Shown: in pieces, positions 1 through 64,000 of the stretch
Position numbering within the stretch: the first letter of the stretch is position 1
Layout: the number at the start of each line of letters is the position of its first letter
Source: Octopus vulgaris
Lineage: Eukaryota
NCBI GenBank assembly: GCA_951406725.2
Contig: OX597830.1
Location: 22,134,001-22,198,000, forward strand
Direction of reading: 5' to 3'
Length of the DNA: 64,000 bases
The notes under the pieces: generated by a model
Database searches by the model: none
What the model saw: only the letters and a program-made list of their open reading frames with translations
Told to the model about the DNA's origin: nothing
Translations under genes and position numbers: made by a program

Positions 1-611
1 TCAGAAGTTGCTTTTGGAAATGAGAAAGCTTACCAGTTGTACCATACATGGCAGAATCCTTTGCATTTCAGATAGTTTTGCAGATTTTATGTTACATGAA
101 AGCTGCCTTGTTTGTAAGAGTGCTTTTTCTCTAAGTATTTCAGGCTGTATGCTTTGCATGAAATGCTGCAACACAGCTAAGACTGAACCACTTAGAGAAC
201 CTGAGACAATACTTTTGGTTTTGCATGGGATATAAAGGGACATGCCAAAGAGTATGTTTTCTGTCACCTGCCTAGCTGTCTCTGATGGGTCCAGATTCAA
301 GCATGTATGTCAAAGAAAATAGTGTAGAACTGGTGGAGTTCTAACCAATCTGCTATAAACTAAAGTGCCAAAGAGTTCAAGTGAGCAGGGAAGGTATGTC
401 AAGCAGTACATGGATATGTTGTGGACAACCACACACAAAGCAGAGAGTGGTGGTGGTTTGACAGTGGCTACATTTGGAGAAGAGAAAGTTGTTTAGAGTG
501 TAAACACACACTAGACTAGTATAAATAGTGTGAATATAAGTACTAATTAGTAATAAATATGATTAGTAAAAAATTACATGAAATAGAAGAAACAAATTTT
601 ATTCAACATAC

Positions 612-706
612 CTTGCCATATTTGGTAAAAAGCACTTTAAGGTCTGTAGCACGGGTACTTGTGGCAAGACCACTGACCCACAGATTTCGATTACTTTGGT
701 CATTGC
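612..706 (-). CDS. SAFB: SAFB-like copy B exon 10 (RRM first half)
   Basis: aatag|GC acceptor, AAG|gtatgt donor, 95 nt; (S)[31 protein letters not shown]. Confidence 0.92.
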
Positions 707-3700
707 CTATTAAGTACAGAAATAAACTAATATGAAAAGATTACCAGGAAACCAGACCCTGTAAGATTAAAATTTCAAATACCTCACATTTAAAACAAAA
801 GCTTAGTGAATAAGATTCAGAACATGTAGAATAATAAAAAAACTTACTTCTCATATTCTTGATAACTTTGGGTTTAGAAGCTGAAGAACTGCAACAATAA
901 AACAATCATTGAGAAATATCAGAATGATGATTATCACTAATGAATGTCATAGAAGTGTATTGGAACAATTTTTCATCATTCATATGAATTAAATATAATT
1001 AGCAAAGTCAAACAATATCACTCCATTCTAGGACCCTAACTCTAAATAGATTTGTAGAGATACATATTTAAGAAAACAAATAAGGGCTATGTATGTATGT
1101 ATATAGACATATACATATGCACTTCTTAAAGAAATTTTTATTATGTAAGGGAGAAAGAATGATGCAATAGAATAACTAATATTTAGCAAAGCATAGACAT
1201 TCCACACACTATGTAGTAATGTAAATATTTATATTAACATCATATTGCATATAGGGGAAAGCATAATGATAGAAGAAGCTTACCTGCTGCAAAGATGTGT
1301 TTTTGTAATAGTCATTTATTATCCCCTTTCAGGAATAAATGAATACAAAAGACACTAATTTCAAATGAAGATATTGGTGAAGACAATAAATGGATTACCT
1401 AAACTAGCTAACAACTGACACCACACATCAGCAACATGTGACCAACACTTATGAAGAAAAATGTACAAAAATACAAGAACTATAGTCTTCATGAAGCTAA
1501 AAAGAGGTCAGCAAGCAATGTGGAATTCCCTAAAGATTAACTGCTAATTTAGCAGGAACATGGCTGGAATACAGGAATCTTAAACTCAGACTTTTTGCTT
1601 TCCAAACATCTTCCAATTTGTATCTTGTCAAAAACATTTATTATCTAACATCGACTAAGTCCTGTCATTTTATTCTTGGGAACTTCAGGATCCCTCCTAT
1701 TCCTCCTCTGCTTCAATTGTAGTTGCCATCTTCGTCAAAACAGATAATTTGGCTTCTTGATATTGGTTAATCTGTTCCTGTGGAGAATGCGTCAGTAATT
1801 TGGTAATCACTTAACATCTGACTCTGAGAATGTGCAATTATATTTCAACTGAGACTCCTGACCCCAGCCAACCCCCGAACACTTTGCTGGCCCTTTTTAG
1901 TTCATGAACTATAGTTTACGATAACCATCTAAAATATGATGAATACTAGCGCAACATTAACTAGCAAACATCCTCATTGGTATCATCCATCACATGTACA
2001 CTCACAACAATTTACATCAATTTTTTAAGAGACTAAGAAATGACCCAGGAGAAAACGTGGGTTTTCCTTTTTGTCTCAAACATGAATAACTAATGGAAAT
2101 ATACCTCAGATAAGTTCAGGTTAATTACAGCCCAGGCCATGTCTTTAATAGTATTTCCAAAGTACAATCTTTACAGTAGATTTTCCTGTTTTATGAAGAA
2201 GACTAGGAAAATGTCTATCATTATTATAATTAGTAGTTTGAACCTGAATCTAACAACCAAACAACACACACTCACATATTCTGTTTTAAAATAACTCACG
2301 ATTAGCCATGAGAGGATGTTCTCTGAAGAAAACCTACTTAAACAGGTTAACTTAAGGTTCAAGAAAATCTGTTCCCATTGGCAGTTGTAGACCCCAGTTG
2401 CAGTCAAGATGTCAACATCTGTTACCGAGAAGTAAGATCATTTAACTAATGACATCTTTGAATCAAAGCAGTGGGAAAGATGACATGAAAACCAACCTCT
2501 TCGACTTTACATCTTTATCATCTTTCTTTTCATCAGCCTTCTTCTCAGTTTGCCCTCCTTCTGTTTTACCTTTAGCCCTTTCTTCAACTTTGCTTCCATC
2601 TGTTTTCTTCGCTTCAGTTTTGCCACGCACTTTGTCCTTTGATGCCACAAGATCAGCATCTAAATCATTCTGTGTATCATCAACATGTACAATCAGTGAT
2701 TCATTTTCTTCACCCTGTTGAGTGTTGGAAGTGTCCATACTGACTGTGTCTTTTAATGCAAATGGAACTTTACGTGGAACACTCGGTGTTGAAGGTAAAT
2801 TGTCCGAAAGAGCTGTTTTGGCCACCTTATCTCCTTTCAGTTCATTACATTTTTGAGATGGAGTTGTGCTTTTCACACTGGCTGACAAGGATTTTTCTTC
2901 ATTATTTTCTTCTTTTGTGTCATTCTCTGCTGATGAGGATTTTTCTTCATTATTTTCTTCTTTATTATCATTCTCTGCTGACAAGGACTTTTCTTCATTA
3001 TTTTCTTCTTTTGCGTCATTCTCTGTTGATGAGGACATTTCACTCTTTTCTTCTTTAGTATTTGTCTCCGCTGACGAAGATGACTGTTCTGGAGGCGCTA
3101 CAGAAAGTTAATTTAGAATGAAATAGTTGATACGAAATGAAAACTTGTTAAATCTCACTCCACAACAGACTGTGCTGTGTTGAGAGTTTAAATAAAAAAA
3201 TTAAGAATGCAATTAAGAAAACATTACTAATAAAAGCTCTTAGACTGGTAATCCTACAGGATCAATGGACTATAAGCTCTATAGCTGAAATATGGATAAT
3301 AATTATACTTCACATAGAAATTTAGCATTAAATTTTCACTGCAGATGTCTTCAATGGTATTGCCCACAACATACATTCAAAATACAACTGAAGTACTTGT
3401 ATAGAACAATGGACAAAGCTACAGGCTCTCAAAAATTACGGGATCTGGATATATGTTGGAACATACTATGCTGCTTGTGCAATGGCAAGCGATATATATA
3501 TGAGCATGTACTGTATCACTTGACTGTGTAACTACAAGCAGGATTGGCTTAGTAGACTTCAATAATTGTGCACTGTCTATGAAATGGCAAGTAATTTTAT
3601 CAGAGATGCAATAAAATGACTGTAGTAAAGTTTTGACACCCATCACTAAGTCATCAGTCATTCAGAAAGATGACTTCTCACTTGTACTTAATATATACAT

Positions 3701-5809
3701 ATTACACTTTCTACAGATCTATAGAGAATAACGTATTCTGTATCATTAAATGAAGAAAAGACGAATGTTCCGGAATAGGATATCAGTTGGTTGCCAGCCA
3801 GATCCCTACATGTAGAGTTTTTACCTACATCAAGATGCACTGAGAGTCACAAAAGCGTCCAGCTCAAAGATAAAGCAATAGCACAAGAATATGCTGGGGT
3901 TCCAATGACCTCTTCCATCAGCTACTTTGTATCTAGATATATGAATACAAACACAAAACACACACAGGGGTGCATGTAGTTATTTACAACAAAATTAAGT
4001 GTAAAGTAAAAATTAAAAATAGACAAAATATATTTTCTGGAAATAGTACACATGTTCAATGAGATATATTAAAGAAGAAGGTTATTCATTAAACCACCCC
4101 CAGCCATCCTCCATGACGACCTTTGTGTGACCACAGAAAGATTTTATGTCAGTGTCAAGTGGTTTTGAAACATGCTGCCCATCACATTCACAAAGGTAGC
4201 CTTCAAAGAATCCTTGGTATTCGCAGGCAGCCAAACACTGGTTGAAGTAGAGTCCCACTGGAAGAGCTTGCCTCAAGCTCTATGGGAAGTGAGACGGAAG
4301 TGTGCGACATGGCCCTCAATACTCATGGCACCAAAAGGACTATCACAGATGATGTTCATCACCATGAGTTCCATGACAGATTTCATGCTGAGCTACCTGT
4401 CATTTTCCCCTGTTCAACTTCTAGTCCTGGTCAACATTTATCAAAGAAAAACTAAGGAACGACTGGTTTCTTGGCTTGAGATTGTCCAACAAATGCTTCA
4501 ATCAGAATATTTGGTTCTCCTAGGTTTTGCCAGACATGAACTGCTCTCTCCTCCTCGCATAGGATTGGTACATGAGGTCCTCATGCATAACATGTCTTAA
4601 AGTGGATGCTACCACATTCAGATGCTTGGCAATGGACCTCATCAACTTACAAGGAATCACTGTTGTTCATATCCTGGACTTGCTGGATGAACATAGACAT
4701 CCTGATGAGGCAAGACTACTGAAAATGTCTCGTACATCTTTGCCAGTGGTCTCTAGCTCTTTCCTGATCTTAAACATGAAGGGATTAGCCAAATTTAAAA
4801 AGCTGTCAGTCTCCAAGTCACTGTAGTTGGTGGCTAGGGAAACAAGCACAGCATGCCTTTACACTTCTTATGTCAGATAGAAATTTGACTTGTTGATTTG
4901 TCTGAAAGAGAAATGAGAAAGTTAAAATTTGGTATATGCCTTGTAAAATTGTTAGGTTGTTTTCCATTTATGCTCTGCTAAAATTGTGTTCACTAACACC
5001 TGGCATAACCAGTATATATAATTATTGAAATCACTGAAAACAAGATTTCTGTACAACGCAGTATCCTGATGCGCTGCTTCGGACTGCAGCATCCATTGCA
5101 AAGTGCTTGTTAAGGAGATACAAATGGAACAGTCATCCAGTGAAATATAGCCTCAGGAGGACATCCAGTTTCAAACAAACGCACACACAACCAATTCCAA
5201 CTGTGTTAAGTAAACGATCAAGCAACTCTGGATTCATAATTTCTATCTCCTTTTACCTCCACCAGCCTAGTGTCTTACAAATGTCATTGGTGCAGCCTCC
5301 TCTGACTAAACCAGAGTAAAGTTTTAAAACACACATATGTACAAAAAGTAAAATGTACAATCATATTATATATACAATATAAACACACACACATATACAT
5401 ATCTATACACACAAATACACATATATACACACATACACATATACGCACACATACAGGGTGATTCAAAAGTTGCTATAAGAGCAACTATTTTTAATAAGAA
5501 ACAGTTTTGTATTTAACTGTTTCTTATAAAAAAATAAATTTTCCCTGTATGGTGACTTTTAAATCACCCTGTATATATAGACATATATACACACACAAAT
5601 ATATAAGTATACATATACACACATATGTAAGTACATATGTGTATACACATATATACATACACACACATATATACATATACACATTTAGACATACACACCA
5701 CACATATATACCTGTACAAAACATTATATGACCATGTCTTAAATAGATTACTGTTCAGAAATGTAAGAAGAGGAGACAAGTGTGTATGTATGTGTGTATA
5801 TAGATATTA

Positions 5810-5855
<46 letters not shown>

Positions 5856-8800
5856 CAATCACAAATATATAATATATTCTGAATACAAGATTCAAAATTC
5901 TGAATTCAACTAATAGTTCTATTCCTTGAAAAAAGACCTGACAAGCATTATCTTGAATCAACAATTTTTCATCCATTATTTTACTAATTATGCTAAAATT
6001 AACTTTCACTGCTCATAGAACTACTTCTGCAGGTGTTGTCATAAATTATTAGAAATTATTTTATGCTATTTTGTACAAATTTTGATCTTGAAACATTAAC
6101 AGATTAATTCTACAACTTACATAACCAAGCTCACAACCATATTTTGAGTTTTGTTATCAGAGTGGAATGGCATGAATGAGCTAACATTCCAATTCTTCTT
6201 CTTTACGTATCTGGAGTATTTTGTTTACATCAGACGACAATTATTGGCAATATAAATGTTACAGAGATAAGGATCAGACAACTATCTAAATCCTGGTTTT
6301 GTTTCTGTTTCTAAATGATATTTCAATTTCATATTATTGCACTATAAAAAGCATGAGTCTCACACAATCTTATTCCACCTCACCTATAAATGAAGTCACC
6401 TTTAGCTTATGTTGAAGCAACAAAGCAATATTCAAAACATGGCACGCATCCCCATGAAAAACTCTGAATTTGATGAAAGAAGTAGATATCCAAAATTATA
6501 CATCTAAATCTAATTTAAACCCTTTAGCATTGTAACTGACCAGATCGGGTCTAAATATTCTCCCTGCTTTATATTCAAACTGGCCAGATCCAGCATCTCA
6601 CACCTACACAACAATGTCACTCTAAAACTCAATGCTATGAGATACTGAAGGATTAATTCAAAACAATGTGCATAAATAAGCATTGCATTTGACAGAGCAA
6701 TATAATTGCTAAAGGGTTAAACTAAGCATGAAGCAAAAATAACAAACAAGTGATACTGCAACACAGGATATGAAAAAGAAAACTACTGATGAATTAAAAC
6801 TACACATACACACACACCCACATATACTATAGCAGAGGAGAATTGACTATCCTTATCAAAAAGGAAAGGTTAAACAAAATTTTTGCTTTTCCACAATATG
6901 AACAAGAAAACTACAAACCACTTGACTTAAAGCCACACACACACACACACACACACACTATAGCAGAGGAACAAGCATTGAGTATCCTTATCAAAAAGGA
7001 ACGGTTAAACAAAATTTTTGCTTTTACAATGCCTTGAAATTTTATTATCAGTGCCATTCATTTACACTTTTTGATGTTACAGAGATATTTATCAGCTTTG
7101 TTTTTATTGGTAATTCTTATCAACAACTTTTCTTATGATTGTGATTTGAAAAGACCTGCAGCAATATGCTGAAGATTGGACATAATCTCTTGTGGGTAAG
7201 AAATGTAAAATAAAGTTTATCATAAACAACATAAACAATTTGTAATATAATAGCTTTCAATGTTTCAAACAGAAATTATTTTTATTTAATGAAAATTTAA
7301 TAAAATCTAATCATAAGTAAGTGAAATTATGCTAAATACAACTAAATTGAAAACTTTTTTCCCCTAGCTATATCGGCAATTCTGAAAACTTTTGGGTGCG
7401 AATTTTACATGAGTAGAAGCTTTTTTTAACAGATTTTATCCTGAAAATCACAAGTGCGCAATTTACATGGGTTTTTACAGTAGTAGTTGACTATCATATA
7501 TTGAACCAATATAGTTCATTCTAAACTAGAAATTTATATGACTTCTATAAGAAACCTTCATTAACAATGTATATATTATTGGCAAAACTCAGTTTGTGTG
7601 AATATTATATTTGGTTGTGTTTTGTTACTTTCGCTGAAAGGTGGAGAATGGCTCAACAGTTTAAGGTCAACCAAAGTATACAAAATGATAATTTTAGGAA
7701 ATTTAATGCATATGAATGACATACCTGTGGTATCCATTAATGGTCCACCAGGCTCTTCCTAAAAAAGCGAAGAAAATACCTGACATGACTAACAGCAACA
7801 AATGATGAAACAAAATACATACAGTTGTATTACATTGCTTATCTTTATATCTAATGTAATTGTGTAAATGTATGAAGATATTTGGATCTCAAATGGTTTT
7901 CTGTTTGAAGAGTTAATGAAATTTGTAACTGGTTAACTGTTAAATGTAAGTAACTACCAAACCTAATCAAAAATTATTTTCATACATATTATTAAGTTAA
8001 AAATGCCAAATCCAAAACTAATTATGAAGTAGTGTAATTTAGTTAATAGAACAATAGCTGTAGTAAATGTTCATTACCTGCAGATCAGTACAAGTGTCTT
8101 TGTCCGTATCTAAAGATATAGGTAGTTCCTCTTTAAACTGGTCTTTATCAAAGGTGTTATCTGTCAACATATCTGATGGTTTGGTATCGCTTGAAAGCAG
8201 TCGATCCTCAGTAAGGTCTTCCACAGAAGTTTTGTCAGGGATCAAAGAGTACCCATCTGTATTCGTAGTGTTTAAGAAGACATCTGTTAATGCCACATTA
8301 GATGTCTCTGATTCTTTCTAAAAATTAAAACAAAACAGGTTTCTGTTAACCATCAACACTGAATCATCCTATATTTATCCTTTGCTCACTGTAATATCCA
8401 TTAGTACCTTATTCTTATTCAATGCTTAAATTATTACTGTATTCCATTTTCACTATAAGGAATTTTATAGTATTATTATAGAATAATAGTACTTTCTTCT
8501 TTGAGATTCACAGTGATCATTGCTGTGCTACAGGTAAAGCTCTTTTCAGTTATGAAATTCAACTGTTATTAATGACCACAGTACGTCTGTGTACTTCCTT
8601 TTCATGGATAGCATTATCAAACTGACATTGAAATTCTAACACTAAAGTAAACTAAGTGAACACATCACAGTAGAGTATGATCATCAGGTGAGATCTAAGT
8701 GTTTCTGAATCCTAGCAGTTTTTGCAACTTTGCAGGTTAAGCACTAAAAAGGGTTCAGTTCAAGATTATTCCCTAATAAGTGCAATGATTCTGTCTTTGC

Positions 8801-11800
8801 TGAATGAGTAAAGATTATCATGTACCCAGTAGAGAATGTTTCCCACTGTTTTATTCATGGAAACAATGGAAGCTTGATAGGAGCTGTTTAGGCAATGTGT
8901 GGTTGATGCCAAAGTAGGGAAGATAAATTAAATGGCATTATAGGCAGAGGAATGGGGGTTGTTGGATGACAAGTAAATCGTTTTATAAAAACAGAGGCGT
9001 GCGCTTGGTAGATGAAATCTAAACAAGCACATCATACACACACACCTCTGTATACTACAATCTGACAGGAAGCACAGTCTCTGTCAACCAAACAGATTAA
9101 CAAGGCATTGGACAACTTGGTGTTCTAGTAGGACACTGGCCAAAGGTGCCATGCAATAAGGCTGAACCTGAATCCACATGGTTGCAAAGTAAGCTTCTTA
9201 ACCACACAGCCATGCCTGTGCACACACAATAGATTTTTGTTACTAAGCCAGAGCAAATACCTCCAAAAAAATAATATACAAAACAGTGACATTTGGAAAA
9301 TACATAGAAGACAGACATTGATATGCAAAAATATGACAAAATTCACCAACCTCATCCATGTTGTCTGTAGTATGTTCGCTTTCTGGAAATAAAAAAAATA
9401 ATTCAACATCAGTTCAGTAACTTCAGTATTATACATCATTCAGTTACACAAACCTATATTACACACATCTGAACACAGACCAAAACAGTCTCACACAACT
9501 GTGTATGACATAACATTGAGTTAATCAAACTACACTACATAATACTAATATACACTGGTGTGTGTAACCGTATTATTTAAAATTTCAGTCTAAAATTCAG
9601 TTACACACACCTGAATATGAGGACATTGTATTACATATTAACTAGTTATTACATTGGCAGAAAGGGTCCTAATGCACTCCTTGCCCATACAATATATTAC
9701 CGTGAAGAGTGTAATTTGTCAGCTCAGCAGACAGAGATAAAACAATCTAAGGAGAATAACACAACTAATTTATTTACAGTATAAAAGCTTTATATCGTGC
9801 CACAGGTTGGTATAGATAAATTATGCAGTGGAGTTTTAATCAATGTGTTCACAGACATACTTCGCGAAACTACCAAAAACGCTCTCTGCCCCACTACTAC
9901 TGACTTCTACTCTTTCTAAGAGTTTGACCAATCCATTCTTCCAATCCCCCAGGAGTATCAATGACTCTCACCACAACATCTCCCTCTTTGAGATTGACTT
10001 CCGTTGGAAGTTTTATTCATTTTTCTAGTATCTTTTCCACAATATCAGCCTTTCCACACAGTATCGGTCCAGAATTTGAAATTAGGAATTTTTATTTCTT
10101 TTTTAAGTCATCACTTTTATAATCTGATGACTTGTTGCCAGATGTTTTAACATAATTCTCACCTGAGACTTAGGTAATATTTTCATTTATTTTTGCACAC
10201 AGCACTCTTATTTTGCGTTGTACTAAGCTTTCTTGTTTTTCACTCAAACGGACTACAGTGCAACTTTTTAACTCCAAGAAGACATCTCCTCTAGCTGGTT
10301 AACACAGCACCGCTGTGTCCAATATATTGTGAGCAGGAGAATCAAACCCTTACCAATTTCTAGCAACAGAACCAACACACAGTTATTCGAAAAACTACCA
10401 TTACGGCAGCTTACGTGTTTAGTGCAAGCTCAATGCAGAACTAATACACCAACTTTTACCAAACCGCTTCTGCCAACTTACTGCCTTTTCATAGGACATG
10501 ATAGTATTTTACTTGAGGTACTTTGTCTGCTGAGTGCACAACATCTACCAGCTGTCACCAATTTCTCAATGTCCCGGTGCATGCAACAGATTGTACTGGG
10601 TTACATGTTACCAGTAGTGTCCAGGAGTGACTTGACCTTCTTCTGGGTTATAAATAAATTCTCCAATTGAATTTGCTGCACTGTCTGATGAGAATGAACC
10701 TGAAGCAATTTCAGAATTCTTCAACATTACTTCCAGTAACTATTGGTATTGTTGTTGTTGCTGTAGTTGTTGATATTTTAACTGCTGTTGTTGCTGTTGC
10801 AACTGCACCACGCAAGCCAACAAGTATTCCATGTTAAATAATTTTTTCTTCAGTTTCATACCAAAAAAGAAAAAAACGTCCTATGCAAGCTTTGAATATC
10901 TCGTGCCACAGGTTGGTATAGATAAATTATGCAGTGGAAGTTTAATCAATGTGTTCACACAACATATTTTGCGAGACTACCAAAAACACACCACTCTACT
11001 ACTATCCTCTACATTTTATAAGAGTTCGGCAAGTCTATTCTTCCAATTCCCTTGGGGCGTCAATGACTCTTGCCACAACAAAAAGTTATCATGACTGATA
11101 CATCTCACAGTGTTATCACCAATGTTCTTGCAAGAATCATCATCATTTAACATCCATCTTTGATGCTGGCATAGGTTAAACTGTTTGACAGGATCCAACA
11201 GAGCCAGAGAATTGTGTCAAGCTCCTATGTCAGCTCTGACATGGTTTGGATGCCCTTCTAAATGTCAACCACTGTACTCATTGTTCTAGGTGCTTTTTCC
11301 ATGACACCAACACTAGGGAGGTCACCAAGTAACTTGCAAGATGGGGGAAAAGAACCCAGCATTGAATGTGACTGCAGTAGAGTTGGAAGTTATGCCAGGT
11401 GTTGAGAGGCCAGAGTATGATAGAGAGACAGGCACAGGTGTCTTCTTATAGAGAAAATACATGGCTACCCCACATTATGTAAGGGTGGGTGGGAGTAAGT
11501 GGAAAGAAGACAGTGATTGTAGTGACAAAGTGTCAGAGAGTACTCTCAAGATAAAACAAGGAGAGTATAGGAGAGAATATGGACAGCAGGTCAGGACAGA
11601 TGGGTGGGTATGTTCATCACACTGAGAAATGAGAGTGATAACAGATGGTTAGAGAAGGGAGTGGAGTGGAGGTGGATGTAGTAAAGGAACAATGCTGGAG
11701 GTGTGGTTGATCATAAATATCAGTATGAGAGGAGAAAGGCAGGTGGAAGGAATAGGAATGGCTCAAGAAGGAAGAGGTGACAAGTGGCAGTGCAAGAAAG

Positions 11801-13130
11801 GTAGAAAGCAGCAGTATAATAAACCCGTAGATAGACTAGAAAATAGAGAGATTATGAGTGGGGAGGCTCAGTAGAGGGAGAGAGAGAGAGAGAGATGTAC
11901 AGTGACAGAGATGAATGTCAGAAGTATGCAGAGATGACTATAGAGAATGGGAGACAAAGGTGTGGGGAGGCCATCAACACCAACCCAAGACGGTATGACA
12001 ATGATAGTAGATACAAGAAAATGTTAAAGATGAGGTATGGCAGTCTTAAAATGTAACTCAGAAAAGAGAAGGGAAAGCAATAAGTAGAGGGAGAGAGAGG
12101 GCTGATCAGACAACAATAAAATTTGAAACACACACCACATAATATATACACATACAATCTTAACACACATAAATGCATATACAAAATCTGTATCTTTAGT
12201 TATATAATTCTGATACTTACTAATATCTTCAGTAGACTGATTTTCTTCCAGATATTTCTCTTCACAGAAAGCCTAAAATTGTCAAAATACCAAGTTAACC
12301 AATAGAAAAGTCCACATAGACATGACTGCTAAAATGTCTAGAGAAAGTGACACATTATATAATTTGTTGTGTAATTATATATAATTTTTTTATATATAAT
12401 TAAAATGAGATGTGTGTGTGTGAGAGAGAAAGAATTGATGTAGGAAGGAAATGAAAGTATTCTCAGAAAAATGCTGATATAAAACATCTGTGAATTCTAT
12501 TCAAAATCAGGTTAATACAATTAACTACCTTTTAATTTTTACCTGATTCAGTCATTGGGCTGCAGCCATGGTTTAACTGAATAAATTGTCCCTAGTATTT
12601 ACATTTTTAAGTCTTGTACTAATTGTATAGGAGTGATTTGCCAAACTAACATTGGCTGTGAAACAGCATGGAATGAGAATGGGGCAAAATTCTTCAATGG
12701 TATTTTATGTAATTTAGTGAAATTATTAAGCAAGACTAAGTTGAGATAATTACAAGTCCAAAAAAACTGTTAGAAATAAATTTAGGAAAAAAAGAAAAAG
12801 CTCACCTCAACGTTTACTAACGCAGCTAAATTGTCTGAAAAATAACAAGAACATTTATTTAAGAGAAATGAAATGAATATCAAATTTGATATCTAATTAT
12901 AAATTAACCTATACATAATGGAATCATGCCATTTTCTTCAAAGATTAAAACTCCAGCAAATTCAGTACTAGCAAGAAAGTGTGCATTCATGGAGAGCTGG
13001 AGGGATGGGTGAATGGTTGGGTGGCTGGAACTAAATACATATACATATATATATTTATGAGATGTGTCATTAGTTTGTATAAAATATTTAAATTTAATTG
13101 AATTATAATTGTTCACTATATTGTTTTTGT

Positions 13131-13166
<36 letters not shown>

Positions 13167-13564
13167 GGAGTAAACACATAAATGTGAAACAAGGTGGAAA
13201 AAAGAGTACTCAAATACCAGTGGTAGAGTAATATGCTTTATTTAAAGCAGCAGAAAATTCAACAAAACCCGGGAAACTCAGAGTAACAGGTTTTGTTGAA
13301 TTTTCTGCTGCTTTAAATAAAGTATATATATATATATATTCTTTCATCTTTTACTTGTTCCAGTCACTGGACTAAGGCTATGCTCAGGTACTGCCATGAA
13401 GGTTTTAGCTGAACAACTCTACCCCAGTGATTATTTTCTCTAAGTCTGGGACTTTTGGACAGCTTGGACTTCTAGTAGAGGACACTTACCAAAGGTGTCC
13501 TGCAACAAGGATGAATCTGAAATCACATGGTTGCAAAGCAAGCATCTTATGTATACAGCCATGC

Positions 13565-13601
<37 letters not shown>

Positions 13602-16600
13602 TATAAAACCAAAAGAAACAAAATAACCATAACCAAAATAAATGACATGGAACTGCACCTGATTTCTCTTCACTTCCTTCGGTATCTTTATGATTTTCAT
13701 CACTTTTCAGAGCCTGTGGCAAAGAGATAACAAAAGCACTGATGAGTTCCTTCAACCTCCATTAGCACAACATCTCTATCAATTGTTGGTACAGAAACCA
13801 TTAGATATCTGAAGTAACACACACACACACACACATCATCATCAATCTATTACCATCTGGTTTTAAATGCTAGCACAAATTGTATTGGTTTGCTATATAA
13901 CAAATTAATCATATTAGTTTTAGTAATAGGAATGATAGCAATAAGTGTGTGGTGACTCCTCTCTCGTAAGACCAGTTTTAAGAGTGGGAGCCATTTCCTT
14001 TCAATCCTAGTTAAACCTTTTTGTTTTTTTAAAATCATATTTCTGTTGAAATACACTGTGTTTGTTGCAACTAATTCTGAAAATAACAAAAGACTCAGTA
14101 AAAGAACTGTTCATTATTAAACTGGTATTTAGGTAAATGGTTAGTGAGAGTAATGCAAACCATGTATGGAGACGCAGACAGTGAAGTGTGGGTTGGCAAA
14201 GAGTTCAGCAAAGAATTTGCAGAGAAAGTAGATATTCTTCTGGGCTGTTCTTACCTCCCACCAATTTAATAGTCTTCTAAACCATAACAGTGAAGTTTAA
14301 GATTATGCCCATGAAAGCTCTTGAAGCTGAGTGCAGTTTTGTGCCTGCAGAAAGGAACAAGGCAGACGTTCTAACCAGAATGAGAAAGGTCTGGTTGGTA
14401 AAGCTGGAAAATTTAAAGCAGGGGATAACTGCAGTGTGCCAGTTAAAGGACTTGAAGCTAAGGAGACTGCATGCCATGCATCATATGGGCATGGATAGAA
14501 CCCTGTATCTTGCCAGGAGGATTGATGCTGATGTTACTAGGCAGAGCATCCAAAAGGTGGTCGGGAATTGCAATAGGTGTCAATCTGTTGGCTCTGCTCT
14601 GGATGTGCACAAGCAGGGAAATATCTCAGTAGAGTACAACTGGAGACGATTAGCAGTGGATGTAACATTATCAAACGATCAAAGCCATGAGAGAAGGGGG
14701 GGTGCGCATCTCACTGCTGGAAGCAGTATTCTGGTACAATATGTCGCCTTGATCAGGACAGGCCAAAGAGTCCATGCCATGGCGAGCTGGCAGAAATGTT
14801 AGCACACCAGGCGAAATGCGTAGCCGTATTTCATCTGCCGTTACATTCTGAGTTCAAATTCCGCCGAGGTCGATAAATTAAGTACCAGTTACGCACTGGG
14901 GTTGATATAACCTACTTAATCCGTTTGTCTGTCCTTGTTTGTCTCCTCTGTGTTTAGACCCTTGTGGGTAATAAAGAAACAGGTATTTCGTCTGCCATTA
15001 CATTCGGAGTTCAAATTGCGCCGAGGTTGACTTTGCCTTTCATCCCTTCGGGGTTGATAAATTAAGTACCAGCTGTGTACTGGGGTCGATGTAATCGACT
15101 TAATCTCTTTGTCTGTCCTTGTTTGTCCCCTCTATGTTTAGTCCCATGTGGGCAGTAAAGAAATAAGAAAGAGTCCATGCCACACAGAGCGATAGTTAGA
15201 TATGAATGGCAGCATCCAAATAAACCATCAGAATGCCAAGTGGAAGAGATCCTATCTTTGTGGAGGTCGGAGATGAAGTCTGAGTCAAGCTCCCGAAGGC
15301 ACACTGTACATCTCAGTGGAACAGTAATGGCTGTTAACTCCAAAAATAATGTTTCTGTGGATGGAATGCCGCGTCACATTTTGGATGTTCACAGGAGTGT
15401 CGTTTTGTTAGACGATGAAGGTGGAGGAGAGGAAGAGAACGAGGCTTCCTCCTTATGGATATCACAGTGTGAGGAATCCACCTGGGTGGATAGCAGGTTT
15501 TGACATGAAGTGAGGTGATCTTGGAGATTAGTGGTGGGGGTGTGTGGAGATGAGATGAGCCGGAAGGAAAGGGCTGTGATGTCAACGGTCAAGGGGCTTG
15601 AATTGAACAAGATGGGCGAGAGAGGAAGTGAGGGAAAGAAGACCAGGGTCGTCCTCATTTGCCTTGGAGCTCGCGACTAACAGACGTGAGGCGAGGATTA
15701 GCATTAGCAACTGCTATCTTTGGATGCATGGGCAGGGCGTGAGTTTGGGATTGAGTACAGCTTGACAGCAGACGACGTGAAGGTAGGTGTACAGTTCCCT
15801 CGTACAAAACTTACCTAGTGGATAACCGTGGCAAAAATAAAATATGAACGCTCAAAGACAATTAAATATATGTAAAAAGGATCGTTATTGAGTTGTGCAT
15901 TTGTTACCCAGGCCAGGGCCTCTAAATGTACTTTCGTTCCATTCCTGGTAATAAAACTAGTTCCCTATATATCATTCTCTGGCTAAATTCTTCGCCACAC
16001 ACCGTATAGTTGAGTCTAAAAATTGATTAAATTTTTGTGGGCCCTAAAAATTTAAGTAGAAATAAAAAAATTTTAATGAAAGCAATAAATAAATAAATGA
16101 AAGCTTTTAAATTTTCAACAGCGAAGCTTCTTAAAAGTAACAGCTGATATATTTTATATAAAAGTTTGGCGGTTAATATCTAGATCCGCACCCGGTGGGA
16201 AAAATGGAAACGAAAATGTGTAACAGTTGTAAGGCATCGTATATTGACGGAATAAGACGGGAAAAAAGCGCGCTGACAAACGGGGGGTGGGTGGGGGGCT
16301 CGGGAAATTCCCAGGATCAACCGTAGAGGATCCACGCCCAGGTGGCAAAAATGGAAAAAATATGTGTAACAGGTGTAAGGCATCGTATATTGAAGGAATA
16401 TGACGAAAAAAAAGCGCGCTGACAAACGGGGGGGGGGCTCGGAAAATTGCCTACGATTTAAAGAAAAATTTACCATCAATTTTCACCATTTTAAACGCAT
16501 TTCACACACATAGCCCAATGTCATAATTCAAAACTAACGCAGCGAAAATTTTGAAAAGTTCCCCCAGTTCTGAAAAAAATCGATAAATTCGACATGGGGT

Positions 16601-18453
16601 CGCGAATCAGAAACACAATGGTGAAAATTGATGGTAAATTTTTCTTTAAATCGTAGGCAATTTTCCGAGCCCCCCCCCCCCCCGTTTGTCAGCGCGCTTT
16701 TTTTTCGTCATATTCCTTCAATATACGATGCCTTACACCTGTTACACATATTTTTTTCCATTTTTGCCTCTACGGTTGATCCTGGGAATTTCCCGAGCCC
16801 CCACCCCACCCCCCGTTTGTCAGCGCGCTTTTTTCCCGTCTTATTCCGTCAATATACGATGCCTTACAACTGTTACACATTTTCGTTTCCATTTTTCCCA
16901 CCGGGTGCGGATCTAGATATTAACCATTTCGGTTATATATATACTCTACAACCCACGGAAATACCTGAAGTGAAATGTTTTGATTTTGTCGAGTTATATC
17001 GAAGGAAGGTTAAACCCGAAGGAATGCCAAAAGTTTTCCCCAGTTCATAGAAAAGGTTATTCTTGTTTATTTTCAAGCCGGGGTCAACTTTATTTTTCAT
17101 GGTTTCAGGTTCGGTAAAATGAAATACGTTCAAATACTGGAAGCAATGTAATCGACGAACACCTCACCTAAAATTTCGAAGTTCATGTTTTAGCAGAAAG
17201 GATTATTATTTGTTTTGTTTTAGTATAACAAAAAAAAAAAATTTTTTTTTTCATTGAAAGAAATTGCTAATAGATATTGAAATGCAGTCAAAAGAAATGT
17301 TTATGCGTAAATATTAAAATGTCATGTAAGAGACGGAAGGACAAATCTTATGTTTAAAAACTGATTCTTTTTTTCTGTTCAATTACGACCCGTGTGAAAT
17401 ATTTTCATACTTCAGTCTTCTAGGTTCAAGTACAAAGGGAAAATACGGTTATCTAAGGATCTGGAAACTGATTAAAGTTTTCTTTCATAATTCTTTCAAC
17501 TATGGGCAGAAGGCCTAAGCATTTGGAGGGAGACAGCCGATTACGATGATCGTCTGCTCAACTGATACTTATCTTAATCAACTCCGAAAGGACGAAATTC
17601 GAAATGTTTCAGAATGCAGGATATAATAAAATGGCTAATACCAGATTTTAATTATTCTTCGAATTACATGTTTCAAAATATGAACTATAATAATGAAAGG
17701 AAAAAGATTTTATATGGGGATGCTAGTGAAGATACGAGAGAGAGAGGTGATTTTTTATTATTTATTTTTTATTGTTCTTCTAACAAGCTTTCCCCCATTA
17801 AAATTTACCTTATTTCGAGTTCGTGGTGCAAAAAGTAATTCATAAATCGCGGCGAAAACAGTGAAAATCCAACTTTTGTGGGTGAGCTTTGAGCTTGTTT
17901 CGAAACTCCGCCATTACGCATCAGTTTTTCGCCGTCCGTTCACAACTGATATTATATTCCATTAGATTCCCGTAAATAAGGGAAATGGTGCTGGTGACCA
18001 GGGGTAGATAGATATACAACGAAGGACTTTCATACTTAGTAACAAATAATCAATTATGCTTTTATAAAATACAAACAAAAGTCATTATAACGGTTTGTGT
18101 TTAAAATGGCTACAAATGACTTTCGCCACAATGAAACCATCAATTTCTTTCAACACTCATAGGTTTATTTTGATCTGTTAGACATTTTTTGCACGAGTTT
18201 TGAAGGTTCAAGAAACCTCCAACATTATTATAATTATAATTATAATACTATGTTTTTATATATATATATATATATTATACATAATAAACACCGTCGCTGA
18301 TTAAAAGATCGCTCTTACCTTTTCTAAACGTTCCAACAACACGGCCTTTACTCCAGTCTTGTCCAGACCTCGTTTCTCCAGTTCACTGCGGAGATCCACA
18401 ACCCTGAGATCTATCAACTTGTCACTGGAGATCTCACCACTTGCACTGGCCAT
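612..18453 (-). CDS. SAFB: SAFB/SLTM-family gene, copy B (5' 10 coding exons; continues beyond left window edge)
   Basis: Exons (minus strand): 18319-18453, 13659-13713, 12806-12834, 12221-12272, 9351-9382, 8078-8317, 7725-7758, 2497-3097, 848-888, 612-706. One-to-one homologous to copy A exons 1-10 with identical intron phases. The frame is open through the SAP domain and the first half of the RRM ([26 protein letters not shown]). Confidence 0.9.
848..888 (-). CDS. SAFB: SAFB-like copy B exon 9
   Basis: ttgcag| acceptor, |gtaagt donor, 41 nt as in copy A; [13 protein letters not shown]. Confidence 0.85.
2300..2418 (-). other. Candidate poison (PTC) cassette exon in copy B intron 8
   Basis: cttctcggtaacag| acceptor and ATC|gtgagt donor, 119 nt; inclusion reads AG|A TGT TGA, an immediate stop; near-identical in copy A. 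Confidence 0.5.
2497..3097 (-). CDS. SAFB: SAFB-like copy B exon 8 (acidic repeat exon)
   Basis: ctgtag| acceptor, AG|gttggt donor, 601 nt; overlaps ORF 2463..3038; contains [20 protein letters not shown]. Confidence 0.88.
4290..4860 (-). mobile_element. Degenerate Tc1/mariner-superfamily (maT/DD37D-like) transposase fragment
   Basis: Minus-strand translation through stops: [37 protein letters not shown]..., DQD*KLNRENDR*L; boundaries approximate. Confidence 0.65.
5454..5571. mobile_element. 118-bp Tc1/mariner-type MITE
   Basis: TIRs CAGGGTGATTCAAAAGT / ACTTTTAAATCACCCTG (1 mismatch), TA on both sides, extra internal inverted repeat. Confidence 0.75.
5812..5852. repeat. (TA)n microsatellite within CA/TA-rich low-complexity tract
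   Basis: About 20 TA units. Confidence 0.9.
6516..6720. mobile_element. piggyBac-like MITE (TTAA/CCCTTTAGCA termini)
   Basis: Starts aaccctttagcatt and ends tgctaaagggttaa; related copies at about 48290-48494 and 48732-48953. Confidence 0.6.
6797..7026. repeat. Two-copy tandem duplication of about 120 bp
   Basis: actatagcagagga...tatccttatcaaaaagga.ggttaaacaaaatttttgctttt occurs twice, each copy preceded by a CA tract. Confidence 0.85.
7725..7758 (-). CDS. SAFB: SAFB-like copy B exon 7
   Basis: 34 nt, tttag| and |gtatgt; [11 protein letters not shown]; same length and phase as 43704-43737. Confidence 0.8.
8078..8317 (-). CDS. SAFB: SAFB-like copy B exon 6
   Basis: 240 nt; [16 protein letters not shown]...DKTSVEDL...[10 protein letters not shown]...DLQ; homologous to 44078-44302. 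Confidence 0.85.
9351..9382 (-). CDS. SAFB: SAFB-like copy B exon 5
   Basis: 32 nt, ttccag| and |gttggt; [10 protein letters not shown]; matches 46180-46211. Confidence 0.8.
9650..11080 (-). mobile_element. Internally deleted Gypsy-type LTR retrotransposon
   Basis: Direct repeats 9786-9978 and 10887-11080, both starting TGTTGTGG on the minus strand. A polypurine tract AAAGAGGGAGA abuts the 3' LTR. A gag-like start [17 protein letters not shown]...[20 protein letters not shown] is joined to an integrase Zn-finger-like remnant (RDIEKLV...C..AL). Confidence 0.75.
12221..12272 (-). CDS. SAFB: SAFB-like copy B exon 4
   Basis: 52 nt, ttttag| and |gtaagt; [17 protein letters not shown]; matches 47821-47872. 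Confidence 0.8.
12806..12834 (-). CDS. SAFB: SAFB-like copy B exon 3 (micro-exon)
   Basis: 29 nt, tttcag| and |gtgagc; phase 1 to 0 like the 26-nt exon of copy A. Confidence 0.72.
13165..13322. mobile_element. Penelope-like terminal fragment with 34-bp perfect inverted repeat inside (TA)n
   Basis: ctttatttaaagcagcagaaaattcaacaaaacc (13236-13269) is inverted at 13289-13322; TA arrays flank both sides; family assignment is inferred. Confidence 0.5.
13659..13713 (-). CDS. SAFB: SAFB-like copy B exon 2
   Basis: cacag|GCT acceptor; [18 protein letters not shown]; donor CAG|gtgcag, with an alternative in-phase donor at 13647. Confidence 0.75.
14290..15806 (+). mobile_element. Gypsy-type integrase remnant plus 3' LTR, interrupted by SINE
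   Basis: ORF 14290..14802 has [14 protein letters not shown]...C..CQS and WRRLAVDVT (integrase Zn finger and core start); continues at 15177..15503 ([13 protein letters not shown]); purine tract then TG at about 15541. Confidence 0.75.
14781..15167 (+). mobile_element. tRNA-derived SINE with tandemly duplicated body and 15-bp target-site duplication
   Basis: B box GAGTTCAAATTC; central GCCTTTCATCC...GATAAATTAAGTACCAG domain (Meta-SINE-like from memory); TSD AAAGAGTCCATGCCA at 14765-14779 and 15168-15182. Family copies also at about 19120, 39880, 48540, 58275, 60050 and 60290. Confidence 0.8.
16171..16925. mobile_element. Foldback non-autonomous DNA transposon with GG..CC termini (Merlin-like)
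   Basis: Near-perfect inverted arms 16171-16490 and 16617-16925, each made of two ~150-bp subrepeats; termini GGTTAATATCTAG. Confidence 0.75.
18319..18453 (-). CDS. SAFB: SAFB-like copy B exon 1 (SAP domain)
   Basis: ATG at 18453; [45 protein letters not shown]; AAG|gtaaga donor. Confidence 0.92.
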
Positions 18454-18607
18454 GATATATGTAAGTGAATGTCGAGATTTGTTTAATCCACTGGTTTCAC
18501 GTTGAAGCAGAAACTTGGTTAGGACGCAATTCTGTTTTAATATTTTGCTATACAACAGTTAGCTCCCTTCTATCCGTGGTGACGTTGAAGCTACTTCTTT
18601 TAGTGTT

Positions 18608-18622
18608 GCCACCAGATGGCAC
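18608..18622. promoter_or_regulatory. CTCF-like motif in copy B promoter/5' region
   Basis: GCCACCAGATGGCAC, close to the CTCF core CCASYAGRKGGCRS, about 155 nt upstream of the ATG in CpG-retaining sequence. Confidence 0.4.
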
Positions 18623-20586
18623 AAAGCGTCAAGCCTGATATTTGGTCCATTCCTAAGAGATCTCCACTATCTCTTCCGTAATTCTTCAAACTTTGTTCTC
18701 TTTTACGGAACTCTACGTTCCTGAAAATTTTTCCACAAGGGGGAAATCGAATCTTGGTGGCTATCACTGATTTGTACATTTTAAAATGAAGTGAAAAATT
18801 TCAAATTTGTCACGCTGAAACTGAACTGAGTCATTTATTGCAGAAATATAGTTAGAAAAATGTTAGAGTGATTCAAAGTTTGATGAAGAGGGTGGCAACA
18901 AGTTGACCTAACATATATAGTATAATGCTTTGAATGTGTTCATGAAAGCATTCAGCAAGCCAATGGCCCCTGTTTTCCCAATGTAAAAGAATGCCATAAA
19001 GTTTGTAGTTGATAGTATTTGAGGCTGAAAGATGAGTAACAGAAGTTTGGAGTGAGGCGGTACTGTGGCTTAGGCCCAGTGATGGTTGGTGTAGTGTTAA
19101 TTTAGGGACAGGTCAGGGCGGCAAGCTGGCAGGATCATTAGCACGCCAGGCAAAATTCTTAGCGACATGCCATCCATCGTAACATTCCAAGTTCAATTCA
19201 TCCTTTTGGGGTCGATAAAATTAGTACCAGTCGAGCACTGGAGTCAACGTAGGTATTTCATGATGATCATTTACAGGAAAAGAATTTAGTAGATTGGCAG
19301 TATCAGTTTATGGCTGGCCTTTATTCTACGATTTAAGTGTAAAAACAATTATTTCTTGCATTGTAGTAGGAATTTCGAGGGGTGGGAGAAAAGGGTTTCT
19401 GTTATCTTCAGAAATGTAAACAAAGCCACTTACGGTACTTATACCGAAGGATCGCCAAAAAAAAAAAAACAATACTCTTGTTATATAGATTTCGAATTTA
19501 GGCACAAGGCCTGCAATTTCAGAGGAAAGATAATTTGATTACATCGACCCGGAAAGGAAGAAAGGCAGAGTTGATGCGGGAGGAATTTGAGCTCCGAACA
19601 TAGAGGATCTAGTCTTTCTCATTCGCAAAATGAGCCCCTTTTAATTTTGCTCAGATTGCTTTCAGTTTTGGTGTATCAATGCAACTCTGAATTTTGGTTA
19701 CGATCAACCAATTACTTTATCTCGTAAATTAAAGAATCTGATGTTATTTGGAAATAAAGTTGGGAAATTTGGGTAATTTTAGCCAATCAACAGACAGCGA
19801 GGCATTAACAGCTTGTTACCATGACAACCGCATGTTATGTTGTGTTTCACCCGCATTTTTATAATATTGACGGGAGGCCCCTAAATCATGTAATAACTGC
19901 GAGAAATGAAATTAGAAAATGAATTTATTTTAAATTAATTGACAAATAAGTACAATTCTTGAATTGTTGTCATCAGGCTTGCCAGCGTGGATGCCTGGTG
20001 CAATAAATGTGTGAATCTGAGAGGGGAATATGTTACATAAATTCATAATTAACTGATCCTCCTGTATTTTCTTTTATCCAAAGCCAGGAACTTTTCAGCA
20101 CCTGCCTCATACAATGACTCTACCAAGTTACTTGGATGAATTAGTATCAATTACACACACACACAATGCATGGATTAATTTACGTAACCATATATGAGTA
20201 TCATTTAAACTATATACCTAAAAATAATAAATAAACAAGGTACTACTTAAGAAGAGTGGTCCCAGTGCGCGTACTCGCGCTAGCTAGTCGTGACTAGCCG
20301 ATCCTTACTTTGTGTTTTATTTACTTTGTTTTTAAAAAAATGGATCTTTTCCTTTTGAACGGCACTTTGTAACATAATTTCTAGGTAACTAAAAAGTTTT
20401 AAACTTCGTATACTGGTAGAATGTGTTTATAAAACATCATTTTCTCTTGGCTTTATTGAGAAAATTCTATAGTTTATAAGATATTTCGTCTGAAATGTTT
20501 TGCATTTCGGCAATTTTAACCAATCAGTTACCTCCACTGACGTAAATAACATTCTGTGCATAATGAATATGTCCCTCCTTTAAGAA

Positions 20587-20886
20587 ACAGATTGGGTTTA
20601 TTTACATTTGTGAAGAAAAAAGATACCCTTCCCCCACCCCTAACCCTAAATCTAAAATAGATTGAAATGCAATAGATCGATGCTAGGGTTATAATTATGG
20701 GTGACAATTTCATACGACACTGCTACGGAAAATGGGATTTTTTTCTAGCGGTGTCAGATGAAAATGTCACCCATAATTATGGCCCTAGTATTGATCTATT
20801 GCATTTCAATCTATTTTAGATTTAGGGTTAGGGGTTGGGGAAGGGTATCTTTTTTTTCTTCACAAATGTAAATAAACCCAATCTGT
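20587..20886. repeat. Long inverted repeat (about 140-bp arms) in a non-autonomous element
   Basis: 20587-20725 is the reverse complement of 20745-20886 with few mismatches; a Helitron-like 3' end (gcgcg-tact-cgcgc, CTAG) lies at 20267-20287. Confidence 0.8.
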
Positions 20887-20914
20887 CTTCCTTTTCAAAT
20901 TTAGTGCATTTGTA

Positions 20915-21290
20915 ACTACATGAGGCAATTTCAGAAGAAGTATTTAGCCAAAAATAAACCTCTGTACTTGGCTTTTGTAGACATGGAGAAAGCCATTGAC
21001 AGGGTCCCCTGCTCCCTTATCTGCTGGGCTATATGGAAGCTACAGCTAGATAAGTGGTTGGTGAAAGCTGTACAAGCCATGTACAGGGATGCTGTCAGTA
21101 AGGTGAAAGTCAGCAATGAATATAGCAAGGAACTGAGTGTACAGGTAGGAGTTCACCAAGGATCACTTCTCAGCCCTCTCTTGTTTATCATAGTCCTCCA
21201 GGCCATAACAGAACTTAAAACTGGATGCCCTTAGGAGCTCCTCTATGCTGATGACCTTGTTCTTATTGCTGAATCACTATCAGAACTAAA
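20915..21290 (+). mobile_element. RTE-clade LINE reverse transcriptase fragment
   Basis: LYLAFVDMEKAIDRVP, VGVHQGSLLSPLLFIIVL and ELLYADDLVLIAES, with an in-frame stop. Confidence 0.9.
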
Positions 21291-22609
21291 GAGGGGGAAG
21301 GTCTATATTATTCTGCATGTGTGTCCAAACTATAGGCACAAATGAAACAATACTATGAAGATCTATAAATTTATGCATAAAAAGCTATATTAACAGATAC
21401 TTAAATTTGTGAAATGACCATAGCAAATAGTTAATGTTACAATTTTATCTTTAACATGTTCCAGAGCAAATGCTAGAGCACCACTATTCATTGTTTTTCT
21501 TATTAGGTTCAAATGCTTATCAGTATAATGAGAATAGACAGATATATACCTCAGCATAAGGCACAGTAAATATAATAATTCGCTAGCAGATAAGTAGGTT
21601 AGTCTATAGATATATCAATACATATGCAGATAGCGAAATGTATTGATATACAGGTAGCTGAACTGAAAAGAAATTAAAATCATCTCAAGTGGTAAATAAC
21701 TTGGACTGAGCTTTGATTGCAGCTGGACAAAGTAGTTTATTTTTAAGTATTAAAGTTTTATCATTTTAATTAATCTTTTACTTCCTTAAACTATAAAGCA
21801 CATCATATCTATCAAACATATTAAAGAAGGTAAATAAGCAATACCTTGCAAGTTCATTTCAATTATATTTAAAAGCAGTTTTCATTAAATGGTAGGACTT
21901 CAAAAGAATGTTTTTGAAATGCTTTGCTTGTGTTTAATAATTATCATCATTGAATATCCGTTTTCCATGCTGGTATGGGTTGGACGGTTTGACAAGAGGT
22001 GAGTAGCCAGAAGACTACACCAAGCTCCACAGTCTATTTTGGCATAGTTTTTATGGCTGCATGCCCTTCCTAATGCCAACCACCTTACAGAGTCGGCTGA
22101 GTGTTTTTTATTTGGCACCAGCACCAGTGAGGTCTGTTTTGGCATGGTTTTTATGGCTGGATGCCAACCACTTTGTAAAAGCACCCAAACCACTCTGTAG
22201 AGTGGCCTGGATGCTTTTTAGATGGCACCAGCATGCTGGCTTACACTGTGGAATTTCCACAGGCTCCATTAATAATTATTATTCTGAAATGATGTTTTCA
22301 CAACACTTCTAACATAGAAACTCTCGGTGTGCAAGTACTGGTATTTTTTTTTTCTTAAGAATTATTAATGAAGAAATGACAACAGTTGAATATGTGCAAA
22401 CTAAATACTTTTTCATCTGATGTCCAGGCTGGAATTATTAGTCATATCCATCTCACCAGCCCAGGAGAAAGACCTGCAAATGTTATTATGGACACTCTCC
22501 CTTCTAACTAATAAATTAAAATAGATAAATTGATATAGAAAATAAAATGGACAAAACAAGAGAGTAATAACATTAATAACATCCTTTATGTGTTTTACAG
22601 CAAATAAAA

Positions 22610-22615
22610 TTTATT
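22610..22615 (-). terminator. Probable polyadenylation signal of copy A
   Basis: AATAAA on the minus strand about 500 nt after the stop, followed by a T/GT-rich tract; a proximal AATAAA lies at 23004-23009. Confidence 0.5.
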
Positions 22616-23118
22616 TCTCCATATATTACATTCTATGTGGTCTCTTGTACTTTGTTATAACAGTCTGTGGTTGCTCTTCTTCCCTGCTCCCCCGCTTTCA
22701 TAAATACAGTCTATTTGTTCTCTCTTCCACTCACTTCTCTCTCATTAATACATTCAATTGCATGAAGGAGGAGGAAGAATATTAGAGATAAAATATAGCA
22801 ACATATACATAGGAAATAAATACATTAAGACTACAAATAGTGGGTAGAGATTGTGATATAAAGAAGACAGAGTGTATGTGGTGTGCGTGTGTATGTGTTA
22901 TATATTAAATATGATAAATATGAACAGAAAGAATGATGAGATGTCCAAGAACTGAAGAGAAAATGACAACTGGAATGGAGAATATGTGACAGTAAAGGAA
23001 GGTTTTATTCTGTGTCTCAGATTCCATCTGATCCTCCTAGACAAACACCCTGCCCTGACTTCCATCTCCACCTGTAACAAAGTCCTCAGTTTGAGTTTCA
23101 CACAAGCCTCATAACCTT

Positions 23119-23459
23119 TTAAGCATCAAAACAAGGCTGTTGCATTCGACCACCCATGTTATTACCACCAAAATTACCACCACCATGTGTATTCATCATC
23201 ATCCCACCTTGTGACTGAGAGCTGCTAAACATGTTACCAGGTCTCGAGTTCTGCCCCATCCCTTCATTGTTACCGGGTCTACCATTGTCAACAAATGCTC
23301 CTGTGGCATTATGGCCAGTTGTGTTCATGGAATCCCCAAGCCACCGGCCATTGGATCGGTTCATGCCACTGTTGCCAACGTTTCCTTGCATGTGGGACCA
23401 GTTGTCCACTTTCCTATCTACACCGCCAGAACCCCAAGGTCTCTGGTCAGGTCCACCAA
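23119..23459 (-). CDS. SAFB: SAFB-like copy A exon 20 (G/N/M-rich C-terminus, stop)
   Basis: tttcag| acceptor; [13 protein letters not shown]...[11 protein letters not shown] then TAA at 23119-23121. Confidence 0.87.
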
Positions 23460-26400
23460 CTGAAAGGAAGAAAATATAATTTTAAAACAGAACAATGAGA
23501 GATGACTAAAAAGCAAAAGGTTCATGAATATACAGATAGAGATATGGAAAAGAATACAGCTGAGGTGATGTACTAAGAAACATAAACTGATGCAAGCTAG
23601 AGAATAATATATATATATACAAAATAAGAAAATGGAGGAATAGATTTCTTTCAATCATCAACTTACAGATAATACCAATTCATATAATTTATTAACTAAT
23701 TATTTAGATTAAATAGGAACATCCAAATCCAACAGAATAAGATAGAATAAAACAATATACATCAATAAGTAAGATACGCAGAGGAAAGGACGCAATTGGA
23801 GAAAGGGATAGAGAAATAGACAGTTTCAGATAAATATATACAGTAAGAAAACAATGAAAACTTACCAGGAGAACTTCTCACTCGGCCTAATCTATCATGA
23901 GCTGAAATATTTCGTCTGTCAGAATCTCGTCCTTGATCAGAGCTAATGAATCTTTCTCGACTTAGTCCTGTATCTCTTCTGAATTCATAGGGTGTCCTGA
24001 AAATAGAGGTAAATTAAACACAAAGGTAGAAAATTATCTCAACACAGGCGTCTTCAGAAACCTATTCTATATATAATACTTTGATATCCTTATGGAAGTT
24101 GGTGTATACACCAATATTAAACTATGTGTCTATTGAGTGGATTTCCCTCCGATACACAAGGGTCTTGTGGTGATATTAAACAACAGATTAAGTGTACATT
24201 CAGTATACAAAGAGTATCAATAGTGCAACATAAACGATAAAAACCTTATGCACTATTGTACCCTGATGGAGTGAGTGTACCATAATGACAGAGATGGCTT
24301 AACAAATTTAAGAATGGCGATATCACTGATGAAACATCAGTCAGGAAGATCAATTGTTCTTGGTAATGACACAGTAAAAGCAGTAATTGAGGGGTTGTGT
24401 CATAGACTCAAACATGAAATTTTACGAACTTTGTCAAGAACATCTTAAAAATCTGGAAAAGTGTACAGAGAAGGAATTAGTATTTAACTAAAATACCTCA
24501 TGAAAACCACAACATTATTTTCCAGTATCCCTAATAAAATACTAATAAAAGAAAGAAGCCAACAAAATTACCGATTGAAATTTTCATCTGTTCGAGACCT
24601 GACATCCGTTCGTCTTTCATTTCGTTCACGAATATTTCGGACATGACTGACCTCTCTTCTCGTCATTTCTCTTTCTTTGCGTTCATCAAAGTGACCTCCA
24701 CCGTCCAAAGTTCTACTCTCCCTCCTCTCATAACACTCAACACGTCTTTCATCATCTGCATGCTCATATTCCCTATAGCTGAGAAATAAAAACACACGAA
24801 ATAAGACATGTAAATAAATTAATAAATACAAACACACACACAAGTACATATGAGAGATCAAAGTGAAGAAACGGAAATCTAACAGTTTCAGTAATAAGAA
24901 TGCCTCTGTCACACACAACTTACCGAGATTCGTTCTGGAATGGAAGTTCAAATCTAGAAGGGTTACTGGAATTGCTCATCCTGGATCGTTTTGGTTCATC
25001 CCATAATTCTTCCTCATAAGGTCTTTTCATGGAACGTCTCATTTCTTCTAACCTATGATTAAATAACAAAATGAAATGATGTTAACAATAAACAATGAAG
25101 GCGGTCACTAGTAAAAATACATTCACCTACAACTGGACAGTGAACAGCTTCAATTGGAGAGTAAAATGCCATAACAAGCTAATGAGAGACCCTGCTAGAA
25201 ACAGTAGCCACATCTACACCAATCTCTTACTAATGTCTTAAAAATGGTGCCACATTAAAAGCACCCAGTACATACTATGGAGTGGTTGGTGTTAGGAAGG
25301 GTAACCAGCCATAGAAACCATATCAAAATAGACAATGGAGCCTAGTGTGGCCCCTAGTCTTACCAGCTCTGGTCAAACCACCAAACCCATGCTAGCATGG
25401 AAAACAGACACATGATGAAGATATTGTGTAAAGCAGTTCTTTCACAGACACTGATTCAGATCACATTGAGTTAAGAGAAAAAATAATGTAATAATGTCTG
25501 TTTTACTCACCGCATCAGCTCAGCCCGATGTTGCTCTTCACGAACTCTCTCCCTTTCAAGAAACTCTTGTGCCAACTTATATCTTTCTGTTTGCAATAAC
25601 TCTTTTTCTAATCTCTGTCTCTCTCTCCTGTGAAAAAAATATAAAAACAGTATGAAGAGGACCAATAGATATTGTTATGTAATAGTAGACAAAACAGTTA
25701 TTCTTTGAAAATTCTTAATCATCTAATATAATAAATGTGAATGTCAGTGTGCCAGTGTGTCACACTTTTTCAACTTTACTCCTAGAGGCCATAGCCCAAC
25801 TTATCATACCATTATCATACTCTGTGAGTAAATTAAAAACATTCTGGGTCAGATCCAGACCTGCAATCCTGAAATTTTGGATTCCCAAGTTTTCATAACT
25901 GCAACTGTTTTCGGCAATATTTTTACGTGATTTTCTGTGACTAATTTTTTTGTACCATAACATTTTTTATAACTTGGAAATAAATTTTGGGAATAATTGA
26001 AATTTATTGCAAAATCCAGCAATTATTTTCGGCGAATTTTTTACATGATCTTTAACGATGAATATGTTTGGGATATGACTCCGGAGGAAGCAATTTCAAC
26101 AAATTCAACAAAACAAGCCAGAGATCTGTTTGCAGATCTTCCTATTTTGTGTCAGTAGATTAAAAGACACCTCATAGGGCCTTTAAGCTAATACACCATA
26201 AGTATGGAAACAAGGTGTATTAAATAGTACAGTAAGTGTAAACATTAAATAGCTAAATTTTTACAAACTTTCAACAGACCTTAAATCCTCCCTAACTCTC
26301 TCCAATTTAAGAGCTTTTTCTTTCTGTTTCCTATCAAAATCTTGCTGAAGCGAACGAGCCTGATCAAGCTTTCTCAAATGACGCCTCTCCTGTTCTTTAA

Positions 26401-29400
26401 GACGCCTTCGTCTCTGATGTAAACGTTGTCGTTCTCTTTCCTTCTGTCAAGAAATTTGGTGGAGTTTTTGTTTTTATTTTCATAATATGGAATATGAAAT
26501 GAGAATGATTTTTTTAAATAGCAAAGAATTAAACAGACAACATAAAATGTACAAAACCAAACCACATAAATACAGAAAAAACCCCACATATACCTTAGAA
26601 AGGTTATGTAATATAGATTATGACATGTCAAAAGATAAAACCTACACTAATATAACAATATGTCTGACAACTTACAGACTTTATGTTCTGTTATAGACAA
26701 TGACATCATAAAACCTTCTTATCTTCTGATATAGAACAAAAGAATTCCTTGCTTTACACCCATGCATTTTCCACCTCTTGCTAATGACTCAACCAGTGGA
26801 ATAAGTTTTATCAATCAATGAAACTTGAGTAAGCAGAATTATGCAATACGTTGTAGCAAATAGGACACAACATAACAGCTGCAGAAAGATTTGAACTTCT
26901 AATCGTGTTGCCAGTAGTCCAGTACTTTATCCTCAAACCCACTGTGCTTCTATTCTCATAAAATAATATTTCACCTACTTTCATCCAATCTGGTTTGAAA
27001 TGTCTTCACATATTCTATACTGCAACAGCATCACTGAAGCATCCACCTAAGATTACATCTCAGTTTTGCTACACTCTAAAACTTTGATTGAGAAACACCA
27101 CATTTCAAAAGAACACACTGACTAGTGATCACTTTCAGAGTAACTCTAGTTTCAGCCTGACATCAATGATAACACATTAATTTTGGGTGGAGTAATTAAA
27201 TGTTATTCATTCTAGTTTCAAAACAGCATTTTTTAAAATTCTATTATACTTAAGTCAATTGTCTGACAGCCTCAACTAAACACTTATATGACATCCATTA
27301 AACACACTAAGAAGCACAAACATAAAATCATACGTACTTTTATTTGATCAAATGATAAAATATCTTTCTTGGCAGAAGAGGTAGTAGACCCCTGTGATTT
27401 AGGCTTTGGTGTACCAGAAGCCTTCTCTTTGATGCTTGCTGATGATGGAGATGCAGGCTTTGCACTTTTCTCAGAGTCTTCTTTTGTAGCTGGCTTCAAA
27501 CTTGTTGTTGGTTTAGCTGTACTTTTATTTGGTGTAGTCACATGAGTTTTATCTGAAACATTTTCACAAAGTAAGTCATCAAAACAACTTACAAATAGAA
27601 ATACAAGAAAAGTAGTCAAATTTATCCCCAACAAATTTTATCAGTATAATCAAGCAGGATAAATATTAGATTGAGGAAAAAGTTCATGCGCTGTGTTAAA
27701 ATAATGCTTTTTTATATATTTTTGTGATGTGTGTGAGTTCATTCAGTTCACTATTTTAACACAGTGCACAAACTTTTTCCTCAACCTAATAGTACAATAT
27801 TGTCTTCAGGGCAGTAAGTCTTGGACAAAGCATGCATGCACACACATACACACACACATGCATTTGATTAAACTTTTAGAGACTGACCTGATGGTTTATG
27901 ATGACTGCTGCTGTTGCAAGGAAGTTTTTTATCATCTTTCCTGCTGGATGTCTTCCTATCTTTGTCGCTTCTCCTGCTGGATATTCTCCTGTATTTATCA
28001 TCCCTTCTGTTGAGCAGTCGCTTGTCTTTGTCATCTTTCTTTGGCTCCTTTTTGTCAACTTTTTTCACTCCTTCTTTCTTATCACCAACTTTTTTCTCTG
28101 TAAAAAATAAAACAACACACATACAAACACAGTTAGAATCTATATACATTCACTCATACATACAGAAACATATAGTACCAACTGAATAGTTAGGTACTAA
28201 TCTATTTTATATTCAATCAATATAGAGCCCTCTGGATCGTATACATAGTGATTTTGTTAAATTTACTGCTTAGTAACATTAATCATTTTGTTACCATATT
28301 TCTGTGGGGATATGCTTGCTGGCTTTGTTTAAATTAATTTTCAGAGAATTGAAGAATTTAGCCAAATAACTTATTAAGTTAATGTTTGAAACAAATGAAC
28401 ATTTGAAGGATGGTTTTAACTTGGTTCACTCTAAAATAATAAAATCTTATCATAGAGCCAAGAATGGTCTCAGGCAGGTTCATATCAAAAAGATTAAACA
28501 CCAAGATCATCTACAAATCGCTCCATTAGAGCAATTTGTAGATGATCCCTATTAGAATTCTGTTACTAAATTTTATAAGCAGTACAAACATCAATCTCTG
28601 AAAGAAATCTTACCGTCTTTCTTCACTTCAGCCTTTTCTCCTTTTTTTTCTGCAGTTTTTGTTTCTGGCATTTTAATTATCTGAGCTCCCGGTTCATTTC
28701 TAGCCTAAAAAGAAAACAAAAAACATTACATCTCTACACTACTAGTTTACTGCTAATGTCTTCATCATATATTACATACATAACACTCCTCATATATTCT
28801 CCAGTATATCTCACACAAAACCACCATCATAAAAACCACCAAAATAGTAGCAGCATTAATCATTTCATTAACCCTTATGTTACAAAATTTCTATTGCAAC
28901 ACACTGATATTGTTTCATTTAATTTTGAAAATAATGAAGAATTTAGTAATATAACCTTATCATTAATGGAACATAAATTAACATGAAGTTTTGATTGAAA
29001 GGTTTTAATTTAGATCATTTTAAAATAGAAAGTTAGTATTCTAGGACCAAGAGAGGTCTAAGGAGGATTAGTATCTAAAAGGATTAAGAGATCAAATTGG
29101 TATAGCTGTAAGGGGTTTATGAGAGTGCTTAGCAATATTTGTTCCAGCTACCTGCGCACTAAGTTCACATTATGCCAAAGTCAACTTCACCTTCCAACCT
29201 TTCACGGCCAATCCGGTTCAGAGGGACAGAACTGTTAGTGTTGAACAAAATGCTTGCAACACTTGTTTCTGGTCCTTTGCATTCTAAAATGATGTTTGTG
29301 AAGGCACTAGTAGAGAGCTTTGGTGTCCTCAAAAACAGTGTTTTTTTTTTCTCCTTACCATAACATTGGTGATATGGAAAGAGAAAACATGCATGTGTGG

Positions 29401-32400
29401 ACAACACACAAAATAAAAAGGTCAACCTTGATAGGCAAAGAACCTTAAAAAAAATAACCTTATAAGTTTCAAATACTAGAGATAAAAAAGAGGAGTTCAC
29501 TTGGCCCACGTCTGCATAAAAGAAATGTACAGACACCACAATCTGCAGCAAAAACAACCTGTCTTGAAAAGAAATGACAAGTAAGAACTGACACAGAGAA
29601 GTTCTTAATTTCCAGTGGCATGATAAATGCACCTGCGCTACACTGTAAAGTGGTTGGTGACAGAAAGGATGACTTGCTATTAAGGCCACACTAAAAACTA
29701 AACATGACTAACACAATAGTAATGCAAGCAGTCTTGAGTATTGCTGCTGGTCCAGATGACGAAGGACTGTAACAAGTAGCAAGATGCTAGGAGTCCTACC
29801 TAACTGATGTCAATATGGAAAAATTGGTGTAAAAACGATGATACGTAAACTGCTACAACACACCTCATACAATAAACTTCTACAAATCACAATGTCAATG
29901 TGATCATCACCCAGACAGAAGAATGGTAGGTATACAAAGAGTGCTGGATCTATGGATTATATCCAATAACTCAATCAACCACCTACACCCAACATGTTTC
30001 TTTGATCATATGACTGGTGCCACAGAACAACATCTACAACAGTACATTATGCTTCATCATCATCATCATCATCATTTAGTGTCCATTTGAAATTCTGGCA
30101 TGGGTCTGACTGGGACTGGTAAGTCAGAGAGCTGCACCAGGCTCCAGTCTGGTTTGTCTTAGTTTCTACAGTTGGATGCCCTTACTAACGCTAACCACTC
30201 CAAGATTTTAGCAGGTGCCTTTAATGTGACACTGGCAATGGTGCCTTTTACATCTCACCGGCACTGACCACGACTACAATTTCACTTGGCTTGATACGTC
30301 TTCTCAAGCACAGCAAATCGTCAAAGGTCTTGTTCACTTGTCATCGCCTCTGTGTTTATCATTTAAATACATACACATATATATATATCCACCACACATT
30401 ACTCATATAGGAGTAGTTTATTGAAACATATCTATAGCTTACATACACATCAGTCCTTTCAGAGGTACCAAGCAGCACTGATGCTTCCAGAAAAATCTTG
30501 GTTTATTGCCCTCACTGTAGCATAACATCTTTCTTCCATTATCCTTGTTGCCATCAAACCAAGTGCAGCTGTAGTCACCCAAACTATGCAATAACAATAT
30601 TGTTTTATTATTCACTAAGGGTTTATTCTTTGCACTCAGTTTCAAACCTTCTCTCACAGGCATCTGTTACATCCCTAATGAAGCACTTTCTGCTTCCCTC
30701 TCATGCATCACAGCTCTGTTCCTTCTTGATTCTTATACCAGCTATGAATTAACAGCATTCCAATACTAATGCAAGCACTCTGCCCCACATATTACCTTCG
30801 AGTGTGTGTGTTTGCACCAGTTTACAATCACAAAACAGATTAATTTCAGTGCAACCATACACTTAATGACTATCTGACAACCTGGTCTATAGACAAAACA
30901 ATGAACTTGGGATAACTCACCCTTTCAACGGATATCATACGGCCATGCAGTTCAGTCTGATTCAAATGTTGAATACATTTAGTAGCTTCATGTGAAGAAG
31001 ACATAGTTACAAAACCATAACATCGAGCACCAGGGCTCCGTGCATTTGTCACTACTTTGGCACCAACAACCTGTTGCAAAAACAAAAACAAAATATAAAC
31101 CTTTTTTTAAAATCTAAAAATTTATACTTGAAAATTTACTTTGATATATATTCAATACTCATCAACACTGCCAATACAGAGGGCTTCCCAACCACATGGT
31201 TACAGGTTCAGTCCCACAGCATAGCACTTTGGATGACTGTCTTCTACTATAGCCCCAAATCTACAAAATCCTTGTAATGTATTTGGTAGAAACTGAAGGA
31301 AGCCTGTGGTATATACGTGCATATGTCTGTGTGAGTGTTTATTTGTGTCTCTCCTTGTTTTGACAGTGTATAATAGTTGTGAACAAGTGTCACTTCCAAA
31401 TAAATAGTACCATTAACTTCCAATATTATGTCAAAAAATGTCTAGCCATGAAGAAATATTACTTTCACTGGAATCAGATGAGGGTTGGCAACAGAAAGAT
31501 GCATCAGGCCATAAATCAGCCTCAATAAACTCCACCTGACCCATGCTTGGAAGCAAGAAGGTTACTATAGGTTAAGAACATTAAATGTTTTCAGCAGATA
31601 TTTAGCATGGCTGCGTGGACAAGTATGCTTCTGAAATTCCTAAATCCAGGTTTGCTTTCAATCTATGACATCTAGGGAAAGTGTATTCCACCATAGCTGC
31701 AGGATGAGCAATGCCATGTAGGTAAAATTTGGTTGACAGAAATTGTGTGGAAGCTCTTCATATAGATGAGTACATGTATATCATTCATTGATGTACATTG
31801 GTAAGAAAACCAATAAATCAGTAGATTCAAACAAAAATCTTTGGTAATTATTTGCTCAGGTTGTACAGACATTCCCATGTCACTCTGAACAATGTAAATA
31901 AAGTAAATAAATAAGCTAGTTAGACAATTATTATCAATAATGCTGATGGTTTAAAAATGTGTGATATTTTATATTTATGTGTGTGTGTGTAGAAAGATAT
32001 GTGATTTATATCATCATTTAATGTCCCCTTAATACCAGTATGGGTTGGACAGTTTGACTAGAGTTGGCCAGGTAGGAGCCTGCACCATGCTTCTGTGTCT
32101 GTTTTGGCATAGCTTTTATGGCTAGATGCCCTTCCTAACACCACCCACTCTGCTAAGTGGGCTGAGTGCTTTTTACTTGGTACTTGTACAGGTGAGGTCA
32201 GTTTTGGCATGTTTTTTTACAGCTGGATGCCCTTCCAAATGCCAACCACTTTACAGTGTGGACTGGGTGCTTTTTAAGTGACACCTGCACTGGCAGGGTC
32301 ACCAAGTAACTTTGCAAGACAAAGAATCTTTGAGAGAGAACAGGACATTGGAGAGGTGATCTTGTGTCAGGTGACGGAAGGTTAGAGTGAGACAGAAAGA

Positions 32401-35400
32401 CAGAAGCAGATGTCTTGTTGTAGAGGAGGTACATAGTTACCCAGCCAGAGAGACAAGATGAGGGGGAGAGGAAGAGAGCAAGAGAGGGAAAGAAGATGCA
32501 ATATATATATATCAATAACAGAGGAGTTACAGGAAGCTAGCTGGTTGCTATAGCAACACCTCTCCATGCATGTCCACTCCACACATGCACATCAGCAACA
32601 TTCATCTATTTCTTGAAAATGGGGTCATAACCCCAAAATATTGAATACAAGGTAAGTCTACATTAATTCACATATTTGTTTTCTTGTGATTTACCTTGCA
32701 TTTACTTCGCATTGTTTTGGCCTTACCCACAATCCTTTATACAATATTTATATATACATATACATATATACTAGATGTACCCACTGTAACCTGTTGGGCC
32801 ACAACCACTCTGAGTTGAATGCATGGAAGGAAAGAAAAAATACTATTTTGAATTTCATGAAATAAAATTCTTAAATAATACAGTTCTACTACCTTTGGTG
32901 TGATAACATGAACACAACCAAATGTTTCTTATTTGAAAATGTTCAAATGGCCTTCAACGTTTTTTTCCCGCCTTCTTTTTTGCCATTCTTTGCTACTGCT
33001 GTTCCAAGTGAAATACATGGGTACTTAAGCATAAAGTAATGTTTTTGCAAAGTCATCATTGATGCACAATGAAAAGAATTCTGTCAATGTTGTTTTCATA
33101 TATTGTTCATTGACAGATATATTTATCCTCATTATTTCTGAGCAATATCCTTTGTTCATCTGGTAGATGAACTTGCAGCCTCACTACTGCAGGTGCTCTT
33201 TCATGAATCAAAAATCCTAAAATGGATGCAACTGCTTTGGATAGTTCAATATATCTACCCATTAGATATTGACTAATTTCGTTATCATTGTTTATTCGAA
33301 CAGCTGCTAGGTCATTTCATTTCAGTGTGTACTTGATGATGTACTTAACTGACCTCTCTGAGGCATCAATCTCAATGTTGCAGTGGCATTCGAATGCTCT
33401 TAAAAGAGTTTCATTATAAGGTACAACTCAGTTGTTGTTTGTTTTCCCATTCTTTTGAGATTCAACTCCTTCCATTGCAACTGATCAGAAAGGGATAGTC
33501 TCTCTGTCTGTTTTTCTGCCGTTTGATTAAGATGATAAAGATTAATATTTTATTTTAAATAAAATAGTAATTTTCCCCTTTAAGAAAAAAAAAATCAAGT
33601 ACCTGTTAACATCAATAAAAATTACAGAAAGGAGACACAACAGATATCATTCAGCATACCTTGCCATATGTGGTAAAAAGCTTCTTAAGGTCTGTAGCAC
33701 GGGTACTTGAAGCAAGACCACTGACCCACAAATTCCGACTGTTTTGGTTGTTGCCTTTTAAATACAGAAATGCATCAATAAATATGAAAAGAGGGATGAA
33801 GGTCCAAATTTCAAATATTTCAATCTGTAGAAATAAGCTGAGAAAGCAAGGAAAAAAAATATCAGGAAATGTGGTACGAGAAAAAAATAACAACTTACTT
33901 TTGATGCTTTTGAGAACTTTGGGCTTAGAATCGGAAGAACTGCAACAATAAAATAATCATTTAGAAATATTACAATCATCAATAATGAACGTTATGCAAT
34001 TGAATTGCAACATTATTTCATGATAAGCATAAATATAAATGGAACTAGCAAACACACAGAATACCACTTTATGTTAGGGACTTCAATCTAAACATATGCA
34101 GAGTTATGTACAAGAGTGAACAAAGTATGAATGTTTGTTTGTGTGTGTGTGTGTATGAGGGGGTACCCAAAAGTAACTATAAAGATTCTCTGTTGGACAA
34201 GCCTGGTGTAGTTCAGGCTTCTGTCACTAGAAGTCACTTGATGCAACCCTTAGGCATCAGTCTGCTGACTGGCGGCATCAGGTTACGTTGAGCTGCCATG
34301 TAGTGCATCTTTGTTTTGCTGTGTTTCTCCAGTTTGTCAATTTTTGCAATGAAGGAACAGCATGCTTCCATAAAATTCTGTTCTCTGCTGAGGCAAACAG
34401 TTGCTGAATAGCTGTCATGCTTCAAACAGATTACAAGGACATCGCCATGAGCATAGCACAAGTTTACAAGTCACTTGTTGCTTAACAACCAACCTCATTC
34501 AGGGTGACCATTGACACCCGCCCTACCTGAACAAATGAAAACAGCACAAAAATTCATGAACGAGGACCACTACCGAACAATTAACGAACTTGTTGATATG
34601 ACTGGGGTGTTCTGGAGCTCCTGCCAATGAATTTTGAGTGAGGAATTCCAAATGTTACAGCGAAATTTAGGCCTTGCTTGCTCATGGAATATCAAAAGCA
34701 GTCAGGACTGAATGTGTGCCATGAACTAAAAGAACAGTTGAAAGTTGGTCTTGCTCCCTGCGACCTTTTTTTGTTTCCCTGAATGTAAAATGTCCTTAAA
34801 GGAAAATGTTTTGCAAATGTGGAAGAGGAGAAAAAAACAACGGAGGTGTTGAAAGGCATCACTTTGCAAGAGTTCCAGGACTGCTTCAAACAGTAGAAAA
34901 TGCATCTGGACTGACGTATTGCTTCAAATGGATAATATTTTGAAGGTGACAGAGGTGCAAACATGCAAAACTAAGTGAGTAAAATAATATTACAAAACTC
35001 TGGTTTCTTTTGGGTACCCCCTCGTTTATATATAAACACACACACACAGAAAATCTTCATAAAACAAGTGACAATTATGTAAGGGAGAAAGAACAAATGT
35101 AACAACATAACTTCAACAAATGTTATACCCACCTAGTTAATATTTTTATCATTACTATCAAATTAATATTGTATGTAGGGGAAATGTGATGATGAAAGAA
35201 GCTTACCTGATATAAAATGTGCTTTTGTACATTTATTACCCCATTTCAGGTATAAATGAATACAAAAACCACTGATTTCAAACGAAGATATCGGTTAAGA
35301 TCATAAATGGGTTACCTAAATTAACTAACAACTGACACCACACATCAAGTGACTAACACTTATGAAGAAAAATGTACGAAAAGACAAGAACTATAGTCTT

Positions 35401-38400
35401 CATGAAGCTAAAAAGAGGTCAGCAAGCAATGTGGAATTCCCTAAACATTAACTGCTAATTTAGCAGGAACATGGCTGGAATACAGGAACCAGGCTTTCCA
35501 AGCATTTTCCAGTTTGTATTTTGGCAGAAAAATTATTAATTATCTAACATCCGTAAAGTTGTGTCTTTTTAGTCTTGAAAACTCAGGATCCCTCCTCTTC
35601 ATCTGCTTCAATTGTTGTTGCCATCTTCATCCAAACAGACATTTTTGCTTCTTGACATTGGTTAATCTGTTCCCATGGATAATACTTCAGCAATTTGGTT
35701 AATCTCCTAATGTCTGAGATTGAGCACATGTAATTAATAACATTCCAATTGAGATTCCTGAACCCCAGCCGACCCCCTAAACCATTTGCTGGCCCCTTTT
35801 TATTTCATGAACTATAGCTCACAATAACCATCTAAAAGATAATGAATATTTCCTAATATAAGCAGCGCAACATTATCTAACAATAATCTTCATTGGTATC
35901 ATCCATCACATCTCAACTTAAACACTCATACTATAATAATCTCTTATGAGGCTGTAGCAGACAACCCAGGAGAAAATATGGGTTTTTAATTCTTTCATTT
36001 TTGTTTCAGATATCAGAAACTAATGAAAAGTTATGTCAAATAGGTTTTGGTCAATTATAACCCAGGCTAAGATGTGAATAAGAGTTTTCCACAGAACAAT
36101 CTTTACAGTAGATTTTCCTGTTTTATGAAGAAGACTAGGAAAATATCTACCATTATTATAATTAGTAGTTTGAACCTGAATCTAACAACCAAACCACACA
36201 CACACAAACACTCACATATTCTGTTTTAAAATAACTCACGATTAGCCATGAGAGGATGTTCTTTGAAGAAAACCTACTTAAACAGGTTAACTTAAGGTTT
36301 AAGAAAATCTGTTCCCATTGGCAGTTGTAGACCCCAGTTGCAGTCAAGATGTCAACATCTGTTACCGAGAAGTAAGATCATTTAACTAATGACATCTTTG
36401 AATCAAAGCAGTGGGAAAGATGACATGAAAACCAACCTCTTCGACTTTACATCTTTATCATCTTTCTTTTCATCAGCCTTCTTCTCAGTTTGCCCTCCTT
36501 CTGTTTTACCTTTAGCCCTTTCTTCAACTTTGCTTCCATCTGTTTTCTTCGCTTCAGTTTTGCCACGCACTTTGTCCTTTGATGCCACAAGATCAGCATC
36601 TAAATCATTCTGTGTATCGTCAACATGTACAATCAGTGATTCATTTTCTTCACCCTGTTGAGTGTTGGAAGTGTCCATACTGACTGTGTCTTTTAATGCA
36701 AATGGTGCTTTACGTTTAACTCTTGGTGTTGAAGGTAAACTTTCCGAGACAGCTGTTTTGGCCACCTTATCTCCTTTAATTTCATTACATTTCTGTGATG
36801 TTGTGCTTTTCACACTGGCTGATGAGGATGATTTTTCGCTATTTTCTTCTTTTGAGTTATTCTCTGTGGATGAAGACATTTCACTGTTTCTTTTTTCTTT
36901 TGTATTATTCTCTGCTGACAAGGACATTTTATTGTCTTCTTCTTTTGTGTTATTCTCTGTTGATGTGGACATTTCACTCTTTTCTTCTTTTGTATTCGTC
37001 TCTGCAGATGAAGATGACTGTTCTGGCAATGCTACAGAAAGTTAATTTAGAATGAAATAGTTGATACGAAATGAAAACTTGTTAAACCTCACTCCACAAC
37101 AGACTGTGCTGTGTTGAGAGTTTAAATAGAAAATAAAGAAATAAAGAAAGAAAACATTACTAATAAAAGCTTTTGGTCTAGTAATCCTACAAGATCAATG
37201 GACTATATAAGCACTACAGCTAAAATACGGATAATAATTATACTTCACATACAACTTGTGTCAAATTTTCATTCCATATGTCTTCAACGGTATTGCACTC
37301 AGCACACATTCAAAGCATAGCAGAAATACAAAACATTGGACAAAACTATGGGCTCACAGAAAATAAACATGGATCTGGATATAATCTTGTACAATATACT
37401 AAAATTATCACACTCATATATGTGCTTGTATTACAGCATTTTCTCATGCTATTGTGAGTGGCATTGGTCAATTTGGACATTTACAGGTAAAGGAATGGCT
37501 GTGTGGTTATAAAGTTCACTTAGTAAATGCCTGATTTTGTCTTCCATTCCTCATCATGGCATGGCATCTTGAGCAAATGTCTTCTATGGCCTTGGTTGAT
37601 GGAAACTGTACAAAAATCCAATATATATATATATCCACACATACACACTCTACTTCTCTCGAATATACACATGTACATGTATATATTTGTGCATGTGTGT
37701 GAACCATGTGTCTTCACAGAGTCAATGCTTGAGCAACTGTGATGTTTTACTGCAAATGATGTGTTGTAACCTGGCAGTTATAAAACTGTGAGATCTAAGA
37801 AGATAAAACATATTTTACTTGTAAAACAAGTAAAGGGTGGCAAAAGGAAAGGCACCTGGCCATAGAAAATTACTTCAGTAAATCACATCCAATCTATGTC
37901 AATGTAGAAAAACTTGGTGTAAAAATGATAATGCACACCACTTATGCAATAGCTCGTAATTGATCAGAGAAACAATAAAATAGCTGTGGCAAGATTTAAA
38001 ACCCATGATCAAGTCATCAGTTGTTCAGATAACTAACATCTCAGTTGTTGTGCTTCATATATCCATCTTCTTCACTCACTATTCCTGGGAGGGTTAGGGG
38101 AGTAGAGTCCTCAGGCATCTGCAACTATCAGTATCCCTTTCTGGCTGGATTCCCAAGTGTGACTAGCTGAGACTTAGCCAACCATCACATTTACCGTCTA
38201 TGCCTTGGACTCCCATTGGTTGGCTTGGCTTGAAGAATCATTTTGCAATTCCTTTCTACAACCTACTAATTACATATCCATAGAACCAAAGCTGTGACTC
38301 TCAATAGGGAGAAGTAGCAGCATGACCTAGGCAGACATCCAAGCTATGCACCTTGTCAAGTAACATTACTCAGGAAATCCTTCAGAGGAACCCCATAAGA

Positions 38401-41400
38401 AATAGAGCATTCTGTAGCTTTAAACAGAAGAGAGCTGAATATGTACTAGAATAAGATGTCAGCCAGATCCATGAATGTAGAGCTTTTCTCCACACCTAAA
38501 TTAAGTGAAGCCTATAGAAGTGTCCTGCTCAAAGATAAGGGAATACCCACTGAAGATTTGAAATTTTAAATTAAGTTGGTATTTTCAATGTCTTATCTTG
38601 TCAGTTATTCTGAATCTAAACAAATGCATGCAAACACACACAAAGAAAACTTTCTGAATTGACATAAACCCCATTTGTTTTATTTCTTGAGCGTGTTCGT
38701 AAAAATTAGTTATAAATTTACCTTGAGTTTGATTTTTATAGATTATTATGAGGACCAAACTTTATTTGAATTGCAAAAGCAACTCCTAGCAATCCTTTCT
38801 GAATAAAATCAAACTATGCATCTGTTGAATAATGTCTATAGCAAGGCCTGATTGCATGGTTAAGAAGTTCACTTTGCAATGACGATTGCATGTCCAATCC
38901 CATTACACAGCAAATTGGGCATATTTCTACAATTGGCTTTTGTTGATCAATACTTGTGAGTGATATTTGTAAATAAAACCACGGAGAAATCCCTTGTGTG
39001 GTGGAAATGTTTGTGTTGTCATATCACTGATTATAAAACAACATTTTAAAAAATGGAATCATATAGCATTAATGGAGTCAATCAACAAAATAAGTACTGA
39101 GATTACTATTATCAATTAAAAACTTTTGAGACAGTGCTCCAGTATGGTAGTAGTTCAAAGTGCAGGGTGTCCAACATCCATAGAAGGCTATAGGTTGTAT
39201 ACAGAGATGATACCACTGTCAAGACCAAAGTGTACAGATGGATGAAGAAGCTTAAAGGAGAGGAAGCCAGTACTGAAGACAAACTACACAGTGGGAGACC
39301 ATCAGCTGTAACCACTGACAATAAGCACTAGTGGGAGAACAAATCAATGAGTCATAATCTGTGAGGTTGCTGCACAACTGAATTGCAGTCACAATATGCC
39401 ACAGGAGACAGTAGATGACCAACTTGAAAGAGAGAAGGGTAGAATTCTGATCTGATCTGCTGGAAGCATTTTAAGTCAATGAATATGTTTTTTTTTTTTT
39501 CCAGATCTAATGACAGGGGATGAAATGTAGGCATTTATGGTGCAGAAATGAAAGCATCACACCTCTTCTCCAAGGTATAAGAGGTTCAAGAGCCAGCAAT
39601 CAGCACAGAAAGCGACTAACTTTTGGAGTGAAAGAGTATCATTTTCCTTGATTTTTCTGGAATGTTAGTGTACCATCAAGAACAAGTGGTGCATTGTAAA
39701 ACTCAAAAAGCTTAGAGAAGCGACAAGGAGGAAATGACTGAACCAGAATCTGAAAACAATCCACATTCACCATGGTAATGTATGACCATACACATCTTTG
39801 GCATCTGGTACCTTCTGCCTTCCACATATTTAGTCCAATGAAGAAGCTTCATGAGCACAGGCAAGGTAGAAGTAGTTGAAGGTGGAGAGCTGGCAGAATT
39901 GTTAGAACACTGGACGAAATGCTTAGCAGTATTCGCCTGCTGCTACATTCTGAGTTCAAATTTCGCCAAGGTCAACTTTGCCTTTCATCTTTCAGGGTCG
40001 ATAAATTAAGTACCAGTGAAACACTGGGGCTGATGGTAGTTGACTAGTACCCCTTGCAAGAATTTCAGGCCTTGTGCCTATAATAGAAAGGTAGAAGTAG
40101 TTGTGAAGAAGTGTGCACAACAATGCACACCTGAATTTTTTCAAAGTGGATTCAAGAGTTGGGGTTCAGTGATGATGTACATGCATCGCCTGTGGTGGAG
40201 ACTATGTAGGGTAGTAGCTTTATATAGAGGAAGAGTTACTCTAACATGTGAAATTCATACGACCTAGAAAAGTTAATAGAAAAATATATGTTTACTTTTA
40301 AATTAATTCGGAGAATACTTAAATATAGATATGACACCCTTTGCAAATGGATTTAACAGACAGAAACTGAAGAAGGCTATCATATGTATCTGTGCAAGTG
40401 TGTTTGTGCCTCCTTGGCATCCTGTGATAATTATAAAAGTATGTCACTGTCATACAAGCAGTGACATTTGCTTCCAAAGGGAAATATTAGATTGTTTGGA
40501 AACAAATAAGGATGATTGAGGGCAGATAGGGCATCTAGCTGTAGAAAATTAGAAAATCTGCCTCAACAAATTCCATCTGATGCATACAAGCATGGAAAAG
40601 TGGACATAAAATATTTAAAAGCATCTCTATCTTTTTTTCTTTCTCTTTCTCTCTCTCTACACTTTGTTTCAAATTACTAATGGCGTAATATCTTTTTATT
40701 TTATTTAAAAACCACTTGTTGGAATTCAACAAAATTTTCACAGAATGATGACATCAGTTATATGCACATGATGCATAAAAATGTGAGGTTCTGTAAAACA
40801 ACACAGAAACTATGGCCATGCACCAAGTTTATGCAAACTTTCACAGATTCAAATTATTAGCAAGATGTAATTAAAATTCATGTAAATAAGAAAATACCAA
40901 TTTAATTGTTTGATGCACATACTGAAATGAACACATACAGTCATAAGCACGGAAGAAATAGAAATAATCAAATAAACAGCATTCAAAAATGATTGGTGAC
41001 CTGGTTAGTAAGGGATAAATGAGCTTTTGTTTGAAATAAGTTTGAAAAGGTGCTGGTTCATGGAATATGCTAATTTCTGGATCACCTCTGATGTTATACC
41101 ATGAGACACATCCACTGTTGCCTACCACAGTTCATTCTTGCTCCTAAATCGTCAATTCTCATTAACTCATCACTTTAGAATACTCCACAAGTTTTCTATT
41201 GGGTTTAAGTCAGGGGAACAGGCAAGCCACTTCATCCTCTGAGGTTCACAGAAGCCTAATTACTGCAGATACTCTGTAGTTATCCTTGCTGAGTGTGAGG
41301 GCACATTATCTTGCATGAATATTATGGTTGTCTTGAAGGTGATCCTTTGCTTTTTTAACCAAGGTTCAAGGTGCTCCTTCAGAAAGGCCATATAAGCATC

Positions 41401-44400
41401 TGCAATCATTTTAACACCATTCAGCACTTTCCATGAACCAACCATAATACCTCCAATAATACCTATTCAAATCGTGATGCTTTCTCCCCCATGTTGGCTT
41501 CTCAAGTGTTGATGACGATCTGATCTATTTAAAACATATCCCTTGCTCCAACCATCAGTTACATCAATGCTTGCACAAGTTTCATCCCTGAACAAAACTT
41601 TTGAAAGGTTGACCTTCATGTCAGTTTCTACCCGTTTCAGACGATTTTGTACGTGTACTTTGTATAAAGGAGGCCCTTTTAACTGATGTCACTGGTTTAC
41701 TGACCTTTTTCAGAAGATGACATCGGATAATTCTGGACACAGTTGTTTTGCCAATGCACTTGAAAAGTTCTCCACTTGTAAGACCTGGGTTCTTTACAGC
41801 TTCATGCCTAATTCCTGACAGAGAACTCTGAGAAACAGCCCTCGACTGACCCTTGTCGGCTCTCTTATGTCTCGTTGTAGGACATGTAACAAATTTTTTC
41901 ACAGTTTGGTGATATCTTCCAATTATTTTAGATATTTCTAATGTTGGTTTACCTTTTGCAAGTTCAGAAGTAATAACAGGTTTCTCTAAAGTAGTTAAAT
42001 CACATTTACGACCCACAATTACATGATTATCAGACTACTCGTTAATAATTTGGAACACTGAAAGTTCATGGAAATCATGCAAATGGCTGCAGTTTCTTTA
42101 CACTTTCGCAAAACCTCATGTTTTTTACACACCACATGCATATAACTGCTGCCATCATTCTGTGGAAATTTCATTGAATTCCAACAAGTAGTTTTTAAGT
42201 AAAATTTTTTAATGTTATGTTATTAATAATTTGAGACCCTGTGTGTGTGTGTGTGGATATGTTTTTTCTGTGATGGTTTTTGCTAAGCAGCATCGATTTT
42301 TATAATTCTGTAAATAATAATAATAATAGTGTTTTATAAGCTTTAAGCTTATAAAATACTATTATATATATATAGGTACATACACATATATAACTACATG
42401 GGAATCAAAACTGATTATTCTTAAAAAGGGGCAGGGAATTGGCTTTCACAATTTTGCATTAATTCTGGCTATTTTCAATATCAATTACATTCACTGAAGT
42501 GTTGCAACACTACAGGGGTACTATAGCCTTTCCATCAATAACTTTAATAGTTGCTCCCAAAATTAAAAACTTATTTTTCAAACCATCATTTTATCCCATA
42601 TTTTAGAGTTCCTAAAAAAGAATCAAATATAGTCAGCCATATCTCATATTAAACTTAACTAGTGAAAACCATGAATACTTAGCAGACAATCTTGCAATAT
42701 TGTCTTCATAGAGACACAGGTATTGGTATGTTGTAAAGAAATTTGCTTCCCAATCACATTTTGGGTTCAGTTCCACTGCATGGTACTGTAGTCCCAGACC
42801 AATTAAAGCTTTGGTAATGGATTTGGTAGACAGAAACTGTAAGAAGACCATGAGGTATGTGTGTGTGTGTGTGTGTGTGTGTGTCTCATTGTGTTGACAT
42901 TGTGTAACAGTTGTGAATGAGAGTCACTGTCATACAAACAGTGTCATTTATTTGCAATATTTTGCAAGAACATGACTAGCCATGGCGAAATATTACCTTG
43001 CTTGGAAACAGATGAGGATTAGTGACAGGAAGGGCATCCAGCCATAGAAAATCCATCTCAATAAACTCTGATTCATGCAAATATGGAAGAGTTGACATAA
43101 GAATGGTGATTCAAGGGATGATACACAGAGATGATTACTTTCTCTAGCTATATAAATGGACTTCAGCTTACAAAAAGACATTAGTCAGAGAACAGTTTGG
43201 TGCCCCAGCATGGCCGCGGCCTTCGGGCTAAAACATTTTTAAGGATTTAAGCTAGGTATATTGATTCATTGAGAGATAAGTACTCTGAACTGAGACAGTG
43301 AAGTACCAGCAACAGAATATAAACCTTTTATCCTTCAGTCTGTAAGCTAACAGCTCAGCCAATTATACTTCACAAAACTAAACAGTATAAACCAATTGTC
43401 TATGTCAAAGACAACAGTGGAATGACAATGAACTTTCTTCTAATACCATCATATACTAGAGTAGAAGTTTATACACTGTATATTGAACCAATATAAGTTC
43501 CTCAGAAAAGAAAAGTTCATATGAACCTTTATTAACAGCAAATGTGTCATTGGTAAAAAAAGACAGTTTGAACATTGTATCAAGAGTTGTGTTTCATTAT
43601 TTTCATTGAGAGAAGGACAGGGACTCAACAGGTGATATGAGATCAACCAAAATATTCAATAAGCAAATAATTTTAGAAAATTTGCCAAAACTGAATTACA
43701 TACCCATGGCATTCTTTAATGGATCATCGGATTCTCCCTGAAAAATGAAGATACAAAATGTCTTACATGACTAACAACAACAAATGAAAGAAAATACATA
43801 GAGTAGTATTACTTTTTCATCTTTATATTAAACACAATTGTGAACGATAAGCGAATCAAGCTATTTTGTTCTCAAATAGTTTTCAGATTGAGAAATTGGT
43901 GGCATTTGTAACTGATTAACTTTATCAAAGACAAGCAACTACTGAACTGTGAAGTAAAATTATTTTCATCCATATTATTAAGTTAAATATTATCAATTAA
44001 GAAGTAAAAGCATAAATTTCCACTGAAACAAGTAATGTGATGTAGCTAAAGTATTAATTTAAAACAAGTCAGTTTACCTGCAGAGCAGCATCAGTTTCTT
44101 TGTTTGTATCTAAAGTAGTGGCAGGTAGTTCTTCCACAAATTGGTCTTTATCAGAGGTGTCATTTCTCAACATATCTGATGGTTTGGTATCACTTGAAAG
44201 TACTTGATTTTCAGAAAGATCTTCCACAGAAGTTTTGCCAGGGAGCAGAGAGTCAGTGTCTGGATTTGTGTTTGAAAAGACACCAGATGTCTCTGCATCT
44301 TTCTGAAAATTAAAACACAGCAAATATAATAAAAGAAAGCCAACTAGAATATAAATAAATAACTTATTAGATCTTAAAGAAAAAAATATTTAACTAAAGC

Positions 44401-47400
44401 TGAAATTTTTATCATGTCTCTTAATTCTGTTCTATATTTTAGAGATGAAGAATTCTGTATATTATTTACATTGGATGGATATGTGTCCTCATCCTGTTTG
44501 TTGTTACCACAATGTTTCAGCTGATTTACTCTCCAGCCATCATCAGGTGTCCTGGTACAATTTTGAACCCAACCCTGGGTTCTGATTCCAAAGGTATTTT
44601 TTTTTATATAAAATTCACTCTATAATTGCCCACAGGCATATAGCATAATGGTTAAGAGCACAGGCTACTAAGCTCAAGATTCCGAGTTCAATTTCAGGCA
44701 GTGCCTTGAATAATGATAATAATATCAGCAAAAAAAAAACACCCTGAGGAATGCAAACCCAGGGTTGGGTTAAAAATTCTACTAGGACACCTGATGAAGG
44801 CTGGAGAGTAAATCAGATGAGGACACATATCCGTGCACTGTAAATAATGTCTTTTAATTGTATTTCACATTTTATCTAAATCTACCAACTTAAATTCACA
44901 GCTATCTTCATCAATGAAAACATTTCATTGATGAATGGGTCAAAGTTACCATTCAGACTACACCACCATAAGTAATTGACCATCCATACATTCATCTCTA
45001 CCCATTATTCCTGGTAGGATCATGGGGTTAGAGTCCTCAGGTACCTCCTCCACAGGGTCCTATCAAAAGCAACATCTTCTGGTTGGATCCCTAAGCACAG
45101 CCAACTGAGACTATCTTTTACTTGTTTTAGTCATTAGACTGTGGCCATGCTGGGGCACTGGCTTGAAGAATTTTTAGTCAAATGAATTGACCCCAGTGCT
45201 TATTTTTTTTAAAGCCTAGTACTTATTCTATCAATCTCTTTTGCAGAACTACTAGGTTATGGGAACATGGACACACTGGTTGTCAAACAGTGATGGGGGA
45301 CAGACACACACACACACACACATACATGACGGGCTTCTTTTAGTTTCCATCTACCAATTCCACTCACAAGGCTTTGGTTAGCCTGAGGCCATAATAGAAG
45401 ACATATGCCCAAAGTGCCATGCAGTGGGAAGTGAGCCTCTTATCACACAGTCACGTCTGCACCTGGATATTATCCAACCATGTCATTCTCGGTCCACCCC
45501 CTTAGGCCTCCTGCTGGTTGGCTCAGTTTCAGGAATGTGTCTTGCGATTCTTTCCTGTGACATTCTAATCCCATGTCCAGAGCTGTGACCTCCCAATGCA
45601 GAGAAGCAGCCGTCAACCTGGAGAAATTCCCTGATCTCCAAACAGCACATCCAGTTGAGCAACATTACTCCAGAGATCATTCAGAGAAACCCCATTTTGC
45701 AGGAGATAAGTAATTGACAATACTGAGAATTGACAACTATGAAACAGGAAGTGAAATAGTGATATATATATAGTGAATCTAGGCCACCACAACAACTTTC
45801 ACCAAATAACACAAAGAAAATGGAAAATATATCATGTCATTGTCACTGAATACTTTAATTTCAGGTAATGAGCCATGGGTAAACCAGACCCATCCACTAC
45901 TATGAATTGAACCTATGTTACAGTTTATGATTACTCAAATCTCACCAGCCTCCTGAACAGTCAAACACGTCTCCAAATAAGAGTGTTATAACTCAGAAAG
46001 TAGCTTTTATATTTTTGGCACCATGACAAAGTAAGTCATCTACTTCTTATGACAAACAATGAAATAAATGATAAGCACCACTACCAACAGATGACATTCT
46101 AATTAATAATTTCTAACAAATGGAAGATAAACAGAAGAAATTAACTAATTCATAAAAAAAGATCACAAACTTCACCAACCTCATCCATGTTGTCTGCAGT
46201 TGATTTATTTTCTGGAAATTAATATAATTAATATAATTAGCTCAGAGATATTAATCAGTTACGTGTATCATTACATGACAAAATAGTGTATCACACATCT
46301 GAACACAAAGTAAAATAGTTTAACACTGCAAGGTCAGATATGACATTGAGGTAAACACACCACTATAACATATTCAATTGTATATTAGATAGTTATAACA
46401 CCACAGAACAAGTCGCTGTTTTAGGATTAATTATCATGTTAACATATGTGCAATCTGCACATATGGCTGTCTGGTTGAGAAGCTTGCTTCCCAACCATGT
46501 GGTTTCAGGTTCAGTCCTACTGCACAGCACCATCAGCAAATACCTTCTACTACAAGCTTTGGGCCAATCAAAAGCCTTTGAATGGATTTACAAGAAGGAA
46601 ATTGAAAGAAGCCTGGCGTATAGATATATGTTTGTCTGTGCATGCATGTGTATCGAACCCTTGATTTGTCATCACTTGATGGTTGTAAACAAGCATCACC
46701 GTCATAGAAGCAATGTTGTTTGTTGTCAGTCTTCGATGGAAACCAAGTGTGGCCATGGGAAATATTATGTTGCTTGGAAATAGGTGGAGGATGACAGCAG
46801 GAAAGGCATCTGGACATAGAAAATCTGCCTCAATAAATTCCATCTGATCTATACAAGCATGGAAAAGTAGATATTAAATGATGACAATGACAACATAGGC
46901 AGGAAGGGTTTCAAAGCACAGTTTACCATATCCTATATTTTTGTCAATGAGTGACACATGAAAGGCACCCACTTTGGTGACATGTTAAAGGCACCCATGC
47001 TGGTGACTCATTAAAGGCACCCACACTGATGACATGTTAAAGGCACTTATGCTGGAAACATGTTAAGGGCACCCATGCTGGTGACACATTAAAGGCACCC
47101 ATGTTAGTGGCACATTAAAGGCACCTGTGTCAGTGATATAATAAAGGCACCCATGCTGGTGACACATAAAAAGAATCCATGCTGGTGACATGTTAAAGGC
47201 ACCCATGCTGGTAACACATTAAAGGCACCTGTGTCAGTGACACATTAAAGGCACCTGTGTCAGTGACACATTAAAGGCACCTGTGTCAGTGATACATTAA
47301 AGGCACCTGTGTTGGTGACACATTAAATGCACCAGTGCAAGTGACATGTTATAAGCACCCATGTAAGTGACATGTAAATGTCACCCATGCCAGTGACATG

Positions 47401-50400
47401 TTAAAGGCACCCTTGCTGGTGACATGTTAAGGGCACCCATACGGGTGACACATAAGACACCCAGTACATTCTATCCAACCAAAGAAACCAAGCCAAAATA
47501 GACTGGAACCTGGTGCAGCTCTCTGTTCTAGTTCTAGTCAAACTGTTTAACCCATGTCAACATGGAAAATGGATGCTAAATGGTGATGATGATAGGACAG
47601 GAACTTGTCAGCCGAGCAGACTGAGGTAAGTAGTTTGCTAGTCCAAAGTGAAATTGTCGTGACTGACAAATTTCTCAGTATCATCACCAATGCTGTTACT
47701 GGAATCAGCAATGGAACTTTAGATACCCTCAACAACACTAGTCAATATAGACACATATTCACACAGGTACCTATATAGCATCTATGTTTAACATTTTAGT
47801 TGTAGACCTGTGATACTTACGAAGAACATCTGTAGGTTCACTTTCTTCCTGGAATTTATCTTCACTCAAAACCTAAAAATGTTAAAATTTAAAATAAACT
47901 TACAGAAACCTCTGTATAATCTGTTACATATAATAAGAATAGGGAAGAATGAAAAGAAAAAGAATGCTATAAGAAAATTAGGAAAAAAACATTACATATG
48001 AAACCATGGTCAAACATCATTGGTTTAAGTGTAATTTAGCTAGAAGAAAGATACTCAACAAAATTTTCTTGGTGTATTTCATATAATTCATTTGAGTGGT
48101 GTTACAGTGAAGATAATTAGGGAGTGGGGAAAAAAGCTATGAGGAATAAAGGACTAAAAGAAACTAGTGAAGATAATTAAAGGGTTGAGAAAAACTAGGA
48201 TATAAAAACAACATTATTACCTCATTTTCTCCCAAGTCAGTTGCATCTGAAAAACAGAAATAAATAATAATAATAATAATAATAATAATCCTTTTGCATT
48301 TAAACCAGCCCAAATATTCTGTTTTATGTCAAAACTGGTTAGATCCAGACTCTTAATCTGCCAGACGTCATTCTAAAAATAAACAATCACATGATTGAAA
48401 TCTTGAAGCTGTGAGATAATGCATGATGGATTCAAAAGAATCTGGATAAATAAGCATTACATTTGACAGAATAATCTGAATGCTACAAAGTTAATGGTTT
48501 CAAACTTTAGACAAGGCCTGCAATTTTAACAGGAGGTGAATTTGGGTAGCTGATCGCATCAACTATCAACCATCCCACCCCCAGTACTTGACAGGTATTT
48601 ATTTTATTAACCTTGAAAAGATAAAAGGCAAAGTCAACCTAGATGACACTTGAACTCAGAACGTAAAGAGTTGGAAGAAATGCCACCAAGTATTTTGTCC
48701 GATGCCCTGACAATTCTGCTATATTGCTGTCTTAACCCTTTAGCATTTAAATTACTGTCAAATGCAAAAGCCTATTCATTCATATTGTTTTGAATTAATC
48801 ATGCATTATCCTGTAGCTTTGAGATTTTGATGAGGTGATTGTTTATTTCTAGAATGTCATTGTAGGTACAAGAGGCCTGATCTGGTCAATTTGATCATAA
48901 AACTGGTAGAATATTCGGGCCAGATATGGCCAGTTTAAATGCTAAAGGATTAATAATGATAATAACAATCAATTAAGAGAAAGAAAAATTTAAGTGAAAG
49001 AGAATATGTATTATTGAATTAACAAGTGAACTTTCACATTAATTGTACATTGACTTTACAGCAAGTACATTATTACAGCCGCACCATAAAGTTCAAAGGT
49101 TACTTTCAAATTTGCTTTTGTTTTGTTTATAATATTGAACTTTTACAATGCATTTGAGACAACAAATCCTCTCCTATTTCCATACATCATAATACTAAAG
49201 AGCTGTCACTGTATATATTATTCACGTCAGCAATGACCTTGCTAATTCCCAGTAGTCAGTGGACAGAAAATTGTTTTGTCATGCAATTTATTGTCTTCCT
49301 GTGAGATCTATAAAGCCAATTCAGATATTCTGAATGCTTGATGACTTGCACCCAACCGAGAGTTGCTTGAGTTTGTAGACAGCTTATATGCGACTACAGT
49401 CTTGTCAGACTCAGATATAAGGGAATCTTGTAGTGTTCAACTTTTCTTTCAGACCATGATATATTTAACTATGCAATTCCTTCTTAGATAGACTTCAGAG
49501 ACCTGCATTTTCATGAATTTGACAAGTAAATCATTGTTTATGTACAAGAGCTAAGACTGCTTAAAGTAGCACTCATCAAAAGATTTCATTGAAATTTTGT
49601 CTTTGGTATACTATGCATATACCATAGAGATAGATAAAACATTTTAGCAGATGTTAAACAAACAAAAGAGCCAGTATGCAACCCTGAGGTAGACTACTTT
49701 ATAATATCCATGTGCATCCATTTTTGCTATCCAGAATTGTAAAGGAATGTCTACTTCCAATCATAACAAAGATAAATTACATGAAATTCATACCCTTTAA
49801 ACTGTATATCATTTAACAATAACATCCGATCGTAGCCGTTTGCCAGCCTCATCTGGCACCTGTGCAGGTGGTACGTAAAAAGCACCCACTACACTCATGG
49901 AGTGGTTGGCGTTAGGAAGGGCATCCAGCCATAGAAACATTGCCAGATCAGACTGGGCCTGGTGCAGCCTTCTGGCTTCCCAGGCCCCAGTTGAACCGTT
50001 CAACCCATGCCAGCATGGAAAGCGGACGCTAAACGATGATGGCAGTTAATCATATCATATATAAGCGGATGTCAGATCAACAAAAACTGCTCCTATAGTA
50101 TACCACTTCCTCTGTGTATTGAGTGAGATTAAATACTTGGCTGCAGTTAACTTTCCAAAATAAAATCAAGAACACAAATGTTCTTGCAACTATCAAAGAT
50201 TTTCTTTGAATTGCACAAACACTATTTTTAATGTAAATCATAATAAAATATTCATCACTCCTGTACTTATAAGGAAGTCAGTCAAGAGTACTACCAAAGA
50301 TAATGGAACTTCAAGATAGCTAAGACAAAATGTAACTCACTGGTTGGAACTGTATCTGCTTTTTCTTTACTTCCTTCAGTATGTTCAAGAGTTTCTCCTT

Positions 50401-53400
50401 CACTTTTTAGAGCCTGTGTAAATAGATAAAAGTGATGTCTGCATTGCTAGGTTCATATATATCACAACATCTATACACACACACACACACATATATATAT
50501 ACACAGGGTGTCCCAGAATTAGCTATCTATTTCAGTGAAATCAGACAATTGTTTAAAAAACTCACTTTTATTTATATTTATCATGATTAATATGTGCTAA
50601 AAGTGTATAAATTTTAAATTTTGTCTATATTTTTATAATTTTATTTTCATTCCTGTTGGATCCCACCTATCTATCCACGAGAGCTTTTTCTTTCTTTCCT
50701 TTTTTTTTCCAGTTTGGCTGCAATCATTTTCTCTACCTCCACCCCCAGGATAGAGCAACAGTTTAGCTGAACTTAAAGAATGCATTCAGTTAGCAGTGCA
50801 GGAGATAACTCCTGAAAAACTTCGAAATGCTTCAAAAGATAGATTTGAAATTCTCAGGGATACAGACGGAGCACATATTGAACATTTTCAATAAAGTTTT
50901 GATGTAAGGTTTATAAATCTTTTTGTTTTGGTATCTGTCAGTTTTTTTTTTTTTTAACAATTTGCCCAATTTAATTGAAATAGAATAGTTAATTCTGAGA
51001 CATCCTGCATGCATGTATATTGCTAACTTAGGAAAAGAGGGGGACATTATGCTTTTGCAGCTCCTTACACCTGTAATTTCAATACAGCCACTACCCATCA
51101 TTTATATTGACAGATCAATACCTAAAAGTAAATACAGGTGGGAAAGAAAATGAAGGTCCAATTCAAAAGCTTTATTTTATTAAAATGAAGTGTTATTACA
51201 TACATTCCTACTGAAAAAAGAAAAAAAGAAATTTAATAATGAAAATTTTAAAACAGAAGTATTCAAAGAAGTGTTTCCATCCCGTATTGTAATTTATATC
51301 TGTCCATGTTGGTTCAATACTTTTACAGTCTATATAATTAATTTTGATAAATCTGACTAAATATTTTTTTTTTTATACAGCATTAACACTAATAAAGAAA
51401 AAATTTTAAAAAACAGTCCATATAATATACAGGAGATATTTTTTCTGGGATTTCATAGTTAAGAGTTAAGTAGGCATTATTTATGAATAAATATGGCACT
51501 CAAATTCACTGTAACATTACACTGCTTTTACCCTATAATTAATTCTTTGTAAGCCTAGTGGATCTCTTTTGCTGAACCGAGAAGTTACAGGGACGTAAAC
51601 ACACCAACATTTGTTGGCAAGCAATGGTGGGGGGACACACAGACACACAAACACACACACATATATATATATATATATACAATGGGCTTCTTTCAGTTTC
51701 CATCTACTAAATCCACTTACAAAGCTATGGTCAGCCCGAGGCTATAGTAGAAGACACTTGTCCAAGGTGCCACACAGTGGGACTGAACCTGGAGCCATGC
51801 GATTGGTAAGCAAGCTACTTACCACACAGCCACTCCTGTGCCTATATGAAAGAAATAAAATAACCCTATGCAGATGTCACAGTAATTTAATCAGCAGGAA
51901 CCAAACCGAATTTCACACATAAGTTTTATCTCCTGGAATCGATTTTAAGTCAACAACATTTTTGTTTACTTTTGAATGATATGTCAAGTGAAAGGGCTAT
52001 ATAAATATATAAAACATTACTGGCAGACAGCTGCAGAAGTAATAGATGCTGAATTTTATGCAAGTATCCTGCAAGAGCACCAACTGTTGCAATCAGACAA
52101 AAATTTATTGTCTATATACACACATAAACACACATTATATCATGTTATATTATATATAAATCAACCAATTGTCACAAACAGCAAAATAAAAGAATGACAA
52201 ATTATTATAATGGAAGACCAAACTTTCTTCATATACTTTTAACATTTTCTATCTATATGGAAAAGTGAATGTATTGGGTCATCCTATAAATAATGTGGGT
52301 TTTTTTATACTTCTTTTATTTTTCAAAATTAAGATAAACAAAATTCTTTTTTAATCTAAAATATACTCTCCTTCATTTTCCACAATGCTCTTCTATCTAT
52401 CTGGTAGACTTGCAAGGCTCCTCTTCCAAAACTCACTTGTCCGTGACAAAAAATACTCCCCCAATACTGGTCTGACCTCGTCTACAGAATTCATATTTTT
52501 TCCATCCAAAGAATTTTGAAGACTGTGGAATAAATGATAATAAGCAGGGGCAATGTGAGTGGAGCATCGCTTCCCATTCAAACTGCTCCAGCCTTTGGAA
52601 TGTCATCCTCTTTGTATGTGGCTGAGTATTATACTGATGGAAGAACACCTTTCGTCTTGAAACCAAAGATGGTCATTTTCCTTCTGCCACTGATTTAAGC
52701 CACTCAAGCTGCTTGCAGTAGATCTCCTTTGGTTTGAGTTTAAAAGTTCAAAATGGACTAAACCTTTCACATCCCACCAAACAGATAACAACACCTTACA
52801 TGGATTAAGACCTTCTTTAGCCTGGGGTTCCAGTGTTTCTCCTTTCCCTACCCACTGTTTTCAGCGCTTGACACTTTTAGAGTCCCTAAAAACGTTCATT
52901 CATGAGACATGACAGCAAAGAAGAGCACACATTCACATTCTGTGCAAAATTTTAAATTCAGAAAGTTTGTGAGGGACCCACTGACCCAATTTGCTGACTT
53001 TTCTGATGGCATGCAGGTGTCAATAAATGGTTGAATGACCAAATTCAAGCCTCTCTGCTAGTTTCTCAACAGTTACAATGGGAATTTGTTCCACCGGGGT
53101 TTGCAGGACATCCTCGTTGAACTCTACAGATCTTCCAGGATTAAGCTCATCTTCTAGAGTGTAATTTCTAGCCCGGAATTTCTGGAACCACCATTGACAC
53201 TGGCTTATGCTTATTATCCAATCCCCATGTACTGCATTAATATTCCTTGCACGTTTTGTTGCATTGTTGCCTTTATTGAACTCATAAAGCAAAATACACC
53301 AAATATGCTCCTTTATCACTTCCATTATAGCTTTGAAAAAATAGTTGTTAAAATCGAACCACACTCTTCAAAACTAGCACTAAGAATAAGTACAAGGTAA

Positions 53401-56400
53401 AATTACTACCTGCTTTTATAGTAAGTTGATGCAGGTAGTTTATCCTGTCCCCCTCCGACTTTTAGGTCATGCAATTGAACATAACTGCATTATTTATGGG
53501 ATGACCCAATGCATGCTATGTCTTGACTGCACTTGTTCTGCTCAAGCAGATTGTTACAGTATCATCATTTCATATTCCCATTACATGTTGCCATGGATTC
53601 AACAGTCCATAGAACCATGTCTTTCTCCAATGTCTCAGTTTTGGTATGGTCATTGGAGTAATATGCCAAAGAAAAATCTGTTTCCTACTAAAAATCTTAA
53701 TAAAATTTTTTATGACAGTGGAATATTCTCTCAATTAAAACCCCAATTTTACAATCAACACATTGTAAAAGCTACACATGATATAGAATGAATATCATTG
53801 GAATATGCAAGAGCTAAAGAGTTAGTGTATAGAAACAGCAGCCTTTAAAAGTAATTAATAAATTATCACATTATCATTTAGTTTGTTTTTTTTTATTTGT
53901 GCTCACATCACCTCTCCAACTGTTGTTCAATGTCTCTAAGACCTATTTTCTCCACTTGGAACTCCCAGCACAATTCACATCTACAGAATCACAGAATTTT
54001 ACAAATCAAATGCAAAACAAAGCTGCTTTTAATAACTATAGAGGAAATGGGAGAGAAGTAATTAGGTCAGGGCTTCTCAAAGTGGTCCAATTTGACCCTT
54101 GGTGGTAAATAAAGCTTTAGGAATCCACAGGAGGTAATTTTACATGTTTATATTTAATGAGAATCCTAAAAAAACACACTCATATGCTTGTAACTGCGAG
54201 ACTGTCCCCCTCCTTTCTCCCCAACAAATCAAGCATTCCTCCCTCTAAATCTATGGTACCACGCAACTAAGGTATTCATCTCCAAGTAACATGGTACATT
54301 TTATATCCCAGACAGCCCCCTCCCACCCAAACCACTTCCATTCCTCATCATCCCTGCCCACATTATTTCAACCAATCACTACCCTTCTGCGCCTTCAGCC
54401 ACTACCTTTTCTCACTCCTGCTTTACTCCATTCTAAACACTTCTTATCTGCTATCATTCTCAATACCTTCCCATATCAACCATCATAACCACCTAATATA
54501 GCCCCTTATATATCCCTATCTCTCCCTCTCCACAACTATATCTTGCACATCCGTTGAATTGTTTTGGGGATCAGCCCTACCTTCTGTTCTGATCCCCAAA
54601 ACAATTTGTTTGAAAGAAGTAGGCTTCTTTGTCATGCAAACAGGTGGCACAGAGTCCTTTTTGGAAGCAGTTATTAAAGGTAGAGTTCCTGGCTGGACAT
54701 GTTGATTTTGGATGAATAGGCCCATCACACCTGTAACAGGATTGTTTTCCTGCAGCTGCCAGAACTTGAGGACATGAAGGGTTCATTATTCACAAGTTCC
54801 TTGCATCCTTATTGGCCACTTCCATTGTTAAAACAATTTTTATCAAAGAGTCTAGGTCATCTTCAGTAGATTCAAGTAACCATGGACGAATGGTCAAGAA
54901 ATTTATTCCTGAGACAAAAGCGTTATGAATTGATAAGTCACAGTGTTGTTCTGCTATTAGAAACTGTATGTAATACTTCACAGCAAGGTTTTTCAGGTCT
55001 AGCAGAAACCTTTCTATCGATTGGTCTTCTGCTTGAGTGTGGTTACATAGTCTGTGTTGAGACATAATAGAAGAGGTTTTGTTGATAAATTTTTTAGGTT
55101 AATATCTAGTTTAACACCTGGCCACCAAAACAAAACAAACCATGTTGGGAGAGGACTTTCGGAAAATTCACACAATCTGATTTTTCCCTCTTAACTTTCA
55201 GGAAAACAGGTACCTTTTAATGAAAGTTTACACAAATACCTTTCAAAAGGCACAGATTGCAATTATAAAGAAATTTGTGAGGAAAACTTTTTCCAAGGGG
55301 GTGGGGAGAAAAGTTTCGGATTGGGAAGACCACATGTTTTTTATTCCCCCATCGGCCAATTTTTTGTCCCACCCACTCACTTTGGCCAATTTGTCATTCT
55401 CCTCACACACACACATCCCCCAAGTCTGGCCAATTATTTGCATTTAAAAACTATGGGAGGAGCCTTTTAGGTAAAAAAAAAAATTGTAAATATTTTCAGA
55501 GGAAAAGGTGTGATTTAAGGGAGAGCTGTCTGTTGTTAGCACATCCCAAGACAACCCTCCTCGTTTCTTTCACACTCTTGCATGTATTGATGTTTTTCAA
55601 TATTTTTCTTTCCACATTTACGCTATAAAAAAAAATTGAAAATTTATGATTTTTTTCAACCCCACTCCCCGCCCCTGATTGTTTCTGTTTATAATTTTAA
55701 ATAATAGAGAGCGTGAGGTCATTTCTGGCATTCCTCCACAGTGATTTTTAAAAAATAGGTATGTAAAAGATAACTTATTTTATTGGCATACTTTTATGTT
55801 AGAAAATGTTTTTTCTTGCACACACACGGCCTTGCTTAATTAAGATGGGGGTTAAAAAATCACCACTTGTTTGTTGATGCTTATATCCCACCAATGGATA
55901 CGAGTGTGGTCCATTGGTATCATCATTAAGTGGGAAGTAAAAAAAAAAAATCATAAATTTTTTCAAACGGTTTTTTTAATTAAAAAAATGTTCCTCATCA
56001 TTTCGAAAGCTGTGCTGAAAAACAATTGGAAAAATCTGTGAAAACGGAGAAATTCCAACATATGTGGTCTTCTTGATCCAAAACTCCTCTCATCACCTCA
56101 TCGGAAAAATTTTTCCCCAAAAATTTCTTTATTTATTGTAATCTTTGCCGTTTGAAAAGTATTTGTATAAACTTTTATCAAAAGATATACATTTTCCTGA
56201 AAGTTATTAAGGGAAAAAATTTTATCGTGTAAATTTACCCAAAATCTTCTCCGCACTACCTCGGAAAAACATTTTCCCCACAAATCATCTCTTTATAATC
56301 GTAACCTATGCAGTTTGAAAGGTATTTCTATAAAATTTCATCGAAAGATATCCATTTTCCTGGAAGTTACGAGGGGGAAAAAATTGGATCGTGCGAATTT

Positions 56401-57593
56401 TCCGAAACTCCTCTCCCCACTTTTGGTTCGTTTGCGAAAAATTTTGGCTTTCAGATTCTTTTACTACACATTTTTTACACCTATTACACATGATTTTTTT
56501 TCGTTTTGCTTTTTGTTTTAGAAGCCAGGTGTTAAAAGTAGATATTAACCATATTTTATTGAGGAAGGGTATTGAGGGGCTACCTGAAATGAAGTACACT
56601 CTTCGACAACTTGGTAAGTTTTAGGGCCGCAGAGAACTAAAAGCACGGCTAAATGCGATTTAACGGGTGTTTTTGCCTAGTCGATGTACACGTGTAACAT
56701 TATTCGTCGATAATTTTAATTTTCTTCAGACGGCGAGTCAACAAGTGTTTTCCGGAAGATTTTTCGGATACATTATCGTTCTTAAGATTGAAAAAAAAAA
56801 TATGTTGTATGTAGACGCTGGAGATGCGACCAACGAAGGTTGTTATTCAATCTTATTCAAACTTATTACTGAAGACACTTCGTCTGCTGCTCTAGCCATT
56901 CTTAATAATAGAGAGGTGAGAAAACATGTTGCCGGCATAAGATTTGACAATCCGTCCATGTCGGTAAACGACGTCATTCACCCACATTAACCTTCCCTTA
57001 TGATTTTTTTCTTAAATGGCTTAAGAAAATTTGATTATTTGATCAATTTTAATACTGTATGTGGACGCTGACGATTCTAAAAACCAAACGTTTCGTTCAA
57101 TCCTAAAGAACAAGGTGAGTTAAAGAAATTTATATGTTGTAGAAAGTGCTACGGGAATGAATGAAGGACGGAAGTACAGGACTGCAGTGAATAATGGATG
57201 AGAAACGTGACAAGTTTTCTTTTTTGTTGTTGCAATTTTTGATTCTCACGATATCAGCAACAACGAAAAATACAAAATACGTCTTAAAATTGCGAGACAG
57301 GCAGGGGGGGGGAGGCGTTCATTCGTGAATATTTGTTTTCACATTTAAAAGAAAAGAAAATCTATCGACAAGGAGCGACATAAACCTCTTTACCTTTTCT
57401 CTCTCTCTCTCTCTTTCATACATACAGACATGGACATAAGTAATTTCATTCCTACCTGTTCAAGACGTTCCAACAATACGGCCTTCACTCCACTTTTATC
57501 GAGTCCACGTTTTTCCAGTTCATTACGGAGATCCACAACCCTTAGATCTATTAATTTCTCACTAGATATTTCTCCATTAGCATTAGCCATCAT
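23119..57593 (-). CDS. SAFB: SAFB/SLTM-family scaffold attachment factor B-like gene, copy A (complete, 20 coding exons, 1021 aa)
   Basis: Exons (minus strand): 57456-57593, 50341-50413, 48221-48246, 47821-47872, 46180-46211, 44078-44302, 43704-43737, 36437-37031, 33899-33939, 33660-33754, 30921-31070, 28614-28704, 27888-28097, 27338-27552, 26280-26443, 25511-25627, 24924-25052, 24572-24778, 23866-23996, 23119-23459. All introns are GT-AG, phases chain without a frameshift, and the total is 3066 nt. Family motifs: SAP ([29 protein letters not shown]), RRM ([18 protein letters not shown]...[25 protein letters not shown]...[12 protein letters not shown]), DILSFDQIK and an E/R-rich coil. Confidence 0.93.
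23866..23996 (-). CDS. SAFB: SAFB-like copy A exon 19
   Basis: 131 nt; [16 protein letters not shown]...[10 protein letters not shown]; tttcag| and |gtaagt. Confidence 0.85.
24572..24778 (-). CDS. SAFB: SAFB-like copy A exon 18
   Basis: R/E/D-rich; acceptor at 24778 (in-frame alternative at 24772); |gtaatt donor. Confidence 0.83.
24924..25052 (-). CDS. SAFB: SAFB-like copy A exon 17
   Basis: 129 nt; [24 protein letters not shown]...; catag| and |gtaagt. Confidence 0.87.
25511..25627 (-). CDS. SAFB: SAFB-like copy A exon 16 (E/R coiled coil)
   Basis: 117 nt; [38 protein letters not shown]; cacag| and |gtgagt. Confidence 0.88.
26280..26443 (-). CDS. SAFB: SAFB-like copy A exon 15 (E/R coiled coil)
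   Basis: 164 nt; [21 protein letters not shown]...[10 protein letters not shown]; gacag| and |gtctgt. Confidence 0.86.
27338..27552 (-). CDS. SAFB: SAFB-like copy A exon 14
   Basis: 215 nt; ends [11 protein letters not shown]; tttcag| and |gtacgt. Confidence 0.87.
27888..28097 (-). CDS. SAFB: SAFB-like copy A exon 13
   Basis: 210 nt K/D/R-rich; ttacag| and |gtcagt. Confidence 0.86.
28614..28704 (-). CDS. SAFB: SAFB-like copy A exon 12
   Basis: 91 nt; [11 protein letters not shown]..., continuing the RRM C-terminal ER-A(K/R)NEP motif; tttag| and |gtaaga. Confidence 0.88.
30921..31070 (-). CDS. SAFB: SAFB-like copy A exon 11 (RRM second half)
   Basis: 150 nt; [50 protein letters not shown]. 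Confidence 0.95.
32772..33480 (-). mobile_element. Helitron RepHel remnant with 3' terminus
   Basis: Minus translation [19 protein letters not shown]...VKYIIKY...[12 protein letters not shown]...[21 protein letters not shown] (Helitron Rep motifs); hairpin plus CTAG end at about 32772. Confidence 0.8.
33660..33754 (-). CDS. SAFB: SAFB-like copy A exon 10 (RRM first half)
   Basis: 95 nt; [31 protein letters not shown]; |gtatgc donor. Confidence 0.93.
33899..33939 (-). CDS. SAFB: SAFB-like copy A exon 9
   Basis: 41 nt; [13 protein letters not shown]; ttgcag| and |gtaagt. Confidence 0.85.
34156..35024 (+). mobile_element. Internally deleted mariner element
   Basis: TIRs GAGGGGGTACCCAAAAG / CTTTTGGGTACCCCCTC; remnants [10 protein letters not shown] and [10 protein letters not shown]...LKGK.F. 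Confidence 0.85.
36240..36358 (-). other. Candidate poison (PTC) cassette exon in copy A intron 8
   Basis: Same splice sites and stop as 2300-2418, with 2 substitutions in 119 nt. Confidence 0.5.
36437..37031 (-). CDS. SAFB: SAFB-like copy A exon 8 (acidic repeat exon)
   Basis: 595 nt; ORF 36403..37029; ctgtag| and AG|gttggt. Confidence 0.88.
39160..40270 (+). mobile_element. Highly decayed mariner-like transposase remnant with inserted SINE
   Basis: TVYRWMKKL.....[14 protein letters not shown] and a [14 protein letters not shown]-like segment; SINE at about 39880-40090. Confidence 0.55.
40660..42241 (-). mobile_element. Near full-length defective Tc1 element with long TIRs
   Basis: ORF 41621..42016 (MGRKCDLT, HTH), [10 protein letters not shown] and [17 protein letters not shown]; inverted termini of more than 130 bp. 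Confidence 0.9.
43704..43737 (-). CDS. SAFB: SAFB-like copy A exon 7
   Basis: 34 nt; [11 protein letters not shown]; tttcag| and |gtatgt. Confidence 0.8.
44078..44302 (-). CDS. SAFB: SAFB-like copy A exon 6
   Basis: 225 nt; [29 protein letters not shown]...AALQ; tttcag| and |gtaaac. Confidence 0.85.
44461..44848. mobile_element. tRNA-headed element flanked by inverted Penelope-like arms with hammerhead-ribozyme motif
   Basis: Inverted arms 44461-44605 and 44730-44848; A box TAGCATAATGG at 44641 and B-box-like GTTCAATTT at 44686; arms carry GACAC-CTGATGA-GGCTG..CAG. Confidence 0.65.
44506..44551 (-). ncRNA. Degenerate minimal type I hammerhead ribozyme motif
   Basis: Minus strand gacac CTGATGA t ggctg gagagtaaat cagct GAAA c a tt gtggt: both catalytic boxes, stem II and a partial stem I are present; stem III and the cleavage triplet are mutated. 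Confidence 0.5.
46180..46211 (-). CDS. SAFB: SAFB-like copy A exon 5
   Basis: 32 nt; [10 protein letters not shown]; ttccag| and |gttggt. Confidence 0.8.
46951..47465. repeat. 26-bp minisatellite, about 20 copies
   Basis: Consensus GTGACACATTAAAGGCACCCATGCTG in strict 26-bp register, running into a SINE/LINE 3' tail ending in GAT repeats. Confidence 0.92.
47821..47872 (-). CDS. SAFB: SAFB-like copy A exon 4
   Basis: 52 nt; [17 protein letters not shown]; ttttag| and |gtaagt. Confidence 0.8.
48221..48246 (-). CDS. SAFB: SAFB-like copy A exon 3 (micro-exon)
   Basis: 26 nt; ATDLGENE; tttcag| and |gtaata; required for phase continuity. Confidence 0.75.
49810..50041. mobile_element. Abundant SINE/RTE-type 3' tail element
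   Basis: ggttggcgttaggaagggcatccagcc...catgccagcatggaaagcggacgctaaacgatgat; related copies at about 11140, 21945, 25255, 30055 and 32010. Confidence 0.7.
50341..50413 (-). CDS. SAFB: SAFB-like copy A exon 2
   Basis: 73 nt; [24 protein letters not shown]; cacag| and |gtgagt. Confidence 0.85.
50504..51007 (+). mobile_element. Tc1/mariner-superfamily deletion derivative
   Basis: TIRs CAGGGTGTCCCAGAATTAGCTAT / ATAGTTAATTCTGAGACATCCTG; transposase C-terminal remnant [17 protein letters not shown]...DGAHIEH. Confidence 0.75.
51550..51843 (-). mobile_element. tRNA-derived SINE with CORE-like domain
   Basis: Minus strand GGAGTGGCTGTGTGGTAAG...GGTTCAGTCCCACTGTGTGGCACCTTGGACAAGTGTCTT. Family copies at about 9110, 13440, 31230, 37495, 42715, 45120, 46455 and 58970. 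Confidence 0.75.
52274..53509 (-). mobile_element. Near full-length defective mariner element
   Basis: TIRs TTGGGTCATCCTATAAATAATG / CATTATTTATGGGATGACCCAA; ORF pieces 53020..53364, 52603..52794 ([16 protein letters not shown]) and 52393..52581 ([19 protein letters not shown]). Confidence 0.92.
54510..56700 (-). mobile_element. Gypsy-type gag remnant split by a nested DNA transposon
   Basis: [24 protein letters not shown] knuckle-like region and [14 protein letters not shown]...AFVSGI...IRPWLLE on the left; [16 protein letters not shown] on the right of the insertion. Confidence 0.65.
55097..56550. mobile_element. Merlin-like non-autonomous DNA transposon with subterminal repeats
   Basis: TIRs GGTTAATATCTAGTTTAACACCTGGC / GCCAGGTGTTAAAAGTAGATATTAACC; 8-bp TSD ATTTTTTA vs ATATTTTA; ~170-bp subrepeats, one left and two inverted right. 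Confidence 0.7.
57456..57593 (-). CDS. SAFB: SAFB-like copy A exon 1 (SAP domain)
   Basis: [46 protein letters not shown]; CAG|gtagga donor. Confidence 0.92.
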
Positions 57594-57599
57594 ATATGA

Positions 57600-57890
57600 A
57601 TATAATATATCTATGTATTGTTTGTGATTGTCAAGAAAATTTTTAAAAACCAAACAAAACAAAACACCTTCTTAAGAATTGCTGTCACTGATTTAATGGC
57701 GACACATCAAATTCAGTTCCAACAAAATCTCGTCTGTTCGTTAAAATTACCCGGATTCACGAAGTTGTCTCCCTTAGACAACTTCCCAGCCGGCGTTTCC
57801 TCGGCGTCAACAGCGTCACAGTCAGCGAGTCACGAAGGTTCATTGTCGTGTTGTTATACAGTGTGTTGTGATTTGAAGTTTAAATAGAAT
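57600..57890 (-). promoter_or_regulatory. Probable 5'UTR/promoter of copy A
   Basis: Locally CpG-rich stretch (e.g. gccggcgtttcctcggcgtcaacagcgtcac) directly upstream of the ATG in an otherwise CpG-poor window. Confidence 0.45.
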
Positions 57891-57894
57891 AATA

Positions 57895-58262
57895 TCTATA
57901 TATATAAAAGTGAAGTTGTGTGAGTGTCTGTCTCCTACGATTTAGATTCCTAACTACTCCCACATTTTGCGGTGCAGTTTAACCAAAACCGGGTATCTTA
58001 TAGTCATGATTCATATCGAGCCCTTCTGGGTATTAGCGCGCATCTACGATGAGTCTACGATTTTAAAAAAAATTTACCATCATTTTTTTCCATTTTAATG
58101 CATTTTTTCGCTATTATATAAGGGAAGTAACTCTCTAAAAATGTCTACGATGAGTCAACGATTTAAAAAAAATTCTTTTCCATTTTTTGGCTATAACTCT
58201 CTAAAAATGCTTATATAGTTATTTCCCTTACAAATCCGAGCAACGCCGGGCGATACTGCTAG
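57895..58262 (+). mobile_element. Complete 368-bp non-autonomous Helitron
   Basis: A|TCTATATATATAAAA 5' end, CCGAGCAACGCCGGG hairpin, CTAG|T 3' end, no TSD. Confidence 0.88.
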
Positions 58263-61200
58263 TGGTTTATAATTTTGGCACAGGGCCTGTAAGTTTAGGG
58301 TAGTGGGTAAGTCGATTACATCGACCTCAGTGCTCAAGTGGTACTCTTTTCTCGGGGTTGATAAAATAAGTGCCAGGTAAGCACTAATGTTAATGTAATC
58401 GATTTACCAACTACCCCTAACTTACTGGCCTTGTACCAAAATTTGAAACCATTATTTCATTTAAGCTTTAGATAACATCATACTGTCTTTAAAAAATAGA
58501 CGTATTCGCACTTGAAATAATGTAGTCATTGTTACACAGCAAAAAAAAAAAAAAAAAAGAAAGAAAGAAAAGGCTGAATATTGACGACTGGAAATACATT
58601 GATCTCAGGTCTTCAGTGTGAACAACAACGAGATAGTTTCTATATGGTAATTCGTCTTGCTAGAAATAGCAATCGAGTCACCGTATTAATAATAAAAAAT
58701 AAAAAGGATGCTCTGTATCATGTAGTTACAAATGCACTATATTTGAAAAGGAAGATAGAGTGGACATGATTGGAATGTGACTGAGCATTTGATGTGACTT
58801 ACTGTTGCCATATTAAAAGTGCGGATTTTCAATGATTAAAAAGTTACTATCATATTATTGGTATGGTGGTAGTAGGAGAGGGTTCGTCTCGAAATCGGAG
58901 TAATGAGGAATATGATGGTAGTCTCTCGCAGTCCGAGGATTCTGCAATTTCTTGCCGAACAATCTACATGTGTGGCTGTGTGACAAGAAGCTTGCTTCCC
59001 GACAACACGGTTTTGGGTTCAGTCCCACTGCACGGCACCTTGGGCAAGTGTCTTCTACTATAGCCTTGGGCTGACCAAATCCTTTGAAGTGGGTTTGGTA
59101 GACGGAAACTGAAAAAAAGTCATGTATGTGTGGCGGAGTAAAAACAAAGAAAATCCAACTTATATGGGTGTCCTGATCCAAAAATCCCGCCTTGTGTGTC
59201 TGTGTTTGTCTCCTACCACCCTTGATAATGTGTTGTGTTTCTGTCCCCGTAACTTAGTCGTTCGGTAAAGGGAACTAATGGAATAAATGCCAGGCTTAAA
59301 AAAAAAGAAAGAAAAATACTGGTGGTTGATTCGTTCGACTAAAAATAAACCCTTCATGGCAGTGCCCCAGCATGGTCGCAGTCTAATGACTGAAATGAGT
59401 AAAAGGTTGTTTACAGTGATCAAATCGACGTTGCCTGAACATGTGAAAAGTGTACCACATGCCAAGTGTCGAAGTGATCGCAGAGCATTGTGAAACGAAG
59501 TGTTTTGCCCAAGAACACAACTCACCACCCAATCCAGGAATTGAAACCATGATCTTGCAATTGTGAAAGCAACACCCATGCGTCCTCAGCAATGAGAGGT
59601 AACGAAATCAGGTCAACAAATTTAGGCCTGGTCTATAAAAGTAGATACTTTTCTTAGGTGTTGTGCAGTGGAACTGAACCCAAGACTTCATTGTCAGGTA
59701 GCAAGCACACACACATACAGCAGTCCTTCAGTTTTTCTAAGCCCTGTAAAAAAACTTGGAAGGTTGGGCTTCCCACCAGGTCTTTCACGGTACCCTTAAA
59801 GCCAGAAACTTTTCAGCACCCCCTTGTATGCTACACAAAGTTTTGTAAGATTGTTTACAGTCCTTCTGTGAACGTCATTTAACCCCTTGCCTGTTGTGCT
59901 GATCGCCATAAATCCCTGCTGGCAAACCTGTTGAGAATAATTCAAGAATTGTACTTATTTGTCTGTCAACTGATTTAAAATATATTTGTTTTCTAATTTC
60001 TTCTCTTACACCATGATTTGGGGACCTCTTGTCAATATTCTTTGCTACTCATGGCACAAGCCTAAAATTTTTGGGAAGGGTGCCAGTCAATTAGATCGAC
60101 TCCAGTACACAACTGGTTCTTAATTTATTGATCCTGAATGGAAGAAAAGCAAAGTCGACCTTGGCAGAATTTGAACTCAAAATGTAAAGATAGACGAAAT
60201 ACCACTAAGCATTTTGCTCAGCATGCTAACGTTTCTGCCAGCTAGCCATCTTAGGACCTCTCATGAATATTACAGTTGTTAGCATGATGGGAAAGATGCT
60301 TAATGGCATTTTGTCTGTCTTTATGCTCCAGGTTCAAGTTCAGCCCACATCAACTTTGCCTTTTCTCCTTTTGGGATTGATAAAATAAGTACCAGTTGAA
60401 CACTGGGATTGATGTAATAAAATTACCTCTCCCCTAAAATTGTTGGCCTTGTGCCTAAATTTGAAATCCATATAACAAGAGAATTGTTTAAAAAAAAAAC
60501 CTCAAAATTCCTAAATAATGCATGAAATAATTGTTTTTACATAATCGTAAAATAAAGGCCAGCCATATACTGCCAATCTATTAAATTCTTCCCCTGTAAA
60601 TGATCATCATGAAATACCTACATTGACCCCAGTGCTTGATTGGTACTAATTTTATCGACCCCAAAAGGATGAAAAGTAAAGTCAACCTTGGTGGAATTTG
60701 AACTCGGGATGTTATGACAGATGGTATGTCGCTAAGAATTTTGCCTGGCGTGCTAATGATACTGCCATCACTGGGCCTAAGTCACAGTACCGCCTCACTC
60801 CAAACTTCTGCTACTCATCTTTCAGCCTCATAAACTATTATCTACAAGCTTTATGGCATTCTTTTACATTGGGAAAACAGGGGCCATTGGCTTGCTGATT
60901 GCTTTCATGAACACATTCAAAGCATTATACTATATATGTTAGGTCAACTTGTTGCCACCCTCTACATTACATTGGGCTATTCCTTTACCCATTTATTAGT
61001 ATGTGTGTGTGTGTGTGTGTGATCCCTGCACATTCAAAGAAATGAAGGTGTAGGAATGGTTTGCATTAGATGTCAGAACCATAACTATGTTTTTATTTTT
61101 ACTCCCTTACACTCTTTCAGTTCATTTTTATCCTTCAGCTCCCCTCTTACTTTAATTTTTCCCTTCACCTCTCGTTGGCCAGCTTCTCTGCCTCTTAATT

Positions 61201-62616
61201 TCTCTTTCCATCTCTCGCTCTCACCTACAACTTCCTGCCTATATATGTAAGTTCATGCCTTGTTGTTGCATCAGTTGCAGCCAATCAATCAAGTAGAGAA
61301 GACATAAAACACTGTCAGCTTTCTTCTATCCCTTTCTATTATATTAACCCTGAAAAAGAACTGTTGACTACTCCACTCCTCACAGCAATGTCACTGTACA
61401 CTTTCTGTTACAATATTTTATTATGTTTTTTTATTCACATTTTGGAGCCTATAATTACACTGTGTCCTTGGATAGTAACTTATGTCCTGTTTGCTGCCCC
61501 TTGAGAGTATGAAAAATTGCTAATATTTCCTTCAAACTTTGCTTTTCTGAAATCTATTCAAACTCCCAAGGAATCCCTCTCAACACATGGCTACTCCTGC
61601 TCATGAACAGAGATGCACATATAGTCAGCCACTAAGAGACATACTCAAGAGGTTATTATGGTCAAGCAACTGACAAGCAAATCTGTGGTGTTGAGCAGAA
61701 TATTTGCAATAATGACATTCCTGCTTCAGCAACTCAATGCTGAATGTCTGAAATGTAATGGAAAATAGGTGTTTCAAAACACTGATAACCAGATCACAAA
61801 AGCAAAGTTTGAGGAGCATGGTAGTCATTTCCTTTGCTTCCTAGACAGAAGCAAATAGAAGCTGATCATAGGCCTGAGTGTTTGTATATATGTGTGTGTA
61901 AGTATATGTTTGAATCTTTAAGTCTTGATATTGTCTGACAGTTGTAAAATGAGTGTCACTGTCATACTATGTCATTTGTTTGCAGTCTTCTGTGAAAGCA
62001 TATCCAGTTATATGCTGTTCATGTCTGAAGGACTAGAGGGAATTTTACCTTATTTGGAAACAGGTGAAGGTTGGTGACATTAAGGGGCATCAAGCAGTAG
62101 AAAATCTACCTCAATGAATTCTGCCTAGCCCATGAAAAGTGGACATCAAAGCAATGATGATGATACACATGATGTACTAGATTTAATTGCTTGGTCCTTT
62201 CAGATGCAAGTAGTAATTCTGTCTTCACATGGCTGACAAGTCCACCACTTTGGATAAAGAGGTTCGTGGCAGCACAACCATATACAACAAAACAATATTC
62301 TATTTTCATGTCCTAAATGATAAACATTACATGAGCAATATCACTTTTAATATAAATAAATGAAAATGATGATTGTAGAGATGGAGAAGTAAGAGATAAC
62401 AATGAGAATAATTTATAGCAAAATTCTTTTAATTCTATTATGAAGAAATTAAAAAATATAGTATAGGATGTCAAGATGATGGTGATGTTGAGTAAAATGT
62501 AACAAAAATAAATGCACATCAGAAAATAAATGTAGTGCATATTCATCAGAAGTTTTGTATTTATGAAAATGTGCATGGAACTTAATGGAATAACTGAGGA
62601 AAAATTATTGGCAGTA

Positions 62617-63168
62617 CAAGAGTGGGCTGAAAAGTTCATAGGCTGACTATGAAAGAGTGATGCTAGGTGTGAAATCTTGCATACATCCACTTCAACTCTT
62701 AGTAATAGCTGCATTGTTCCTTTCCAGGTAAAACTGACATCTGACTGTTCAAAGAAGACTTCAAAGTAACTTGTAGCAACTTCTCTTGGACAAAATTTGG
62801 CATCGTGGTGTTACAATGCTCCAGCATACAAATCGTTAGTTTCAATGGCTACAATAGATGACTGTGGCTTTGAACTGGTTGAACACCCTCCCTATTCTCC
62901 TCATATGGTCCCATCTGATTTTCATCTGTTCTCTAATATGAAAAACACTTGGTTAGGAACCAGTATTACAGTGATAATGACATATTTGTTGTTAATGATC
63001 TTTTGAACAGCAGGATGAAAGCTTCTTCATGAATGGGATCCAAGCACTGCAATACTAATAGAAGAAAGGTGTGGCCCACAAGAAGTGCTATGTCTAAAAA
63101 TAAACCTCATTTGATCACATCTCATGAGAGTATCTTGATCAGTCTATGAACGTTTTAGCCAACCCTCA
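62617..63168 (+). mobile_element. Internally deleted mariner element
   Basis: TIR-like ends around GGCTGAAAAGTTCATAGGCTGA / TCAGTCTATGAACGTTTTAGCC, TA flanks; EHPPYSPHMVPSDFHLFSNMK. Confidence 0.82.
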
Positions 63169-63527
63169 TATTTCAAATAAAAAAAAATGAGCATTAAAAG
63201 ATGATTTAGGTGTGTGCATATATTCATAGGATTAAAAAATTTTTTCATGAAGGCATAGCACAACACCCAGTGGCTAGGGTAGTGGGCTTATTACTTAATA
63301 GAGTATCAGTCCATGTGAAAACATTGATTCTTGAATGACATGTGTGGATGTTAGACAGCTCTTCTCAGATGTTTATGCCTTTATAGAAATTATAAGAGTA
63401 AGAGAGATCAAAAGAGTACAGCACCTATGTAATACATACTGGCTGTTAAAAAAATTTTTTTTTTAATTTTGAAAAAAGGCTTTTATAATGCTAAGTAGGC
63501 TGTAAGGGGTCTGGCCAAGTAAATCTA

Positions 63528-64000
63528 TTACCAATAATACCTGGTATTGTTTTTTGGGCTGAAGGAACAAGGTTGGACGCAGTGGCGAGCATTGCTACCA
63601 AACTTCCTGTGATACCAGCATTTCCAGTCAACAGATTTGGACAAACTGGAGCTACAAGAAGATTCACTACTGCTTCTATACTTTACTCTGTCTATCTCCA
63701 ATGGTTGGATTTGTATTGGAAGTGCTTCCTTTTGCAAATCCTCTTTTTCAGGCTTTGAGTTATATGGTGAAAGACAGCTTGTGGCAGGCAACTTGGTTGC
63801 CACTTTAGTCACAGTTGACGCTGAGGAAGTGATTTCTTCAATGCGATCAGCTACTTCAGCGAGTTTCTCAACAGACTGTTGATTTTTAAAAACTACTAAT
63901 ATCATTTTAGTTTTGGCAGGAAGTTTTGCAAAAAAAAGCTCTTTAAAAAATTCTTTGCTCATGGTGTTGTCAGCTAGTAGGTACCGCATATGATGGAGAA
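63528..64000 (-). mobile_element. Gypsy-type gag fragment
   Basis: ORF 63528..63989: ELFFAKLP...EKLAEVADRI and CWYHRKFGSNARHCVQPC knuckle. Confidence 0.8.

Follow-up and report, generated by a model that had tools for sequence, protein, structure and literature searches.

Skipping of a long A-rich exon with a conserved weak donor in octopus SAFB genes: a possible feedback switch shared by paralogs

Described splicing switches and the SAFB family

Several described systems, considered here as far as the available parts of the cited papers go, resemble the octopus SAFB genes. The skipping-NMD switches of PTB (PTBP1) exon 11, nPTB exon 10 and ROD1 (PMC1940037) likewise combine a repressive RNA-binding protein, a skipped exon that shifts the frame, and a switch common to paralogs. 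Self-regulation by the protein was shown for PTB, whereas for octopus SAFB we infer it. PTB exons are short, whereas the SAFB exon, coding exon 8, is about 600 nt long and A-rich, with a weak donor that is kept in distant homologues. The auto- and cross-regulation of RBM10 and RBM5 (PMC5737846) is also a negative feedback via skipping of an essential exon (3n+1 or 3n+2 in length), but in another protein family. The class of essential exons was defined in PMC6547761, the main text of which contains no mention of a SAFB or SLTM event, and the supplement of which, in the part available, has SAFB and SLTM only as data sets. The ultraconserved poison exons of SR-protein genes are similar in the near-invariant surroundings of splice sites in a gene for an RNA-binding protein; in SAFB, however, decay would follow skipping rather than inclusion, and no inclusion of a candidate cassette was seen in the RNA described below.

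The proteins of the SAFB family act in competition with SR proteins and suppress long exons of over 33% A, mostly over 1 kb (PMC10901741). According to the same paper, loss of SAFB1 is followed by a rise of SAFB2 or SLTM, for which the available text gives no mechanism. Octopus exon 8 resembles these giant cassette exons as a long, A-biased, purine-rich target in a family where paralogs rise when one is lost: it exceeds 33% A and is rich in purines, but falls short of about 1 kb, and the published targets lie in other genes, with no SAFB exon named in that text. In Drosophila saf-b (PMC2857882), as in octopus, alternative splicing drops the RRM, and intron-retaining forms are annotated; form D of saf-b, however, is in frame and makes a protein, and the intron-retaining forms were unconfirmed by the authors of that study.

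We found no AS-NMD event in any SAFB gene in the literature covered, subscription papers, some supplements and database annotations being outside its scope. In the available parts of the individual sources, the supplement files of PMC7726792 gave no matches, PMC13247117 has no mention of SAFB, and PMC7764535 and PMC3240583 have it in their references only. Skipping of SAFB exon 8 with NMD would resemble the switches of the PTB exon 11 and RBM10/RBM5 type.

The SAFB cluster and the exon 8 donor block

The window, that is, the whole analysed stretch of 64,000 nt of Octopus vulgaris DNA, contains two SAFB genes on the minus strand, copies A and B (Table 1). In both, the long exon comes eighth among the coding exons, and its protein matches, at up to 96%, annotated Octopus SAFB proteins that have SAP and RRM domains. 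The same contig carries seven copies of the region within about 260 kb: A and B in the window, and C5, D7, E2, F6 and G4. Six of them are full paralogs, D7 being the seventh copy. The cluster extends over about 22,047,000-22,308,000 of the contig, with the four minus-strand copies followed by the three plus-strand ones; at exon 8, the inverted copies B and E2 are almost the same in sequence, and so are C5 and F6. The RRM of C5 and F6 is strongly diverged (about 42% identity).

Table 1. Features of SAFB copies A and B in the window and of intron 8 (window positions)
Feature	Position	Strand	Remark
Copy B exon 7, 34 nt	7725..7758	-	Donor used with exon 8 (inclusion) or exon 9 (skip)
Copy B exon 8, 601 nt (3n+1), 43% A, 66% purine; the exon skipped	2497..3097	-	
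Copy B exon 9, 41 nt; skip-frame stop at 853-851	848..888	-	Joint 888-2497 in RNA
Copy B exon 10 (RRM begins here), 95 nt	612..706	-	
Copy A exon 7	43704..43737	-	
Copy A exon 8, 595 nt (3n+1), 45% A	36437..37031	-	
Copy A exon 9; skip frame open until stop in exon 11	33899..33939	-	
Near-invariant stretch around the weak donor (exon 8, last 150 nt; intron 8, first 85 nt), probably an element for splicing control	2412..2646	-	
Weak exon 8 donor GTTGGT	2491..2496	-	7/7 octopus copies; 3/3 distant homologues (L028-L030)
Candidate cassette; only first 7 nt and block around donor well kept	2300..2418	-	No spliced use seen
Copy A version of candidate cassette	36240..36358	-	
Conserved intron block; F6 has lost the AG of its acceptor-like site (before 1496)	1476..1571	-	91-95/96 against five paralogs
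Poly(A) signal AATAAA (1320-1315), 37 nt before strong donor CAG/GTAAGC (exon side ends at 1284)	1284..1320	-	End of alignable intron 8
Copy A poly(A) signal and distal donor	35207..35237	-	

Exon 8 and its acceptor are kept in all six full paralogs of this genome, with lengths of 487-601 nt, an A content of 40-45%, and a length of 3n+1 in each. Since the phases on either side dictate this length, it does not count as separate evidence of selection. The 5' half of the exon consists of repeats of about 45-51 nt in numbers that vary between copies (2880-3090 in B, 36818-37008 in A), and contig joints omit or duplicate one repeat unit there. Among other local features, an intron of copy A carries a tandem repeat of 26-nt period (46950-47463), and a C/D-box-like stretch directly precedes exon 9 of copy B (914-985, minus strand). 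Copy A does not retain its boxes, and its Rfam matches in B (SNORD73, SNORD101) are weak, with E 0.2-0.3, far below the gathering score.

The best conserved part of the region is centred on the donor of exon 8. Between B and the five other full paralogs, the last 150 nt of the exon agree at 145-150 positions, and the first 78 nt of the intron at all 78. Over its first 80 nt, intron 8 is identical at 80 positions, compared with 48-59 of 80 in four other introns, and in a distant paralog pair the neighbouring intron is 68% identical, far below the donor block. The incomplete copy D7 retains 62 of the first 67 nt of the intron, but only 48/75 of the exon end; this intron-only conservation fits selection better than a single conversion tract. 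On the protein level, 28 of the 38 proteins examined are Octopus records, from three species, that cover the peptide encoded by the exon 8 end, and the peptide is nearly constant in them; cuttlefish and argonaut have similar final residues. The letters of the donor as such are not rare in the gene, since the exon 5 donor likewise reads AG/GTTGGT in both A and B (about 46180 and about 9350, minus strand).

The weak donor has counterparts well beyond the cluster. A scan of metagenome contigs yielded, among 154 pattern matches, three distant animal homologues of SAFB exon 8 (L028-L030), in which the exon is 517-583 nt long (3n+1), contains 60-63% purine and 32-37% A, and ends in AG/GTTGGT in all three cases. 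In one of these, L029, the exons of 41 nt and 95 nt and the RRM are present as well, and the skip frame ends at a stop in exon 11. For both L028 and L029, the distances to cuttlefish and to sea-spider proteins are about equal. Beyond the donor, the octopus intron element was not recovered in L028-L030, of which L028 includes 78 intron nt only, and an exact search of the metagenome contigs for this element returned no matches.

The earlier note, made from the letters of the window, had proposed a 119-nt cassette downstream of exon 8. The centre of the conserved block is the exon 8 donor and not this cassette.

Exon 8 skipping in RNA and competing explanations

Splicing was followed in assembled contigs of seven of 24 listed runs, which belong to five studies and bear three organism labels. 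The runs are not labelled as RNA; the spliced joints in their contigs indicate that all seven contain it. Copy B was compared with runs X1, X2, X5 and X9, which gave a complete joint table of four rows and 27 loose ends, 24 of them viewed; paralog G4 (locus L031) was compared with X9, X14, X10 and X6, with the best 15 of 41 joints viewed. Contigs drop rare forms, and their depth cannot rank splice forms or parts of a gene.

A joint from exon 7 directly to exon 9 with GT..AG ends (715>9147 on L031) was found at G4 in X9 and X14, and inclusion joints, 716>7001 among them, were found in all four G4 runs. At copy B, exon 7 letters were found on the loose ends at 3099 and 891, and the joint 888-2497 connects exons 8 and 9; the exon 7 letters behind place 891 number 122 in X9 and 15, as a short loose end, in X1. 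Altogether, evidence of skipping comes from three of the seven distinct runs, from three of the five studies and under three organism labels. The skip joint is absent in X6 and X10, and the loose ends viewed for X2 and X5 show none.

As the length of exon 8 is 3n+1, skipping shifts the frame. The resulting stop was traced in five of the six full paralogs, to exon 9 in B, exon 10 in C5, and exon 11 in A, E2 and G4, in each case ahead of many later junctions (at least eight exons lie downstream in copy A); F6 was followed through exon 10 only. The locus thus shows the marks of essential-exon skipping: a skip junction beside inclusion, an early stop and a conserved weak site. The general idea of the earlier note, that the paralogs may have a common AS-NMD switch at exon 8 and intron 8, gains support in a different form, as RNA shows skipping of exon 8 itself; inclusion of a cassette is not supported.

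One explanation, which we hold to be unlikely, does without any regulated switch: repeated gene conversion among the tandem copies would have kept the donor region uniform, and the skip junction would come from a decaying copy or allele that lacks exon 8 in some animals. Conversion is suggested by the near-identical A/B tract of about 600 nt that spans the exon-intron border and by the crowding of seven copies in about 260 kb. A decaying copy is suggested by the distribution of the skip, which is missing from four of the seven runs. Moreover, equal contig depths suggest that the skip in X9 and that in X14 each belong to one paralog type, the inclusion junction of which is not among the joints viewed for that run; paralog types cannot be phased in contigs. 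Against this explanation, exon 8 and its acceptor are intact in all six full paralogs here, and in O. sinensis the annotated proteins P0003, P0004 and P0006 have G4-type and E2-type exon 7 sequences followed by an intact exon 8. Further, exon 7 in X14 is connected to exon 8 as well as to exon 9, and conversion cannot account for the same donor in L028-L030 or for the intron-only conservation in D7.

A retrocopy as the source of the skip junction was considered and rejected: among four outside matches examined, three are processed copies without exons 7 and 9 and the fourth is intronic only, so the junction is not explained by them. The processed SAFB copies lie on other contigs (L032 4031-4516, L033 3896-4425, L034 3697-4028); in them, the spliced early exons break off within exon 6 and continue into a late exon, apparently by way of a short word common to both, the RRM is absent, and stops or frameshifts are present.

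A second explanation, in our estimate likewise unlikely though able to coexist with exon 8 skipping, is that the weak donor is mainly bypassed. Exon 8 would then be extended by about 1.2 kb to the poly(A) signal at 1320-1315, giving a SAP-only protein with an 11-letter ending, or would use the strong donor at 1284 for splicing to exon 9, which would produce an NMD target. Judged by the conservation of the signal, a truncated SAP-only isoform, which the earlier note had also envisaged, is possible by this route. The hexamer is AATAAA in five of the six full paralogs and ATTAAA in the sixth, and both an upstream TGTA and the donor CAG/GTAAGC are present in all six. The conserved part of the intron also ends at about this place: the first 1.2-1.35 kb of intron 8 is alignable among A, B and C5, as most other intron sequence is not, and the alignment stops about 25 nt past the distal donor, behind which identity is 67/120 for A and 70/120 for C5. 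Contigs pass the exon 8 donor into the intron in five runs (X1, X2, X5, X9 and X14), one X5 contig covering 2412-2721 unbroken, and contigs of X5 and X14 end 3-5 nt short of 1284; this is a weak hint, since contigs cannot show RNA ends, and an X1 contig (862-1502) continues through the site. Against read-through, no joint from 1284 or into 1496 occurs in the complete copy B table or among the G4 joints viewed, the intron cover may stem from pre-mRNA or DNA, and the predicted peptide end was found in none of the 38 proteins examined.

Other candidate signals in this part of the gene were set aside. Reduced contig cover behind 1284 is not usable as evidence, as depth cannot rank gene parts, and a truncated isoform suggested by the uncovered exon 10 in X5 is equally explained by a copy-A exon 10 below the 90% likeness cut. 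The segments 1916-1866 and 1571-1476 (minus strand), which are among the most strongly conserved blocks of the intron, are able to pair in each of the six full copies, and the pairing would mask the acceptor-like site at 1496; they form the top inverted repeat in four of the six, not above shuffles. With hand-picked arms this long-range duplex reached -53 to -65 kcal/mol, and it was rejected after failing two unbiased tests: 45, 120 and 5 of 150 shuffles attained the best score, itself another pairing, in the first, and 23-49 of 100 did so in the second. A transposon origin of 1270-1930 was likewise rejected, all six matches being SAFB copies.

The remaining explanation is the one favoured by the earlier note, that the 119-nt stretch in intron 8 is a real poison exon, too rare for assembly because it is cleared by NMD. 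The letters are as described there: exon 8 ends at 2497 (AG/GTTGGT) and is followed by a 78-nt gap, the acceptor CTTCTCGGTAACAG before 2418, 119 nt, and the donor ATC/GTGAGT. The copy A version (36358-36240) has two differences from B (2360 and 2323), and inclusion would lead to R-C-stop, with the stop more than 50 nt upstream of a later junction; read-through translation from exon 8 toward the cassette yields 15 protein letters. The identity of A and B, taken as a mark of the cassette, did not hold up as such, for it extends outside it, with six substitutions and one 8-nt indel over 2765-2164 (about 600 nt) and a fully identical stretch of 318 nt (2678-2361) that crosses the exon-intron border.

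Identity of the six full paralogs extends through the cassette acceptor and stops just past the in-frame TGA, and the donor GTGAGT is present in all six, within a 33-nt block that matches at 31-33 positions over the paralogs and at 31 in C5. That level is, however, equalled by 181 of 1108 windows of the same intron, and the cassette body is at background identity: against the distant paralog C5 it matches at 69/99 positions, compared with 245/362 in the intron behind, so conservation above the surrounding intron was not found in this comparison. Besides the true exon 9 acceptor, intron 8 of B contains four donor-like GT[AG]AG sites and four pyrimidine-rich acceptor-like sites, from which an acceptor/donor pair is easily found by chance, as is a 78-nt intron between AG- and GT-like sites. 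In D7 the cassette acceptor AG is absent, though the upstream intron (62/67 nt) is kept. From 70 nt into intron 8 onward, D7 (L007, about 1500) has a TA repeat and unrelated sequence in place of the acceptor and all further conserved intron sequence.

In RNA, junctions at 2418 or 2300 are absent from the complete copy B joint table (X1, X2, X5, X9) and from the loose ends viewed, and the cassette sites in G4 are unused among the best 15 of 41 joints in X9, X14, X10 and X6. Unbroken contigs run across the cassette acceptor in X1, X2, X9 and X14 and across its donor in X1, X5, X9 and X14. Since contigs lose rare forms, and a rare NMD-cleared form could escape, the missing junctions only lower the likelihood of the cassette, while another frameshifting form is visible in the same set of runs. 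Taken with the background identity of its body, this makes a poison exon very improbable; the 119-nt stretch is not supported as an exon and is better described as part of the conserved intron. Separately, hairpins over the exon 8 donor and the cassette were not above shuffles (folds with z of -0.1 to -1.3) and were discarded, and an Rfam scan of 800-3200 gave 0 of 11 matches at the gathering score.

A possible SAFB-dependent control of exon 8

We tentatively prefer, at a little below an even chance, the explanation that SAFB itself drives skipping of the long A-rich exon 8 in its own pre-mRNA and in that of its paralogs, with NMD lowering SAFB levels. SAFB would coat the A-rich exon and outcompete SR proteins there; the weak donor would make the exon sensitive to SAFB, and high SAFB would result in skipping. 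The frameshifted skip mRNA would be degraded by NMD, and the shared donor block may let all paralogs respond to total SAFB.

Several observations do not fit SAFB-driven skipping well. To judge by equal contig depths, the skip in X9 and that in X14 each come from a single paralog type, the pattern expected of a broken copy, and the skip contigs, with depths of 15.2 and 18.1 compared with 11.8-56.5 for inclusion contigs, are not much shallower, which is odd for an NMD target, even if contig depth cannot rank splice forms. At 487-601 nt, exon 8 does not reach the length of the exons under SAFB repression, which exceed 1 kb. The opposite sign is predicted in PMC4689037, in the available text of which SAFB1 promotes inclusion on purine-rich sites. 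Finally, the evidence in X1 consists of 15 letters, and the letters of the weak donor are also found at exon 5.

A broader version of SAFB-driven skipping appears doubtful to us. It would make the long acidic-linker exon with its deliberately weak GTTGGT donor an ancient SAFB sensor across animals, repressed by SAFB in the manner of transposon and giant exons and thereby directed to NMD. The seven octopus copies would be dose-buffered through one donor element, and the same exon would explain the feedback among human SAFB1, SAFB2 and SLTM.

According to the available text of PMC10901741, SAFB proteins prevent giant exons and transposon RNA from entering mRNA. With the exon and its donor named, SAFB feedback becomes testable in existing RNA-seq data from human and fly SAFB knockdown and NMD block. 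If true, SAFB-driven skipping of exon 8 would show how the seven-copy SAFB cluster of octopus could hold one total dose.
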